IMG/VR virus record: IMGVR_UViG_3300045988_017048
Span: 32,001-96,000 of that record
Strand: one strand, 5' to 3'
Length of the DNA: 64,000 bases
Source: a virus
Each line of letters opens with the position of its first letter. The stretch's first letter is position 1. A program made the position numbers and the translations under genes. Positions 1 to 64,000 of the stretch are shown piece after piece. Below the pieces are notes generated by a model. It was not told where the DNA came from and did not search any database. It saw only the letters and a program-made list of their open reading frames with translations.

Positions 1-693
1 GTAAGGAGAAGCTGACTTAGGCTTATACTCCTCAGAAGGTGCAGCACTTACTGCAACTTCACTTCCAAGGATGCCAAGCACTTCCTCTTTCTCATACTCC
101 TCAATTGTGCCATTGTTCTCAAGAATTTCCACCAACTTATTGATAGCAGTTCTTGCTACAATATCAACACACTCACCACCTTTACTTGCAGGTGCTACAG
201 AGGCACTTACTTTAGGAGTGTTTACAGGTGCTTCTACCTTTTCCTCCTTTTTAGTCTCAGCCTTAGTCTCAGCTTTAGGGGCAGGCTTTAAAGCATCATT
301 GTTCTGTACCAATGCAATAAGGTCAGCAGTCTTACACATAGTGAAGTTCTTACCAAACTTCTTTACACAAGCATCCTGCAAACCCATAGACTTGATAGCA
401 TTATATGCCTCAGTTCTGCTCATTGCTCCTGACCTAATCTTCTTATTGGTGTTAGTAAGCATGAAAACCAACTCATTGGTGATAGTTCCCTTGTAAGGAA
501 CATCATGAGGAAGAACTGAAGCATCATTCTTCAATTCAACCTTTGATGTACCCTCAAAGAAGGTCATACCATCATAGTCAATACCATTGGCTCTCAAGTC
601 ACTCTTCAACTCAGCAAGAGTCGTGGCTGCTGACATAATAACACTCTTCTTCTGATTCTTAGTCTGTACGACTGTAATTTTTCTCGCTTCCAT
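1..693 (-). CDS. hypothetical protein, N-terminal 231 codons (ORF runs off window start; absent from supplied track)
   Basis: Minus-strand ATG at 693-691 (MEARKITVVQTKNQKK...) reads 231 codons without a stop to position 1. There is an A-run just upstream, as in neighbouring genes. Confidence 0.6.
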   Translation of the reverse strand, partial: MEARKITVVQTKNQKKSVIMSAATTLAELKSDLRANGIDYDGMTFFEGTSKVELKNDASVLPHDVPYKGTITNELVFMLTNTNKKIRSGAMSRTEAYNAIKSMGLQDACVKKFGKNFTMCKTADLIALVQNNDALKPAPKAETKAETKKEEKVEAPVNTPKVSASVAPASKGGECVDIVARTAINKLVEILENNGTIEEYEKEEVLGILGSEVAVSAAPSEEYKPKSASPY

Positions 694-732
694 GTTTTCA
701 CTTTTTTTTTATAAATTGAACTTATTGAAACT

Positions 733-1773
733 TTAATCTATACAAAAGGGCAAATCATTCCAATCATTGTCCTCTTGTCTTGAAGGGTTAAATAAAGGCT
801 TGATTATTCTAAGGAACTCATCTTTGCCCTTAGCCTTATACAAGTCTGAAATATCCTTCCCTTCATTAAAGGATGGTAATACTACATTAGTAAAACCTGT
901 TTCCTCAGCTAATTTCTGGGCATCTTTCAATCCTGGCTCATCATTATCCAAGCAAATGAAGACTTGTTTATATCTTCTTTTCAGTTCACTAATTGCAGTA
1001 TCACTCATTCTATATCCCTCGCCTTGAATGGCAAGAGATGGAATACCTGTATTAGCCCATAGACATAGTGCATCCTTCAGTGATGAACATATACATACTC
1101 TGTCTCCATACGAAGGAACTTTAGTCCACAGGCTTATTACAGAATTGTCATGCTTGTTACTCCACTTATAACCAGCTTTATTGAAAGGCTGATATATCTT
1201 TAGAGTAACTTTACCTTCCTTGTGTTCTACATAAGCATAGGCATACTTATCAGCCCCAAACACATATCTATGACCATCTTTTATGATAATCTTATGAGAT
1301 ATAGGGTAAACCTCTGCATACTTGAGCCATTCCAAAGTTATACCATAGGATGACCAATATTCAATGTCATAACTTCTCCAATCTCTGACTTTGCACTGCA
1401 AGTCTGTATCTTTATTGTAACTGTTTGTATTTCTTACAGCACAGGGAGTGTATGAATGAATATTGGCACCACCACAGAACTTTGAAATGTCTTCATTAAC
1501 CCTTGTTAGAGTACTGATATAGTCAGTACCCCACATATGACCAAGAAGGTCAAATAAGCCTCCTCTATCCCTCGTGGATAAGTCTGTATAAAATATTCTT
1601 CTACCATCAGTAGAATAAAGACCAAAAGAGGGTCTTCTATCCTGTCTAAGGGGACTGTTAATTATGCACGGAACCTCTGTGACTCCTAAGTAATATGACA
1701 GAATGTCTGCTTCTGTCACTTTACTTAGAATATCATCAAGGCTCACAGAAGATTTACCTTTGCTGAATGCCAT
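733..1773 (-). CDS. DNA primase (TOPRIM / DnaG-like)
   Basis: The C-terminal half has TOPRIM-type signatures: QGEG ... FICLDNDEPGLKDAQKLAE (E ... DxD). It sits beside the helicase genes. Confidence 0.75.
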   Translation of the reverse strand: MAFSKGKSSVSLDDILSKVTEADILSYYLGVTEVPCIINSPLRQDRRPSFGLYSTDGRRIFYTDLSTRDRGGLFDLLGHMWGTDYISTLTRVNEDISKFCGGANIHSYTPCAVRNTNSYNKDTDLQCKVRDWRSYDIEYWSSYGITLEWLKYAEVYPISHKIIIKDGHRYVFGADKYAYAYVEHKEGKVTLKIYQPFNKAGYKWSNKHDNSVISLWTKVPSYGDRVCICSSLKDALCLWANTGIPSLAIQGEGYRMSDTAISELKRRYKQVFICLDNDEPGLKDAQKLAEETGFTNVVLPSFNEGKDISDLYKAKGKDEFLRIIKPLFNPSRQEDNDWNDLPFCID

Positions 1774-1788
1774 TTGTTTTTTTTCTAA

Positions 1789-2742
1789 TTATTTCTTACC
1801 AAAATCCCAAGGTGTACTACCAGCATCATTGCCAGGAGGGAAAGGCATATCACCTGCTGCACCAGAGTTACTGAGGTCTGTAGACTCTACATCATACTCC
1901 TTCAAATCATCTACAATAAACTCAGTAGTAGGATATACACCAGCAGCCTTCTTTTCCTGCAAGTTTTCATCCAACTTACTGTAATCAGTGGTATTGTTCC
2001 TTAAGAACATCTGATTATAAACAGCCTGATACTGCTTGTTATCATCAGTGGTTCTTACACCAAACAATACCTTAACCTTGTTATTAGGCTGCAATGCAAT
2101 AACATCTCTCAGCTCCTTGAAATTACCCTTGAAGTACTCAGCAATACTCTCAAGTCTTGCTTCACAATCCTCAGGGTTGTCTACCATAACCCAAGTATTA
2201 TTGACATACTTCATTACATTAGGAATGCCAAGATATGCCTTGATGAATTTGGTAAGTTCCTCCTCACCCTGATAAGCAGGTCTATAATCCTTGTCAATGT
2301 TGGCAGGACCATTCTTATATATAGGAATCTCATGTGCTCTAGCCTGCTCTATAGTAACCCAAGCAGTTCTACCATACTTGTCAATTACCTGTACCTTAGT
2401 TTGGCCTTTATTATATCTGTATTCATTCCTGATGAAGAAAGCTACCTTAGTAGTAAACTCAATACCACCACAGTTCTCAGCATCAGTCTTAACAATGAAG
2501 TCAAGTCTGACAGTCTGTACCTTGTGCTTGTCCTCACCTACCTCAACCTCACTCAAATATTCAGGGTCATTTTCAAGCTGGGTATTATAAAGTTTCTCTA
2601 ACTCTGCCTTGTTAGGATTTATAGCCAAAACAAATACAGGAGCTACACCTATATATCTCTTTACTGCATTGCCTTCCTTGCTCTCTGTTCCTTTACTAAA
2701 TGCCATGAAAGCATATCCAACTTTTTTATTATTCTCACTCAT
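1789..2742 (-). CDS. hypothetical protein (position compatible with a replication accessory/ssDNA-binding role; not recognised)
   Basis: Long ORF on the coding strand of the replication arm. No motif recognised. Confidence 0.6.
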   Translation of the reverse strand: MSENNKKVGYAFMAFSKGTESKEGNAVKRYIGVAPVFVLAINPNKAELEKLYNTQLENDPEYLSEVEVGEDKHKVQTVRLDFIVKTDAENCGGIEFTTKVAFFIRNEYRYNKGQTKVQVIDKYGRTAWVTIEQARAHEIPIYKNGPANIDKDYRPAYQGEEELTKFIKAYLGIPNVMKYVNNTWVMVDNPEDCEARLESIAEYFKGNFKELRDVIALQPNNKVKVLFGVRTTDDNKQYQAVYNQMFLRNNTTDYSKLDENLQEKKAAGVYPTTEFIVDDLKEYDVESTDLSNSGAAGDMPFPPGNDAGSTPWDFGKK

Positions 2743-2771
2743 ATTCTTATTTTTTTTTAGTTTCTAATTAA

Positions 2772-3254
2772 TTACTCTCCAAGAGACAGTCTGCTATCAG
2801 CCTCTGCATCATTAAAGGAGTTAGTAGGGTCAAAAGGAGCCTTTTCACCAGCCTTTACTTCTGTCTCAGGTGCCTTCTCAGTGTCATCTACCATCTCAAA
2901 GTCAATATTTTCAACCTCAGGCTCTTCTACATGGATTTCATATACATTAGCCTCCTCATTGAATACTACTGTACCAGCCTTAGGCTCATACTTAGTAACC
3001 TTTACAGGCTTACCATCCTTATCAACCTTACCAGTATCTTCTACCTTCTTGACAACCAAGTCTTCACTTGTGAAGCCACCTGTCAAAGCCTTGACACCCA
3101 TCTCATGTCCCTCAATCTCCTCAGTCAGAGCATTATACTCTGCATTGAGTTCATCAATCTTGGCAGCAATCTTGTTCTTCTTTACTACCAAGGGATTAAC
3201 ATTCTGTGCAATTCTTTTTACACCTGCAAACTGTCTTACTGTTAATGTCTTCAT
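2772..3254 (-). CDS. hypothetical acidic protein
   Basis: 160 aa ORF, same strand, with tight spacing to its neighbours. Confidence 0.6.
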   Translation of the reverse strand: MKTLTVRQFAGVKRIAQNVNPLVVKKNKIAAKIDELNAEYNALTEEIEGHEMGVKALTGGFTSEDLVVKKVEDTGKVDKDGKPVKVTKYEPKAGTVVFNEEANVYEIHVEEPEVENIDFEMVDDTEKAPETEVKAGEKAPFDPTNSFNDAEADSRLSLGE

Positions 3255-3265
3255 AATTGTTTCTT

Positions 3266-3529
3266 TTAATATATTAAAATAACTTTGTTATTATTACTTA
3301 ATCTAAATACATTGTACTTGGTAATATAATAATCAATTGCAGTTAAATAGAAATTAAGAGTTATTTGTATTGGTAATTGGGATAGTGTTTTAATAAACAA
3401 ATCAATCTTACTTTTCTCTTTACCTTTTTCCAATAAGAACTCTTCTAACATCTGTAACTGACTATTCATATTAAATGGTGTAATACCATATATTTGATTA
3501 CCAAGTTCTATTGTCTTCTCTCTATCCAT
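3266..3529 (-). CDS. hypothetical protein
   Basis: 87 aa ORF. Its start overlaps the stop of the upstream gene by 8 nt (coupled). Confidence 0.5.
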   Translation of the reverse strand: MDREKTIELGNQIYGITPFNMNSQLQMLEEFLLEKGKEKSKIDLFIKTLSQLPIQITLNFYLTAIDYYITKYNVFRLSNNNKVILIY

Positions 3530-4292
3530 AAATCTCTCTCAATTTATCTACTACTATAGATAAATCATTAGGAATCTCATCAGGAAGGTCATCCAATGCA
3601 CCAAGGCTGTCTTTAGCAGGATATTCTCCATCAAACTCCTTTACAAAGTGCTTGATAGGTCTCTTGTTTTCTGCATCATATCCTACCTTGCCAAAGAGGA
3701 TAATATCAAATTTCCCTTCTGGTGTGATGTAATCATCCACCATCTTTCCAGTAGTCTTAAACTTATAGGAAATAGAGTCTCCATTCTTATCCTTATACTC
3801 CTCATAGTGGGCACAGCAGATAATGTTCTTATTCTCAGGAAGACCCTTAAAGGCATCAAAGATAAGACCCATTCCATAGCCAATCTGCTTAGGAGTATCC
3901 CATCCACCCTTCATGGCATTAGCCATATAGAAATCCTGTGCAAGATAATTGAAATCATCAATCACAATATTCTTGAAAGGAGACTTCTTCAGCATATCTA
4001 TGAGTTCTGCTATCACTGCAAACCTATCAAGACCTGTAAGACTATCTACCTGTACCCTGTTACCTGTACCAAGGGCATTTGTATTTGTAAGTTTCTGTGT
4101 AGGCTTACCTACATTCTCTATCCCAATGCTACCCTCAATTAGTTTGAAGTTAGGGTTAGGAACACCCCTACCAATACACTGGATAACATAAGTTTCCTTT
4201 GGGTCAAGCCCCTTAATACCTAACTTCTCCCTACCACAGTAGGAAGTAGTCTTTCCAAAACCACTTTTTGCAAGAACTAAAATCTTTGCCAT
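3522..4292 (-). CDS. P-loop ATPase, AAA_24 / Sak4-like recombination-replication ATPase
   Basis: N-terminal Walker A (VLAKSGFGKTTS) and Walker B-like IVIDDFNYL. Size and layout are typical of phage AAA_24 proteins. Confidence 0.65.
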   Translation of the reverse strand: MAKILVLAKSGFGKTTSYCGREKLGIKGLDPKETYVIQCIGRGVPNPNFKLIEGSIGIENVGKPTQKLTNTNALGTGNRVQVDSLTGLDRFAVIAELIDMLKKSPFKNIVIDDFNYLAQDFYMANAMKGGWDTPKQIGYGMGLIFDAFKGLPENKNIICCAHYEEYKDKNGDSISYKFKTTGKMVDDYITPEGKFDIILFGKVGYDAENKRPIKHFVKEFDGEYPAKDSLGALDDLPDEIPNDLSIVVDKLREIYG

Positions 4293-4315
4293 TGTTTTTG
4301 TTTTATATGTTACTT

Positions 4316-5521
4316 TTACTTGAAAAGGGCTGCAAATTTACTAAATAGTTTAGTTATCCACAACCCTTTATCTATTTTACTTATTCCATAGCTAAAAAAT
4401 GACTTAGCTATCTTTGCTCTCATGTCTTGGAGAGATTTATATACGTTCTGTATCTTAGGGTCATCAGCTTTTGGTAGTTCACTGAAATAGTTGGCAGCTC
4501 CATCAAAGTATAAAGCTATTATACCTCCTGGACTTCCACCTCTATTGATAAGCACCTCCAAGAATCTACAATTATCCCTTAACTTTGAGATGTCATAACC
4601 AAAGTATTCTTTGAGTTCATACTTGAAAGGGCTAAATATACCCAAAGCTACATTACAATCTCTCATAGTATACTTTGAATCAGCAGCTCCTGCAACTGTA
4701 GGTCTTACTCTATTAAGTTTTATGTTCTCAATACCTTCATTCTCAAAGGCTTGCTGTTGTACAATTACAGGACTAAAGTTATATCTGTTTCTAAGTATAA
4801 CACAATACTCACTTAATTTGTCAATACTTTGTTTCAAGGACATTCCTCTCTCAGTATTAGTCAATGATATATGGTCATAGAATATAATTCTATACTCATC
4901 TGGGTCATTAGATTCATACCAATCAAAGGCATCCACAGTGGTAACTTCTCCTAATTCTCCTTTTATAGTTTGCTTCTTAGTGTGTACAATACCATTACTT
5001 TCTGCATACTTCCTACATTCATTGTATACTCCTGTAGGGTTTGTAGATGCACTAAATATAATATTACTTTCAAAGAATTTAAGAATATCCAAATACTCAT
5101 CCTTTTTAAGTAAGTCTATTATAGTTTCATCTAACACTTTATTATTCCTGACAGACCTTAGGTCAGTTGGGCTAATTCTTATCTTGTAGCCACTCAATGT
5201 GTAGAGCAGATAAGACATGAATCTTGTCATAATATCCTCAGGAGTTTCCTCCAAAGGATAATAAAATATCTTAACCCTCAGCTTGTCAGGATTATTATAG
5301 GCATAAAGTAGAGTATTATATATGAATAAATAAGATGCTATTTGAGTCTTAGCTGACTTTGTTGAGCCAGTTACAACATAATACTTACCCTGTTCTACTC
5401 CCAAGAAATCCTCACTAAATCTAATAAAGGGGGATGGAATAGAGTTTATACCGCCATTGATGACCTTTTTTCTCCTTTCTTCAAGACCACTTAATACTCT
5501 GTTTATAAGACTCTTATCCAT
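4316..5521 (-). CDS. DnaB-like replicative helicase
   Basis: 401 aa. It has a degenerate P-loop (VVTGSTKSAKTQ), Walker B-like IIFYDHISL and RecA-type C-terminal domain features. Primase and helicase are neighbours. Confidence 0.6.
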   Translation of the reverse strand: MDKSLINRVLSGLEERRKKVINGGINSIPSPFIRFSEDFLGVEQGKYYVVTGSTKSAKTQIASYLFIYNTLLYAYNNPDKLRVKIFYYPLEETPEDIMTRFMSYLLYTLSGYKIRISPTDLRSVRNNKVLDETIIDLLKKDEYLDILKFFESNIIFSASTNPTGVYNECRKYAESNGIVHTKKQTIKGELGEVTTVDAFDWYESNDPDEYRIIFYDHISLTNTERGMSLKQSIDKLSEYCVILRNRYNFSPVIVQQQAFENEGIENIKLNRVRPTVAGAADSKYTMRDCNVALGIFSPFKYELKEYFGYDISKLRDNCRFLEVLINRGGSPGGIIALYFDGAANYFSELPKADDPKIQNVYKSLQDMRAKIAKSFFSYGISKIDKGLWITKLFSKFAALFK

Positions 5522-5522
5522 A

Positions 5523-6122
5523 CTACCTTAACTCTGTATTCCAATCCCTACTTAGAGTATCTTCTTGCCCGAAGTTCTCAATATAACTAATCAATTCTGA
5601 GTCTCCTTCAACCTCACCAGCAGCACCAACTTTCTCTTTGAATATGAAATACTTCAATAACCTCATATATGTATAGTTCCCATTGAAACCCTCCACATAC
5701 TTACTGGTTGCCTGTATGATTTGCTCATCAGTATAAGTACTTCCATACTTCTTAAAGAATAACTTTAATCTTCGCACAATCAAAGCTACCCCATCTGCCC
5801 AATAATAGTTAGTGCCATCTTTCTTACCTTTAGGAAATATCTCCTTTAGCCTTGTAGCCAACTGAATTAACCTGTCATTAGGTTCTTGTTTCTTATCAGA
5901 GTCTACAATTACAGAATCTATTACCTCAGTGCCCTTATTAGTAAGTCTCCATCCAATCTGCTGGAACAGGTCATCCCTGTTAGCAGTTATATAGCCTTTC
6001 CTGATTAGCTCCTTTTGAGCCACATCAAGGTCAGCATTATTATGGATGGCAAGCATTAAAAGAGCCTCAGCAAGACTAATGTTGTTCTTCTGACACCCTT
6101 CTTTACTTAAACATATTGTCAT
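5523..6122 (-). CDS. hypothetical protein
   Basis: 199 aa ORF, translationally coupled to both neighbours. Confidence 0.6.
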   Translation of the reverse strand: MTICLSKEGCQKNNISLAEALLMLAIHNNADLDVAQKELIRKGYITANRDDLFQQIGWRLTNKGTEVIDSVIVDSDKKQEPNDRLIQLATRLKEIFPKGKKDGTNYYWADGVALIVRRLKLFFKKYGSTYTDEQIIQATSKYVEGFNGNYTYMRLLKYFIFKEKVGAAGEVEGDSELISYIENFGQEDTLSRDWNTELR

Positions 6123-7255
6123 AGCTTAATGTCATTAATACTATCAACACTAATGATAGAATCCTCAGAGTACTCCTCTATCATCTTCTGCACAAGTTCT
6201 TCTTCCCTTGTATCCTTGAAATAAGGTATGATAATAATAGGGGATTTATGTCTAAGTATTCTACCAACTCTTTGCTTTACTACAATCTCCGAACTATTCA
6301 AGTTGCAGAATATACCTATCCTACAATTAGTCAAGTTCACACCTTCATTGAGTATGTTACAGGCAGTAATATGTTTAATCTTGTTGAGATTAAACATCTC
6401 AAGGTTCTTTACTGAAGCCTTATTCTTCGAGGTGATATTATATTTACCTAACCTCTCTGACTGTTCAATACTACTACAGAAAGTCAAAGTCTTGTAATTT
6501 CTGAACTTGTCAAGAAGAGATGATACAAGGGCTTCCTTCTGTTCAGCACACCACTTCAGCCTTTTACCTGCTGTTGAAAGCCATAAGTTCTTCATCCTCT
6601 CATTTCTTGAGTTAAAGTACTTATTCTTGTACCACTCTATGAGTGAAGAGACACTATCATAATAACCTTTCTGAGTAGTAGTAACCTCCTTGCCAAATCT
6701 TTTGGTTCTGTATTTACATATAGAATTATCCAAGGTTAAAGGCAACAGATACACTGTAGGCTCAGGTAATACTTCATCTTTTACAGCCTCCTTGAGACCA
6801 CATTTAATGACCTCAGCCTTATGATTGTAGATGAAATAATCCCTCATGTCTCTCTTAATAGTGGCAGACAATCCAATGAAAGATTCACTAATATGGATAG
6901 TCTCCAATACATCAATTCTTGCTTCTGACAAATGCTGCATCTCATCTGCTACTACTACATCAAAGCATGAGTTCTCATAGTTCTTTAATGACTCATAACA
7001 CTCAATGGTAATATAGTCAGACTTAATACCTCCCCATTTCTCAATCTCATCCTTCCAAGTCTGCTTATGTACAGTCTTGGCTACAAGGATAAGTATAGTA
7101 GGGCACTCATTATCCCTAAATATCCTATCACATATATGATTAATGAGGTCTATTGCCAATTTGGATTTACCAAAGCCTGTGATTAGCTCCAATATCATAT
7201 ACTTAGTCATATCTACCTTAGATAAGGCTAAATCATGTATCTCTTCTCTTGTCAT
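6119..7255 (-). CDS. superfamily II DExH helicase
   Basis: Motif I ITGFGKSKLA, motif II VVADEMQHL, motif III LSAT, motif VI QRVGRILRH. Confidence 0.75.
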   Translation of the reverse strand: MTREEIHDLALSKVDMTKYMILELITGFGKSKLAIDLINHICDRIFRDNECPTILILVAKTVHKQTWKDEIEKWGGIKSDYITIECYESLKNYENSCFDVVVADEMQHLSEARIDVLETIHISESFIGLSATIKRDMRDYFIYNHKAEVIKCGLKEAVKDEVLPEPTVYLLPLTLDNSICKYRTKRFGKEVTTTQKGYYDSVSSLIEWYKNKYFNSRNERMKNLWLSTAGKRLKWCAEQKEALVSSLLDKFRNYKTLTFCSSIEQSERLGKYNITSKNKASVKNLEMFNLNKIKHITACNILNEGVNLTNCRIGIFCNLNSSEIVVKQRVGRILRHKSPIIIIPYFKDTREEELVQKMIEEYSEDSIISVDSINDIKL

Positions 7256-7758
7256 TCTCTGTTATTTACAATACTTTTTAATGTACTTATATATTCTTTA
7301 TCATTTGCATAGTTTATCTTTTCAAGAAAAGCATAGTAGTTATTCGGAGGTTGATATTTCTTTTGTATCCACTCCTTATAAGCTACAACACTTTCAGCCC
7401 AATGCTTGAACTTACAATACCTCTTTTCTTTACTATTATAAAGACCAAAGAGGTTATTATACTTCAAGCATATCTTAGACTTGAAATGTCCTGTTTCAAG
7501 AACAGCTTGGGCATAGACAATATCCTTATGCTCTAAACCATAATAAGACAAAGCCTCCTCCAGACCCTCCTTAGGGGTCTGAGAGAAGAACTTTGGCTGC
7601 TCATTAATAATGGTATCAGCTACCTCTATGACAGGGACAGTTTCAACCTTTGGCTGTTGAGAAACTATACTCTTGACCTGCAAGAGTAATACAATTACTA
7701 CACTCCACGGCACCACTGTAGCTGCTACAATGAGTGCTTTCAACCATTTATTTCTCAT
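7252..7758 (-). CDS. peptidoglycan hydrolase, glucosaminidase (FlgJ/mannosyl-glycoprotein endo-beta-N-acetylglucosaminidase-like) domain with N-terminal membrane anchor
   Basis: Hydrophobic N-terminus (WLKALIVAATVVPWSVVIVLLL), followed by YAQAVLETGHF...YNNLFG, which is characteristic of the Glucosaminidase domain. Confidence 0.65.
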   Translation of the reverse strand: MRNKWLKALIVAATVVPWSVVIVLLLQVKSIVSQQPKVETVPVIEVADTIINEQPKFFSQTPKEGLEEALSYYGLEHKDIVYAQAVLETGHFKSKICLKYNNLFGLYNSKEKRYCKFKHWAESVVAYKEWIQKKYQPPNNYYAFLEKINYANDKEYISTLKSIVNNRE

Positions 7759-8075
7759 ATCTTTCTTGAAAAGAATTTATCCTTGAATCTCCAATATGTG
7801 TACCAAGTACCATAATAGTAACTATCAGGGTCTGAGTAGTGCTTTAACCATATAACCCAAAATACAATGACCTCTGCTATATTAACAAATGGTATAATAC
7901 TAGTAATCAGCATGATAAGTGCTATCCACAATGGAATACCTATCTTTTTAGCTTTTTCCCAGTCAAAGTCCCACTTATTATTACCTTCTGACATGATTGT
8001 AATTGTATAAGTGTGCTTTAGTACATATATCTGGATTATGAAGGACACTAAACCAATTATAGTTAGATTTGCCAT
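7755..8075 (-). CDS. small membrane protein
   Basis: 106 aa with at least two hydrophobic helices. Coupled to its neighbours. Confidence 0.5.
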   Translation of the reverse strand: MANLTIIGLVSFIIQIYVLKHTYTITIMSEGNNKWDFDWEKAKKIGIPLWIALIMLITSIIPFVNIAEVIVFWVIWLKHYSDPDSYYYGTWYTYWRFKDKFFSRKI

Positions 8076-8599
8076 TAGATGTTGAGTTTATTGTTAATAT
8101 CAGAAGACTTAGGAAAGAGTTTCTTTCTTTCAATATCAGCTACTTCAATAGCTTCATTAAGAGTTTTATATCTTCCAAATGAGATACCATTTATTCTTAC
8201 CCTATACTTCCCATCTTCTAATGTAACATTTCTATGTTTAGTATTAGAATTTAATAGAGTAGAGATATTCTGAGCATTTTCTGTAGGAGTTACCTCCCTG
8301 AGATTGCTCTTTCTATTGTTCAAGGTATTATGGTCTATATGGTCAATAACATTGTTAGGATTACTTTTGCTCATAATAACATTGTGAATCCAGTACTGCT
8401 TTCTCACCTTATCAATCTGAACTTTCGTCTTAACCCCATCAATGTGTCCTGTCCTATTTCTATTAATATGCCATGTACTCTTGAATTGTGACACCCTCAT
8501 TAAGTCCTCTCTGTCTATATAACAAATTAAGTCCCTTTCTTTATAGTTTATGACTATACCTAAGGTGTCATCATCAATCTCTACTACTCTATTTTTCAT
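8075..8599 (-). CDS. HNH homing endonuclease with AP2-type DNA-binding domain
   Basis: IDHIDHNTLNNRKSNLREVTPTENAQN (HNH_3-type), followed by GKYRVRINGISFGRYKTLNEAIE (AP2-like). Confidence 0.75.
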   Translation of the reverse strand: MKNRVVEIDDDTLGIVINYKERDLICYIDREDLMRVSQFKSTWHINRNRTGHIDGVKTKVQIDKVRKQYWIHNVIMSKSNPNNVIDHIDHNTLNNRKSNLREVTPTENAQNISTLLNSNTKHRNVTLEDGKYRVRINGISFGRYKTLNEAIEVADIERKKLFPKSSDINNKLNI

Positions 8600-9405
8600 T
8601 ATTTACCTCCCATTTTACTTACATCTAAAAACACTCCACTATTACCCCCTGAAACTACAGTTGGAATTTCTCCATTCCACTTCTCAATCCACTGCTGCTT
8701 GAGAATCAATGGAGTCAAAGCCTGTGTTCTAAGCTTATTAGCCTCTGCTTCAGCCTGTGCTGCAACTACCTTCTTCTCTGCCTCTGCCTTAACTACAGCA
8801 AGCTCATTCTGAGCCTTCTGAGCCTTTTGTATAGCAGCATTTTTGGCATTAACTGCATCTACAATAGACTGAGGATATTTCAATCCTGAAGTTAGCTGTT
8901 CCAACTGAAAATTTTCCTTGAGCAATGCCTTGGACAAATGTGCTTCAATAGCTTTCTCTACCATATCTCTGTTTGATACAATCTCATCAGTAGTATACTT
9001 ATTGAGCTGAATCCTAAAGGCATCCTTTACATAGTTAAAGAGAGTTCCATTGATAACATCAGCAAGCTCCTTCCTATACTTCTTGAATACCTGAGGTGAC
9101 TTGCCATCAGCAATCTTCAATGAAATAGTAGGGTCAATACTGAACTCTGAACCATCCTTTGCATTAATTGTGAAAGCAGGATAATCTACTGTCTGGACAT
9201 AAGTAGGATACTCATAAACCTGCTCAGTGAATGGATTATACCACACTGCACCAGTAACCAAAGATACATCATCTACACCCTTTTCAGAGCCATAGAGGTT
9301 TACCTTAATACCCTCACAACCTGCATCCACTCTCTCATAACCACATGAGGACATACCCAACATGGTAAACAATGCCATAAGGCACATAATTACTTTACTT
9401 TTCAT
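8599..9405 (-). CDS. SPFH/Band-7 (stomatin/prohibitin-like) lipoprotein
   Basis: Lipoprotein-type signal (MKSKVIMCLMALFTMLGMSSC). An SPFH-like core is followed by an Ala/Glu/Lys-rich coiled coil (AQAEAEANKLR). Confidence 0.6.
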   Translation of the reverse strand: MKSKVIMCLMALFTMLGMSSCGYERVDAGCEGIKVNLYGSEKGVDDVSLVTGAVWYNPFTEQVYEYPTYVQTVDYPAFTINAKDGSEFSIDPTISLKIADGKSPQVFKKYRKELADVINGTLFNYVKDAFRIQLNKYTTDEIVSNRDMVEKAIEAHLSKALLKENFQLEQLTSGLKYPQSIVDAVNAKNAAIQKAQKAQNELAVVKAEAEKKVVAAQAEAEANKLRTQALTPLILKQQWIEKWNGEIPTVVSGGNSGVFLDVSKMGGK

Positions 9406-9586
9406 TTTCTTTTGTTTTAATGAATTTAATTATTACTTCTACACCCATCCATATAGCTACTATTAACAATACAATTCCTGCAATGTTAGCAGCTGTGTTA
9501 CTCATGGTGAGTAATTGAGTAACAGCATTTAGTGCTATGAATAAACATAGTACTAAACATACTACCTTGATAATGAATTTTCTCAT
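9395..9586 (-). CDS. small two-helix membrane protein
   Basis: 63 aa, almost entirely hydrophobic. It overlaps the SPFH gene start by 11 nt. Confidence 0.5.
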   Translation of the reverse strand: MRKFIIKVVCLVLCLFIALNAVTQLLTMSNTAANIAGIVLLIVAIWMGVEVIIKFIKTKENEK

Positions 9587-9590
9587 ATTA

Positions 9591-9797
9591 TTAATCCCAA
9601 TACCAAATACTTCTTGATACCATCTTTCTCATAGATATATGACCATCCAAGAGCTTCCAAAGCTTTTTATGTCTAAAAAACTTAAACTTTGCTTTTTCAC
9701 CATTTTTGCCTCCCACTATCTTATATATAGCTCTTTTCCTTATAGGATATTTGCTAAGATACTTATGGGGTATTTTGTACTTCTTTCCTTTACTCAT
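9591..9797 (-). CDS. hypothetical small basic protein
   Basis: 68 aa, Lys/Arg-rich ORF on the coding strand. Confidence 0.4.
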   Translation of the reverse strand: MSKGKKYKIPHKYLSKYPIRKRAIYKIVGGKNGEKAKFKFFRHKKLWKLLDGHISMRKMVSRSIWYWD

Positions 9798-9988
9798 ATT
9801 ACAAATAGTTGTATGTAATTTCTTACTACCATAGGCTCATTGATAAAATGATTCCATTGGTGTTTATTATACCATAATAGAATCTTATATCTATTGCCTA
9901 CTACTATTATATCTATTGATGGCTCATAATGATTAAATAGGACCATCGCGTATATTATGAGTAAAACTATAATCCATATCCTTGTCAT
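9794..9988 (-). CDS. hypothetical small membrane protein
   Basis: 64 aa with an N-terminal hydrophobic helix. ATGA-type overlap with the next gene. Confidence 0.4.
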   Translation of the reverse strand: MTRIWIIVLLIIYAMVLFNHYEPSIDIIVVGNRYKILLWYNKHQWNHFINEPMVVRNYIQLFVI

Positions 9989-10002
9989 AAATTACTTTTT
10001 TT

Positions 10003-10563
10003 TTATTCATCCTCTTTTGGTTCAGGACAACATACTACATACCTAAATCTTGAACAAATTCCTTTCCATTTTTTATAGTCCATACATGAGTTCTTTTTCA
10101 GCGATTTTTCATCAATGAAGTTACTTACACAAAGCATATCATACTTCTCAGTAGGATGATGAATTATCCCAAAGTACCTATCCAGTTCCTGTATAACTGC
10201 TTCAATAGTTTCACCTGATGATATAAAGTCATCCACAACTATAAACCTTGTAGCACCAACCTCATCAATTCCTCTCAATGAAGAACAATGAGCACCATCT
10301 TCCTTCTTCCTGACAATCAAGATATAGGTTCTAATAGTTGGATTAATGTTATGTAGCTCATTAAGCATAGCACCTGCAATCATGGCTCCTGATGTGCCTC
10401 TTGCTACAAAAGTAATGCTTGTACCTTTCTCAATGTCTTCTTTATATGTATTGAAGATTGCTTCTGCACATTGTTGTATATAACTATGCCTCCAATAAAC
10501 ACCAAATGGATATTCTACGCTAATAAAATGGTCAAGATGTATAAATTTAGGAATATATCCCAT
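10003..10563 (-). CDS. type I phosphoribosyltransferase
   Basis: PRPP-binding motif RFIVVDDFISSGETIEAV. The 186 aa size is typical of type I PRTases. Confidence 0.7.
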   Translation of the reverse strand: MGYIPKFIHLDHFISVEYPFGVYWRHSYIQQCAEAIFNTYKEDIEKGTSITFVARGTSGAMIAGAMLNELHNINPTIRTYILIVRKKEDGAHCSSLRGIDEVGATRFIVVDDFISSGETIEAVIQELDRYFGIIHHPTEKYDMLCVSNFIDEKSLKKNSCMDYKKWKGICSRFRYVVCCPEPKEDE

Positions 10564-10600
10564 AGTCTCTTAGTTTTATCCTACTTATTCAGTAGGTTGT

Positions 10601-10641
10601 AAAAAAAAGAAGGACAAGGATATTATAGTACCCTTGTCCTT
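10601..10641 (-). terminator. intrinsic terminator after 10662..11096
   Basis: 10 bp stem AAGGACAAGG/CCTTGTCCTT, followed on the minus strand by a T8 run. Confidence 0.7.
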
Positions 10642-10661
10642 TGCTATAAGAATATTCCCAG

Positions 10662-11096
10662 TTAGTCCTCAAACACTTGATAAGTGTACGAAGTACCCCC
10701 AAGATGTTCTACTGTTCTCTGCAAATGAGCTTCAAGTCTTTCCTTTTCACTCATTGCAGCCCACTTGCCAGGCTTAGACCATGAAGGACAAGAATCCTTG
10801 TCAATCATGTACTCATAAGCCTCTTTGCTCATGTTCAGGGACTGTGTAGCTGGCTTGCACTTCCTTGTATAGAAAGTGATAATCTCTGGGTTGGTACCAT
10901 CCTTGTTAATCACTCTCATAGAGCACTTCTCCATCTTATCCCAATCCTCTACCTTTACCTTAATGGTTTTCTTGTAAATTTTACCAGATTTGGTCTTCTT
11001 CTCAATCACTTTGTGAGTTGTTTTAAGGCACTCCTCCTTGCTGAACATTGTGCTTCCTTGAAGCTCAATACTCAGACTTAACTTGATTTCACTCAT
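10662..11096 (-). CDS. hypothetical protein
   Basis: 144 aa ORF followed by a terminator. Confidence 0.6.
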   Translation of the reverse strand: MSEIKLSLSIELQGSTMFSKEECLKTTHKVIEKKTKSGKIYKKTIKVKVEDWDKMEKCSMRVINKDGTNPEIITFYTRKCKPATQSLNMSKEAYEYMIDKDSCPSWSKPGKWAAMSEKERLEAHLQRTVEHLGGTSYTYQVFED

Positions 11097-11101
11097 GTTT
11101 A

Positions 11102-11467
11102 TTAATCTTCTTCAGATTCTTTCTTCATAGTTGCAGCAAGCAAAAGGGCAGCTATTGTATCTTCTGCTGTGGCTTCTCCCTTATCTACCTTTTCTTTCAG
11201 TTCCTCTACCATTTTGACACGGAGAGTATACTTCAAGGCTTCAGTAACACTCACCAACTCTTTTGCATTGAGGAATATTGCACTTGTTATAATCACCTCA
11301 ATAGGTGCCTGTACTGTCTTGCCTTTGTAGCTTTCTACCAAGTTTTCAACAAGTTCAACATTGGTTAAACTACCACTCTCTTTGCCACCTTCAATGGCTT
11401 TCATAGCATTCTCAAAATGCTTCTGTTCCAGATTTCTTTCCAGAACCTTTTCTTCATTCTTTTCCAT
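11102..11467 (-). CDS. hypothetical acidic protein
   Basis: 121 aa ORF with an A-run before the ATG. Confidence 0.55.
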   Translation of the reverse strand: MEKNEEKVLERNLEQKHFENAMKAIEGGKESGSLTNVELVENLVESYKGKTVQAPIEVIITSAIFLNAKELVSVTEALKYTLRVKMVEELKEKVDKGEATAEDTIAALLLAATMKKESEED

Positions 11468-11496
11468 TTTTTTTTAGAAATGAAACAATAAATGTA

Positions 11497-11565
11497 GTGT
11501 ATCTTAAGACTCGAACCTAACCTCTAACCCAACAGTTAGTGTGCTACCAATTACACCAAGATACA
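11497..11565 (-). tRNA. tRNA-like element with a non-canonical anticodon arm (possible pseudo-tRNA)
   Basis: Minus strand: acceptor TGTATCT/AGATACA, D-arm GTGT-AATTGGTA-GCAC, T-arm (T)TAGG-TTCGAGT-CTTA(A). The anticodon stem CTAAC/GTTAG encloses only 6 nt (TGTTGG). Total length about 69 nt. Confidence 0.45.
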
Positions 11566-11823
11566 AAGACAAGTTACACATAGCAAGTATCTACCAATAC
11601 AAAACCAATATCAATAGCAAGAACCTGTTACTCCATCAAGAACAAGAACATCCCTCCATCAGTCAGACTTCATAGGGTTGATTATTTGGAATAACAGACT
11701 ATCTAATGGCTGAGCATTAGATATATTACTTTGCATTAGCAATCATGTATATTCTTATTAATAAGAACAGATACCTGCCATGTGTATTCAATAAGGTTAG
11801 GGATTAATATCCCAAGTCCTTAT

Positions 11824-12723
11824 TTACTTGCCCAAAGAGTTGATAGTATTATAAATACCCAACAGTGAGTTAGGTACTACAATCTTCAACTTGCTGTACT
11901 CTTGAGATTTCTCATCCTTCCATGTCTTGAAGGCTCCCAATACATCTTTGAGTTCAGCTTGGTACTTCTGTGAAGCAGCCATATACTCTGTGTTCACCTT
12001 ATTGGTGGACTCATTAATAGCTTGTTCACAACTGTATTTCATAGCATTCAGTTGAGCCTGTACTTCTCTGTGCTTCTTTTGAAGCTCAAAGAATATATTA
12101 TCCACCTTTGTTACATCCACAGTAGGAATATAGGTATAGATGAAAGCATCCCTACCTTTACCATCTACCTTATGTGGGTGTTGGAGCTTATCTTTCAACT
12201 CCTTTCTTGCATCAGACAAGTGTCCTTCAGGATGAATATACTTGCCAAATACAGCAGCCTCAGCCTCTAACTGATAGTATCTATTTCTCTCCTTAATAGG
12301 AAGAGAATCATAATACTCTGCCTCAGTTAATACATGACCTCGGTTAGGAGCCTCAGGCTTAACTATTCCACTCTCCTTGTACCAGTCTTCAAGACTAATA
12401 GTCTGTAGGCCTTTCATCAAATTCTCCTTAGCTTTGATAGCTTCTCTCAACCAAGCTATAAGGGACTTAACCTGTGCTACCCCCTCAAGCATTGACTGTA
12501 GATTATTCAAGGCTTCAGGTGATACTCCTGCCTGAATGGTGATTGCATCACCAACACTACCTACTAATGCTACCTCAGCATAGAAGAAGCATATATTATT
12601 CAGTTGTGTCTCCACACCTTGGATATACTCCTTAGCTAAGTTAGCAATGTGGTTAGCACTTGTAGAAGTTAAGGCTACTCCTTCTTCACCTTCCTTCTTG
12701 AAGAAAACTAAATCCTCTTGCAT
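11824..12723 (-). CDS. hypothetical protein
   Basis: 299 aa ORF. A weak hairpin (GGGAT-TAAT-ATCCC) lies just downstream. Confidence 0.65.
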   Translation of the reverse strand: MQEDLVFFKKEGEEGVALTSTSANHIANLAKEYIQGVETQLNNICFFYAEVALVGSVGDAITIQAGVSPEALNNLQSMLEGVAQVKSLIAWLREAIKAKENLMKGLQTISLEDWYKESGIVKPEAPNRGHVLTEAEYYDSLPIKERNRYYQLEAEAAVFGKYIHPEGHLSDARKELKDKLQHPHKVDGKGRDAFIYTYIPTVDVTKVDNIFFELQKKHREVQAQLNAMKYSCEQAINESTNKVNTEYMAASQKYQAELKDVLGAFKTWKDEKSQEYSKLKIVVPNSLLGIYNTINSLGK

Positions 12724-12738
12724 ATCTTACTGTTTTAA

Positions 12739-13134
12739 TTATTCGTGTAAATGTTTTAAGTAATTCTTATCTAAGTCAGGATGTTTGTGTATTAAGAATC
12801 TGCAACTTATACACACTATCAGGTGAGCTACACCTTCTGCTGCTATAATTCCTATTACAATATCCTGCCACTTAGGAAGTGAATCCCAGCTTGTCAAGAA
12901 GAGTACAAGAATGAGCATGGTTATCCAAAAAGTACTGCAATAGATGCAGAATCCCAATGGATATGCTATAAAATGTAAGAACCTATTGCCACTTTTAACC
13001 ATAGGTATAAACACTTTACTGTACAAAGGATAGAATATCATATCCTCAACCTTCAGGCAATTCCTATAGAATATGCCTAATAGTCCACCTATTACTCCCA
13101 ATAGCATGAACTCAAACATTAATACATAAAACAT
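12739..13134 (-). CDS. multi-pass membrane protein
   Basis: 131 aa with about four hydrophobic helices. Confidence 0.55.
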   Translation of the reverse strand: MFYVLMFEFMLLGVIGGLLGIFYRNCLKVEDMIFYPLYSKVFIPMVKSGNRFLHFIAYPLGFCIYCSTFWITMLILVLFLTSWDSLPKWQDIVIGIIAAEGVAHLIVCISCRFLIHKHPDLDKNYLKHLHE

Positions 13135-13167
13135 ACTTTTTTTTTAGTTAATACTAAGATTGTTTTG

Positions 13168-13548
13168 TGGAGCATAGGGGAGTCGAACCCCTGTCTTACC
13201 AATCTTTAATAAAAGAATTACACATGCTTACTACTTTTTAATGTGGTTAGTTACCCACTGGGCTGACTGGATTTACAGCATTTCCACCACCTTATTTTAT
13301 TGTCCATAAACAAGGAAAAAGTTGAGTTACCTTCTGTGAGACCACAGCCTATTAATGCTCTTAAAGTCGGACCCTCAGCCTTAGTCTTCATTCAGGCTTT
13401 GCACCTTTCTGTTTCCAAGTAAGTGCTACTCAGCCTATTTAGGCAGCAACTCTATAAGAAGTATTGCCAGTTATTGTTTTGATGTCTTTCCATCAGTCTT
13501 TGCATGTTCTCTTACCAAATAATTAGCAATCAAAACCAAAAATGCCCC
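13168..13548 (-). ncRNA. ssrA: tmRNA (transfer-messenger RNA, ssrA-like)
   Basis: Minus strand: the 5' GGGGCAT pairs with the 3' ATGCTCC-A, including a G3:U70 pair. T-arm AGGGG-TTCGACT-CCCCT. The 5' proximal GGTTTTGA resembles the tmRNA GGnUUCGAC/GGUUUUGAC element. An internal tag frame GGC AAT ACT TCT TAT AGA GTT GCT GCC TAA (13468..13439) encodes GNTSYRVAA-stop. About 381 nt with no ORF. Confidence 0.8.
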
Positions 13549-13766
13549 TAATAAATGGATTCATTTTCTATTGAAAGAATGTCCTAACAAAGTCAAATAT
13601 TGTTTCTTCTTGAAACATCATTATTAAAGTCACTTAGCTTCCTCTTTATATCCCCACATTGAAGCAGTTGCATTTATTAAGTGGTGATAGCTTACCTATC
13701 AGCATCACATTTTGCTTTTCTTCAGGTTCCATGCTTAGTAGAAATAGTGAGCTAAATCCACCATTG

Positions 13767-13838
13767 TATCTCCACTGAGACTCGAACTCAGATATATAGT
13801 TTAGAAGACTATTGTTCTATCCCTTGAACTATGGAGAC
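13767..13838 (-). tRNA. tRNA-Arg (anticodon UCU)
   Basis: Minus strand cloverleaf: GTCTCCA/TGGAGAT, anticodon arm ATAGT-CTTCTAA-ACTAT, T-arm CTGAG-TTCGAGT-CTCAG. Confidence 0.85.
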
Positions 13839-13956
13839 ATTATAAAAGAAGACCTATATTCACATACCAGCCTCCTGTAGCAATATTACTATTGCCTGAA
13901 CTAAAAATCCTTTGCTTAAAAACAATCAAATTGCCTTATATGAGTAAATACCTTAG

Positions 13957-14030
13957 TACTCCCTATTGGGCTTGAACCAATGACCTATGGTTTAGGAAAC
14001 CATTGCTCTATCCAACTGAGCTAAGGGAGC
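13957..14030 (-). tRNA. tRNA-Arg (anticodon CCU)
   Basis: Minus strand cloverleaf: GCTCCCT/AGGGAGT, D-arm GCTC-AGTTGGATA-GAGC, anticodon arm ATGGT-TTCCTAA-ACCAT, T-arm ATTGG-TTCAAGC-CCAAT. Confidence 0.85.
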
Positions 14031-14082
14031 AAATACTTCCACCATAGACAGTAGAAGTAAACTACACATGCTTATGCCATAA

Positions 14083-14475
14083 CTATTCCTCTACTTTCAT
14101 ACCGAAGGGTGTGCCATCAGTGAAAGTAAATTTTTCAAATACTTGTGCTAACTTCCACCAACTTCCATTGATAGATATTGGAAGGTCGTTGGCATCTTCT
14201 GAACCATCAAATACGTCAATCATTTTTGACCTTTCTGTATTTGTACTAATTATCCATCCGAATGGCTGATGTTTCAGCATCTCTTGCCAGCACTCTTCTG
14301 CATCCTTGAAAGGTCTGTAGGTAGGCTCTGGCTTGATACGAAACTCTTGTGTTCCATCAAAGAATGCTATAGCCTCAGCTGAATACCATCTTCCATTCTC
14401 CTTATATTGTATTTCTTTTCCTTCGCTAAATGCCTTAATAATAGGCAATAGCTTTGCTGCTTCATCTCTTCTCAT
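14083..14475 (-). CDS. hypothetical protein
   Basis: 130 aa ORF on the coding strand. Confidence 0.6.
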   Translation of the reverse strand: MRRDEAAKLLPIIKAFSEGKEIQYKENGRWYSAEAIAFFDGTQEFRIKPEPTYRPFKDAEECWQEMLKHQPFGWIISTNTERSKMIDVFDGSEDANDLPISINGSWWKLAQVFEKFTFTDGTPFGMKVEE

Positions 14476-14480
14476 ACGCT

Positions 14481-14642
14481 TTACTTAAATAATAAAAGCT
14501 TTCCTTTTTCAATGCCTATGGATTTAATTTCTCGATAGTGAGATTCCCTATCCCCATAAGGATTGATAACTACATCCTCTTTTATGCAAACATCCATATC
14601 TGGATTGAGTTGTAGAAACGCTGCTAATTCTTTTGCTTTCAT
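14481..14642 (-). CDS. hypothetical small protein (53 aa; below track threshold)
   Basis: Minus-strand ATG at 14642 (MKAKELAAFLQLNPDMDV...). It fills the gap between annotated ORFs. Confidence 0.4.
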   Translation of the reverse strand: MKAKELAAFLQLNPDMDVCIKEDVVINPYGDRESHYREIKSIGIEKGKLLLFK

Positions 14643-14647
14643 GTGAT

Positions 14648-14818
14648 TTACTCCTCAACTTTTTTAAATATTATATTTTTACCATCAGAACGGTCTGAAG
14701 CAGAACAATACTCATGACATGCTTCTCCTTCTATTGCAAAGAAACAGTCTTGACAAGAAATACATTCTACTTCAACTACTTCTAAGATAATTCTTTCTCC
14801 AACTTTAAGCTCTTTCAT
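14648..14818 (-). CDS. hypothetical small Cys-rich protein (56 aa; below track threshold)
   Basis: Minus-strand ATG at 14818 (MKELKVGERIILEVVEVECISCQDCFF...CHEYC). The CxxC-type cysteines suggest zinc binding. Confidence 0.4.
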   Translation of the reverse strand: MKELKVGERIILEVVEVECISCQDCFFAIEGEACHEYCSASDRSDGKNIIFKKVEE

Positions 14819-14830
14819 AACTCTATCTAT

Positions 14831-15139
14831 TTAAACAATTTTAAAAATAAGCACTCTTAAATCCTTCTCAATCCAGTAATCATAATGTGGAAAACTAGAA
14901 GTAATGCAGGAATATTTTTGAAGTGTGGGAAACGGGTTTTCATTGTTATACATTACTGTAATATAGTCTCCTGGTTCAAAGAATTTATCACCTCCACTGC
15001 CAAAAACCTCATCAGCATTCCAAGTATAATCGCTGCTGAATACCATCCAAAATTCTTTGTCAACCTCTTCATTGTTAATTGCCTCCAACAACATTACTAT
15101 TTGGGCTTTATCTATTGGTTGTAATTCTATCATATCCAT
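14831..15139 (-). CDS. hypothetical protein
   Basis: 102 aa ORF. Confidence 0.55.
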   Translation of the reverse strand: MDMIELQPIDKAQIVMLLEAINNEEVDKEFWMVFSSDYTWNADEVFGSGGDKFFEPGDYITVMYNNENPFPTLQKYSCITSSFPHYDYWIEKDLRVLIFKIV

Positions 15140-15276
15140 CCAATTAATTTACACATTATTAAATAAATGTTATAAGCATAGCAGTTGGACGGATGATTAT
15201 TACAGAAATCTCCTAAATCACTCATCCAATCCAATACCCACTTTGCATATAACAACAACCACAAGTCTCTTTTCAT
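15130..15276 (-). CDS. hypothetical small protein (48 aa; below track threshold)
   Basis: Minus-strand ATG at 15276 (MKRDLWLLLYAKWVLDW...). Its stop overlaps the next start (ATGGATATGA). Confidence 0.3.
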   Translation of the reverse strand: MKRDLWLLLYAKWVLDWMSDLGDFCNNHPSNCYAYNIYLIMCKLIGWI

Positions 15277-15487
15277 CCTTTCCATTCTTTAGTAGTGTCT
15301 ATTAAAGAGAGAGAGAAGTCTCTCATAGGGAATTTATGGTTTACTTCTTGATAGTTATTCAAGCATCTTGCAGGTTGCATATCCCCTTACCTACAATTAA
15401 CATGCACCAAGTTAAATGCTTGGGCTTTTCTAACCATACCAAATCTCGGGAATTTCTGGAATCTCCATAATCATACAATTTAATGTT

Positions 15488-16249
15488 CTAATCAAATAAG
15501 TTTTTCACTCTATCACCAAGAATCTTAGCTGCCTTGATTGCATCTTCTTGATTTCTGAAGTATACAATACCTGCATACTGTACAGTATTGTGCTGATATA
15601 CACCAACACCACTGCAAGTATCAACTACAGGACCACTGCCATTGTTATAATTGCCAAGGAAATATCCTGTATTGCTTGTAGTTTTCTTCCAAGAGCCATT
15701 GAAGAACTTAGCAATGACTGCCAAGTCTACAAGTGTATTATACTTCTCTGCTTCATCAACAGGGACATTGGCACAGAAGCATGTATTGCATACTTTACTG
15801 TTGATGTATTTGAAGTTGAGCTTCAATTCATCCTCAGTATATGCACTCAGTGCTAATGTACGCAATGTGCTATTACCACTATTATACCACTCTATTGCCT
15901 GTTCAAGTGTTACCTTGATGTTTCTTTTCTCTTCCATGTTATTTGTTCTTTGTTTGTCAATGTCAAAATCACTTCCTACCAAGCTACCATTAACCAATCC
16001 AGTAGGCTGGGTAATAACCTGTCCATTTACCTTGGTAATGTAGATGTCTTTCAGTGTTATTCCTTGTTGAACTCTATCAGTATCATAAGTAAACCCTACT
16101 ACCATCATCCCAGTAGTGTATCTTGGGTCTTCTACCATATCATAAAGAGATACAGTATCATAGTTGCACAAGAATTTATATCTCTTATATGAAGCTATTT
16201 GATAGAAAGGTTCTTTTCTGTGTGTGAAAATTACAGTTATTGTTCGCAT
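15488..16249 (-). CDS. hypothetical protein
   Basis: 253 aa ORF. A weak hairpin (GAGAGA-CTTC-TCTCTC plus a T-rich tail) lies downstream at about 15309-15324. Confidence 0.65.
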   Translation of the reverse strand: MRTITVIFTHRKEPFYQIASYKRYKFLCNYDTVSLYDMVEDPRYTTGMMVVGFTYDTDRVQQGITLKDIYITKVNGQVITQPTGLVNGSLVGSDFDIDKQRTNNMEEKRNIKVTLEQAIEWYNSGNSTLRTLALSAYTEDELKLNFKYINSKVCNTCFCANVPVDEAEKYNTLVDLAVIAKFFNGSWKKTTSNTGYFLGNYNNGSGPVVDTCSGVGVYQHNTVQYAGIVYFRNQEDAIKAAKILGDRVKNLFD

Positions 16250-16518
16250 GATTCTTCTCCTATTATTTTGTTAAACCACATGTACAAAGACAATACTTCA
16301 AACTCTTTCTTTGAGATTAGCTTATAGCAACAGAATATCATTACTGCAACAGCTATAAAAGTCTGAAAGAAATATCCATTGTCATAGATGCTATCTACTC
16401 CTCCTACAAAGAGTATAGTTACAAAGCCTGTTGTCCATAACAATATGCCTTTGATTATAAACTTAAATTTGTTCATTTTGTTTAATTGCTTGTTAAGTTG
16501 AAAATAATTCAAGCACAT
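16237..16518 (-). CDS. small membrane protein
   Basis: 93 aa with two hydrophobic helices. Confidence 0.5.
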   Translation of the reverse strand: MCLNYFQLNKQLNKMNKFKFIIKGILLWTTGFVTILFVGGVDSIYDNGYFFQTFIAVAVMIFCCYKLISKKEFEVLSLYMWFNKIIGEESCEQ

Positions 16519-16747
16519 CTTCTGTACTAAATTCTACCTTATTCTTATAGTCTATGTTAGACTTACTCATAGATTCACTGCCTTGATTATTCATAATGTT
16601 GCTATGAGCTAAGGTATTATTATGTACAGAGATGTGCTTTATATATTCATCAATGACCAATCCCACACTCTTGTCAAGAAGAGCATGAGATTGGGCAAAG
16701 ATGTATAACTCTCTAATTGTCACTGTTATATCTTTTATGGAATCCAT
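16493..16747 (-). CDS. hypothetical protein
   Basis: 84 aa ORF, overlapping and coupled. Confidence 0.45.
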   Translation of the reverse strand: MDSIKDITVTIRELYIFAQSHALLDKSVGLVIDEYIKHISVHNNTLAHSNIMNNQGSESMSKSNIDYKNKVEFSTEDVLELFST

Positions 16748-16970
16748 CTAAGAAAGTAGAGTCAAGCTCATATCTAAGATTAAGATAATCAGACATATAA
16801 TCTGAACCATCTTTATCCCAAATCCCATTGTTATCCAGTATATTGTCTGAATAATTTAGGCACTTATCCATCAGTCTTATTGTATCATTCTGTTTGGATA
16901 TTGTTTCACCCATTGCTACTATTATCAGTAATAGAGCAAAAGATAAAAGTGTAATTATTATCTTATACAT
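16713..16970 (-). CDS. small secreted/membrane-anchored protein
   Basis: 85 aa with an N-terminal hydrophobic signal-like helix (MYKIIITLLSFALLLIIVAMG). Confidence 0.45.
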   Translation of the reverse strand: MYKIIITLLSFALLLIIVAMGETISKQNDTIRLMDKCLNYSDNILDNNGIWDKDGSDYMSDYLNLRYELDSTFLDGFHKRYNSDN

Positions 16971-16981
16971 TGTTATCTATT

Positions 16982-17257
16982 TTATTGTTCAGTATCTATC
17001 AAATCTTCTATTATTATACAAGGTATCTTGTCTAGATTTAATTGATACTTACATACTTTGAAGCCTGTAATATCTAGGAGTTTTTCTATTTCCTTAAATG
17101 TAGTTAGTGTAATGTAGACTTCTTCATAGAATGATTCACCTAGAAAATATTCTTTGGCTCCAGTATTTCTGACTTTGAAACCTTTTCTTTTTAAGAAGTT
17201 ATATATTTCTACATTGACTCCTAAGGAGTTGCCTCTCTCTAATAATTGAAACTTCAT
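16982..17257 (-). CDS. hypothetical protein
   Basis: 91 aa ORF. Confidence 0.5.
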   Translation of the reverse strand: MKFQLLERGNSLGVNVEIYNFLKRKGFKVRNTGAKEYFLGESFYEEVYITLTTFKEIEKLLDITGFKVCKYQLNLDKIPCIIIEDLIDTEQ

Positions 17258-17268
17258 ATATTTAATAA

Positions 17269-17370
17269 CTATTTATTTAATTGTTCGTTGGTACTTTTGG
17301 CATATTCTATCAATAAATATATGAATAGAATGCCAAGAATTTGTGCAAGGATGAATAGGATTATTTCCAT
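17269..17370 (-). CDS. possible 33 aa single-helix membrane peptide (below track threshold)
   Basis: Minus-strand ATG at 17370 (MEIILFILAQILGILFIYLLIEYAK...). It overlaps the upstream stop. Confidence 0.3.
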   Translation of the reverse strand: MEIILFILAQILGILFIYLLIEYAKSTNEQLNK

Positions 17371-17597
17371 ATTATAGTCACCTCCTTTTCAAGTCTTGTT
17401 ACTTCCATTGGTGTAATAGCCATCAAGTTACCAAATACTTTGATATATGCCTGTTTCTTGATAACTATTTCCTTCTTTGTTGTCATTTCCATGAATACTT
17501 TATGATTTCTCTTCAACATATCCATGTGTAATTTCTTTGATTGCTTGTAATTCTTTGAACTACATACTGCATTAGGATTTACTCTGCATCTTGCCAT
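17361..17597 (-). CDS. hypothetical basic protein
   Basis: 78 aa ORF. Confidence 0.45.
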   Translation of the reverse strand: MARCRVNPNAVCSSKNYKQSKKLHMDMLKRNHKVFMEMTTKKEIVIKKQAYIKVFGNLMAITPMEVTRLEKEVTIIWK

Positions 17598-17600
17598 AAC

Positions 17601-17792
17601 TTAGTCCATCATTAAGTCCCATAAATATGATTCATACTCACATGCAATTTCACTATAAGTTAGTTTGGCTTCCTCTAAATACTCTGAGAGGAAATTACTT
17701 ACTTGTTGGAAATTGTTAATATCACCACTGAAGGTGACATTAAGCCACTGCTCACAAAAGTGAACAGCAGCTTTCTGTCTGTCTGTAGTCAT
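17601..17792 (-). CDS. hypothetical acidic protein
   Basis: 63 aa ORF, coupled to its neighbours. Confidence 0.45.
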   Translation of the reverse strand: MTTDRQKAAVHFCEQWLNVTFSGDINNFQQVSNFLSEYLEEAKLTYSEIACEYESYLWDLMMD

Positions 17793-17977
17793 AATCCTAT
17801 TCCTTTGACAAGTTTATATGGTATATATACTGAATCACTAACAGATACTCCATGTTTGTGATACTTTATAGTATCCCACTCTGAGATACAAGCACACATA
17901 CCATTTTTACCTATTATAGTGCAAAAGCCTTTACTATTCTTCAAGACTTTCTTTATTCCTCTAACACTTTTGCTCAT
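17789..17977 (-). CDS. hypothetical protein
   Basis: 62 aa ORF. It is the first ORF downstream of the long non-coding region. Confidence 0.45.
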   Translation of the reverse strand: MSKSVRGIKKVLKNSKGFCTIIGKNGMCACISEWDTIKYHKHGVSVSDSVYIPYKLVKGIGL

Positions 17978-18006
17978 TTGATTGTTTGTTTATGGATTGA
18001 TAAAAG

Positions 18007-18081
18007 GGAGATATGATAGACTCGAACTATCATTATAACTGCAATTATTGAGTTATGTACTAACCATTGTACTAATATCTC
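18007..18081 (-). tRNA. tRNA-like element with an enlarged (10 nt) anticodon loop
   Basis: Minus strand: acceptor GAGATAT/ATATCTC (preceded by G, discriminator C), D-arm GTAC-AATGGTTA-GTAC, T-arm GATAG-TTCGAGT-CTATC. The anticodon stem TAACT/AGTTA encloses CAATAATTGC. Confidence 0.5.
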
Positions 18082-18474
18082 CTAATTCCTAAGTCATAAT
18101 ATTAGTTGCTGTCTTTTACATATCTTAATTCTGACCTAATATATTTAGTTTCAAAACCTTCTTACTCTCTGTGCAATTTTATGTTGATTCTGCTCCTTTC
18201 TATCCTCACTAAGTGTATTGAGTAATTAATAATGTTACTCTCACCACAGTCCTGTAGTAGTATGCTATTCTTTACATCTGCACCCAATTTCAGTAGCACT
18301 CCCAATATTATTGGTACTAATTGAAGACATTTTAACAACAATTAATATGTGTTTGTTCGATTGTTTGCTTGTTAGAGTGTGGTTTGTATTATTCCTGTAA
18401 CAGTAAAAACAGTCATACATTATTGGATGACTATTCTTTGTTGCTAATTGTAATGAGGTAATAATTATGGGGTA

Positions 18475-18508
18475 GTGACATAATGTCACACATCTGACAA
18501 TATGTCAG
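18475..18508. promoter_or_regulatory. two adjacent palindromes TGACA-N3-TGTCA (operator-like)
   Basis: GTGACATAATGTCAC (18475-18489) and CTGACAATATGTCAG (18494-18508), with centres 19 bp apart, inside a roughly 0.8 kb non-coding region. Confidence 0.45.
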
Positions 18509-18851
18509 TCCATTCTATTAACTCTCAGTAAATCAACAAGTTACATTCAACACAAGACAAGGAAGATAGGATATAAAGTGTATTCCACACTCTATTATCC
18601 TATCCTACTTATCCAATACATTAAACCCCTAAATACTCTACTTACCTCTCTAATCCTCTTGTCAGGAAGAGATATAAATAGGGCACATCTCATCTCACTC
18701 TATACATTAACAGAGTTAAATCCTATTACATATAATATAATGTGTAACATATCTCAGAGTTATACTAAGAGCATACTGATGCCTACTCATATAACTTTTA
18801 CACATAAATACTATTAATGTTTAAAGGATTAAACTCTATTAATGCTTAAAG

Positions 18852-18888
18852 GAAATGAAAAGGCAAACAGGCATTCCTGCCTGTTGCC
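18852..18888 (-). terminator. intrinsic terminator after 18895..19152
   Basis: Minus strand: GGCAACAGGCA-GGAA-TGCCTGTTTGCC followed by TTTTCATTT. Confidence 0.8.
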
Positions 18889-18894
18889 CTCCTG

Positions 18895-19152
18895 TTAGAA
18901 GCTTGCCAATGTGGGTGCACCTCCCTGACCTTCCTCATGAAGAAGCCAGAATGAGCTACCATCTGAGCCTGTGACATTGCTCAGCATAGGATGAGTTGGA
19001 ATACCCTTGACTGCAACTGCTCCTGTCTTAGCACCATAGGTGAAGAACAACTTCCCAGTCTTAGGATTCTTCTTGACATCAATCTTGGTCACATGCATTT
19101 CAGCCTTGAACTGCTCAACAGTCAAGGTGTCATTAAAAACGAGATTTCCCAT
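18895..19152 (-). CDS. hypothetical protein (first gene of the leftward arm, monocistronic)
   Basis: 85 aa ORF with a GC-rich structured leader upstream and a strong terminator downstream. Confidence 0.6.
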   Translation of the reverse strand: MGNLVFNDTLTVEQFKAEMHVTKIDVKKNPKTGKLFFTYGAKTGAVAVKGIPTHPMLSNVTGSDGSSFWLLHEEGQGGAPTLASF

Positions 19153-19328
19153 AGTAGTGTAAAATGTTAAATTGTTAATAATGTTAATTTTGGCTTACGG
19201 GGGTAGGACCCCCTTGGGCTAAGTGATGGGGAGGGTGTGGTTGGTGTAACTACCACTCCTAAAAATACAATAGAAAAAAAAAATTAAAAAAAAAATTATT
19301 TTTATGCAATAAATTTTTTATTTATATA

Positions 19329-19360
19329 TTTGCATATATCAAAACTTTTACCTACCTTTG
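19329..19360 (+). promoter_or_regulatory. Bacteroidota-type promoter (-33 TTTG / -7 TACCTTTG)
   Basis: TTTG at 19329-19332, a 20 nt spacer, then TACCTTTG at 19353-19360. It matches the Bacteroides TAnnTTTG consensus. Confidence 0.6.
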
Positions 19361-19657
19361 CATCCTAGTAGAGGCTGTGGTGGAAGAGCCTTTCACCCAT
19401 GAGGTTAAAAAGTAATGGGTCAGAAGTTGGGTTAGTACTCTCACACTTACATAGAGAGGAGGTTGTCCCCAATACTACTAAAATTGCTACTATATAAATT
19501 AGATTGCATGAGCATATCCACCTGAGAAAATGCACAGGGAATCATGCTATAGGGGTATAATCAAGAACTGGTCTAATGAAGTTAGTAGTTAAAAGGAGAT
19601 TAGAAATAACTCTTATGAAGCCATAACAAAGCTTCAGGGACATTACTATATACAAGA

Positions 19658-20059
19658 ATGAAGAAGATTAGTAATTACATTAAGGATTCTATTAAGTGGT
19701 TATGGCAGTTTCCACAGAATATGCTTGCTCTATGTATAGAGGGTATATTGTGTCAAGCTGCATACAGGGAAGGTAAAGCAGATGGTAATATCATTATAAT
19801 GAATATTGTTCTATCTTCAGCTATGTCATTAGGAGATTATCTCTTTGTGAGTCCTATGTCATCACAGGAGTCTATCCAACATGAATGTGGTCATAGTAAG
19901 CAATCTGACATATTAGGTCCACTATATTTGATAGTAATAGGAATACCATCATTACTACATAACATAATACATTATCTGTGTAGTAAGATAGGAATTAAAT
20001 GGAACTACTACAGTTTTTATACTGAATCTTGGGCTAACAAGTTAGTAGGAATTACTTGA
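19658..20059 (+). CDS. small membrane protein with HExxH motif (possible zincin-like peptidase)
   Basis: 133 aa with hydrophobic segments flanking QHECGHSKQ (HExxH). Confidence 0.5.
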   Translation: MKKISNYIKDSIKWLWQFPQNMLALCIEGILCQAAYREGKADGNIIIMNIVLSSAMSLGDYLFVSPMSSQESIQHECGHSKQSDILGPLYLIVIGIPSLLHNIIHYLCSKIGIKWNYYSFYTESWANKLVGIT

Positions 20060-20150
20060 AAGAATATAGATAAGACCTAAAACCAAGCCTATTTTACTCC
20101 TTCAAGACGAGAAAATGATACTTGAATTGAAAATAATTGGGGAAAAGCTT

Positions 20151-20179
20151 GTACAATTCAAATATTTTTCTTACCTTTG
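20151..20179 (+). promoter_or_regulatory. Bacteroidota-type promoter upstream of the tRNA array
   Basis: TTG at 20151-20153, an 18 nt spacer, then TACCTTTG at 20172-20179. Confidence 0.6.
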
Positions 20180-20220
20180 CAGTGTGATTAAGGAAAATTG
20201 GTTTTAGGAAATTTCCACAT

Positions 20221-20269
20221 AAGGAATGTTGCTTTAACCAGTTGTTTAAGGTAACATTCTTTTTTTTTT
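20221..20269 (+). terminator. terminator-like hairpin plus T10 between the promoter and the first tRNA
   Basis: GGAATGTT...AACATTC(C) stem with an imperfect inner stem, followed by 10 consecutive T. tRNA-Gln begins 3 nt later. Confidence 0.45.
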
Positions 20270-20271
20270 AT

Positions 20272-20344
20272 TGCCTCATAGTATAGTTGGTTATTACACG
20301 GGATTTTGGCTCCTGTAACATAAGTTCGAGTCTTATTGGGGTAA
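20272..20344 (+). tRNA. tRNA-Gln (UUG)
   Basis: Acceptor TGCCTCA/TGGGGTA, anticodon arm CGGGA-TTTTGGC-TCCTG, T-arm ATAAG-TTCGAGT-CTTAT. Confidence 0.85.
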
Positions 20345-20361
20345 CAATAATAAAGGTAAAT

Positions 20362-20433
20362 ACCCTCTTAGTTCAATGGATAGAATAAGAGACTTCTAAT
20401 CTTTTGATATAGGTTCGATTCCTATAGGGGGTA
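20362..20433 (+). tRNA. tRNA-Arg (UCU)
   Basis: Acceptor ACCCTCT/AGGGGGT, anticodon arm AGAGA-CTTCTAA-TCTTT, T-arm ATAGG-TTCGATT-CCTAT. Confidence 0.85.
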
Positions 20434-20439
20434 CTAAAT

Positions 20440-20513
20440 GTTGGGTTAGACGAAGTGGTGAAGTCATCACACTTTCAATGTGAAGATTATGGGTTCGAGT
20501 CCCATACCCAATA
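20440..20513 (+). tRNA. tRNA-Glu (UUC)
   Basis: Acceptor GTTGGGT/ACCCAAT, anticodon arm TCACA-CTTTCAA-TGTGA, T-arm ATGGG-TTCGAGT-CCCAT. Confidence 0.85.
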
Positions 20514-20519
20514 CAATAT

Positions 20520-20591
20520 AGAGCTATCTACTAATGGACAGGTAACTGCCCTCTCAAGGCAGAAATTTGGGTTCAATTCCCAATAGCTCTA
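20520..20591 (+). tRNA. tRNA-Glu (CUC)
   Basis: Acceptor AGAGCTA/TAGCTCT, anticodon arm CTGCC-CTCTCAA-GGCAG, T-arm TTGGG-TTCAATT-CCCAA. Confidence 0.8.
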
Positions 20592-20597
20592 CAATTT

Positions 20598-20670
20598 AGG
20601 GTGTGTAGCATAGTGGTTAATGTGCCTGACTGTCAATTAGGAGATTGGAGTTCAATTCTCCCACATCCTG
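20598..20670 (+). tRNA. tRNA-Asp (GUC)
   Basis: Acceptor AGGGTGT/ACATCCT with discriminator G, anticodon arm CCTGA-CTGTCAA-TTAGG, T-loop TTCAATT. Confidence 0.8.
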
Positions 20671-20725
20671 CTAATCCACCTTTAATCTACTGAAGTCCTA
20701 TCCTACAGAGGTAGGATAGGCAAAT

Positions 20726-20810
20726 GGAGAGGTAACTCAGTGGGACTGGGACTTGTCTTGAAAACAATGGGAGCAGTAAAATGCTTGGGGGTCAGGACCT
20801 CACCTCTCCG
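20726..20810 (+). tRNA. tRNA-Ser (UGA), class II
   Basis: Acceptor GGAGAGG/CCTCTCC, anticodon loop CTTGAAA, long variable arm, unusual T-loop GTCAGGA. Confidence 0.75.
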
Positions 20811-20849
20811 CAATAATGGTGTTCTTTGACATGTTGGTGAGGAAAGTAT

Positions 20850-20935
20850 GGAGAGTAAACTATCAAGGTGATAGTCCTATCTGCTAAATAGTGAGTACCC
20901 TAATAAGGTATTTGTTTCGAGTACAATGCTCTCCG
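20850..20935 (+). tRNA. tRNA-Ser (GCU), class II
   Basis: Acceptor GGAGAGT/GCTCTCC, anticodon loop CTGCTAA, long variable arm, T-loop TTCGAGT. Confidence 0.8.
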
Positions 20936-20941
20936 CAATAT

Positions 20942-21014
20942 ATGGGTGTAATTCAGTAGGTAGAATGCTGGCTTTGGGAGCCAGTTGTCCTTGGTTCGAG
21001 TCCAAGTACCCATA
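20942..21014 (+). tRNA. tRNA-Pro (UGG)
   Basis: Acceptor ATGGGTG/TACCCAT, anticodon arm CTGGC-TTTGGGA-GCCAG, T-arm CTTGG-TTCGAGT-CCAAG. Confidence 0.85.
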
Positions 21015-21019
21015 CTAAT

Positions 21020-21093
21020 GGGCTTTGTAGTGTAATCAGGTTAGCACAAGACATTTGCAATGTTTTAGAGGAGTTCAAATCTCACAAGGTCCA
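21020..21093 (+). tRNA. tRNA-Ala (UGC)
   Basis: Acceptor GGGCTTT/AAGGTCC with a G3:U70 pair, anticodon arm AGACA-TTTGCAA-TGTTT, weak T-stem. Confidence 0.75.
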
Positions 21094-21177
21094 CTATGCT
21101 TTCATGTTTTCATAATGTTGAGCTTTTGCTTGAACCCTCTTTTGGGTAGTTAGAGGTTAAAGAAATTACCCTATCAA

Positions 21178-21251
21178 TGCTCTTTAGTTCAGTGGTTTAG
21201 AATAGTTCCCTTACAAGGAAAAGGTCATTAGTTCGATTCTAATAGGAGCAA
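21178..21251 (+). tRNA. tRNA-Val (UAC)
   Basis: Acceptor TGCTCTT/AGGAGCA, anticodon loop CTTACAA, T-arm ATTAG-TTCGATT-CTAAT. Confidence 0.85.
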
Positions 21252-21258
21252 CATAAAT

Positions 21259-21330
21259 GGGTCTTTAGTTCAAAGGTCAGAACAAGGGGCTGTTAACCCT
21301 TAGATGTAAGTTCGAGTCTTACAGGTCCCG
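21259..21330 (+). tRNA. tRNA-Asn (GUU)
   Basis: Acceptor GGGTCTT/AGGTCCC, anticodon arm AGGGG-CTGTTAA-CCCTT, T-arm GTAAG-TTCGAGT-CTTAC. Confidence 0.85.
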
Positions 21331-21439
21331 CAAAAACTTTTGCAAGAAGTTTAGTCAAGTAGCTTGCAATACTTGATGCCATCATTTCTGAAAAGTCTCT
21401 GAGTGCAATAAGGAGGAGTAATCAATGATTTGATGCTTT

Positions 21440-21512
21440 AGCAGGTTAGAGAAGTAGTAATCTTGCCCCACCCATAATGGGGAGACCAGTGGTGCAAATC
21501 CACTACCTGCAA
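21440..21512 (+). tRNA. tRNA-Met-type (CAU) with A1:A72 mismatch and C33
   Basis: Acceptor AGCAGGT/ACCTGCA (first pair A.A), anticodon arm CCCCA-CCCATAA-TGGGG, T-arm AGTGG-TGCAAAT-CCACT. Confidence 0.7.
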
Positions 21513-21520
21513 CTATAAAT

Positions 21521-21592
21521 TGGTACTTAGTTTAATGGTAAAACCTCAGACTCCAAATCTGAAAGATGAGTGTTCGAGTCATTCAGTACCTG
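21521..21592 (+). tRNA. tRNA-Trp (CCA)
   Basis: Acceptor TGGTACT/AGTACCT, anticodon arm TCAGA-CTCCAAA-TCTGA, T-arm GAGTG-TTCGAGT-CATTC. Confidence 0.8.
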
Positions 21593-21598
21593 CTATAT

Positions 21599-21670
21599 TG
21601 GCATATCTTCTAATGGTCAGGAAGCTACTCTGATAAGGTAGTAATCAAGGTTCAATTCCTTGTATGCCAA
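21599..21670 (+). tRNA. tRNA-Ile (GAU)
   Basis: Acceptor TGGCATA/TATGCCA, anticodon arm CTACT-CTGATAA-GGTAG, T-arm CAAGG-TTCAATT-CCTTG. Confidence 0.85.
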
Positions 21671-21672
21671 CT

Positions 21673-22092
21673 ATGATTAGAAAATATTTAAGTAGTAGAG
21701 GCAAGAGAATAGTTCTTATCTGTAAACATTGTGGCAAGGAATTTGAAACCTTGCAACTAAAGGCTAATGCAGGTAGAGAAAAGTTCTGTAGTAGGGAATG
21801 TTATAACCAATACAGGAAGGAATGCTGTACCAGCATAAAAGAAAGGAACATTTTATATCAGAAAAAGTCTAAATATGGTTTGACAGAAGAGGAATATAAG
21901 GGTCTATTTGATGCACAAGGTAATAGATGTTCTATATGTGGGACTTCTTTTGAAGTTACTAAAGCTTTTGTAGACCATGACCATAAAACAGGAAGGGTAA
22001 GAGGATTGCTATGTTCTCAATGCAATACATTACTTGGGATGGCTAAGGATAATACTGAGGTATTAGAAGCTGCTATTCAATACCAGAAATAG
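21673..22092 (+). CDS. endonuclease VII-family (T4 gp49-like, HNH-related) nuclease embedded in the tRNA array
   Basis: FVDHDHKTGRVRGLLCSQCNTLLG plus additional CxxC pairs. The track start at 21664 lies inside tRNA-Ile, so ATG 21673 is preferred. Confidence 0.75.
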   Translation: MIRKYLSSRGKRIVLICKHCGKEFETLQLKANAGREKFCSRECYNQYRKECCTSIKERNILYQKKSKYGLTEEEYKGLFDAQGNRCSICGTSFEVTKAFVDHDHKTGRVRGLLCSQCNTLLGMAKDNTEVLEAAIQYQK

Positions 22093-22163
22093 CTGATGTA
22101 CTTCAATGGTAGAAGACTGCTCTCATAAGGCAGTAGTTGAAAGTTCGAGTCTTTCTATCAGCA
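22092..22163 (+). tRNA. tRNA-Met/Ile2-type (CAU), elongator-like
   Basis: Acceptor GCTGATG/TATCAGC, anticodon arm CTGCT-CTCATAA-GGCAG, T-arm GAAAG-TTCGAGT-CTTTC. Confidence 0.85.
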
Positions 22164-22165
22164 CT

Positions 22166-22239
22166 GTGTTAGTAGCTCAGTCAGGTAGAGCAAAGGATTG
22201 TGGCTCCTTATGGCATGGGTTCAAATCCCATCTAACACC
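22166..22239 (+). tRNA. tRNA-His (GUG)
   Basis: Acceptor GTGTTAG/CTAACAC with discriminator C, anticodon arm AAGGA-TTGTGGC-TCCTT, T-arm ATGGG-TTCAAAT-CCCAT. Confidence 0.85.
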
Positions 22240-22246
22240 CCAATAT

Positions 22247-22323
22247 ACTAGCATATCCCCTCTGTCTTATACACAGTAGAAAGGGTAATAGGTCACATGT
22301 GGGTTCAATCCCCTCTGCTAGTA
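22247..22323 (+). tRNA. atypical tRNA-like element (possible anticodon UAU, no recognisable D-arm)
   Basis: Acceptor ACTAGCA/TGCTAGT and T-arm GTGGG-TTCAATC-CCCTC are good. The hairpin TCTGT-CTTATAC-ACAGT begins only 7 nt after the acceptor. A 9 nt direct repeat TCCCCTCTG is present at both ends. Confidence 0.4.
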
Positions 22324-22327
22324 CTAT

Positions 22328-22401
22328 CTTGGAGTACCAGAGTGGCTAATGGCACAGACTGCAAATCTGATGATTCGTGGGTTCAAATCCCACCTCCAAG
22401 T
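22328..22401 (+). tRNA. tRNA-Cys (GCA)
   Basis: Acceptor CTTGGAG/CTCCAAG, anticodon loop CTGCAAA, T-arm GTGGG-TTCAAAT-CCCAC. Confidence 0.8.
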
Positions 22402-22403
22402 CT

Positions 22404-22655
22404 ATGTGTTATATAGATAAACTTATAAAGAACAATACAGGAGTTTCTTCAAAGAACTTCTTCTTAGTGGCAGTTACCTTAATAGGTTTAATCCTACTAT
22501 TAGTTCCTGCTGTACTTCTTATAATAGAAGTATATTATAATCATACTATACAGACAGACCTTAATGGTCTTGCTGCTTATATAGGTGCTGTTGCTGGAGT
22601 ATTTGCATCAGCAGGTATTACTAAAGCATGGTCTGAAAAGTATGAAAAGAAATAA
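22404..22655 (+). CDS. small membrane protein
   Basis: ATG at 22404 (MCYIDKLIKNN...) gives 83 aa with two hydrophobic helices. The track start at 22377 lies inside tRNA-Cys. Confidence 0.5.
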   Translation: MCYIDKLIKNNTGVSSKNFFLVAVTLIGLILLLVPAVLLIIEVYYNHTIQTDLNGLAAYIGAVAGVFASAGITKAWSEKYEKK

Positions 22656-22656
22656 T

Positions 22657-22730
22657 GCTCCTATAGCTGAATTGGTTAAAGCAACAGTCTCTTAAACTGT
22701 GGATTCAAGGTTCAAGTCCTTGTGGGGGCA
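22657..22730 (+). tRNA. tRNA-Lys (CUU)
   Basis: Acceptor GCTCCTA/TGGGGGC, anticodon arm ACAGT-CTCTTAA-ACTGT, T-arm CAAGG-TTCAAGT-CCTTG. Confidence 0.85.
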
Positions 22731-22751
22731 CAACCCAACCTTGGCAAATAT

Positions 22752-22824
22752 TCCCCCAAAGCATTGATGGTGGATGCTCTGGACTTTTAATCCTGAAAGT
22801 AAGGTTCGATTCCTTATGGGGGAA
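22752..22824 (+). tRNA. tRNA-Lys (UUU)
   Basis: Acceptor TCCCCCA/TGGGGGA, anticodon arm CTGGA-CTTTTAA-TCCTG, T-arm TAAGG-TTCGATT-CCTTA. Confidence 0.85.
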
Positions 22825-22858
22825 CATAACATATTATTAACTCCAAATTTTTATTGTT

Positions 22859-22966
22859 ATGAAGAAAGTTATTTCATTAATTAAGAGAGGTGCTAAGGCA
22901 TACTTTAGACAATCTGCTAAGACTTATGCTTGGGCACCTACAGGAACTATTCCAGTTGGAATATAG
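22859..22966 (+). CDS. possible 35 aa peptide between tRNAs (below track threshold)
   Basis: ATG at 22859 (MKKVISLIKRGAKAYFRQSAKTYAWAPTGTIPVGI-stop). There is no supporting context beyond the open frame. Confidence 0.25.
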   Translation: MKKVISLIKRGAKAYFRQSAKTYAWAPTGTIPVGI

Positions 22967-23002
22967 TTCCTTTGATGCTGGAGTGAGTAATAAATATTAT
23001 AT

Positions 23003-23085
23003 GGGGTAGCTTTAATGTGGTGAATTAGTGTGGACTGTAAATCCACTGCCTCAGGCTATTTAAGGTTCGATTCCTTTCTGCCCCA
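23003..23085 (+). tRNA. tRNA-Tyr (GUA), class II
   Basis: Acceptor GGGGTAG/CTGCCCC, anticodon arm GTGGA-CTGTAAA-TCCAC, long variable arm, T-loop TTCGATT. Confidence 0.85.
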
Positions 23086-23153
23086 CTTCAATAGAAATCT
23101 TTGTCCTTGACTTATGGAAAGTGATGTGGGTAGAGACACAAATAAGTCATTAT

Positions 23154-23228
23154 GGGTGTTGGGCAGGTATGGTTACATTGCGTAGGTCTGAAAAACCTAA
23201 GAATAAAGTTCGATTCTTTGAACACCCA
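23154..23228 (+). tRNA. tRNA-Phe (GAA)
   Basis: Acceptor GGGTGTT/AACACCC, anticodon arm TAGGT-CTGAAAA-ACCTA, T-arm TAAAG-TTCGATT-CTTTG. Confidence 0.85.
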
Positions 23229-23234
23229 CTATAT

Positions 23235-23319
23235 ACTCCTGTGGTGGAACTGGTAGACACACTTGCCTCAAAAGCAAGAGCTTGAAAAAAGAGTAAGAGT
23301 TCAAGTCTCTTCAGGAGTA
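23235..23319 (+). tRNA. tRNA-Leu (CAA), class II
   Basis: Acceptor ACTCCTG/CAGGAGT, anticodon arm CTTGC-CTCAAAA-GCAAG, long variable arm, T-arm AAGAG-TTCAAGT-CTCTT. Confidence 0.85.
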
Positions 23320-23327
23320 CTTATAAT

Positions 23328-23416
23328 GCCCTCTTGGTGGAATTTGGTAGACACATCTGCCTTAGAAGCAGACATGAAGTAATAGTAGTGTAAGAGTTCA
23401 AGTCTCTTAGAGGGTA
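23328..23416 (+). tRNA. tRNA-Leu (UAG), class II
   Basis: Acceptor GCCCTCT/AGAGGGT, anticodon arm TCTGC-CTTAGAA-GCAGA, long variable arm, T-arm AAGAG-TTCAAGT-CTCTT. Confidence 0.85.
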
Positions 23417-23418
23417 CT

Positions 23419-23739
23419 ATGAAAGAGATTAATATTAAATATAGTGAGTACATTATTAATGTGCTTTTAAGTACCAATAATACTTCTATAACAGACTCTT
23501 ATAGGATAAGGAGAGTAAAAGACATGGTTAATGTCTTAAAGAAGATAAGAAACACATGTGATAATTCTTATGCTATACACAAGAGAAGTATATTTGGTAT
23601 GGTTAATGAATGGAGAGTACATAATCTATTATACTTTTTACATATAAAAAGGAGAAGGACAGGTACAGTAGATTTAAATATAAATCAGAGTATATGGGCA
23701 AAAATAGCTTATACATTGCTCTCTGTATTTTATTTTTAA
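23419..23739 (+). CDS. hypothetical protein
   Basis: 106 aa ORF starting 3 nt after tRNA-Leu. Confidence 0.5.
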   Translation: MKEINIKYSEYIINVLLSTNNTSITDSYRIRRVKDMVNVLKKIRNTCDNSYAIHKRSIFGMVNEWRVHNLLYFLHIKRRRTGTVDLNINQSIWAKIAYTLLSVFYF

Positions 23740-23767
23740 AGAATAAAAAAAATAAATAGTATTTTAC

Positions 23768-23798
23768 TTGCATATTTCAATTAAAATACTTATCTTTG
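23768..23798 (+). promoter_or_regulatory. Bacteroidota-type promoter
   Basis: TTG at 23768-23770, a 20 nt spacer, then TATCTTTG at 23791-23798. The ATG follows 21 nt downstream. Confidence 0.6.
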
Positions 23799-23818
23799 CA
23801 CCATCAAAATAAGAGAAT

Positions 23819-24265
23819 ATGTTTGAAGAAGATAACCTATTTACTCCAATGGAATCAAGTAGAAGTACTGAAGTATCTGGCTCTCAGTTCTTTATTAACT
23901 TCTTAAACCAGCTTGAAGGTTGGAAGACCAAGTGTAAGAACTTGCATTGGGCAGCACCTAAGAAGAATATCCATGTATATCTTGATGAATTTCTTGATAT
24001 ATTGTCAGACTATCAAGATGGTCTTGCAGAAGGATATATGGGAATACTTGGTAAGATGCAACCTAATGTAATCAAAGGAACTCCAAGTGATGCACTGAAT
24101 GCTTTTGACTTTATAAGTGAAGTTAAGTCTGCTACTACTGCATTTTATGATAAGATTCCTCAAGAGACTATTTATAAAGGTATAGCATCTGAATGTGAGA
24201 CCTTTATTCAGAATATCAATAAGTATGACTTCTTATTCCACTTATGTGATATAAGACCTTATTGA
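23819..24265 (+). CDS. hypothetical protein
   Basis: 148 aa ORF with its own promoter. Confidence 0.6.
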   Translation: MFEEDNLFTPMESSRSTEVSGSQFFINFLNQLEGWKTKCKNLHWAAPKKNIHVYLDEFLDILSDYQDGLAEGYMGILGKMQPNVIKGTPSDALNAFDFISEVKSATTAFYDKIPQETIYKGIASECETFIQNINKYDFLFHLCDIRPY

Positions 24266-24273
24266 CAAGAGAT

Positions 24274-24359
24274 GCTCTCATGGTGGAATTGGTAGACACG
24301 AGGGACTTAAAATCCCTTGGCCAGAAATGGTTGTCTGGGTTCAACTCCCAGTGGGAGTA
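24274..24359 (+). tRNA. tRNA-Leu (UAA), class II, CCA encoded
   Basis: Acceptor GCTCTCA/TGGGAGT-A followed by CCA, anticodon arm AGGGA-CTTAAAA-TCCCT, T-arm CTGGG-TTCAACT-CCCAG. Confidence 0.85.
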
Positions 24360-24365
24360 CCATTT

Positions 24366-24439
24366 GCCTCCTTAGTGTTAATGGTTTAGCAAGCCTGTCT
24401 TGTAAACAGGAAGAGAGGGTTCAAATCCTTCAGGAGGCT
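24366..24439 (+). tRNA. tRNA-Thr (UGU)
   Basis: Acceptor GCCTCCT/AGGAGGC, anticodon arm CCTGT-CTTGTAA-ACAGG, T-arm GAGGG-TTCAAAT-CCTTC. Confidence 0.85.
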
Positions 24440-24445
24440 CAAAGT

Positions 24446-24518
24446 GTAGGTATGGTGTTAGTGGTTAGCATATGACATTGCCAATGTCAAGGGGTCAGTT
24501 CAAATCTGATTATCTACT
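24446..24518 (+). tRNA. tRNA-Gly (GCC)
   Basis: Acceptor GTAGGTA/TATCTAC, anticodon arm TGACA-TTGCCAA-TGTCA, T-arm GTCAG-TTCAAAT-CTGAT. Confidence 0.85.
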
Positions 24519-24523
24519 CAAAT

Positions 24524-24595
24524 GCAGGTATAGTATAAAGGTTAGTATGTAACACTTCCAATGTTAATGTGTGGGTTCGATTCCCACTATCTGCT
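24524..24595 (+). tRNA. tRNA-Gly (UCC)
   Basis: Acceptor GCAGGTA/TATCTGC, anticodon arm TAACA-CTTCCAA-TGTTA, T-arm GTGGG-TTCGATT-CCCAC. Confidence 0.85.
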
Positions 24596-24604
24596 CAGAT
24601 ATAT

Positions 24605-24677
24605 CATGGGGTGATAGCAATGGTAGCTAGCAAGGCTCATAACCTTGAGGTTGGAGGTTCGAGTCCTCCCCCCGTAA
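24605..24677 (+). tRNA. tRNA-Met-type (CAU) with C1:A72 mismatch (initiator-like)
   Basis: Acceptor CATGGGG/CCCCGTA (C1.A72), D-arm TAGC-AATGGTA-GCTA, anticodon arm CAAGG-CTCATAA-CCTTG, T-arm GGAGG-TTCGAGT-CCTCC. There is one extra nucleotide between the acceptor and the D-stem. Confidence 0.7.
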
Positions 24678-24691
24678 CTAAATTACTTTAT

Positions 24692-24889
24692 ATGGAAGAG
24701 ATAGAGAAGGCAAAGATGACAAGAGTCAAGAAGACCAATGGTTCAGAAGTTCATCAAATTATGACTGCATTGACTGATACTACAATCAGAGGCATTGTAA
24801 GGTCAGCCAATGAGGAAGGAATTAAGAGAGAGAATATAGTTTCTCTACTTAAAGAAAATGGTCAGTTTGTATTAATCTACTTTAAATAA
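24692..24889 (+). CDS. hypothetical protein (65 aa)
   Basis: ATG at 24692 (MEEIEKAKMTRVKK...). The longer track ORF from 24569 would read through two tRNA genes. Confidence 0.5.
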   Translation: MEEIEKAKMTRVKKTNGSEVHQIMTALTDTTIRGIVRSANEEGIKRENIVSLLKENGQFVLIYFK

Positions 24890-24894
24890 ACATC

Positions 24895-25224
24895 ATGGAA
24901 ATGGAAGAGCAGAAGACAATAGAAAGGCCCTTGATGGGTGAAGAGGAGTTCAAGGACTACATGGAGAAGAATAGAGTAGATATTGTGGGAGATTTCTATG
25001 AAAGAGGTATTCTTCACCTGAGAACTTATGAAGCAGTAAGCAAATTCAAGTCTGTAAGGAGGGCAATCAAGAGAGGCCATGTATCTCTTGATGGTATTAT
25101 CTTTCCTAAGAGACCTTTCAACAATAAGGCTAATACTTGTAAGAGAAAAGGGCATCACAGTAGGACTATTAATGAAAGAAAGAAGATGATTTATGAGCAA
25201 CTTAAACACAGAAAATCAGCCTAA
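24895..25224 (+). CDS. hypothetical basic protein
   Basis: 109 aa ORF. Confidence 0.55.
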   Translation: MEMEEQKTIERPLMGEEEFKDYMEKNRVDIVGDFYERGILHLRTYEAVSKFKSVRRAIKRGHVSLDGIIFPKRPFNNKANTCKRKGHHSRTINERKKMIYEQLKHRKSA

Positions 25225-25414
25225 TGATTACAATAAAGTGCCAGTATTATACTGCAAGCATTGTCTATCATTGAATATTAGGAACATTCCAAGAATAAAG
25301 GATTCAGATTACTGTGATGAGTGTGGCTCCACTGATATAGGAGAATGTTCAATAGAAGAGTGGGAAACTCTATACAAGAATAGATATGGACATAGATTCC
25401 TTGAAGAATATTAA
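25193..25414 (+). CDS. zinc-ribbon protein
   Basis: CKHC...CDEC (two CxxC pairs) in 73 aa. Confidence 0.5.
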   Translation: MSNLNTENQPNDYNKVPVLYCKHCLSLNIRNIPRIKDSDYCDECGSTDIGECSIEEWETLYKNRYGHRFLEEY

Positions 25415-25434
25415 TAACTTAATTATAAATTAAA

Positions 25435-25755
25435 ATGGAAGAGCAGAAGGGAAAAGTTGTAGAAATGCAACAAAAACAAAAGGAAACAGAGAGACCTGAG
25501 AAGATGTCTTATGAGCAGTTAGAGAACATAGCTCATCAGCTTAGTGAGCAAGCTAAGCAGTTATATATGAAGCTACAAGCTGCCAATATGGGCAATATGT
25601 TCAAGAGGCTTGACTACTTGTTTAAAGTAGTAGAGAATGGACATATGTTTAAGCAAGACTTCCTTGAGAAGTGTATTGCTGAGATTGAGGAGCTTATGAC
25701 AGTTCCTGAAGAGGTTGAGGAAGAGGAAGCACCAGATATTAAAACTGAAGAGTAG
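25435..25755 (+). CDS. hypothetical acidic coiled-coil protein
   Basis: 106 aa ORF. Confidence 0.55.
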   Translation: MEEQKGKVVEMQQKQKETERPEKMSYEQLENIAHQLSEQAKQLYMKLQAANMGNMFKRLDYLFKVVENGHMFKQDFLEKCIAEIEELMTVPEEVEEEEAPDIKTEE

Positions 25756-25767
25756 CATCAATGTGTT

Positions 25768-26148
25768 ATGAAGAAGCCTAATAATATAGTTAGAGTGCCA
25801 TGTTCTTTGAGTGGAAGCTTCTTTAGGTACTGGTTTATGTTCTTAGAGCCTTTTCATAAGCTAACTGATAGAGAGATTGATGTAATTACATCCTTTGTTA
25901 AGCAGAGATATGAACTCAGTAAAGTTATCAAGGATAATGAGATACTTGATAAAGTTACAATGAGTGAAGATACAAAGAAGAAAGTAAGGGAAGAGTGTAA
26001 CATCACTCTCCCACACTTTCAAGTAATTATGGGCAAGCTAAGGAAGAATAAGGTCATCATTAATGGTAAGATTAATCCAAGGTTTATTCCTAACATTGAT
26101 GAAGAAACTGGTACTTTCCAACTATTGTTACTTTTTGAATTGAAATGA
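25768..26148 (+). CDS. hypothetical protein
   Basis: 126 aa ORF. Confidence 0.55.
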   Translation: MKKPNNIVRVPCSLSGSFFRYWFMFLEPFHKLTDREIDVITSFVKQRYELSKVIKDNEILDKVTMSEDTKKKVREECNITLPHFQVIMGKLRKNKVIINGKINPRFIPNIDEETGTFQLLLLFELK

Positions 26149-26417
26149 ATTATTCTGATGTAATTGGTAAGGTTTCTGAAGAGTTGAATTTACCTAAAGA
26201 AGTGGTAGATAAAACATATAAAGCATTTTGGTTATTCATTAACCAATCCATACAGTCCTTGCCATTAAAGGAGAATCTTAATGAAGAGGATTTTGCTAAG
26301 TTAAGAACAAATTTCAACATTCCATCACTGGGTAAATTGACTTGCACTTATGATAGGATGTTAGGTATGAAAAAGAGACTCAAGTTTATAAAACAGATAA
26401 GGGAGAAGAAATGTTAA
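26145..26417 (+). CDS. possible HU/IHF-like DNA-binding protein
   Basis: 90 aa. The N-terminus (MNYSDVIGKVSEELNLPKEVVDKTYKAFW) and a later beta-arm-like SLGKLTCTYDR resemble the HU/IHF layout. The resemblance is weak and was judged by eye. Confidence 0.35.
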   Translation: MNYSDVIGKVSEELNLPKEVVDKTYKAFWLFINQSIQSLPLKENLNEEDFAKLRTNFNIPSLGKLTCTYDRMLGMKKRLKFIKQIREKKC

Positions 26418-26836
26418 AATTAAAAAAGATAAAGCCAATGTTCACTGCACTTATCACTACAATGGATAAGTATGAGCATGATATGATGGTGGGAGCTGGT
26501 CTTATTGATGTGACCAAGAGAGAAGGCAGCTTGAAGGAATATCAGAGAGTACTTGCAGTGGGTAGCTCTGTAAGAGACATTAAAGTTGGTGACTTGGTAT
26601 GGGTTAATCCTACAAGATTTGGTGTAAAGAAACACCAAGAAGGTTCTCTAAAAGATGGAGTAGTAACTGATAACCCTATCATAACTTACAACTTTGATGT
26701 TGTTGAGATGGATGGGAAGCAGTGCCTATTACTACAGGATAGGGATATTGACTTCATTATTGAAGAGTATGAGGAAGTTCCTGACCCAACTCCTTCACCA
26801 ATCATTCAACCAGAGAAGAAGAAACTAATTGTATAA
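26411..26836 (+). CDS. possible GroES-like co-chaperonin / head-assembly cochaperone
   Basis: KIKPMF...VLAVGSSVRDIKVGDLVWVNPTRFG resembles the GroES/gp31 pattern. The resemblance is weak. Confidence 0.35.
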   Translation: MLKLKKIKPMFTALITTMDKYEHDMMVGAGLIDVTKREGSLKEYQRVLAVGSSVRDIKVGDLVWVNPTRFGVKKHQEGSLKDGVVTDNPIITYNFDVVEMDGKQCLLLQDRDIDFIIEEYEEVPDPTPSPIIQPEKKKLIV

Positions 26837-26840
26837 CTCA

Positions 26841-26885
26841 AAAGAGTGTATCAGGAAAACCAATCTTGATACACTCTTTTTTTTT
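26841..26885 (+). terminator. intrinsic terminator
   Basis: 13 bp stem AAAGAGTGTATCA/TGATACACTCTTT followed by a T-run. Confidence 0.8.
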
Positions 26886-26895
26886 ACCAGACTTT

Positions 26896-27435
26896 ATGTT
26901 GAAATTATTCAAATATGAGGGTTACAAGATAGTAATATCTGAGGAAGCCTTTGCTCTTAAACCATTCAGACAGATATGGCAAAGAGACAAGACTGTTAAT
27001 AAGGATAAGGCTATTATGGAACTTGGCTTCATATACTTCTTTTGTGACCCAAGAAGTGACTATCAATACCTTGTAGATGACAAGGAAAGAATGGAAGCTA
27101 TCAAAGAGGGAGAGGGATTACCTCCTAAATGGGCACCAGACAGGATAGTAACAGAAGCAATGGAGTTTTATAAGTCCTTTAAGCCAATTTCAGCTTTACT
27201 CCTTGAAGACACGAGGTTTATGGTTGATAAGTATAGGAAAAGATTAAAAGCCCAAGAGTTTGATGAACTTGAAATTAAGGATTTGAAGGAAGCAGGTGCC
27301 CTCATTAAGCAAATACCTTCTCTTGTGAAAGACCTCAATGAGGCTGAAAAGGCACTTAACTCTGAAATGAGAGAGTCAGGTAGAATGAGAGGTCAGGGAG
27401 AAAAGACTATATTTGAGGATGACTTATCATTATAA
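26896..27435 (+). CDS. hypothetical protein (small terminase candidate by position only)
   Basis: ATG at 26896 is preferred, because the track start at 26866 lies inside the terminator stem. The gene is upstream of terL. Confidence 0.5.
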   Translation: MLKLFKYEGYKIVISEEAFALKPFRQIWQRDKTVNKDKAIMELGFIYFFCDPRSDYQYLVDDKERMEAIKEGEGLPPKWAPDRIVTEAMEFYKSFKPISALLLEDTRFMVDKYRKRLKAQEFDELEIKDLKEAGALIKQIPSLVKDLNEAEKALNSEMRESGRMRGQGEKTIFEDDLSL

Positions 27436-27790
27436 TATGAAAGCAGAAGATATAATAGAAGGACTCAATAGACATATTGAGATAAGGAGAAGTGAAAGAG
27501 GAATTGAAAATGTAGGACATATTGTACTACAGAGGGAAATAATACCCCATTCCTCATTCAAAGTTTATAAGATTTATAAGTACACTCTTTGGTTCACTAA
27601 GAGAGGTAAATCTTATAGAGTAATGGCAGTACAGCACACTGCTAAGGTTCCTGATGGTCAGGAAGAGAATATGTTAAGGGAGATGAATGTCAGGTTGAGT
27701 ACACTAATATTCAATTGGATGGACTCTGCTTCTTATGAAGCAGTTATAAAGGGAGAATATAATGGAGTTTCAGAAGATACCAATGAATGA
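27413..27790 (+). CDS. hypothetical protein
   Basis: 125 aa ORF, overlapping and coupled with its neighbours. Confidence 0.5.
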   Translation: MRMTYHYNMKAEDIIEGLNRHIEIRRSERGIENVGHIVLQREIIPHSSFKVYKIYKYTLWFTKRGKSYRVMAVQHTAKVPDGQEENMLREMNVRLSTLIFNWMDSASYEAVIKGEYNGVSEDTNE

Positions 27791-30062
27791 ATATCAGACT
27801 GAGCTAACTGAGGAATTGGTTAATAGCCTTCCTCAGGAAGTTCAGGACCAGTTATTTGATATTATAAATAATGTAGAGTTTGTCAAGAGATTGATAAGTC
27901 CTACAAGAGAACATGCCAAGGATAGACCAAGAGATGATAGGGGTAGAATCATTGTAGACTTGGCTAATCCTCATATATTGGAGGATATGGACTATTTCAG
28001 ACCATCTGCTATACATTATGAGAAGTATGGTACATTTACTAACCTTAGACCCAATGCCAATCCTAATAGTGAATATGGTAAGTGGGTAAGAGAAGAAAGG
28101 AGAAGAATCTGGGATGGTTGTGTGAGGGAAAGTGATGGAGAATGGGTTACAGGCTATATGTACTGGTTCCTTAACTATTCTCCTATGATGCTCTCTAAGA
28201 TTAGAGAATACAAGGATAAGAATGGTAAGAAGAGAAAGTCCAAGAGGGCTGATAGAGTAGAGGCACTTCCTGAATGTTGGGAAGGAATCTATTGGAGATT
28301 CCATTGCTTAGACCAAGCATCAAATGGAGGCTTATATAATAACTTTGAGGGAGGTCAGCACATGGCTGAGCTTGCTTCCAGAGGTAAGGGTAAGTCATAT
28401 AGTCTTGCATCAATACTTAACCATATCTTTGTGGTAGGTGAGAATGAGGAAGCACATGAAAAGGTAAAGGGCATAGTAACTGCCTATCAGAAAGAGTACC
28501 TTACTAAGGATGGTGTTCTTAACAAGTTTGTAGATATGGCTAACTTCTGTGCAACTAATACTCAGTTTCCAAGAAAGAGATTAAAGAACTCTTTGCAGGA
28601 AATGACATGGATAATGGGATATAAGGATGTAGACCTTGATATTGAAAGAGGTACTCAAAATACAGTACTTGGAGTATCATCTAAGGATGATGAGTCTAAG
28701 TTGAGAGGTAAGAGAGCTGCTAAGATTCTTATTGAGGAGTTTGGTACATTCCCAAGACTTGTGGACCTTTATAATGTGTTGTTACCTTCAGTACAAGAAG
28801 GTGATATTGTCTTTGGTCAAATCTACATGTTAGGTACTGCTGGTGATAATGAATCAGACTTTGCTGGTGCTCAGGAAATCATGTATAATCCTAAAGGTTA
28901 TAATATGTATGCCTTACCTAATGTATTTGATAAATACAACCAAGGTAAACCTTACTTTGTATTCTTCTTTCCTGGCTATGTAAATAGAAAGGGATGCTAT
29001 AATGAGAATGGTGTATCTGATGTAATTAAGGCTCTAATTGAAATCCTTATGAATAGGTATAGGGTAAAGTACAATTCTACTGACCCTAATACTATTATTA
29101 AAACCATTGCTGAGGTTCCTATTACTCCTGCTGAGGCTATTGTTAAGACAGGTGTAAATATGTTCCCTGTAGCTGACTTGACTGAGAGAATAGGTCAATT
29201 GGATGCTAATCCTACAGAGTATGATGATGTATATGTAGGTGATTTGGTATTTAATAAAGATGGTCAAGTAGAGTATAAACCTACCTCTGCTACACCTATT
29301 AGGGATTTCCCACATAAGGATAACAAAATAGAGGGTGCTATTGAAATATATCAAATGCCTGAGATTGATAGGAATACAAGCAAGCCATACAATGACAGGT
29401 ATATATTAGGTGCTGACCCTTATGATGATGATGAATCAAATACTATGTCTTTAGGTTCTATATTTGTATTAGACCTATGGACAGATAGGATAGTAGCTGA
29501 ATACACTGGAAGACCTCCTTTTGCTGATGATTACTATGAGATTTGTAGAAAACTTTGTCTATTCTACAATGGTAGATTGAATTATGAGTATAATAAGAAA
29601 GGTCTATTCTCTCACTTCTCGACAAGAAATAGTCTTTATCTTCTCACAGATGTTCTTGATTTCTTAAAGGAAAAGCAGATGATGAAGGATGGCTATGGTA
29701 ACAAGTCAAAAGGTACTAATGCCTCTCCTGCCATTAATGCTTATGCAAGAAGTAGATTGAGAAGCTGGCTATTGGCTCCAGTTCCTATTATGCAGACTAT
29801 TGATGGAGAAGAGAAAGAAGTAATGGTCCCAAGATTATTTACTGTAAGGAATAGAGCACTGCTAAAAGAACTTATTAATTATAACTCTGAGGGTAACTTC
29901 GATAGAATATCTGCTATGGGTATGCTGATGCTTCTAAGGGAAGATAGGATGATAAGATACCAAGGAGATGTTAGTAAGGAAAAGCAAGAAAGGGCTAATA
30001 ATAGCTATGATGGTAATGACCCATTCTTCAAGAGAAATTATGACTTTAGGTTCAGGCAGTAA
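27762..30062 (+). CDS. terL: terminase large subunit
   Basis: Walker A-like LASRGKGKSYS, Walker B-like KILIEEFG, and an acidic nuclease-domain segment LGADPYDDDE. 766 aa, immediately upstream of the portal gene. Confidence 0.8.
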   Translation: MEFQKIPMNEYQTELTEELVNSLPQEVQDQLFDIINNVEFVKRLISPTREHAKDRPRDDRGRIIVDLANPHILEDMDYFRPSAIHYEKYGTFTNLRPNANPNSEYGKWVREERRRIWDGCVRESDGEWVTGYMYWFLNYSPMMLSKIREYKDKNGKKRKSKRADRVEALPECWEGIYWRFHCLDQASNGGLYNNFEGGQHMAELASRGKGKSYSLASILNHIFVVGENEEAHEKVKGIVTAYQKEYLTKDGVLNKFVDMANFCATNTQFPRKRLKNSLQEMTWIMGYKDVDLDIERGTQNTVLGVSSKDDESKLRGKRAAKILIEEFGTFPRLVDLYNVLLPSVQEGDIVFGQIYMLGTAGDNESDFAGAQEIMYNPKGYNMYALPNVFDKYNQGKPYFVFFFPGYVNRKGCYNENGVSDVIKALIEILMNRYRVKYNSTDPNTIIKTIAEVPITPAEAIVKTGVNMFPVADLTERIGQLDANPTEYDDVYVGDLVFNKDGQVEYKPTSATPIRDFPHKDNKIEGAIEIYQMPEIDRNTSKPYNDRYILGADPYDDDESNTMSLGSIFVLDLWTDRIVAEYTGRPPFADDYYEICRKLCLFYNGRLNYEYNKKGLFSHFSTRNSLYLLTDVLDFLKEKQMMKDGYGNKSKGTNASPAINAYARSRLRSWLLAPVPIMQTIDGEEKEVMVPRLFTVRNRALLKELINYNSEGNFDRISAMGMLMLLREDRMIRYQGDVSKEKQERANNSYDGNDPFFKRNYDFRFRQ

Positions 30063-30107
30063 ATTTAGTAAAAATGAAGACTAATGGTTAATAAATTACT
30101 TATATAC

Positions 30108-30138
30108 TTGCATGGGTCAAGGATTTTATTTACCTTTG
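30108..30138 (+). promoter_or_regulatory. Bacteroidota-type promoter
   Basis: TTG at 30108-30110, a 20 nt spacer, then TACCTTTG at 30131-30138. Confidence 0.6.
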
Positions 30139-30160
30139 CACAGTAATTAAATTGAAGAAT

Positions 30161-32575
30161 ATGGGATATGAAATGATAAATTTACCCCCACAGCAACTTC
30201 CATTTACTAAGAAGAATAAAGCTTGGAGAAAAAAGCACCTTGACTGGGCTGATTCTAAAACATTCTTCAATTATAGTTTGGTAAGGAAGTCTGTGATACA
30301 TAAGAAAATAAACTATGACCTCCTTAATGGGAAACTTCACATGAGTGACCTTGAGATGATACTGAATCCTGAAAAGCTACAGGCAGGTTTTATACCTGAC
30401 AGGATTCAACATTATCCTATTATGAATAGTAAGTTGAATGTGCTTAGAGGTGAGGAAAGCAAGAGAGTCTTTGACTTCAAGGTAGTAGTCACTAACCCTA
30501 ATGCTATTACAGAGATAGAGAATAATAAGAAGCAAGAATTGCTCCAAAAGCTACAAGAATGGGTGTCTAATACTTCTCAATCAGAAGAAGAAGCTAATCA
30601 AGAGCTTGAAAAGATAAATGACTATTACAGCTATGAGTGGCAGGACATGAGGGAAATAAGGGCAAATGCCCTATTAAACCATTATGTAAAGGAATTAAAT
30701 ATCCCTCTAATGTTCAACCAAGGCTTCATGGATGCAATGGCAGTTGGTGAAGAGATTTATCAATGTGATATTGTAGGAGGTGAGCCTACTATTGAAAGAC
30801 TGAACCCACTCAAAGTAAGAATCTTCAAGTCGGGATATAGCAATAAGATTGAGGATGCAGACATGATAATCCTTGAAGATTATTGGAGTCCAGGCAAGGT
30901 TATTGATACTTACTATGATGTATTGACAAAGAAAGACATGGAGTACATAGAGAAGATGCCTGACCATATAGGTCAAGCTGCTACAGACTCTATGGATAAC
31001 ATAGATGAAAGATATGGCTTTGTCAATAACCACATGATAGGAGATGAAATAAGTACAGAGGGACTCTTTTGGGACCCATTAGGAGAATATGATGGTGTTA
31101 ATAACTCACTTCTTCCTTATGATGTTGCAGGAAACTTGAGAGTACTTAGAGTATATTGGAAGTCAAGGAGAAAGATTAAGAAGGTAAGAAGTTATGACCC
31201 TCAAACAGGTGAAGAAGTATTTAACTTCTACCCAGAGACCTATGTAATAGATAGGGATGCTGGAGAGGAGGAGCAGATATTCTACATCAATGAAGCATGG
31301 GAAGGAACTAAGATTGGTACTGATATTTATGTTAATATGAGACCAAGAGTAGTTCAGTACAACAGGCTAAGTAATCCTTCAAGATGTCACTTTGGAATTG
31401 TTGGCTCTATTTACAACCTTAATGACAATAGACCATTCAGTTTAGTAGACATGATGAAGCCATACAATTACTTGTATGATGCAATACATGATAGATTAAA
31501 TAAGCTGATAGCAAGGAACTGGGGTTCATTAGTCAGACTTGACTTTGCCAAAAAGCCTAAAGGATGGGATGTAGAGAAGTGGTTGTACTATGCAAAGACT
31601 ATGGGTCTTGCAGTAGAGGATAGCTTCAATGAAGGTAATGTAGGTGCAGCTACAGGTAAACTTGCAGGTGCATTAAACAATGCCTCTACTGGTGTAATTA
31701 CAGCCTCTGATGGTAATCAGATACAGCAATACATCAATCTTCTTGAGTTTATCAAGATGGAAATGGCAGAAGTTGCTGGTATTACCAAGCAAAGAGAAGG
31801 TCAGGTAAGTAATAGAGAAACAGTAGGTGGAGTAGAGAGAGCTACCCTCCAATCTTCTCACATTACAGAGTGGCTATTTGTAGTGCATGAAGATGTCAAG
31901 AAGAGAGCATTAGAATGCTTGCTTGAAACAGCTAAGATAGCATTAAGAGGCAGAAGCAAGAAGTTCCAGTACATCTTATCAGATAATTCAATGAGAGTTA
32001 TGGAGATAGATGGTGATGAATTTGCAGAAGCTGATTATGGTCTTGTAGTGGATAATAGTAATGGTATGCAGGAATTAAACTCAAAACTTGATACTTTAGC
32101 TCAGGCAGCATTGCAGAACCAGACTCTATCATTCTCAACTATTATGAAGTTATTCAGTTCATCTTCACTTGCTGAAAAGCAAAGACTTGTTGAAAAGGAT
32201 GAAAGAAGTATTCAGGAAAGACAGGCCCAAGCTCAGCAACAACAGTTGCAGGTAAAGCAGCAAGAGATAGAACAGAAGACTCAGATGGAACAGGCTAAGA
32301 TGCAACAAGAAGATACCCTTAACCAAAGAGATAATGAGACAAAGATTCTTATTGCACAGATGCAAGCCTATAGCAAGAATAATGAAGATGACGGTATAAT
32401 AGAACCTGAATATTCACAAGAAGCTAAGGATAAGCTTATGGAATCAATAAGACAATTTGATGAGAGAATTAAGCTTGATAGGGAAAGATTAGAGTTTGAT
32501 AAAGATAAGGCAAGGTCTGATGCAAAACTTAAAGAAAAGCAGATAAACAAAACAACTCAAAAAAAAATCAAATAA
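30161..32575 (+). CDS. portal protein
   Basis: About 800 aa ORF directly after terL, with a Gln/Glu-rich coiled-coil C-terminus. ATG 30161 is preferred over the track's TTG at 30152, given the promoter position. Confidence 0.7.
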   Translation: MGYEMINLPPQQLPFTKKNKAWRKKHLDWADSKTFFNYSLVRKSVIHKKINYDLLNGKLHMSDLEMILNPEKLQAGFIPDRIQHYPIMNSKLNVLRGEESKRVFDFKVVVTNPNAITEIENNKKQELLQKLQEWVSNTSQSEEEANQELEKINDYYSYEWQDMREIRANALLNHYVKELNIPLMFNQGFMDAMAVGEEIYQCDIVGGEPTIERLNPLKVRIFKSGYSNKIEDADMIILEDYWSPGKVIDTYYDVLTKKDMEYIEKMPDHIGQAATDSMDNIDERYGFVNNHMIGDEISTEGLFWDPLGEYDGVNNSLLPYDVAGNLRVLRVYWKSRRKIKKVRSYDPQTGEEVFNFYPETYVIDRDAGEEEQIFYINEAWEGTKIGTDIYVNMRPRVVQYNRLSNPSRCHFGIVGSIYNLNDNRPFSLVDMMKPYNYLYDAIHDRLNKLIARNWGSLVRLDFAKKPKGWDVEKWLYYAKTMGLAVEDSFNEGNVGAATGKLAGALNNASTGVITASDGNQIQQYINLLEFIKMEMAEVAGITKQREGQVSNRETVGGVERATLQSSHITEWLFVVHEDVKKRALECLLETAKIALRGRSKKFQYILSDNSMRVMEIDGDEFAEADYGLVVDNSNGMQELNSKLDTLAQAALQNQTLSFSTIMKLFSSSSLAEKQRLVEKDERSIQERQAQAQQQQLQVKQQEIEQKTQMEQAKMQQEDTLNQRDNETKILIAQMQAYSKNNEDDGIIEPEYSQEAKDKLMESIRQFDERIKLDRERLEFDKDKARSDAKLKEKQINKTTQKKIK

Positions 32576-33526
32576 ATGAGAAGATTTAGAGATATTGTAG
32601 AAGATATTAAGGCACCAAGTCCCCAAAGCCTATGGCTTGATAAAGGAAAGCTGAAGTTCTTTGGAACTAAGGGATGGGCTTCAATGGTAGGTGAAGGGGA
32701 TGAGGATAGACAAGAGCTTGAGGAAAAGGTAGACAATCTTGATAAAGAAGTAGGTAATATACAGAAAGATGTAGCAGTGCTTAATAGTAAAGCTGTAATA
32801 GAGCTTGAAATAGGTAATAGTGAAAGTGTTAAGGCTAATAACTTGGCTAAACTACAAGCTATACAATCAGTAGACCATTTATTCTTTGCTGATATTGATT
32901 ATGGTTATGGTGCAGCTAAATGGCTACCTACTACAGGGGGAGAAGCCTTTATTGTAACAAGCAGTGGTAAAGCAGTTATTTATACTATAGCAATTGATGG
33001 TTCAGTAACTAAGACTGGTATTGATATAGACCTTGCAAATCCTAATACTGATATATTTGAAGTAGTTACAGAGTTACCTACTGAGAATATTTCTACCTCA
33101 AGGATTTATTGCGTACTTTCTTCAACAAAAGGAGAAGAAAATAAATATACTGAATATGCATATATAAAACAAACTGATGGACAATATGCTTGGGAAAAGA
33201 TGGGTGAGTTTAAAGCTGAACCTGATTTAAGTGATTATGCTAAAATAAATAGTCCTCATTTTACTGGACTAGTATCAGTGGATGGAGACCTAAAAATACC
33301 AAAGGGTATATTTGAAGTTGGCTATCTTAGTGTGAACTATGTAGCAAAAGAATCAGGAGTATATTTAAGAACAAGAAACATTATTGAGCAGTCTCCAACT
33401 AAAGCATTTGTTACAGATGGTAGTATTACTGATATAGGTACATCTGAATCATTTAAATTCACTCTTGAAGATGGTTCTACAGTAACAAAGTCAATAAGAG
33501 TAGTAAGTACAACTTCTGCAACTTAA
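32576..33526 (+). CDS. fibre-like structural protein
   Basis: 316 aa with an N-terminal coiled coil then a beta-rich region. Positioned between the portal and fibre genes. Confidence 0.5.
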   Translation: MRRFRDIVEDIKAPSPQSLWLDKGKLKFFGTKGWASMVGEGDEDRQELEEKVDNLDKEVGNIQKDVAVLNSKAVIELEIGNSESVKANNLAKLQAIQSVDHLFFADIDYGYGAAKWLPTTGGEAFIVTSSGKAVIYTIAIDGSVTKTGIDIDLANPNTDIFEVVTELPTENISTSRIYCVLSSTKGEENKYTEYAYIKQTDGQYAWEKMGEFKAEPDLSDYAKINSPHFTGLVSVDGDLKIPKGIFEVGYLSVNYVAKESGVYLRTRNIIEQSPTKAFVTDGSITDIGTSESFKFTLEDGSTVTKSIRVVSTTSAT

Positions 33527-33538
33527 AAAGAAATAATT

Positions 33539-35755
33539 ATGGATTTTAGTAAAGTAACTGCTATAGAAATACCTGAAGGTAAAGTAACTAAGATAGAAGA
33601 TAGTCAAGGTACAGTACTTTGGAGTGGGTTGGCTGACCCTAATGTGTATGCTTATGGCATTAGATGGAATCACAATGTTCCAGATAGTCAAGCTACTACT
33701 GCTTGTGAAAGAATTGGTAATCTTGAGTTACATAAAACTCTTCCTATTCAATCTAAGTTTGCATGTTGTGTGCATCAAGGTACTACTATTCAATATTGGT
33801 GTAATAAAAGAGACACTAGGTTCAGAAGATTATCAAGAAAAGTACAACAATATTATTGTAATTATGATACCTATCATATACAAATACCTATGCTAGGCGA
33901 TATTAATGTTGTACCTGCAAGTGCATTAGCAAGTCAGTTTAATACTTATAATATAGGAACTATTGATGATTGTAGAACACCTTCAGGAAGAATAGATGCT
34001 GTAATAAGCATATCAGATACTAATCTAACACAACAACAGTCAGAAGAAGTAACATTATTTAATACTACATATAAATATCTTTACATGTGGATTAAAATAA
34101 TATATACTGATACTGAGGGTGTAGAGCAAACTAACGTAGCAAGAGTTGAATATGTAGATACAGCTAAAAAAATAGCCTATTTAGCATTTGAAGACAGTAC
34201 TAAAGTAAATGCAACAATACAGGCATTACAGAATGAAGATGTCTATACTAATGGAGTATTTATAGAGTTAGGCAGCTCTTTAAATGGCTATGATGGTGAA
34301 GTAAGTGTATATACTCCTAAATTCTATATATGGTCTGTAGATAATGATGGTACTAATAATGAAGTATGGCAATCTGAAAAGAAATGTGTTGACTATGCTA
34401 GAGAAGTTAAAGCACATCTTATTGGTATAAGTAGATGTCCTGTGTTAAGCATAGCTATGAATGATGATAAATGGGGTTGGTTAAATACTTTATCTAATAA
34501 TACATCAGTCAGTGTTATTAACTATCAACCTAATCTTAGAGGTGGTGGAAATGGTAAGAATAGTGAAAGCGATTTCGACCATTATCTTGGTGATAATAAC
34601 TTTATAACAATGTTAGGTAAAGCTGCTACAGATATGTCACTTGATAACATGAGAACATATACTCAAAAGATAGAAGGCAGTCAAGTATTATATTATCAGA
34701 TATGGAATGCCATAGTATGGTGCTACTTCATAGAGTATGCTGACTTTGATGTAAAGAAGGCTTTTAATAGTAATTTAACTGATGAAGGATACCATCAAGG
34801 TGGTTTAGGTAATGGATTAATTACTATAAATAATTGGAGAGAATATAATTATAGATTACCAAATGTTCCTGTAGATTATACTTTAAGTATAGGTAATAAT
34901 ACTGGTATTATAACAAATCCATCACATTCTTTCTCCGTAAAATCAGAAGATAATTCTACTTGGGGTAGTTGGACTATGTATAGAATTACAGCTACTATTG
35001 ATAGTACTAATAGTAACATAGTAAATATTACATCTATTCCAAGAATTTATAATGATTGGATGATATATTCAACACCAACTAAAGTAGGTGGTACACATAA
35101 GTATAAAATAGAGGGTCTTACAGGAGGTCAAACTGTTGTATTTAAAAGACAACAAGGTAACTTAACTATCACAACAGATGGAGAATATGACGTTAATTGG
35201 GGTAGTAATTATGATAACAGAAATATTATATTTGGCTTAGTACAAAAAAGTTGTAATATAAAAATTACTATTTTAAGTTCTCCTGCAATTACATACACAT
35301 TTACTCAACTACAATTAAATGTACCTTGTTATAGAGGATTTAATACATTTTGGTATGGAGATATTTATATATTACTTGAAAATTTAATATCCTCTATATA
35401 TGATGACGAAAGATGTTTTTATTTTACAGATAATCCTAATAATTTTAGCAGCAACAAATACGATAAAGAACATTCCATATGTTATAAATATGCAGAAGAT
35501 GGTTGGGCTAAGAATATAAAAGTAGGTAAAACCGCAGATTTAATAATAGATAAAACTTCCAAGAATCCTAATTATTTAAACTCTTATAGATTTGATAGTG
35601 ACAGGGCACAACCACATGATAATCTATCTGCGACTATAGTTGGTGGTTCTGCTAGTGAAAATTCAAAATGTGGTTTGGCTTATATGTTAAGTGCATATAG
35701 CTCTTTAGAGAGAGATTCAGACATTGGTTTTGTTAAATGTTATATAATAGATTAA
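33539..35755 (+). CDS. tail fibre / receptor-binding protein candidate
   Basis: 738 aa, Asn/Thr/Tyr-rich and beta-type composition. It lies in the fibre cluster that ends at a strong terminator. Confidence 0.5.
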   Translation: MDFSKVTAIEIPEGKVTKIEDSQGTVLWSGLADPNVYAYGIRWNHNVPDSQATTACERIGNLELHKTLPIQSKFACCVHQGTTIQYWCNKRDTRFRRLSRKVQQYYCNYDTYHIQIPMLGDINVVPASALASQFNTYNIGTIDDCRTPSGRIDAVISISDTNLTQQQSEEVTLFNTTYKYLYMWIKIIYTDTEGVEQTNVARVEYVDTAKKIAYLAFEDSTKVNATIQALQNEDVYTNGVFIELGSSLNGYDGEVSVYTPKFYIWSVDNDGTNNEVWQSEKKCVDYAREVKAHLIGISRCPVLSIAMNDDKWGWLNTLSNNTSVSVINYQPNLRGGGNGKNSESDFDHYLGDNNFITMLGKAATDMSLDNMRTYTQKIEGSQVLYYQIWNAIVWCYFIEYADFDVKKAFNSNLTDEGYHQGGLGNGLITINNWREYNYRLPNVPVDYTLSIGNNTGIITNPSHSFSVKSEDNSTWGSWTMYRITATIDSTNSNIVNITSIPRIYNDWMIYSTPTKVGGTHKYKIEGLTGGQTVVFKRQQGNLTITTDGEYDVNWGSNYDNRNIIFGLVQKSCNIKITILSSPAITYTFTQLQLNVPCYRGFNTFWYGDIYILLENLISSIYDDERCFYFTDNPNNFSSNKYDKEHSICYKYAEDGWAKNIKVGKTADLIIDKTSKNPNYLNSYRFDSDRAQPHDNLSATIVGGSASENSKCGLAYMLSAYSSLERDSDIGFVKCYIID

Positions 35756-35889
35756 GTAGGTTCTATTAAAGAATAAAAAGATATTAAGTTATCCACTAGT
35801 ACAAATAGTAGCTAAAACAATTATATTAAAAATAGCATAAAAAGATTAAAAAGCCTGTGCTCATAGAATTAGAGAAACAGTTAGAAAAT

Positions 35890-36519
35890 ATGGGAAAAAT
35901 AAAGAAAATCTTAGAAAATGAATTAGTAGGAGGAACTCAAAGTACTGATGTATATCCTGTTACTTCTACTAAAGCTATATATGATGAGAATAATGTTAGA
36001 TTGGATACTATACTTAAACCTGCAACAAAAGAAGCTGCGGGTTTAATGAGTCCTGAGGATAAAAATAATATTGGGTCATTACAGACAGAAGTGACTAAGA
36101 AGTTTGATAAGGCTAATGTTGCTCAAGAAACAGGCAGTGCAACTGATAAAGTGATGTCACAGAAAGCAGTTAGTGATATTTTAAATGAATTTAGAACTGT
36201 TATTTCAAATGCAGCTATACATGTTGATGGAGGAATGGGAGTTCTTGATTTGAGTGTAGAGGTAGATAGTACTACAGTACTAGATAATCCAGTTGTTATG
36301 GGATTTTTTACTAATAGAGGAAAATTTTTGGCTATGAAAAATTCAGTTTGGTATTCTCATTGGAATGCTAATGTTTCTAAAAATATAGCTCCTTCCAGTA
36401 GGTATGGTATAGAAACTGATGATGGAGTTTTTCCTTTTAATAATCAAATATATAAAATTAAGAACCAAATTTATATCGCTAATTGTTCTAATGGTACTTG
36501 CACTATGAAAAAACTCTAA
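35890..36519 (+). CDS. fibre protein
   Basis: Contains ATKEAAGLMSPEDKNNI, a motif I recall from many phage fibre proteins (A-x-x-x-AGLMS-x-x-DK). ATG 35890 is preferred over GTG 35857. Confidence 0.55.
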   Translation: MGKIKKILENELVGGTQSTDVYPVTSTKAIYDENNVRLDTILKPATKEAAGLMSPEDKNNIGSLQTEVTKKFDKANVAQETGSATDKVMSQKAVSDILNEFRTVISNAAIHVDGGMGVLDLSVEVDSTTVLDNPVVMGFFTNRGKFLAMKNSVWYSHWNANVSKNIAPSSRYGIETDDGVFPFNNQIYKIKNQIYIANCSNGTCTMKKL

Positions 36520-36598
36520 ATCACTGACTTCATAAAACAAGGTGTAAATAAATCAGAATTTGGGAATCATAGATGAGACAAGATATAGGAATATAATA

Positions 36599-36636
36599 AG
36601 CACGGTGGTGTATATGACCATCACCGTGCTTTTATT
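36599..36636 (+). terminator. intrinsic terminator
   Basis: 12 bp stem AGCACGGTGGTG/CATCACCGTGCT followed by TTTTATT. Confidence 0.85.
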
Positions 36637-36673
36637 AATCTTTCTTTATTTAGATTTTAGATAAATATTTGTA

Positions 36674-37282
36674 ATGAAATTAAATTTATTTAAAGTTCTT
36701 TTTATAGTAAGTTTGTTGGGTATAGGTATATATATATGGGATGGACGACAGAATTTAAAAAAAGAAATATGTACATTAAGAAATAACCAAAAAGCATTTA
36801 TAGCAGAGAACTCATCCTTAAAGGATGAGAACAGAGCATTCAAGTTTACTGTAGAACAGCTTAACTACTACAATGACTCTATCTTACAAAAGATGAATGA
36901 TGTCAAAAAGGAGTTAAAGATAAAGGATAAGAATTTAAAGCAACTACAGTATCTTCTATCAGTATCTACTAAGAAAGATACAGTACTTTTTACTGATACA
37001 ATATTTAGAGATAAAAGTTTAGCATTAGATACAATTATAGGAGATAAATGGTATAATATAAGGTTGGGATTAAAATATCCTAACCTTATATATACTGAAC
37101 CTACATTTACTAGTGAGAAATATATTATAGTAAATAAGAAAAAAGAAACAGTAAATCCACCTAAGAAATTCTTTTTGTTTAGGTGGTTTCAAAGAAAGCA
37201 TTGGGTAATGGAAGTACATATAAAGGAGAAGAATCCCTACATAAAAGAAGTTAATAATAAATTTGTAGAGATTATAGAATAA
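36674..37282 (+). CDS. membrane-anchored coiled-coil protein
   Basis: N-terminal TM helix (LFKVLFIVSLLGIGIYIW), then a coiled coil. 202 aa. Confidence 0.55.
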   Translation: MKLNLFKVLFIVSLLGIGIYIWDGRQNLKKEICTLRNNQKAFIAENSSLKDENRAFKFTVEQLNYYNDSILQKMNDVKKELKIKDKNLKQLQYLLSVSTKKDTVLFTDTIFRDKSLALDTIIGDKWYNIRLGLKYPNLIYTEPTFTSEKYIIVNKKKETVNPPKKFFLFRWFQRKHWVMEVHIKEKNPYIKEVNNKFVEIIE

Positions 37283-37283
37283 T

Positions 37284-37661
37284 ATGGTTGATTTTGGAAT
37301 ATTAATTACTGGAGGTATAGGGCTTGTTACCACAATAGTCAGTGGTTGGACATCATGGTTTTTTGCAAGAAAGAAGTACAATAGTGAAGTTGACAGTAAC
37401 CTCATAAATAACATGAAAGAATCATTGGATTTTTATGAGAAGCTCTCCACTGATAATAGAGAGAGATTGGAAGAGGTACTAAAAAGAAATACAGAGTTAG
37501 AGCAGGAGGTGGGAGAACTTAGGAAACAGTTGTTTAACCTTATGAGTTCCATATGTACTGACCTTACCTGCCAGTTAAGGAAAAAAAACTTAAATCTTTT
37601 TAATGAGCATGGAATTAGTAGTGGACAGAAAATGGAAGAAGCAGAACTACACCATAAGTAA
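37284..37661 (+). CDS. membrane-anchored coiled-coil protein
   Basis: N-terminal TM helix (FGILITGGIGLVTTIVSGWTSWFF), then a coiled coil. 125 aa. Confidence 0.55.
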   Translation: MVDFGILITGGIGLVTTIVSGWTSWFFARKKYNSEVDSNLINNMKESLDFYEKLSTDNRERLEEVLKRNTELEQEVGELRKQLFNLMSSICTDLTCQLRKKNLNLFNEHGISSGQKMEEAELHHK

Positions 37662-38073
37662 TCTTACTATTGATGGAAAGTGGTTCTGTAATGTGCTTGA
37701 GGACAAAGATAGAAATCTTGACAGCTCTATGAGTATAGCTAAGATTAGGGAGTTGAAGAAGCCCTCAATTACAGCTATACCAAGAGGTACTTATGAGATT
37801 ATCTTAGATGTTATTTCTCCTAAGTACTGCACTAATAGTTTCTATAAGCAAGTGTGTAATGGTAAAGTACCAAGACTACTTAATGTAAAGGGATTTGAAG
37901 GTGTACTTATTCATGCTGGTAATACTGAAAAAGATTCAGCAGGATGCCTATTAGTAGGTGTCAATAAAGTTAAGGGTCAGGTAATAAATAGCAGAGAGAC
38001 ATTTAAAGAGCTATACAAGCTCCTTAAAGACAAGCATGATGAAGGTGAAAAAATAACAATTAAAATTTTATAA
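37603..38073 (+). CDS. DUF5675-like protein (possible cell-wall enzyme)
   Basis: TISNLTIDGKWFCNVLED ... PRLLNVKGFEGVLIHAGNTEKDSAGCLLVG matches my recollection of the DUF5675 family. It overlaps the previous ORF by 59 nt. Confidence 0.5.
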   Translation: MSMELVVDRKWKKQNYTISNLTIDGKWFCNVLEDKDRNLDSSMSIAKIRELKKPSITAIPRGTYEIILDVISPKYCTNSFYKQVCNGKVPRLLNVKGFEGVLIHAGNTEKDSAGCLLVGVNKVKGQVINSRETFKELYKLLKDKHDEGEKITIKIL

Positions 38074-38075
38074 TC

Positions 38076-38174
38076 ATGGCAAGAAGAACAGGTAGAGCAA
38101 AGCCTATGACAGCTAAAGCTGGTGTCACTAAGACTAAGAGAAGATATGCTTGTGGTGGCAAAATGAAAAAGTGA
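38076..38174 (+). CDS. possible 32 aa highly basic peptide (below track threshold)
   Basis: MARRTGRAKPMTAKAGVTKTKRRYACGGKMKK-stop. Its TGA shares an A with the next ATG (TGATG). Confidence 0.35.
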   Translation: MARRTGRAKPMTAKAGVTKTKRRYACGGKMKK

Positions 38175-38401
38175 TGAACAAGTTATTATACAAGATAGAG
38201 TTGTGTTTAGTAAAAGTAATACCTATGATTTACGCATTACTTAGTTTATTGAATACAACTCTATCTTACTTTGGTATTGATGTAGTAATACTAAGTTATA
38301 TTGGTAGTGTATCTTTTATAACATTATTACTCTTGTATGTCACATCTTATGTATTAAGTTTTGTGAGTATCACAGGATGTTTATACATTATACTACTATA
38401 A
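38174..38401 (+). CDS. small membrane protein (holin-like candidate)
   Basis: ATG at 38174 (MNKLLYKIELCLVKVIPMIYALLSLL...). 75 aa with 2-3 hydrophobic helices. Confidence 0.5.
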   Translation: MNKLLYKIELCLVKVIPMIYALLSLLNTTLSYFGIDVVILSYIGSVSFITLLLLYVTSYVLSFVSITGCLYIILL

Positions 38402-38559
38402 CTTGGATACTAAATATAATAGATTTGTATATAGGAATACCTGTTAGTGATATTTGGTATTTAGGCATCCAATTAATAATAGCAGGCATTTCATTATTCA
38501 TAATACTTTATTTATATGTTAAAAGTTATAAGAAGCCTACTGTTAAAGATAGTAGATGA
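38377..38559 (+). CDS. small membrane protein
   Basis: 60 aa with two hydrophobic helices. It overlaps the previous ORF by 25 nt in another frame. Confidence 0.4.
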   Translation: MFIHYTTITWILNIIDLYIGIPVSDIWYLGIQLIIAGISLFIILYLYVKSYKKPTVKDSR

Positions 38560-38848
38560 TATTGATGCAGGTAATTCAAATATATCTGAGGGAGAAGCTA
38601 TAGAAATAGTGGATAGTTTGAAGAGGTTTACTGATAAGGAGAAGAGATTAAGCAAGTATGCAGCCTGTGAATATTTGAATGTCAGTAGAGCAACTTTTGA
38701 CAACTATGTTAGAGAAGGAAAATTACCAAGAGGTAAGCATGAGATAGGTTTCAAAGAATTAAGTTGGTCTAAGAAAGAGTTAGATGAGTTTGTCAAGAAG
38801 TGTAGAGATGACACTCTCTTGCGCAGCAAGAAACACTCTCTTGCTTAG
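38516..38848 (+). CDS. helix-turn-helix DNA-binding protein (MerR/excisionase-type HTH)
   Basis: LSKYAACEYLNVSRATFDNYVREGKLPRGKH is a typical HTH_17-like segment. Confidence 0.6.
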   Translation: MLKVIRSLLLKIVDDIDAGNSNISEGEAIEIVDSLKRFTDKEKRLSKYAACEYLNVSRATFDNYVREGKLPRGKHEIGFKELSWSKKELDEFVKKCRDDTLLRSKKHSLA

Positions 38849-38893
38849 TAACTAATCTAATAGAACTGTATAATGTAATTAGGAGGAGAGGAT

Positions 38894-39238
38894 ATGATAA
38901 CACAAAAGAGAATGATAATACCTATATTTAACTACAAACTTACTGTAGTCATATTTGATAAATGGGAGGAGTTAGAGAGGTTTCTTCCAAAGGAAGAATA
39001 TGAGGAGGAGGCCAAGGCTATAACCATAAATCAATATGGAGCATCTCTTGTGGCTATCAATTCTAAGAGAGGAAGCAGTATTATCCATGAAGCTGAGCAT
39101 ATAAAGAACTCTATATGGAGATATATAGGCTATACTCCTCAAGAGGATAATGATGAGGTGGATGCTTACCTTATAACCTACATATATGACAAGATAACAG
39201 ATGTTTTCTATAAACATGATAGATTAATAAAGAGTTAG
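38894..39238 (+). CDS. small HExxH-motif protein (possible metallopeptidase)
   Basis: IIHEAEHIKN (HExxH) in 114 aa. It is preceded by a strong SD-like AGGAGGAGAGG. Confidence 0.5.
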   Translation: MITQKRMIIPIFNYKLTVVIFDKWEELERFLPKEEYEEEAKAITINQYGASLVAINSKRGSSIIHEAEHIKNSIWRYIGYTPQEDNDEVDAYLITYIYDKITDVFYKHDRLIKS

Positions 39239-39264
39239 CAACATAATGCTAACTCTTTTGTTTT
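39231..39264 (+). terminator. intrinsic terminator 1 of a tandem pair
   Basis: 10 bp stem AGAGTTAGCA/TGCTAACTCT (includes the stop codon) followed by TTTTGTTTT. Confidence 0.8.
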
Positions 39265-39267
39265 ATA

Positions 39268-39304
39268 ACCCCCTTAGAGTCAAGGCTTTAAGGGGGTATT
39301 TTTA
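39268..39304 (+). terminator. intrinsic terminator 2 of a tandem pair
   Basis: 9 bp stem ACCCCCTTA/TAAGGGGGT followed by ATTTTTAT. Confidence 0.7.
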
Positions 39305-39328
39305 TGCCTATTAGCATTGATAGGCATC

Positions 39329-39351
39329 TTGAGAAATATTACTTATCTTTG
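39329..39351 (+). promoter_or_regulatory. Bacteroidota-type -7 element (TATCTTTG), atypical -33 spacing
   Basis: TATCTTTG at 39344-39351. The nearest upstream TTG is only 12 nt away. Confidence 0.45.
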
Positions 39352-39409
39352 TTTCCAGTAAGCTTACAGAAGAGAGATAAAACAATAACTAATTTCAAAA
39401 ATTGCTACT

Positions 39410-39727
39410 ATGGAAATAATTGAGAAGCAAGTAGAAAAGGTAAAGGAAGTTCCTACTGATGGCTACTATGGTGATGGTAGAAGAGATGTCAATGGTAAGG
39501 CTAATGCAGGTCTTACTCTTGGTATTATAGGTACTGCACTTGGTGCTTGGGCACTATTTGGTAATAGAAGAAGTAGTGGTCTATTGGGTCTTGCTGGTTC
39601 AGGTATGGGAGGCTCAAACATTAATGGTATAGAACAGAAAATAGTTGAATCTGCTATTGTATTCTGGTTTAAGGATGTAGATTGCAAAGCTGAAAACAAG
39701 GTAGTAGAATATCTTGGAGAATACTAA
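39410..39727 (+). CDS. glycine-zipper membrane protein (moron-like, own promoter and terminator)
   Basis: GLTLGIIGTALGAWALFG...GLLGLAGSGMGGS in 105 aa. Confidence 0.55.
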   Translation: MEIIEKQVEKVKEVPTDGYYGDGRRDVNGKANAGLTLGIIGTALGAWALFGNRRSSGLLGLAGSGMGGSNINGIEQKIVESAIVFWFKDVDCKAENKVVEYLGEY

Positions 39728-39733
39728 TAAGAT

Positions 39734-39765
39734 AAGGGTAAGAGATAATCTTACCCTTTCTTTTT
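39734..39765 (+). terminator. intrinsic terminator
   Basis: 10 bp stem AAGGGTAAGA/TCTTACCCTT followed by TCTTTTT. Confidence 0.8.
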
Positions 39766-39817
39766 GCCTATACTACAAGTATTTTATTTAAATAAACAAA
39801 GTATTTTATTTATTATA

Positions 39818-39848
39818 TTGTAGGTATGCAAAACTTTATTTACCTTTG
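39818..39848 (+). promoter_or_regulatory. Bacteroidota-type promoter of the capsid operon
   Basis: TTG at 39818-39820, a 20 nt spacer, then TACCTTTG at 39841-39848. Confidence 0.65.
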
Positions 39849-39878
39849 CACTGTTTAAGAACAAAAAGGTAGAAGAGT

Positions 39879-41045
39879 ATGGAAGAAGAACTTAGCTTAG
39901 ATAACATCTTAGGAGCAGAGGAAATTGAGAATCTGTTTGTAGAAGATGAGAATACACAGGACCCACCTGCAAATGGGGAACCTCCTAAGAAAGAGGAGGA
40001 GTCAAGTGATGACAAAAAAGAAGAAACTACTGAGGTTGTTGATGTAGATAACTTGTTTACTGAAGCACCAGAGAGCGTAGGTAGTGGAAAAGAAAATACA
40101 GAGGAAAAGGAAGATACCACTCCTAAAGGGGATGGCACTTCTCCCAAAAACTTCTACTCTTCCATTGCCAAAGCCTTGAAAGAGGAAGGTATCTTCCCAA
40201 ACCTTGATGATGAAGGTTTATCTAAGGTTAAAGACCCTGAAGACTTTAGAGATTTGATTGACCAACAGATAAAGGCAGGTCTTGATGAGAGGCAGAAAAG
40301 AATTGATGAAGCCTTGAATGCTGGAGTTGAATCTACAGAGATTAGAAAGTATGAGAATACTATAAACTTCCTTGGTTCTATTAAGGAAGAAGATGTCTCT
40401 GATGAAGGTGATAAGGGAGAGAAACTTAGAAAAGACCTAATTTATCAAGACTTTATCAATAGAGGTTATAGTAAGGAAAGAGCTGCAAGAGAAGTACAGA
40501 AGTCTTTCAATGCTGGTACTGATATTGATGATGCAAAAGAGGCTTTGGAAAGTAATATTGGCTTCTTCAAAGATAAGTATGATGAGCTTGTCAATGAGGC
40601 TAAGTCAGAAGCAGAACAGGAAGAGAAGGAAAGAAAAGAACAGGCTGAAAAGCTTAAATCATCAATCCTTAATGACAAGGAAGTGTTTGGGGATTTATCA
40701 GTAGATAAATCTACAAGACAGAAGATTTATGATAATATAGCTAAGCCTGTGTATAAAGACCCAGAGACAGGAGAGTACTTTACTGCTATCCAAAAGTATG
40801 AGATGGAGAACAGGACAGACTTCCTAAAGAACATTGGGCTACTTTTCACACTAACTGATGGCTTTAAGAACCTTGATGGTTTGGTGAAAGGTAAAGTAAA
40901 GAAAGAAGTAAAGAAAGGTCTTAGAGAGCTGGAACATACTCTCAACAACACAGCAAGAACCTCAGATGGTAATCTAAAGTTTGTCAGTGGAGTTGATGAG
41001 GACCCTGAATCCTTTATTGGTAAAGGGTGGAACCTTGATGTCTAA
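39879..41045 (+). CDS. acidic coiled-coil protein (scaffolding protein candidate)
   Basis: 388 aa, very Glu/Asp/Lys-rich, immediately upstream of the capsid gene. Confidence 0.45.
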   Translation: MEEELSLDNILGAEEIENLFVEDENTQDPPANGEPPKKEEESSDDKKEETTEVVDVDNLFTEAPESVGSGKENTEEKEDTTPKGDGTSPKNFYSSIAKALKEEGIFPNLDDEGLSKVKDPEDFRDLIDQQIKAGLDERQKRIDEALNAGVESTEIRKYENTINFLGSIKEEDVSDEGDKGEKLRKDLIYQDFINRGYSKERAAREVQKSFNAGTDIDDAKEALESNIGFFKDKYDELVNEAKSEAEQEEKERKEQAEKLKSSILNDKEVFGDLSVDKSTRQKIYDNIAKPVYKDPETGEYFTAIQKYEMENRTDFLKNIGLLFTLTDGFKNLDGLVKGKVKKEVKKGLRELEHTLNNTARTSDGNLKFVSGVDEDPESFIGKGWNLDV

Positions 41046-41087
41046 GCCCATAATATAGAGTAAAATAACTGATAAATTTAAGTAAAA

Positions 41088-42599
41088 ATGGCTGGAAAAT
41101 TAGGTAAGTTTCAAATGGTAGGCTTCCAACACTGGAAGGGTCTTACTAAGGAAAATCACCTTGGTTCTATCTTTCAGTTAGCTCCACAGAAGGCTACGAA
41201 CCTAATGGTGCAACTGTTGGCTTATTACAGAGGAAAGACACTTGACACATTCCTAAATCAATTCCCAACAAGAGAGTTTGAGGATGATAATGAATACTAC
41301 TGGGATGTTATTGGTTCTTCAAGAAGAAACATTCCTCTTGTAGAGGCAAGAGATGAAAATGGTACTGTTGTTACAGATGCCAGTGGTATGGTTGGAGTAG
41401 GCACTGCTCCTTTCTATTTAGTATTCCCTGAGGATTGGTTTGCTGATGGTGAGTACATTGTAGGTAATCTGAATGAAATCTATCAGTTCAGAATACTTGG
41501 AGACCCAAGAATGGAGGGTACTAATGCAGTGTATAAGGTAGAGCTTGCAGGTGGCAACACAGCAGGTGTTCCTGCTGAAAGATTGCTTGCAGGTGAGAGA
41601 TTCTCAGTTGAAGCTGCATTTGTTGAGAAGGAACTTTCAAGAAAGGTTGGTGATGTAAGATTTACAAGCCCTGTTTCTATGAGAAATGAGTGGTCTGTAG
41701 TAAGAATCCAACACAAGGTTCCAGGTTCTATGTTGAACAAGAAGCTGGCTGTAGGTATTCCTATTGTTAAGGAAACTGAGGGTAGATATACTAAGTCAGT
41801 TGCTACAATGTGGATGCACAATGTAGATTGGGAAGTAGAACAGCAATTCTCTGAGTACAAGAACAATGCACTTGCATTTGGTAGAAGCAACAGAAATGCC
41901 AATGGTGAGTACATGAACTTTGGTAAGTCTGGCAATGTTATTAAGACAGGTGCTGGTCTATTTGAGCAGATGGAAGTTGCTAATACTATGTATTACAACA
42001 CATTTAGCTTGAAGCTTCTTGAAGATGCTCTATATGAGCTTTCTGCTTCTAAGTTAGACTTTGGAGACAGATACTTCTTGATTAAGACTGGTGAGAGAGG
42101 TGCTATCCAATTCCATAAGGAAGTACTAAAGACAGTATCAGGTTGGACACAGTTTGTTCTTGACAACAGCTCTATTGGTGTTATTCAAAAGACTCAATCT
42201 AAGTTGCACCAAAACTCATTGAGTGCTGGTTTCCAATTTGTTGAGTATAAGGCTCCTAATGGTGTTAGAGTTAAGATTGATGTAGACCCATTCTATGATG
42301 ACCCAGTAAGAAACAAGATACTCCACCCAAATGGAGGTGTTGCCTTCTCTTACAGATATGATATTATGTACATTGGTACTATGGACCAACCTAATATCTT
42401 TAAGTGTAAGATTAAGGGTGACAATGAGTACAGAGGTTATCAGTGGGGATTGAGAAACCCATTCACAGGTCAAAAGGGTAATCCTTATATGTCATTTGAT
42501 GAGGACTCTGCTGTAATTCACAGAATGGCTACTCTTGGCATCTGTGTTCTTGACCCAACAAGAACTATGTCACTAATCCCTGCAATCCTACAGGGTTAA
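41088..42599 (+). CDS. major capsid protein
   Basis: 503 aa ORF between the strong promoter (39841) and the strong terminator (42609). Its position after the scaffold-like gene is consistent with crAss-like module order. Confidence 0.7.
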   Translation: MAGKLGKFQMVGFQHWKGLTKENHLGSIFQLAPQKATNLMVQLLAYYRGKTLDTFLNQFPTREFEDDNEYYWDVIGSSRRNIPLVEARDENGTVVTDASGMVGVGTAPFYLVFPEDWFADGEYIVGNLNEIYQFRILGDPRMEGTNAVYKVELAGGNTAGVPAERLLAGERFSVEAAFVEKELSRKVGDVRFTSPVSMRNEWSVVRIQHKVPGSMLNKKLAVGIPIVKETEGRYTKSVATMWMHNVDWEVEQQFSEYKNNALAFGRSNRNANGEYMNFGKSGNVIKTGAGLFEQMEVANTMYYNTFSLKLLEDALYELSASKLDFGDRYFLIKTGERGAIQFHKEVLKTVSGWTQFVLDNSSIGVIQKTQSKLHQNSLSAGFQFVEYKAPNGVRVKIDVDPFYDDPVRNKILHPNGGVAFSYRYDIMYIGTMDQPNIFKCKIKGDNEYRGYQWGLRNPFTGQKGNPYMSFDEDSAVIHRMATLGICVLDPTRTMSLIPAILQG

Positions 42600-42608
42600 T
42601 GATAAAAA

Positions 42609-42647
42609 AGGAAAGTAGGATAAACTCCTGCTTTCCTTATTTTATTT
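42609..42647 (+). terminator. intrinsic terminator after the capsid gene
   Basis: 12 bp stem AGGAAAGTAGGA/TCCTGCTTTCCT followed by TATTTTATTT. Confidence 0.8.
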
Positions 42648-42667
42648 AATATAATTAAGGAGAAGAT

Positions 42668-43690
42668 ATGGCAGAAAAGAAAATGGAAGAGAAGGTGGAT
42701 TATACTGTGCCTGACTTTGATATAGACAATACAGAGACTCCACTTCAGGAAGTACCAAGAGAAGAGGCTACTGTAAAAAGCCCTAAGAAAACACAAAAGA
42801 AAGTAGAGGTATCTGATGATGCCTTAGTTAGTTGTCTGAAAGATGAGAAAATCATTGTAAGACATGTGCCTAAGCTGACAGGTATGTGGGGCAATAACCC
42901 TAAACATGTATTGTCGGGAGGTATGGCAGAGGGTGCAGTTAGAACATTTGTAGTACCAAGATTATCTTCAGGTATGTTTGTTAATGTCCTTACAGACAAG
43001 GAAAAGGCATTTCTTGAGGAAATAATGGGGCTTGAGTATAATGCACTAAGTATCTACAAGAAGGTAGATAACTTCTGGGATGATTCTAATGAGAATGGTA
43101 TTAATAAAGTAAGATTAACAAAACAGGATAATTACTTTAATCTATCTGACCCAGAGGATTACATCAGATATAAGATACTGTTAGCTAACAAGGATTATAT
43201 TGCCCCTTCATTGCAGGCATTGCAAGATACTCCCAAGGCTACTTACCAATTTGTTATCATTTCTGAGGGTGAGGAGACTAAGGTTGCTAAGAACAATATG
43301 AGCACTACAATGATGTGCTATAAAGAGTTTGGTAAGATTGAGAATGATGTTGATACATTAAGAGTTATTGTTGAGACCATTGATGGTAGACCTACATCAC
43401 AGACTGCTAAACTTGAGTTCTTGCAGACTAAGGCTAATGACTTGATACAGGCTGATAGCAAAATATTCTTGAAGGTTATTACTGACCCAATGCTTTCTAC
43501 AAAGGTTCTTATCAAGAGAGCTATAGAGGCAGGTCTGATTTCTAATAGGGGTAATTACCTATACTTAAGAAAGGATAATACTCCACTTTGTGAGGCTAAT
43601 GAAGAGCCTACATTGAATGTAGCAGCTAAATACTTAAACTCTCCTAAGCATCAAGAAGTTAAGTTTGCTTTGGAAGCTAAGCTGAAGTAG
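42668..43690 (+). CDS. virion structural protein (unknown role)
   Basis: 340 aa ORF in the head/neck module, preceded by an SD-like AAGGAG. Confidence 0.6.
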   Translation: MAEKKMEEKVDYTVPDFDIDNTETPLQEVPREEATVKSPKKTQKKVEVSDDALVSCLKDEKIIVRHVPKLTGMWGNNPKHVLSGGMAEGAVRTFVVPRLSSGMFVNVLTDKEKAFLEEIMGLEYNALSIYKKVDNFWDDSNENGINKVRLTKQDNYFNLSDPEDYIRYKILLANKDYIAPSLQALQDTPKATYQFVIISEGEETKVAKNNMSTTMMCYKEFGKIENDVDTLRVIVETIDGRPTSQTAKLEFLQTKANDLIQADSKIFLKVITDPMLSTKVLIKRAIEAGLISNRGNYLYLRKDNTPLCEANEEPTLNVAAKYLNSPKHQEVKFALEAKLK

Positions 43691-43697
43691 AAAAAGT

Positions 43698-44432
43698 ATG
43701 ACAACACAGGAATTTTCTAATGAATTTGATGTTCTGTATAACAATATAATGAGCAATCAGGCTCCAGGTCTTGATGAGTATGAGAAGTCTGTCTTTCTAA
43801 CTAAGGCTCAATTGGAGATATTGAAGAATTACTTCAATCCTAAGGGTAATAAGTATGGACAGGGATTTGATGAGAATGCTAAGAGACAGATAGATTTCTC
43901 TACCTTAATAACTGTAGCTAAACCATCACCATATACTCCTACAGATGACTATGTTAAGTTTGATGATAGAAGTCAGCTTTATAGAATGCCATCAGATATT
44001 CTACTTGTGTTGAATGAGACAGGCATTAATACTGTAGGTGAGGTTAAGAGGCTGATTAGTATAGTTCCTATAAATTATGAAGAGTATGCAAGACTCATGT
44101 CTAAACCTTGGAAACAACCTTTAAAGAATCAAGGTTGGAGATTATTTCAATCTACTGGAGGAGTAGATTATATTTCTGAGGTAGTTATTAAATATAATAG
44201 CACTTTGACTGATTACAAGATTAGGTATGTAAGAAGACCAAAGCCTATTATACTTGCAAATCTGGCTGATGAATATTCTAATATATCTATTGGAGGATTA
44301 AATAATATCACAGAATGTGAATTAGACCCTATTCTTCATCCAGAGATTCTTCAGAGAGCAGTAGAACTTGCAAAGTCTGCTTATACAGGAGACTTGAAGA
44401 GTAGTGTAGAACTTGGTCAAAGAACTGAATAA
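43698..44432 (+). CDS. structural protein, paralog A
   Basis: Clear similarity to the next ORF: MTTxEFSNEFD, LDEYEKSVFLT, RP.PIIL, ECEL.P..H..IL.RAV.LA. Confidence 0.65.
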   Translation: MTTQEFSNEFDVLYNNIMSNQAPGLDEYEKSVFLTKAQLEILKNYFNPKGNKYGQGFDENAKRQIDFSTLITVAKPSPYTPTDDYVKFDDRSQLYRMPSDILLVLNETGINTVGEVKRLISIVPINYEEYARLMSKPWKQPLKNQGWRLFQSTGGVDYISEVVIKYNSTLTDYKIRYVRRPKPIILANLADEYSNISIGGLNNITECELDPILHPEILQRAVELAKSAYTGDLKSSVELGQRTE

Positions 44433-45139
44433 TGACAACTGAAGAATTTTCTAATGAGTTTGATACCTTACTGAATAGCTATTCTACCATAGAGGCATTT
44501 GGAAAGACACCCAACACTATTGAGCTTGATGAATATGAGAAATCTGTATTTCTCACTAATGCTCAAGAAGAGATAGTAATGGGTATGTATAATGGTAAGA
44601 ATCCATTTGGAGACTCATTTGAGAGGACTGAGGAAATCAGAAGATACTTGAGTGACCTAATAAAGACTTACACAACTACTGACAAGAAAGTAGGATATAC
44701 AGGACTGTCCAAATCCTCAGTATTCTTTGAATTACCTGATGACTTATGGTTCATAACCTATGAATCAGTTAATTTGAAAGATGATGGATTAGGATGTATG
44801 AGTGGTGAAGACATCTCTGTAATACCAATTACTCAAGATGAGTACCATAGGATAAGAAAAAATCCTTTCAGAGGTACTAATGAAAGAAGAGCTTTAAGGC
44901 TTGATTTGAGTGGTAAGGTAGTAGAGATAGTATCAAAGTATAATGTGGAGAGGTATCTTGTCAGATACCTTTCAAGACCTGCTCCAATTATATTAACTGA
45001 TTTGACAGATAACCTGTCAATTAATGGCATAAGTGTGAAAACAGAATGTGAATTGAACCCTGTAGTACATAGAGCTATACTTGAGAGAGCAGTAAAACTT
45101 GCCATCATGAGTAGGGTTCCAAATACAGGAAAAGAATAA
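44432..45139 (+). CDS. structural protein, paralog B
   Basis: See paralog A. Its start overlaps the previous stop (TAATG). Confidence 0.65.
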   Translation: MTTEEFSNEFDTLLNSYSTIEAFGKTPNTIELDEYEKSVFLTNAQEEIVMGMYNGKNPFGDSFERTEEIRRYLSDLIKTYTTTDKKVGYTGLSKSSVFFELPDDLWFITYESVNLKDDGLGCMSGEDISVIPITQDEYHRIRKNPFRGTNERRALRLDLSGKVVEIVSKYNVERYLVRYLSRPAPIILTDLTDNLSINGISVKTECELNPVVHRAILERAVKLAIMSRVPNTGKE

Positions 45140-45170
45140 AACTATTGTATAATTTAATATTAAATTAAAA

Positions 45171-46196
45171 ATGGCAACATTTAGTACAAATCAAGTAAGA
45201 CAGCTTTATGTAGCAAAGGAACTAAAGAGTCCTCGTGTACTTGCAGCAGATGCTGCTGGCTCTATTGCAGTAAAGAATGACACTGCGAAGAATCATCTAT
45301 ATTTTGAGTACAAGGGTGCTGACAACTTGATGAGAAGTGACCTAATTGACACCAAGAATATTCTTTATGCTAAGGCTACTGATGCTGATAATATGGCACA
45401 TGAGTTGAGGGCAGTTACAGTAACTCTTGATGGTGAAGTAAATGCAGGTGCTCCTGTAGCTGGACAGGATTATATCCTAAGAATTGTATTCAAGCAATAT
45501 GTAGGTATGTCTGATGAAGACCAGTACTTCAAGTATGGCATGGTACATGCTTATGCAGGTATGACAGCTTCAGACTTTTATAAGAAGCTAGCTCTATCAC
45601 TGGCTAAGAACTTTAGTAGAGAGATAGTTCCTCTTGTTAAATTTATCTTGACAGATTCAGGTAATGAGGCAGTTCCTGTTGATGCTACTACAAAGGAAAG
45701 CTCTTTAACTGGAACTTATAAGGCACTTGTTATTGATGAGGTTGAACAGCCTTGGAGACTTGGTATCATGGAGCAAACTCCTGTATATTTTGAAGTACAG
45801 CCTGTCCCAGTTACTGTAAATGGTGATGAAAGAATTTGGGGTAAGGTAGAAGAGACTGACCCTGCTGGCACCATTGCTAATGGCAAGAAGATTGCAGACC
45901 TTGAGTACTTCTGCATGGGTGAGAGAGGTGACATGTATAGAGGTATTGGTTATCCTAACAATATTCCTACTACTTATCTTGTAGACCCAGCTGTTAAGTA
46001 TAATGTGATTGATATACACTATGCTTATGTAGGTAGCAATGAGTCAGTTCAGAAGTCTGAAAAGACAATCACTCTTGTAGTGCCAAAGATAGGTGCTAAG
46101 AATAATGTAAGTAATAAACTTACTAATGATATAATCACTGCTATCAATACTGCTACAGGTTTGACTATAGCTGCTCTTGATGCTTCAGCAGTTTAA
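45171..46196 (+). CDS. abundant virion protein candidate (auxiliary capsid/decoration-type)
   Basis: 341 aa ORF followed by its own terminator. Function is inferred from context only. Confidence 0.55.
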   Translation: MATFSTNQVRQLYVAKELKSPRVLAADAAGSIAVKNDTAKNHLYFEYKGADNLMRSDLIDTKNILYAKATDADNMAHELRAVTVTLDGEVNAGAPVAGQDYILRIVFKQYVGMSDEDQYFKYGMVHAYAGMTASDFYKKLALSLAKNFSREIVPLVKFILTDSGNEAVPVDATTKESSLTGTYKALVIDEVEQPWRLGIMEQTPVYFEVQPVPVTVNGDERIWGKVEETDPAGTIANGKKIADLEYFCMGERGDMYRGIGYPNNIPTTYLVDPAVKYNVIDIHYAYVGSNESVQKSEKTITLVVPKIGAKNNVSNKLTNDIITAINTATGLTIAALDASAV

Positions 46197-46211
46197 AAAA
46201 AAAAGAATTAA

Positions 46212-46243
46212 AAGGGAGGCTATTAAGTCTCCCTTTATTTGTT
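46212..46243 (+). terminator. intrinsic terminator
   Basis: 9 bp stem AAGGGAGGC/GTCTCCCTT followed by TATTTGTTT. Confidence 0.65.
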
Positions 46244-46250
46244 TAAGGGA

Positions 46251-47027
46251 ATGACTATGGTAACATTTAATGAATTAAGAATAACTCCTGATGGTAATAC
46301 TCTAATTATAGATGTAGCAATCAAGGATTTGAGATACTATACAAATGTAGGTCTAAAAACTATACTTATAGATACTCAAGATACTTTTACAGCAGAAGGA
46401 CCTTCAAATAAAGCAGTTGAATTTCCTGTTAAGAATGATGTAGACCCTAAGTTATTTGAAAAAAGAACTCCTTTTACTTACATATTTAGAGGCACTTTAA
46501 AGGAAGGATTCCTATATACTTTTGGCGCACTACCAGCTCCTACAAATGATATACAATATATTATTAATGGTATTCCTTATACTGCAAATGAACTAACTGT
46601 AGGTGTACACAAGTATGAAAAAGGAAAACTAGTAGCTGTTACTACTCCTATAAAGTCTTATAGGATAGAGATAAACAAGAATGATTCTACACTGATTTTT
46701 AAGGATAATTTGTTATTTGTTTATGTAAAAACAAAGGGCACTCCTGCTTCAGATACTCCTTGTGGGATGGATAATATTACTACATTGGGAGTTGTATCTA
46801 ACCTTTATCCTCTGTACCAACATGCCTTTAGTTACATTAAAGAATTGAGTGATACTTGTTCTATCCCTAAGAACTTCATCAACTATATACTTCAATATAA
46901 GGTATTTGAACTTGCTATAAAGACAGGTCATTATACTAAGGCAATAAAGTATTGGAAAAAATTCTTTATGGGAATTAAAGACTCAGTGATAACCCCTAAT
47001 TGTGGATGCTATGGACAAGGTACTTAA
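46251..47027 (+). CDS. virion structural protein (unknown role)
   Basis: ATG 46251 is preferred over the track's TTG at 46239. Confidence 0.6.
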   Translation: MTMVTFNELRITPDGNTLIIDVAIKDLRYYTNVGLKTILIDTQDTFTAEGPSNKAVEFPVKNDVDPKLFEKRTPFTYIFRGTLKEGFLYTFGALPAPTNDIQYIINGIPYTANELTVGVHKYEKGKLVAVTTPIKSYRIEINKNDSTLIFKDNLLFVYVKTKGTPASDTPCGMDNITTLGVVSNLYPLYQHAFSYIKELSDTCSIPKNFINYILQYKVFELAIKTGHYTKAIKYWKKFFMGIKDSVITPNCGCYGQGT

Positions 47028-47277
47028 TGAATCACTTACAAGATATTTCAATGTCTTATCAAAGTTAGGATATATGAGTTATTCAGAAGTAGATAAGCTA
47101 TTGGTGCTAATATTCATATATGATTTGCTTGAGAGTGATTGTAAGTCCTTTATAACAGAAGAAGAGTATAGAATTTTAGATAGTGCCCTATACTGTCTAT
47201 ATGGTTCTACTTGCTTAATACCTTACCCAGAGTATATAGCAAACACTTCAATCTCTTGTACAGGCAAGTCAGTATAA
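47002..47277 (+). CDS. hypothetical protein
   Basis: 91 aa ORF overlapping the previous gene by 26 nt. Confidence 0.45.
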   Translation: MDAMDKVLNESLTRYFNVLSKLGYMSYSEVDKLLVLIFIYDLLESDCKSFITEEEYRILDSALYCLYGSTCLIPYPEYIANTSISCTGKSV

Positions 47278-47317
47278 TTATTACATTAATACTTCTGACA
47301 TAAAAATAGTAAAGTCC

Positions 47318-47348
47318 TTGCAGATATAAGAAATTATGCTTATATTTG
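47318..47348 (+). promoter_or_regulatory. Bacteroidota-type promoter of the tail operon
   Basis: TTG at 47318-47320, a 20 nt spacer, then TATATTTG at 47341-47348. Confidence 0.6.
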
Positions 47349-47382
47349 CAGGGATTTTTAGTTATAGCTAATAAATAAAATT

Positions 47383-48072
47383 ATGAGTACATATAAAGAA
47401 TTAACCTACATGGTACTTGATGAATTGAAACTGTACTCAGATGATGCCCTATATACAGAGGAGCATGTTATGTTTCTACTTGGCAAGTATAGGACATTCT
47501 TACTGAAACAGAGATATTCAGATGTAAAGAAGCAGATACCTGAGAGTAACTATCAGACTATATGCTTGGATTTAATTGAGGTACCTGCTATATCAGGTGA
47601 ACCTTGTGAAGGTGGTTCTTATCTAAGAAGTAAGGAGAAGATACCTTTCCTAATGAAGATAGGCAATCCCAAGGTATATCCAGTTGATTATTATCAAGGG
47701 GAGATTACTTATGTAAGTAGGGAAAGGATGAGATATGTGGGATATAATAAGTATCTGAAGAATATTATCTATGCTTCTATTGGTCCAGATAATTACCTAT
47801 ACTTTAAGTCTTTCAATCCACAGTACTTGTATCTTGAAAAGGCAAGAATGACAGGTATATTTGAAGACCCACAGGCTGCATCAGAATTGCAGTGTCCTAA
47901 TGAGAATGGTGATACAGTATGTGATGTATTAGATAGAGAGTTTCCTATAGAGTCTGCATTAGTACCTCCCCTGATTGAACTTGTAGTCAAGGAATTATTA
48001 GGTGCTGAGTACAGACCTAAAGATGAATCCAATGATGCAAAGGATGAGTTATCAGAAGTAGCATCTAAATAG
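47383..48072 (+). CDS. virion structural protein (unknown role)
   Basis: 229 aa ORF. Confidence 0.6.
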   Translation: MSTYKELTYMVLDELKLYSDDALYTEEHVMFLLGKYRTFLLKQRYSDVKKQIPESNYQTICLDLIEVPAISGEPCEGGSYLRSKEKIPFLMKIGNPKVYPVDYYQGEITYVSRERMRYVGYNKYLKNIIYASIGPDNYLYFKSFNPQYLYLEKARMTGIFEDPQAASELQCPNENGDTVCDVLDREFPIESALVPPLIELVVKELLGAEYRPKDESNDAKDELSEVASK

Positions 48073-48078
48073 TGAGTT

Positions 48079-48636
48079 ATGGAATCTTGTCAAGAAGAGA
48101 GAAATAAAGAGTTGGCTGATTTCCTAAACTCCATTAAAAAGGTAAATGAACCAAGGGTTCACAAGGTTAGAGGTTCCTATGGTGTATATGATGCCTATAA
48201 GTGGATAAGAAAGAATAGATGGCTCAATATAGGAAGATGCCTTACAGAACATGAGTTTTATAGTATTATAAGGAAAGTCAATGACTACTTAGCTGATAGT
48301 TTCCTTCGTGGTAATGATATTAAGTTGCCACATAGAATGGGTAGAATAGAGCTAAGGAAATATGATGTAAGAATTAATCTTGATGGAGAAAAGGTCAAGA
48401 CTAACCTACCTATAGACTGGGATAAAACTCTTAAATTATGGTATGAAGATGAGGAAGCCTATAAGGAAAAAACACTTGTTAAAGTGGAGGAAAAAGAAAT
48501 TTTTAAAGTCTACTATAATAAGCAATTAGCAGACTACAATAATCAGGTCTTCTATGAATTTAATGTCAATAGAGAACTGAAGAAGAGATTAAAACAAAGA
48601 ATAAAAGAAGGAAAATTAGATGCTTTCAAGATATAA
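48079..48636 (+). CDS. hypothetical protein (possible IHF/HU-like fold)
   Basis: IKLPHRMGRIELRKY is reminiscent of an HU/IHF beta-arm, and crAss-like phages are reported to carry IHF-like genes in this module. The call is weak. Confidence 0.3.
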   Translation: MESCQEERNKELADFLNSIKKVNEPRVHKVRGSYGVYDAYKWIRKNRWLNIGRCLTEHEFYSIIRKVNDYLADSFLRGNDIKLPHRMGRIELRKYDVRINLDGEKVKTNLPIDWDKTLKLWYEDEEAYKEKTLVKVEEKEIFKVYYNKQLADYNNQVFYEFNVNRELKKRLKQRIKEGKLDAFKI

Positions 48637-48638
48637 TT

Positions 48639-49346
48639 ATGGTAAAAGAATATAACTACATAAACATAAGAGAAGCTCTAAGTAGGGTACTAAGGCACCC
48701 TCTTCTTCAAGATATGACTTTGGAACAAGCTGTGCAATATACTATTGATTTTATTGGTATATTTGGTATGCCAAAGTTATATCAAGATAAGGAAGAGGCC
48801 CTTCATATAGAAGACTTTAGAGCCAAGCTTCCTTGTGATTTAATATCTATCAACCAGATTAAGGAGTGTAAAACTGGTGTATGCCTTAGGAGCATGACAG
48901 ATAATTTCATGCCAAGAGAGCATTATGATAGGAGTGCTGGCTACAAGATACCACAAGAGTTATCTTTCAAAACACAAGGACAAGTACTATATGTATCCTT
49001 CAAGACAGGAGATGTATCAGTATCTTATAAGGCAATTCCAGTAGATAAGGATGGATTTCCACTACTTATTGATAACCCTGTATTTCTGAAAGCACTTGAG
49101 GCATATATAAAGAAGGAGGCATTTACCATTCTGTTTGATATGGGCAAGATTGCACCTGTTGTACTACAGAATACTCAGCAACAGTATGCTTGGCTGGCTG
49201 GTCAATTACAGAGTGAATTTACTATCCCTTCACAATCTGAAATGGAAAGTATATCAAGAATGTGGAATACACTTGTACAAAGAACAAGTGAGTTTAATAA
49301 TGGGTTCTCATCTCTTGGTAATAAAGAATACATTAAACTACAATAA
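48639..49346 (+). CDS. virion structural protein (unknown role)
   Basis: 235 aa ORF. Confidence 0.6.
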   Translation: MVKEYNYINIREALSRVLRHPLLQDMTLEQAVQYTIDFIGIFGMPKLYQDKEEALHIEDFRAKLPCDLISINQIKECKTGVCLRSMTDNFMPREHYDRSAGYKIPQELSFKTQGQVLYVSFKTGDVSVSYKAIPVDKDGFPLLIDNPVFLKALEAYIKKEAFTILFDMGKIAPVVLQNTQQQYAWLAGQLQSEFTIPSQSEMESISRMWNTLVQRTSEFNNGFSSLGNKEYIKLQ

Positions 49347-49348
49347 CT

Positions 49349-52300
49349 ATGCAGAAACAAGTTATTTTCAAAACAAAGGGAATGCAGAGGGACTTATCAG
49401 CTTCTGCATTTAACTCTGGATATTCTTATGAAAATAAGAATGTTAGAGTAATGCCAACTGATGAGAGTACTCTGCTTAGTTTGATAAATGAGAAAGGTAA
49501 TAAGAAGTCAAGTATAGCAGGGGTAGGGGACTACATCAAAGGTATTCCTATTGGACAGGCTTTAGTTAATGATGAACTTGTTATATTTACTGCTGGTAAT
49601 GATAAAGACTCTCTATATACTAATATAAAAGGAGAAGAACTAGAAATTGATAATATTGCAGCAAATGAATTAACTATTGATATAGATTATCCATTTGAGG
49701 ATAGAATTTATAAATTATGGTTTAATAATAAAGTTTTAACTGGGGAGAGATTATTCAGAGGAGACTTAGGATTTAATTATAAGCATCCTATAGAAACTAT
49801 CTCATTCTATGAGAATACTGATATTAGAAAGGTATATTGGACTGATGGTTTGAACCAACCAAGAGTAATTAACATAGCTGCTGCATCTGATGTAGTAAGC
49901 AAGTGGAATACTGATTCATTCAACTTTGTAAGAACACTTAATCTTAATGAGAAAGTGACTATTGAAAGAAATATTGTAGCCAATGGTAGTTTTGCTCCTG
50001 GAGTAATACAATATGCCTTCACATACTTTGATAAGTATGGCCAAGAAAGTAACATATTCTATACTTCTCCACTTTACTACATTTCATATAATAACAGAGG
50101 TGCAAGTCCTGAAGATAGAGTAAGTAACAGTTTCAATATAGAGGTGACTAATGTAGATAAGAGATTTGACTACATCAGAATATATTCAATACATAGAACA
50201 AGCATAAATGCAACTCCAGATGTTAAGAGAGTTGTAGATTTAGCTCCTCCTACAGGAAGGTCAAATTATAAGCTCAGTAGTTATGAGATTAATCTCCCAG
50301 CTAATAAGATGACTATGTATAGAATAGGTAGTGGTGCTGAAAAGACACTTGACCAATATGAGCCTTCTCAGTCAGGGTCAAACTATAAGTCTTGGACATT
50401 TGATACTAATAAATATTATAGTATAAACTTTGGAGGTGACTATCTGACTTGGGATACAGGCACATCATTCACTATTACTATTATCAATGGTAAAGCAAGT
50501 ATGCAATTGGCTAATAATGGTAATATGACTGGTACTTTCAGTATGGCCAAAGTTACTTACACTGACAATGGCTTATCAGGAGATTCAGTAGACCCTACTG
50601 AGTTATTGTATATAGGAGGTGAAGAAGTAGTATTTGGCACAATGGCTCAAAAGGATAATACTCTGTTCCTTGGAGACATTAAGACAAAGAGAAAAACTCT
50701 CGACTCTACTATCAGAAGCTACTTCAAAGGCAAGAGCATCACCTTCTCTATCTATAATAAAAGTATAAGTTCTCCAGAAGCCAAGGGCTACTATCCCTAC
50801 ACTAATCAATTAAAGTCTAATTCATATCAATTCAAAACATTCAAATATCTTGAATATTATAGATTTGGTATTCAGATGCAACACTATACAGGAAAGTGGT
50901 CAGAGCCTATATGGATAAATGATGTTAGAAATACCATTCATATAGATACTACTTTCTATGATAGTAGTAATATTGGGTTGCCTGTAGCAGAGTTTACTTT
51001 TAATGATTCCAATATAATAAGCAGATTACTAAATCAAGGGTACATTAGAATAAGACCTGTAGTAGTATATCCAACTATTAATGACAGGGAAGCAATATGT
51101 CAAGGTATATTGTGCCCTACTGTATATAATGTATCTGACAGGTATGGCAATTCACCATTTGCACAATCATCTTGGTTTACGAGACCTAATGCACCATTTG
51201 ATGAATATAAAGCCTTCCATTATCATCAAAGTGATAAGGGTGCTTGGAGTGGAGACTGGGTAAAATTAGGACAATTCTTAGGAAATCCATCTGCATATTC
51301 AAGGGCAGGTATTATGTCCAATGATAGAACTATAGTTACTTCAGAGGGAACACAATACAATATTGATGTAGTTAATAAGGGGGCTTGGGCTGAGTTTAGG
51401 CATAATAAGCCTATCCCAGGCAATAGTAATAGAAATGCAGAAATCCAATGTATTTGGGACCCTCCTTCTGACCCCTATGTTGAGGATACTGCAACTGATT
51501 CAGATGTTGCAAGTTGGGTATCTAACAATGCAGAGAATTATTACATTGACCAATCAATACTTACCTTCCATTCTCCTGACATAGAGTTTGATAATGAAGT
51601 AAGAAGTATTGATACATCAGGATTGAAGTTAAGGATAGTAGGTATGGTCCCTCTAACTGCATTTGTCTCAGATGTTGATATTCAGACTTCCACTCCTGTT
51701 AATAACTTCTATGATAGTTCAGAGTTGCCTGCTGGATTCTATAAGGAGCCTATAGGTGTGGAAAATGATTTTAGCTATGAAGGGTCTGGAACACATTTTG
51801 GTGATTCTCACTTTGGATGGAGAGGATTAATCTCTGGGGCATTCTGGTTTGATGAATTAACTGCATACAAGAAAGGTACAGGTAATACTGACCATCTTAC
51901 TACAGGATTTGTTGTATATCCTTGGCACAGAAATGGCTCACTTAATAACACTAAGTTTGCTACTGATGGGTATAGGTCAGCTATGCTTGACAAGAAGAAG
52001 ATGTCTAATATGAGGTATTCATACAAATCAATCTACTTAGATTCAGTTTACATATGGAATGCTTACATAAAGGGCAATAATATCAGAACTGGCATATCTG
52101 GAGTTGCAATATTTGACTCTAATGAAGTCTCACTCATTAGGCTGCCTGCACAAGAAAACTCAGGTCTCACAGATATTAACTACTATGGTAACATAGATAA
52201 GCTTCTTACTATTTCAAGAGTTGGTAGCAAAAAAGATGGTTATCCTATTATGACTACTGGAGTTCAAAGTGCAGAGACTAATGCACATACTCTGTTTAGT

Positions 52301-54115
52301 GGTAGCTATACACAGGTAGATAGTAAATTTACTGACCAAATTACAGGCACTGACCCTGTTAGAATTAAGTATAAGTCTACCCCTCATGCTGTGCTAGCCT
52401 TGAACTATACTACATCAGGTGCTCAAAGAATATTACCTAATATTAAGGATGGTGACTTAAATAAAACTTGGCCTGTAAATGCACAGGACTCAAGTGCTCC
52501 AAGTGGCAAGCACATGTATTGGGATAAGTCAGGAAGTGCCAAGAGTGTATCACAAGATACTATTATTACTGGTGCTCTAAGAGGCCCTATATCTACTGTA
52601 TCAAGTATTCAGCATGGATGGCTATGGCTAGGAGAATTGTATAATGACAATGTACAGAATAGGTTTGGTGGTCAAACAGAAGAAGCCTTTGAGAATAACA
52701 TATGGCTACCTTGTGGAGACCCAATTTCTCTTGTAGATACTAATAATAGAGTCAAGAGCAGTGTTACTATCAGGTGGGAGGAAGGTGATACCTATTTCCA
52801 AAGATATGACCATATCAAGACTTATCCATTTACTCTTGAAGACCAGAATGCAGTAACTGATATTGTTTCATTCATGTGTGAAACAAGGGTAAATATTGAT
52901 GGTAGGTATGACAGGAATAGGGGTCAGACAAACAACTTCTCAATAACTCCTGAGAACTTTAACTTAATGAATGATGTATATTCTCAGCCTAATAACTTCT
53001 TTAATTACAGGACAATTAATCCAAACAAATTGAACTTGGATAACTTTCACAATTCAATTACTTGGACTAAGACTAAAACTGCTGGAGAGTTAGTGGACAC
53101 TTGGACTAACATTACTCTTGCATCTACTCTTGACCTTGATGGGGATAAGGGAAATGTAAGGGCACTGAGAAGGTTTAATAACAATATACTTGCTTTCCAA
53201 GATAGAGGTATCAGCCAAATCCTGTATAATGAGAATATGCAGATTTCTTCTACTGATGGGGTTCCTATTGAGATTGCAAACAGTGGAAAGGTTAATGGTA
53301 AGAGATATATCTCTGATAGAATAGGATGCACTAATAAATGGTCTATATGTGAAACATCTAATGGCATTTACTTTATAGATGACATTACAAAAGGCATATT
53401 CTTATTCAATGGTCAGTTGGATAATCTATCAGATAGATTAGGCTTCCACTCTTGGATTAACAGAGCCTCTGATGGTATAGATATATGGAACCCAGTAGAC
53501 TTTGATGGATTTGTTACCTACTATGATAAGGTTAATGGTGATGTATTCTTTATTAGTAAAGATGAGTGTTTAGCATTCTCTGAGCCATTAGGTCAGTTCA
53601 GCTCATTCTATAGTTATGAGAAAATGCCTTACTTCACTAACCTTGAAGACAGAGGAATTGCTATCAATGTTGAAGGTACAGGCACATTATATAAACCTTG
53701 GTTGCATAATGAAGGGGATTACAATATGTTCTTTGGAGTGTATCAACCATTCTATACTACTGTAATAGCCAATCCAGATATGCCTGTAGACAAGATATTT
53801 AATAACCTTGAGTTTAGGTCAGATAGTTGGGATAAGAATGGTAATTTACTTAACACAACATTTGATACTCTAACTGCATGGAATGAATATCAACAAGGTA
53901 CTTCTACTCTAAACAACATCTTAGGAAGACCTTCTGACCTAAAGAAGAAGTTTAGAATCTGGAGAGCTAATATACCAAGAGCCAGTGCTATTGGTTCTGA
54001 TAAGAAAGGTAGGGATAGGATGAGGAATCCTTGGTTATATATTAAGCTGTCTATGGAAAAAGAGAATGTAAACAAGACTGTATTACATGATATGATTGTG
54101 CATTACTTTGAGTAA
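49349..54115 (+). CDS. large tail protein (tail tube/muzzle-type)
   Basis: 1588 aa beta-rich ORF, last gene of the tail operon before the terminator. The role is assigned by size and position, by analogy with crAss-like phages. Confidence 0.6.
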   Translation: MQKQVIFKTKGMQRDLSASAFNSGYSYENKNVRVMPTDESTLLSLINEKGNKKSSIAGVGDYIKGIPIGQALVNDELVIFTAGNDKDSLYTNIKGEELEIDNIAANELTIDIDYPFEDRIYKLWFNNKVLTGERLFRGDLGFNYKHPIETISFYENTDIRKVYWTDGLNQPRVINIAAASDVVSKWNTDSFNFVRTLNLNEKVTIERNIVANGSFAPGVIQYAFTYFDKYGQESNIFYTSPLYYISYNNRGASPEDRVSNSFNIEVTNVDKRFDYIRIYSIHRTSINATPDVKRVVDLAPPTGRSNYKLSSYEINLPANKMTMYRIGSGAEKTLDQYEPSQSGSNYKSWTFDTNKYYSINFGGDYLTWDTGTSFTITIINGKASMQLANNGNMTGTFSMAKVTYTDNGLSGDSVDPTELLYIGGEEVVFGTMAQKDNTLFLGDIKTKRKTLDSTIRSYFKGKSITFSIYNKSISSPEAKGYYPYTNQLKSNSYQFKTFKYLEYYRFGIQMQHYTGKWSEPIWINDVRNTIHIDTTFYDSSNIGLPVAEFTFNDSNIISRLLNQGYIRIRPVVVYPTINDREAICQGILCPTVYNVSDRYGNSPFAQSSWFTRPNAPFDEYKAFHYHQSDKGAWSGDWVKLGQFLGNPSAYSRAGIMSNDRTIVTSEGTQYNIDVVNKGAWAEFRHNKPIPGNSNRNAEIQCIWDPPSDPYVEDTATDSDVASWVSNNAENYYIDQSILTFHSPDIEFDNEVRSIDTSGLKLRIVGMVPLTAFVSDVDIQTSTPVNNFYDSSELPAGFYKEPIGVENDFSYEGSGTHFGDSHFGWRGLISGAFWFDELTAYKKGTGNTDHLTTGFVVYPWHRNGSLNNTKFATDGYRSAMLDKKKMSNMRYSYKSIYLDSVYIWNAYIKGNNIRTGISGVAIFDSNEVSLIRLPAQENSGLTDINYYGNIDKLLTISRVGSKKDGYPIMTTGVQSAETNAHTLFSGSYTQVDSKFTDQITGTDPVRIKYKSTPHAVLALNYTTSGAQRILPNIKDGDLNKTWPVNAQDSSAPSGKHMYWDKSGSAKSVSQDTIITGALRGPISTVSSIQHGWLWLGELYNDNVQNRFGGQTEEAFENNIWLPCGDPISLVDTNNRVKSSVTIRWEEGDTYFQRYDHIKTYPFTLEDQNAVTDIVSFMCETRVNIDGRYDRNRGQTNNFSITPENFNLMNDVYSQPNNFFNYRTINPNKLNLDNFHNSITWTKTKTAGELVDTWTNITLASTLDLDGDKGNVRALRRFNNNILAFQDRGISQILYNENMQISSTDGVPIEIANSGKVNGKRYISDRIGCTNKWSICETSNGIYFIDDITKGIFLFNGQLDNLSDRLGFHSWINRASDGIDIWNPVDFDGFVTYYDKVNGDVFFISKDECLAFSEPLGQFSSFYSYEKMPYFTNLEDRGIAINVEGTGTLYKPWLHNEGDYNMFFGVYQPFYTTVIANPDMPVDKIFNNLEFRSDSWDKNGNLLNTTFDTLTAWNEYQQGTSTLNNILGRPSDLKKKFRIWRANIPRASAIGSDKKGRDRMRNPWLYIKLSMEKENVNKTVLHDMIVHYFE

Positions 54116-54122
54116 TAATAGA

Positions 54123-54161
54123 GGGAGGGTAAGTTAATTACTTATCTTCCCTTTACTTTTT
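54123..54161 (+). terminator. intrinsic terminator
   Basis: 12 bp stem GGGAGGGTAAGT/ACTTATCTTCCC (two G.U pairs) followed by TTTACTTTTT. Confidence 0.7.
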
Positions 54162-54172
54162 GGATAATATCC

Positions 54173-54203
54173 TTGTATAATTCAAATACTTTGTTTATCT
54201 TTG
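54173..54203 (+). promoter_or_regulatory. Bacteroidota-type promoter of the large-protein operon
   Basis: TTG at 54173-54175, a 20 nt spacer, then TATCTTTG at 54196-54203. Confidence 0.6.
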
Positions 54204-54221
54204 CAAACAAATTAGTATGAT

Positions 54222-56774
54222 ATGGCTAAAAGAAAAGTTATAAGAAAGTCTAGCAGACCATTTACATATAACCCTCATTACTATTCTTGGGGTGGTGATT
54301 TCAAGGCTGCTATGGATGGCACAGGTGCATTTGACTTAAAGAGTACTTTTAGTGGAGGCAATGTTGCTAAAATGCTAAAGGGAGGCTTGGCAAGTAGTAT
54401 AGGCAGTGCAGTAGGTAATATTGCAGGTGGTGCTATTGGAGGAGGGCTTGAATCAGGTGCAGGTAGTGCAATTAGTAACATCGGTGGTACTATAGGTGGT
54501 GCAGTAAGTGCAGTTAATCCTGTACTTGGAGGCATCATATCTGCTGGTACTGGTGTTATTGGAGGTCTTACAAACAGGATGTTTGGCTCCAAGTTAAATA
54601 AAGAAAAAATTACTGAAGTTGAAGGAAGCAACAAAGCTATGAATACTGTTATGGTAGATAGTAGTAGTGCTGATTCTATAGAAGGTCAATGGGCTAATCA
54701 AGATTTTGGGGCAGATTTCTCTAAATCAGATATTGGTAAAGATGGTTGGTTCAGCAATAAGGCTAAGAGAAAATATAAAGCATTGAAGAAGCAACAAGAC
54801 ATTGCAAGGAATAGGGCTTTGACTTCTTATGAGAATGCAGCAGATGCAGCAGATACTCAGTCAGACCTTAATGCTATGGCAAATTTTGCTGCCTTTGGTG
54901 GTCCTCTTGGTATATGGGGAGGATATGGAAGTGGAGCAATAGGCTATGAATTGGCTAAGGAGAACTTAGGTATTAAGGCTCTTAATGCTGCAAATAAAGG
55001 TAGATTAACTTCATTACCTAACTCATTTGAATCTCCAGAGTTAAACACATTTGCTGAAGGAGGTAAAATACATATTAAACCCTCTAAGAAAGGAACTTTC
55101 ACAGCAGCAGCTAAAAAGCATGGAAAGTCTGTGCAATCATTTGCTTCACAAGTACTAGCTAATAAAGAGGATTACTCTCCTGCTATGGTGAAGAAGGCTA
55201 ATTTTGCAAGAAATGCTGCTAAATGGAAGCATGCTTTAGGTGGTGAGTTAAATACTAATGGTGCTGACTTTAGTAATGGTCAAATTATTGTAGGTAATGG
55301 TGGAACCCATGAGGAGAATCCAATGGAGGGTGTACCTATGGGAATGGATGCTGAGGGAAACCCAAATCTTGTAGAGCAAGGTGAGGTTATATTCAATGAC
55401 TATGTATTCAGTAATAGGTTATTTGCTGATGGTGGTCTATTGGAGAGTTTTAATCTCCCTAAGTCTTATGATGGACATTCTTTTGCTGCAATAGCAGAGA
55501 AGTTAGGTGATGAATCAAAGGAAAGACCTAATGACCCAATAAGCAAGAGAGGACTTCTAAGTTCTATGTCCAGACTACAACAAGCCCAAGAGACTGTAAG
55601 ACAACAGACCCAAAAAGGTCAAGAAGGAGTACAATATGCTCATGGTGGTAGAATGGGTACATTATTTGATGGTCTTGGTCAGTACCCTAATCATTTATTG
55701 ATTATAGATGATGGAAGTGTTCCTGAAGGTACAATGTTTGACCCTATTAGTAATAAGTATGTATTTACTGGTTATCAAGACTCAGATGCTAACCCATTGA
55801 ACTTTGGTTCAGGAATAACACCATCAGGTGAATGGGTGGAAGAACCTAAATATATGGCAAGGGCTGCTGCTAAGAGCGCAGGATATAATGTAGGAAGCTC
55901 TTTGGATGATTATAATAAAAACCCAATTAAGGCTCCTGAGAAGAAAAAGAGTGCTGTATCAAGATTGCTAAGCAATTTAGATGCTACAGACCTAAGATAT
56001 GCTCCTGTAGTAGGTGCTGCAATAGGATTAGGTCAGAACTTATTTAGTAGACCTGACTATACGAGTGCAGATGCAATATTTGAAGCAGCTAATCAGGCAG
56101 GAAATTATACTCCAATAGGTTATACTCCAATAGGCAACTACTTACAATATAGACCTTTTGATAGAAACTTCTATCTAAATAAACTCAATGCACAAGCAGG
56201 TGCTACAAGAAGGGCTATTATAAATACTACAAGTCCTTCAAGGAATGCAGCCTTACTTGCAGCAGATTATAATGCTCAAGGTATAGTAGGAGACCTTGCA
56301 AGACAGGCTGAAGAGTATAACTTGGCACAAAGACAAGCTGTTGAAACCTTTAATAGAGGTACTAATCAAGCCAATGCTGAGATGGGACTCAAGGCTGCAA
56401 TGGCAAATCAAGAGGCTGCATTAGAGTCAAGAAGTTCAAGACTAAGTGGAGTTGCACAGGCTATGGCAGTAAGAGATGCTGTTGATGCAAGAAGAGGTGC
56501 AAGTATGAGTGCTAACCTTACTAATTTGTTTGACAGTCTTGGTAATATAGGTATTGATGCTTACAATAGAGAGGATAGAGATAAACTAATAAGAGCAGGT
56601 GTGTTTGGTACTTTAAGTGAGAAGCCTCAAGAATGGAGTGATGAAACTTGGAAAGAATATAAAGATTATATAAATAAAAGTTTAGAGAATAAAACTCCTA
56701 AAGTTAAAGGTAAGCAACCCAGTAAAGGTGGGTACTTAACTATTAAGAAAGGAAAACAACATGGCAAATTTTAG
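54222..56774 (+). CDS. virion internal/ejection-type protein with Gly-rich N-terminal repeats
   Basis: 850 aa. Residues about 40-110 are GG/GxxxG repeats (GGLASSIGSAVGNIAGGAIGGGLESGAGSAISNIGGTIGGA...). Confidence 0.6.
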   Translation: MAKRKVIRKSSRPFTYNPHYYSWGGDFKAAMDGTGAFDLKSTFSGGNVAKMLKGGLASSIGSAVGNIAGGAIGGGLESGAGSAISNIGGTIGGAVSAVNPVLGGIISAGTGVIGGLTNRMFGSKLNKEKITEVEGSNKAMNTVMVDSSSADSIEGQWANQDFGADFSKSDIGKDGWFSNKAKRKYKALKKQQDIARNRALTSYENAADAADTQSDLNAMANFAAFGGPLGIWGGYGSGAIGYELAKENLGIKALNAANKGRLTSLPNSFESPELNTFAEGGKIHIKPSKKGTFTAAAKKHGKSVQSFASQVLANKEDYSPAMVKKANFARNAAKWKHALGGELNTNGADFSNGQIIVGNGGTHEENPMEGVPMGMDAEGNPNLVEQGEVIFNDYVFSNRLFADGGLLESFNLPKSYDGHSFAAIAEKLGDESKERPNDPISKRGLLSSMSRLQQAQETVRQQTQKGQEGVQYAHGGRMGTLFDGLGQYPNHLLIIDDGSVPEGTMFDPISNKYVFTGYQDSDANPLNFGSGITPSGEWVEEPKYMARAAAKSAGYNVGSSLDDYNKNPIKAPEKKKSAVSRLLSNLDATDLRYAPVVGAAIGLGQNLFSRPDYTSADAIFEAANQAGNYTPIGYTPIGNYLQYRPFDRNFYLNKLNAQAGATRRAIINTTSPSRNAALLAADYNAQGIVGDLARQAEEYNLAQRQAVETFNRGTNQANAEMGLKAAMANQEAALESRSSRLSGVAQAMAVRDAVDARRGASMSANLTNLFDSLGNIGIDAYNREDRDKLIRAGVFGTLSEKPQEWSDETWKEYKDYINKSLENKTPKVKGKQPSKGGYLTIKKGKQHGKF

Positions 56775-58563
56775 TTTAGTCGTAAATAGCAAATTTAATC
56801 CTTTCTCTTTTGAAAGATACATACAGCCTTATCAGATATATGGACAAGCATATAGAGAGGTAGAAGATACTTTAGGTGAATTAGATACTAAGGCAAGTGT
56901 ATGGGGGGAAATGGCTAATGAACAGACTGACCCTTATGCTTACAAGATGTACAAGACCTATGCAAATGACCTTGAAGAGCAAGCAGGTCAGTTAGCAAGA
57001 GAGGGACTTAATGCTGCAAGTAGAAGGGACATGCTCAATATGAGAGCAAGGTACAGTAAGGAGATAACTCCTATTGAACAAGCTTATACAGCAAGACAGA
57101 AACAAGCAGAGCAACAGCAACAAGCATTATTACAAGACCCAACATTATTATTAAGTAGAAGAGCTTCAACTACAAGCCTTGATGACTACATAAGGAATCC
57201 TCAATTAGCTTATGAAGCATATTCAGGTAAACTAATTACTGCACAGGCTGCAAGTGCTGCATCTGCATTAGCTAAGGAAATGCAAGAGAAACCAAGGAAA
57301 TGGAGAAGCATCTTAGGCAACTCATACTATGAGACTATGATGCAGAAAGGCTTTAGTTCTCAAGCAGTATTACAGGCTATACAGGATAACCCCAATGCTG
57401 CTCCTCAACTTACAAGAATTGTTGAAGATGCCATTAATTCAAGTGGTGTTAGAAACTGGGGAGACCAAGCTACTATTGCAAGGGCTATTGACTATGCTAG
57501 GCAAGGTTTATGGAGTGCAGCTGGTGAGACTCAATACCAGACTCTTGATAATTGGAGGGCTAAGATGGCTGAGCAGGAGGCTATGCAGATTAGGGCAGAG
57601 AAAAGAGCTGCTGCAAGAAAGGCAGAAGAGCAAAAACAAGTCCAACTGAATAATCTTGCTATCAATCCTCTGAATGTCTACAGTAATAGAGAGTTGAGTA
57701 AGGATGAAAAGAAGTATAAGGATAATATGAAGAACTTCTCTAAGTACTTCTATAAAGATAATCATGGTCAAATGAGGATGACTTGGGCTGGCTGGCAAGA
57801 ATATAACAGGAATGCTACCCCAAAAGTAAGAGTAGCATATTCTGACAGTGGTACTGCAAGACTTATGAATGCAGAAACACAGATGCAGAAAAGTAGTAAG
57901 AAATTTACTCCTACTGTATTCAGACAGTTTATGGATAACTTAGGAGCAAATAAAGTTACTAGAGGCAAATGGCTACCTGGAAGTCTTGGTAATGTATGGA
58001 GCAAATATGTTAATTCTTCAGCAGGAAGAACTTCAAGGTATGATGCTACAAGGGTTACTGAGTATGACTATCCTATTGCAGGTGCTCAGCAGGGTGATAT
58101 GAAGGATGCTATTATGACTGCTGGCAGAGGATTAAGTCTGAAAGAAGTAGATTATGATAGCAAGTCCAAGAAATTCAAGGATACAGGTGAGGAAATCACT
58201 ATGGAAGACTTGAAGAGTGATAAGTACAAAGTAACTGCTACAAGGTTCAGTCCCTATGGTAGTACTGTAATGATACAAGATGATAAGGGTAATGTAAGAA
58301 GATTCAGAATGCCTGCTGGTATCAACACAACTAATGAACAGAACAGGGATAAGGCAATGGCTGCTGCAAATCAATGGCAACATGTAGTTAGTACAGGTCA
58401 ATATACTGATGCAAGGGGTAATGTACATCAAGCTACTCCAGATGAAATTACTTATGCTCAGCAACAATATGCTAATTCTATACAGCAAGCCTACTTATTC
58501 CACTCTCAATTAGGAGTACAGAATAAGACAAAAGAACAAGAGTTTAATCCTTATGGATATTAA
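56761..58563 (+). CDS. virion internal/cargo-type protein
   Basis: 600 aa Gln/Ala-rich ORF overlapping the previous gene by 14 nt. Confidence 0.6.
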   Translation: MANFSLVVNSKFNPFSFERYIQPYQIYGQAYREVEDTLGELDTKASVWGEMANEQTDPYAYKMYKTYANDLEEQAGQLAREGLNAASRRDMLNMRARYSKEITPIEQAYTARQKQAEQQQQALLQDPTLLLSRRASTTSLDDYIRNPQLAYEAYSGKLITAQAASAASALAKEMQEKPRKWRSILGNSYYETMMQKGFSSQAVLQAIQDNPNAAPQLTRIVEDAINSSGVRNWGDQATIARAIDYARQGLWSAAGETQYQTLDNWRAKMAEQEAMQIRAEKRAAARKAEEQKQVQLNNLAINPLNVYSNRELSKDEKKYKDNMKNFSKYFYKDNHGQMRMTWAGWQEYNRNATPKVRVAYSDSGTARLMNAETQMQKSSKKFTPTVFRQFMDNLGANKVTRGKWLPGSLGNVWSKYVNSSAGRTSRYDATRVTEYDYPIAGAQQGDMKDAIMTAGRGLSLKEVDYDSKSKKFKDTGEEITMEDLKSDKYKVTATRFSPYGSTVMIQDDKGNVRRFRMPAGINTTNEQNRDKAMAAANQWQHVVSTGQYTDARGNVHQATPDEITYAQQQYANSIQQAYLFHSQLGVQNKTKEQEFNPYGY

Positions 58564-58566
58564 GAT

Positions 58567-61500
58567 ATGGCAAAAGAAACTAAAGTAAAAGATATAGATA
58601 TTACTAAGAGTGGTCCAATGACTTTCAGAGATTTGCAGAAAGCAAATCAAAAGCCATATACTAACCTTAGTCCTGAGTTTCAGTCATTCAGTATGAATGT
58701 AGGAGCAAGCACTGCTCCTACTTCACTGTATGATGCAAGGGCACATGGTGAGCAGATGGTACAATCATCCTTAGAGGGAACTGCTACACCTTGGGGTGAG
58801 AGTACGTTTGATGAGCCTACTACAACTGAGGCACAGTTTCAAGAGTTAGGGGATATAAGAGCTGAGAATCAACCTTGGTATGCACAGATAGGAGCAGGTC
58901 TTGCTAAGGGTGCTATACTTGCAGGTACTACTTTTCTTGATGGTACTTTAGGATTGTTGTTCGGAGGAAAGACTGCTATAGAAGAAGATAGATGGTCTGG
59001 TATTTGGGATAATGATTTCTCTAAGGCTATGCAGTCTGTTAATGAGTGGTCTGAGCAGGCATTGCCTAACTATTACACAAAGGCAGAACAAGAACAGCCT
59101 TGGTATGAAAATATCTTCACTGCTAACTTCTTAGGTGATAAGTTTATCAAGAACTTAGGTTTCACAGTAGGTGCTTTTTATAGTGGTGGTGTTACTGCTG
59201 CTGGATTGAAAGCAACTAAATTACCTCAACTTATTGGTGCTATTGCTAAGTCTTCAAAGGCTCCAGCAATAGTTAATTCTGCTGTAGGTGCTACTATCTC
59301 AGCAGTAAATGAGGGTAGAATTGAAGCACTCAACAATAGTAAGGATTGGTTTGAACTCCATAAAGCACAGCTTGATGATACTTATAGAGATAGGATACAA
59401 GCTATACAGAATAGGTATGAAGATACTAAAGGTACCCTTGTGAGCACAAGAGAAGGTCAAATGGTAGACCCTGCATACATAGAATATCAGAATGCTATAA
59501 AGAAAGAACAGGAGTCTTATAATGCAGCTTTAGGCAAACTGAGTGAGGACAGATTAAAGATGGGTAATGCAGATTTGCTTATGAATATACCTATTCTTAC
59601 TGCATCTAATATAATTCAGTTTGGTAAGTTGTATGCCAATGGATTTAAAACTGCAAGAAGAACTACTAATATAGTAGGCAAAGCAGGGGAATATACTGCT
59701 GGTACTACAAGATTAGGTGCTACTGCTGCAATAACAAAAGGTGCATTATCTGAAGGTAATGAGGAAATATTACAAGTTGCTGCAAGTAGGATAGCAGGTA
59801 ATTATTACTCTACTGATGTAAATAACTTCTATAAGTCAAAGACTGACCCAGAGGCTGCACAAGAGACTTTAAGTTGGACCAAATCATTTGCTGAGGGAAT
59901 TAATGAGACAGTAAATGATGGTTCTGCTTGGGAAGAGTTCTTTATTGGTTCTTTGACAGGTGCATTAGGTATACCAAGATTTAGAGGAGTTAGAAGTGAG
60001 TCAGGCTCACTGCAATCTCCTATTACTATTGAGGGTGGTGCCATAAATGAGTGGAGAGACTATAATGAGAAGATAGCAAGGGAAAATAAGATTGCTAACT
60101 ACATGAATAGTAGGGTAAACTCTCCTGAATTTAAGAACTACTATCAAGGTCTTATCAGGCATAATAAGTATCAGAATGATATGAACAGAGCTGCTGAGAA
60201 AGGTGATGAGTTCAACTTTAAGAATGCAGAACATGCTCAATTAGTATCTGATATTGCCATGTTTGATAATGCAGGTAGAATGGAAGACCTTACTACACTG
60301 ATTGATGCAGCCTTTGATACATCAGATGAAAACCTTGCCTCTATTGTGGAGAATACTACAACTACTCTTGAAGATGGTTCTAAGGTAGGTCCATTTGTTG
60401 ATAAGAATGGTAATCCTATGTATGCTACTCCAGAGGGCAAGCAGGAAATGATAGAGAAGCTACAGCAAAACCATGATGAAATGACCAACACTATCAATAA
60501 TTATCTGAAGATAAAAGATGAGCTTGATATTAAAACAGGTCAGCAATTATCAGATGACCAGCTTGAAGAATTGACATGGATGAAATCTCAGATAGGTAAC
60601 TGGGCTGAAAGGGCAACAGCTATGTCTGGAGAGGTTAAATCAGCTATTGGTAATGTAATAGGTAACTTAGACTATCTACTTAAATTTAATCAACAAGTTA
60701 GAGATTTTGAAGGTCAACATCATGCTGATTTAACTGATAGATATAAACAAGCAGATAAGAATGTAAGAGCCATTGAAGGTGCTATCAACACTCTTAATAT
60801 GGTTAGAGGTCAGGATGATAAGGTATTGGCTCATACATTAGCAACTAATCCTAAGTTTGTAGATGGTCTTATCAAGGAAATTAATGAGGTAGATGAAACT
60901 GTACTTAGTGCAGATGATAAAGAGGATATTACAACTAAATTGAATGATATTGTCAAGTTAGGTAATGCCTCAAAGACATATAATGCAAAGCTGAAAGAGT
61001 ATCTTGAGGACCCTCAAAAGCAAGCAGAAGACCATGCAAAAGCTGATGAGCAAGCTGCACAACAAGAGACTAAGAAGAAGTCTGATGACCTAAAGACATC
61101 TTTGAATGCTGCACAGAACTTACAAGAGTTCAGGAGTACAATAGATGCCCAAGATGATACAGAGAATAGAGATAGAGTCCTAAAAGAACTTGAGGATGAA
61201 GGTAGTGAAATGGCTAAGAGCTACAGAGAAACTTCACAATATAATAATGAAGTGAGAAGAGTTCTTAATGAGTCAGATGCAGAACCACAAGTTAAGCAAG
61301 ATGCTATGAAACTCCTTCAAGACCAATTCAGTAACTCTGAGAATCTTGAACAGTTAGCTAATCCTAACTCAATTTACATTAATAATGAGAATGCCTTTGA
61401 TGAAGATTCTGAGGGTGATGTTGAGTTGTCTGCAACAAGATTCCAAGAAGCTCAATATGAGCTACAGAAGGCTATGTCTCAGGTAAACAATGACAATAGA

Positions 61501-64000
61501 TTTAAGGATAGATTCTCACCTGAATATAAGAAGCCTGTAGAGAAAAGAGAGGGAGCTGTAAGAGGTGATGATAGAACTACTACAGGAGATAGTGGAACTG
61601 CAACTACTCCTACTGTAACAAGTAGTGAGGACTTACCTACAACAGAATTACCTGTAGGTAATATAACTGCTGAAATGGTCAGTGAGGAGAATAAGAAAGC
61701 CAATGAGAGGGTAGAGACTCCACAGAGACCAAGTAGAGATACCTCCAATCAATTCTATAGACCTGCTATACCTGAACTACATATAGAGGCAAGCAAGGAA
61801 GGAGACTTCAGACCATTTGATGTTGTAGCAAGTGAGAGAGAAAAAGGTGTAGACTTCTCTGGTATTTATGGCTATCTAAGAGATAGTGGAGCATTTAGAT
61901 ACCTAAATGAAGGTAACTTAAAAGCAGGTGATGAACTTGGCTTTATGATTGACCCTTCATTCAATGACCACACCATATTTATTATAGATAAAAGGAATGG
62001 TCAAGTAGTAGGTAGTTTAGATGAATCTGACTATAGTGTTTCAAGGTATGAGGGCCTGAAGGGTCTTGAAGAGAAGATAAGGAAGGAGTATGCAGGAAGA
62101 GGTTCTGTACCAGTAGCACAAAAGGATGACTTAATACATATTACTAATACATCTCAAGGATATTCTGATTTAGGAGAAATACAAGAGTGGTCAAAAAAGA
62201 CAGCAGATGTTAGAACAGAACCTGATGGTTTTGGTGTTAAGAATGGATTGACTTATTTTAAAAAGTCTCATAAAGGAGGAAGAGGCGGAGATAATATTAC
62301 TATATGGTTTAGGAATGAGCCAAGTCAAAAGATAAAGGATAGTATAGAACAATTACTTAGTTCTTCTAAAGACCTTAATGAGTTTGGAGATAAAGTTACT
62401 GAACTCATTAGAGACACTCAATCTAAAGGTAAATTTATTGCCACACCTACTACAAGGGTATCTAAGGTAATGATAGGTAGGATTCCTTATGGTAATACTG
62501 AAAGGAGTTTGTCTGAAATACCTAATGTATCTTCAACTGATAGAAAGCCTATCTTTGGTATTATAAAGAATGGTGTACTTACTACCAATAGTAAGATTGA
62601 TGACAGTCTTATTATTAAGCCAGTGGATATGAGCCAAAAGGAGGGTAGATTATATCTGCTTATACCTAATGGAGCTGGTAAGTATTCTCCTGCTGCTGTA
62701 AGAGTTAAGCACTTTAATAATGAAGAGTTTAATCTGAATGACAACAGTATAAGTTCTACTCCTGTTGGAGAAGATATAAAGAATGCCATTACTAAGTTAT
62801 CAACTGCTACATCACAGGATGATGTATCTGCTGCTATGCAAGACTTAGCACAAGATTTGTATATGCAGGACATCATGGTTACTTGGTTTAGTAGCAAGGC
62901 AGGTGATGGTATTGTTATCAGTAAGAAGGTGAGAAAGCCAGATGGTACTTATGAGAAAGTAACCATTGATGGAAAGGAGCAAATCAAGGAGGATAAGTAT
63001 GATGTATATTTCTCTACAAGTAGTAAGAGTGCAGAGATTGGAGGTATAAACTTTGATGTAACTGCTCTTGAAGCTTTAGGAGATACAAGTGCATTAGGTG
63101 CTCCCAAGAATCCTGAGGATATATACAATGAGATACTCGGACACCTTGTTAAGTTCAATCTTCCTCTGCAAGTCAGTACAAGGAGAATAAATGAAGGTGC
63201 ATACAACAATAGATTGATAAACTCTAATATCCTTACTTCAAATATTACTGAGGCTTCAGTAAGAAGTACTTGGTTTACAACTGACTACTTTGATAATGAA
63301 GGTAATCTACATCAAGCTATAAGTCCAGCTTCTGTAGCCCCTCAGCCTAAGAGGAAGATAGAGACTCCTGTAGGTGGCACTGAAGGTGCTATAAAGGGTA
63401 TTTATATGCAGCCAGCAGGATTTACATATCCAGTATATGTAGATTTATCTACTCACACTATAAGGGATAATCAAGGTAAAGCTATCATTATTAATGAAGG
63501 TTCAACAAAATTATTATTTGATTTAGCTTGGGCACAAGAGAACTTTGGAGATGCTACTAATTCCTCAATGATGGTAGATAACAAAGTTCTTACTCCTGAT
63601 GGTAAGGTACTTGATAGAAATAAACAGACATATCTTAGTGGTCAAGAGGCACAAGATGTTAAGGATACTATTGCAGGTAGAAAGAAAGAAAGAGAGGATA
63701 GAGTTGCCAAGTCTAAGGAGGTTGTCAGTGAAATATATGAGAACCAGAAGAGGGTAGATAAGACAAGAACTGATGGTGAGTTTTATTATGTACTTGAAGA
63801 TGATGGTGAATATCATCAGTATAGTAGAGTACATAGCAGATTAGGCTCCAATTGGGTAGAATCTGACAAGCAAGCAAAGGCTCTTGAATTAGTAAGACTT
63901 AATCTTAGCAAGTTTGTAGATAATCCCACTCAGTTTGAGAATTACCTGAAATACTTGGAGAACAAGTTTAAGGTAGACTTGACTGCCTACAGAGGTAAGA
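58567..64000 (+). CDS. giant virion protein, first 1811 codons (ORF open at window end; absent from supplied track)
   Basis: ATG at 58567 (MAKETKVKDIDITKSGPMTF...). I read frame 1 by hand to 64000 without encountering a stop. It starts 4 nt after the previous stop. Confidence 0.75.
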   Translation, partial: MAKETKVKDIDITKSGPMTFRDLQKANQKPYTNLSPEFQSFSMNVGASTAPTSLYDARAHGEQMVQSSLEGTATPWGESTFDEPTTTEAQFQELGDIRAENQPWYAQIGAGLAKGAILAGTTFLDGTLGLLFGGKTAIEEDRWSGIWDNDFSKAMQSVNEWSEQALPNYYTKAEQEQPWYENIFTANFLGDKFIKNLGFTVGAFYSGGVTAAGLKATKLPQLIGAIAKSSKAPAIVNSAVGATISAVNEGRIEALNNSKDWFELHKAQLDDTYRDRIQAIQNRYEDTKGTLVSTREGQMVDPAYIEYQNAIKKEQESYNAALGKLSEDRLKMGNADLLMNIPILTASNIIQFGKLYANGFKTARRTTNIVGKAGEYTAGTTRLGATAAITKGALSEGNEEILQVAASRIAGNYYSTDVNNFYKSKTDPEAAQETLSWTKSFAEGINETVNDGSAWEEFFIGSLTGALGIPRFRGVRSESGSLQSPITIEGGAINEWRDYNEKIARENKIANYMNSRVNSPEFKNYYQGLIRHNKYQNDMNRAAEKGDEFNFKNAEHAQLVSDIAMFDNAGRMEDLTTLIDAAFDTSDENLASIVENTTTTLEDGSKVGPFVDKNGNPMYATPEGKQEMIEKLQQNHDEMTNTINNYLKIKDELDIKTGQQLSDDQLEELTWMKSQIGNWAERATAMSGEVKSAIGNVIGNLDYLLKFNQQVRDFEGQHHADLTDRYKQADKNVRAIEGAINTLNMVRGQDDKVLAHTLATNPKFVDGLIKEINEVDETVLSADDKEDITTKLNDIVKLGNASKTYNAKLKEYLEDPQKQAEDHAKADEQAAQQETKKKSDDLKTSLNAAQNLQEFRSTIDAQDDTENRDRVLKELEDEGSEMAKSYRETSQYNNEVRRVLNESDAEPQVKQDAMKLLQDQFSNSENLEQLANPNSIYINNENAFDEDSEGDVELSATRFQEAQYELQKAMSQVNNDNRFKDRFSPEYKKPVEKREGAVRGDDRTTTGDSGTATTPTVTSSEDLPTTELPVGNITAEMVSEENKKANERVETPQRPSRDTSNQFYRPAIPELHIEASKEGDFRPFDVVASEREKGVDFSGIYGYLRDSGAFRYLNEGNLKAGDELGFMIDPSFNDHTIFIIDKRNGQVVGSLDESDYSVSRYEGLKGLEEKIRKEYAGRGSVPVAQKDDLIHITNTSQGYSDLGEIQEWSKKTADVRTEPDGFGVKNGLTYFKKSHKGGRGGDNITIWFRNEPSQKIKDSIEQLLSSSKDLNEFGDKVTELIRDTQSKGKFIATPTTRVSKVMIGRIPYGNTERSLSEIPNVSSTDRKPIFGIIKNGVLTTNSKIDDSLIIKPVDMSQKEGRLYLLIPNGAGKYSPAAVRVKHFNNEEFNLNDNSISSTPVGEDIKNAITKLSTATSQDDVSAAMQDLAQDLYMQDIMVTWFSSKAGDGIVISKKVRKPDGTYEKVTIDGKEQIKEDKYDVYFSTSSKSAEIGGINFDVTALEALGDTSALGAPKNPEDIYNEILGHLVKFNLPLQVSTRRINEGAYNNRLINSNILTSNITEASVRSTWFTTDYFDNEGNLHQAISPASVAPQPKRKIETPVGGTEGAIKGIYMQPAGFTYPVYVDLSTHTIRDNQGKAIIINEGSTKLLFDLAWAQENFGDATNSSMMVDNKVLTPDGKVLDRNKQTYLSGQEAQDVKDTIAGRKKEREDRVAKSKEVVSEIYENQKRVDKTRTDGEFYYVLEDDGEYHQYSRVHSRLGSNWVESDKQAKALELVRLNLSKFVDNPTQFENYLKYLENKFKVDLTAYRGK

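Follow-up and report, generated by a model that had tools for sequence, protein, structure and literature searches.

The DNA analysed here, a 64 kb stretch from a virus (hereafter the window), carries on its minus strand, at positions 13168-13548, a standard one-piece transfer-messenger RNA (tmRNA) gene with a short tag reading frame of its own (Table 1). An earlier note, made by reading the sequence, had claimed a phage-encoded tmRNA at this place and had proposed that ARAGORN or the Rfam covariance models be run on it; both were run, and both detected a tmRNA. ARAGORN called positions 13167-13548 with the tag GNTSYRVAA*, and the match to Rfam RF00023, at 76.1 bits (E = 9e-28), exceeds the gathering score of 47 and spans the full model (model positions 1-374). 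Because this match is colinear, the gene is not of the permuted, two-piece form (RF04321, RF01849-51), and because its T-loop is intact, it is not of the intron form. The particulars given in the note are also present. The minus strand starts with GGGGCAT and ends with ATGCTCC followed by the discriminator A, which yields the G3:U70 pair; the T-arm AGGGG-TTCGACT-CCCCT is perfect; the tmRNA-like element near the 5' end reads TGGTTTTGAT; the tag frame GGC AAT ACT TCT TAT AGA GTT GCT GCC TAA occupies 13468-13439; and the stretch is free of ORFs (no ORF of at least 50 aa within 13134-14083). The minimum-free-energy fold of the RNA is more stable than those of shuffled sequences (z = -2.83), and this unaided fold recovers the acceptor stem, the long P2, the PK1 hairpin, two more hairpins and the T-arm.

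Table 1. Features of the tmRNA gene and of the tRNA genes directly upstream of it (tmRNA positions are counted from G1).
Feature	tmRNA positions	Window positions	Strand	Evidence
Whole tmRNA gene, G1 to discriminator A, 381 nt		13168..13548	-	ARAGORN; RF00023, 76.1 bits
Acceptor stem, 5' strand GGGGCAU	1-7	13542..13548	-	pairs with 13169-13175
D-loop-like element UGGUUUUGAU	11-20	13529..13538	-	aligns with Rfam consensus uGGaUUCGAC, high posterior probability
P2 helix, 5' strand	21-47	13502..13528	-	24 pairs, 99.6-100% paired in 41 sequences
PK1 hairpin UGAUG/CAUCA	54-69	13480..13495	-	A-U to U-A in 5 sequences; in minimum-free-energy fold
Sequence upstream of the resume codon, AACAAUAACU	71-80	13469..13478	-	aligns with Rfam consensus AAAAAAUAAuU
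Tag frame GGC AAU ACU UCU UAU AGA GUU GCU GCC UAA (GNTSYRVAA-stop)	81-110	13439..13468	-	ARAGORN
Post-tag hairpin GCACUU...AGGUGC, with inner GAAA-loop stem	123-148	13401..13426	-	G-C to U-A in 6 sequences; 98.4% paired
Variable central region, expected site of PK2 and PK3	149-258	13291..13400	-	length variation between homologues
Last pseudoknot (GGA/UCC and GCUG/CAGC), then hairpin GUGG/CCAC	264-306	13243..13285	-	covariation
P2 helix, 3' strand	322-352	13197..13227	-	partner of 13502-13528
T-arm AGGGG-UUCGACU-CCCCU	357-373	13176..13192	-	100% paired
Acceptor stem, 3' strand AUGCUCC, and discriminator A		13168..13175	-	sequence; homologue alignment
Two tRNA-Arg genes: TCT (13766-13838) and CCT (13956-14030)		13766..14030	-	directly upstream of the tmRNA; ARAGORN and Rfam

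Homologues were collected through pattern scans of IMG/VR, which brought in crAss-type contigs. This gave 44 distinct full-length genes from related phage contigs, together with one deletion derivative. The whole genes measure from 301 to 450 nt, in three classes (about 301-316, 377-393 and 439-450 nt). What distinguishes the classes is the central pseudoknot region alone, with hardly any change in the first 145 or the last 120 nt; the length variation is confined to PK2-PK4, a region that is largely dispensable in E. coli tmRNA. The members of the 439-450 nt class (L017, L018, L020-L023, L029, L030, L033 and L034) score 52.7-65.7 bits on Rfam and are missed by ARAGORN. As the same program also misses the intron-containing forms described below, both go unannotated, and pipelines that rely on ARAGORN (e.g. 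Pharokka) under-annotate such genes.

The earlier note had also proposed a covariation check against crAss-like homologues, and for this a structure was drawn by hand and scored on 41 distinct aligned sequences (alignment A1). Standard pairs occupied 95.6% of the cells, compared with 40-49% when the partners were slid by 1-3 columns. Fifteen pairs were changed on both sides, against 8.2 +/- 1.5 in shuffles, and the covariation score was 0.156, against 0.093; neither value was reached in any of 500 shuffles. The compensatory changes are spread over P2, the PK1 hairpin, the post-tag hairpin, the last pseudoknot, the hairpin next to it and the T-stem. Four such pairs lie in P2, where for example a C-G pair at the top becomes U-A and a U.G pair close to the base becomes A-U; three are in stem 2 of the last pseudoknot and three in the hairpin that follows, and inspection by eye of these last two elements revealed variants such as GUUGA/UCAAC, GUCAAC/GUUGAC, GUAG/CUAC and ACAG/CUGU. 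In the T-arm, fully paired across the alignment, the outer two pairs vary (A-U/G-C/U-A and G-C/A-U/U-A). The G3:U70 pair is invariant (41/41 homologues) and the D-loop-like element is mostly so, and the acceptor stem has a few unpaired cells only because of how gaps were placed in the alignment. These comparisons indicate that the gene is kept by selection.

For PK1, drawing a second stem by standard pairing was attempted and none was obtained. The hexamer AAAGAC occurs twice in this area (13484-13501 on the minus strand; A1 columns 50-72), one copy preceding the PK1 hairpin on its 5' side and the other lying in the hairpin loop. Both copies read AGAGAC in the genes of cr106_1 type, a parallel change in copies that are not complementary to each other.

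The tag frame has the expected surroundings of a resume site, with AACAAUAACU-GGC...GCU GCC UAA showing an A-rich upstream context that contains UA, no start codon, a non-polar Ala-Ala end and a stop. Across the family it exists in 15 nucleotide variants, all of which (15/15) are open, which answers the question raised in the note as to its conservation in related phages. Differences in length always amount to whole codons, and synonymous changes occur. The encoded tags comprise GNTSYRVAA, GNTSYKVAA, DNTSYRVAA, DNTYRVAA, DNTYKVAA, GNTYRAAA, GNSYRVVA and GTSYKMAA, as well as three longer ones, AEVDYTPVRMAA, AEVDETPVRMAA and AKSYRMTPALMAA; all end in Ala-Ala except one, which ends in Val-Ala, and the stop is TAA, or TGA in one case. 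The open frame, the whole-codon insertions and deletions, the synonymous changes and the conserved ends form the pattern expected of a translated frame. Taken together, the ARAGORN call, the Rfam match, the covariation among 41 homologues and the codon-level constraint on the tag support the identification of a phage-encoded tmRNA with its tag frame.

Judging from its sequence matches, the window comes from a crAss-like phage (Crassvirales, Steigviridae-like). Parts of it match bajarodcaudo virus 1, IAS virus, several entries named 'uncultured phage cr...', Kehishuvirus and crAss001-type Bacteroides phages. In the phage collection, the tmRNA itself matches three distinct genomes (five records), all of them Steigviridae, namely cr106_1, Kehishuvirus sp. 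'tikkala' and cr128_1, so that its spread among crAss-like genomes is patchy. In the relatives, too, there is always a tRNA-Arg gene directly upstream of the tmRNA on the same strand; the order in cr106_1 is tRNA-Arg, tRNA-Ile and tmRNA, separated by 6 and 9 nt. The tmRNA and the two upstream tRNA-Arg genes are probably one tRNA-type transcription unit. Alignment of the upstream region was noisy, with only the tRNA-Arg conserved, in addition to a spacer conserved within the 381-nt class. A scan for sigma-70 promoters and terminators around the tmRNA stayed at chance level (6 found, 6.8 expected), also in the stretch that separates it from the tRNA-Arg genes, the promoters of Bacteroides and crAss phages lying outside the scope of this method.

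The earlier note had spoken of a set of tRNAs with 20 specificities, and on this point it must be corrected. The tRNAs called by ARAGORN in the window cover 18 amino acids; a tRNA-Thr(TGT) at 24366-24439 (plus strand) was detected only by Rfam and by ARAGORN with relaxed settings; and no tRNA-Ser was found in the window by ARAGORN or Rfam, so that the window tRNAs span 19 amino acids. ARAGORN also reported two tRNA-like genes whose anticodon loops are abnormal ('tt' and 'taat'), at 11497-11565 and 18006-18081 (both on the minus strand), and similar genes are present in a related contig (L028).

The closest annotated counterpart is in cr106_1 (Mahstovirus faecalis, Steigviridae; MT774378 / NC_055871), whose GenBank record already includes a feature 'transfer-messenger RNA, SsrA'. 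This gene belongs to the same family, occupies the same position after tRNA-Arg, is 91% identical to the window gene in the conserved 5' and 3' halves and scores 74.3 bits on Rfam. However, it is 302 nt long rather than 381 nt, with a different and shorter central pseudoknot region, and its related tag, DNTYRVAA, is one codon shorter and begins at the resume codon GAC (Asp) instead of GGC (Gly). Phage tmRNAs are well documented: 402 of 18,146 phage genomes (2.3%) were reported to carry one, corresponding to 133 unique genes, of which 53 were two-piece and mostly marine (PMC9004378), and the 2025 tmRNA database lists 79 phage sequences of standard, intron and permuted forms, with a tag-less form in phage DS6A (PMC11915505). 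Since such genes are documented and the cr106_1 copy is annotated, the type was already known, and the window gene is an ordinary, correctly recognised member of it. Literature searches for the tmRNAs of crAss phages or Crassvirales returned only mentions in methods, and no paper discussing them was found.

Like the window gene, the tmRNAs of mycobacteriophages (including the tag-less one of DS6A) and of marine phages such as Melnitz are ssrA genes without a phage SmpB, often located beside tRNAs, and the role proposed for other phages' tmRNA is to maintain the hijacked translation machinery (PMC9004378, PMC11915505). They belong, however, to phages of other host phyla and are unrelated in sequence, and the Melnitz type is two-piece, permuted and linked to a riboswitch, whereas the window gene is standard and lies within a tRNA operon. 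The huge and Lak megaphages, some of which carry tmRNA and SmpB together, are likewise gut or environmental phages with components of trans-translation, and the hosts of Lak phages are Prevotella, i.e. Bacteroidota (PMC7162821); in contrast to them, the crAss-like genomes of the phage collection do not encode an SmpB of their own.

For comparison with possible hosts, bacterial genomes were scanned with a degenerate tag pattern, which led to Bacteroidota loci. ARAGORN identified 101 tmRNAs in these loci, with the tag GENNYALAA in 89 of them and GETNYALAA in 6, a Bacteroides included. The tag GETNYALAA that the note gave for Bacteroides is right for that genus, GENNYALAA being the commonest tag in Bacteroidota. 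The host genes and the phage gene share the one-piece organization, the G3:U70 pair, the resume codon GGC, the lack of an encoded CCA, a AAUUAACU-like context upstream of the resume codon (the Parabacteroides context, AACAATTAACT-GGC, is near-identical to that of the phage) and a tag of nine residues of the form G-x-(N/T)-x-Y-x-x-A-A. The phage tag has Arg and Val where the host tags have Ala and Leu, and it lacks Glu; unlike the host tag, it is basic (Arg), with Val at -3 and no acidic residue. Over the first 80 and the last 70 nt, phage and host tmRNAs are about 60-68% identical, and the phage gene has a central region of its own, unlike that of the host genes. The GC content of the phage tmRNA (39%) is close to that of the window (36%), the mean of the host tmRNAs being 46%. 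This level of identity, combined with the phage-like GC content, points to a long-standing resident of phage genomes, i.e. a tmRNA that by its sequence is Bacteroidota-like but has long resided in phages.

Several related phages contain unusual versions of the gene. In cr128_1 (L003:4001-5317, MT774392) and in four IMG/VR contigs (L019, L025, L027 and L032), the tmRNA is split in the T-loop (TT|CGA) by a group I intron of 869-871 nt, the junctions being GACGAGGGTT | intron | CGAATCCCTCATGCTCCA. The intron is recognised by Rfam (RF00028, 86 bits) and holds an antisense ORF of 186 aa of the HNH/endonuclease VII type; the split gene is unannotated in GenBank. With 1317-1318 nt, genes of this type are longer than the longest one in the 2025 database paper (1152 bp, PMC11915505), and their intron site seems to be the 'position 3' of that paper, there reported only from Bacteroidia. 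An 871-nt intron that is 74% identical to that of cr128_1 occurs in a second lineage, in a short tmRNA of the DNTYRVAA type (L035:13157-14362), and after splicing in silico this gene is called as a tmRNA by ARAGORN. Its presence there suggests that the intron moves between tmRNA alleles. Complementarity of the T-stem is kept across the introns (GAGGG/CCCTC and, in L035, TTGGG/CCCAA), which implies selection on the spliced product. The phage intron gave no match in the host loci. A segment 65% identical to the tmRNA intron (L097:914-1464) lies outside any tmRNA gene in a viral contig of 178 kb.

The only cultured relative, Kehishuvirus 'tikkala' (L002:4002-4314, OQ198717), has an intact tag, DNTYRVAA, and a tmRNA whose 3' end, ...GGGTTCGAGTCCAACCATCCCCA, is unable to form a T-stem or to pair with the 5' GGGGCAT. 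From its sequence, this end seems to have been exchanged, within the T-loop, for another tRNA-like 3' end; in the database record, two hypothetical CDS are annotated over the region. The deletion derivative (L026:9460-9550, minus strand) is a mini-tmRNA of 91 nt that consists of the tRNA-like domain only, the PK1 region, the tag and the pseudoknots being deleted. In this it is reminiscent of the DS6A mycobacteriophage tmRNA, which is likewise tag-less, and its existence shows that the full function is dispensable at least sometimes.

In crAss-like phages of the family Suoliviridae there is a tmRNA of the permuted, two-piece form (L006:2654-3083; 30 other loci, e.g. L007, L011-L016, L054, L057, L062-L064, L081, L099, L121 and L126; also L270:7913-8355, from cr114_1), which three RefSeq records already annotate as tmRNA. 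Outside these phages, the permuted form is known from Alpha- and Betaproteobacteria and from Cyanobacteria. The score on RF04321 is 42.9 bits, just below the gathering score of 47, and covariation is seen at three positions of the P2 helix that the two pieces build together. The tags include GNTSYVTDYTRLVA, GNFYVTDYTRIAA and GKTFVSDYTRLSA, and some members have the 28-nt T-arm/acceptor sequence of the window gene and its GNTSY tag start. As to a possible common origin of the one-piece and permuted crAss tmRNAs, their identity at the tRNA-like ends is 0.73, and that between phage and host is only slightly lower (0.68-0.71).

The earlier note had seen no SmpB-like ORF nearby and had concluded that host SmpB would be required. 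This is borne out by all the searches: no SmpB was found by Pfam among the ORFs of 1-20.1 kb, with the E. coli protein as query in all frames of the 64 kb window and of the crAss-type loci, or in any crAss-like record of a collection of 50,697 phage genomes, where SmpB occurred only in prophage-edge records, Lak megaphages and phages larger than 600 kb. A Bacteroidota SmpB to serve as query was sought in the host loci, where none was found, and E. coli SmpB was used. This query returned 100% matches to E. coli records and detected the SmpB of Lak phages at 1e-21, so that its sensitivity is adequate. The 3' trailer of the tmRNA is CAA, so that CCA is not encoded, as in all of the phage tRNAs and the sampled host tmRNAs. 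Lacking a phage SmpB and an encoded CCA, the RNA must use the SmpB, AlaRS, EF-Tu and CCA-adding enzyme of the host.

On these grounds, we consider it likely that the tmRNA gene, which is of the standard (one-piece) form and belongs to a crAss-like Bacteroidota phage, is functional. From its features we infer expression, charging, SmpB binding, tagging and a benefit to the phage, as follows. The tmRNA would be co-transcribed with the two upstream tRNA-Arg genes and, being tRNA-like, trimmed by RNase P and the enzymes that process tRNA 3' ends; the host CCA-adding enzyme would complete its end, and host AlaRS would charge it with alanine through G3:U70. Host SmpB and EF-Tu would then deliver it to ribosomes stalled on mRNAs that are broken or lack a stop codon, where translation would resume at GGC, append Ala-GNTSYRVAA and terminate at UAA, freeing the ribosome. 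The C-terminal Ala-Ala of the tag would direct the peptide to host proteases, whose recognition of the phage tag is assumed. The phage would gain additional ribosome rescue under its own control during degradation of host mRNA or translation stress. That the tmRNA might keep translation going under nuclease attack, or redirect tagging, as the note had suggested, is plausible.

Other roles must be weighed against this one. The RNA might mainly bind host SmpB, AlaRS or ribosomes, dampening or hijacking host trans-translation, with tagging a secondary matter. With no SmpB from the phage, it must indeed compete with host tmRNA for that of the host; a derivative reduced to the tRNA-like domain exists naturally in contig L026, and the tag-less tmRNA of mycobacteriophage DS6A was reported to inhibit the endogenous tmRNA in E. 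coli (PMC11915505). A pure decoy, however, would need neither the resume context nor the helices around the tag, which are conserved, and the coding constraint on the tag frame is clear in 44/44 full-length members; we therefore regard such competition as quite unlikely to be the main role. The gene could also have been captured from a host and be carried along with the tRNA array without any selected function in the phage, which would suit its patchy distribution among crAss-like phages and the existence of decayed, deleted and intron-invaded copies. Against this stand the compensatory substitutions and the conserved tag frame across many diverged genomes, the T-stem complementarity maintained across introns, and the long persistence implied by the phage-like GC content and by tRNA-like ends that share only 60-68% identity with host genes, which together make a purely passive passenger very unlikely.

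Because tmRNA genes are often integration sites and ssrA fragments occur in prophages (PMC11915505, PMC9004378), an attP-like copy of the 3' end of host ssrA, used for site-specific integration, was also considered. This explanation is extremely improbable and was rejected: the gene is full length instead of a 3' fragment; over its last 70 nt, identity with the sampled Bacteroidota tmRNAs is only about 60-68%, which leaves no identity block for crossover; the search of the ORFs of 1-20.1 kb yielded no integrase domain; and the covariation runs through the 5' half and the tag.

Beyond the likely presence of a functional tmRNA gene, a broader picture may be sketched, which we offer tentatively and consider unlikely to hold. 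The phage tmRNA would provide phage-controlled trans-translation, as opposed to spare capacity, and would be expressed from the tRNA operon during infection, keeping ribosomes available when nucleases of the host defence or of the phage cut mRNAs or tRNAs. Its tag (Y-R/K-V/A/M-A-A, basic and with no acidic residue) would have drifted from the host degron, and proteins carrying it might meet a different fate from those tagged by the host. Crassvirales would then be a single viral order with standard, intron-split (with an HNH endonuclease, and of a length not reached in the 2025 database), permuted and tag-less forms, and the permuted form might have arisen independently within phages.

The crAss family bears on the question of why phages carry tmRNA. 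Its natural variants, with intact, tag-lacking, 3'-broken, intron-split and permuted genes, are ready-made experiments. In addition, no other phages of the human gut are as abundant as the crAss-like ones, whose Bacteroides hosts are amenable to culture and genetic manipulation.

Directly after the coding piece of the permuted tmRNA in L006 (about 3010-3085), inspection by eye revealed a tRNA-like cloverleaf, AGTAAGT ... AGGTG-TTCGAGT-CACCT ACTTACT-A, which is called by neither ARAGORN nor Rfam and which, from its sequence, might act as a signal for processing. In the Suoliviridae-type contigs (L004, L011, L015, L016 and others; e.g. L015:5021-9322), RNAs of the types RAGATH-6, RAGATH-7, RAGATH-7-assoc and RAGATH-9 are densely clustered, together with several hatchet ribozymes, no more than a few kilobases from the tmRNA.
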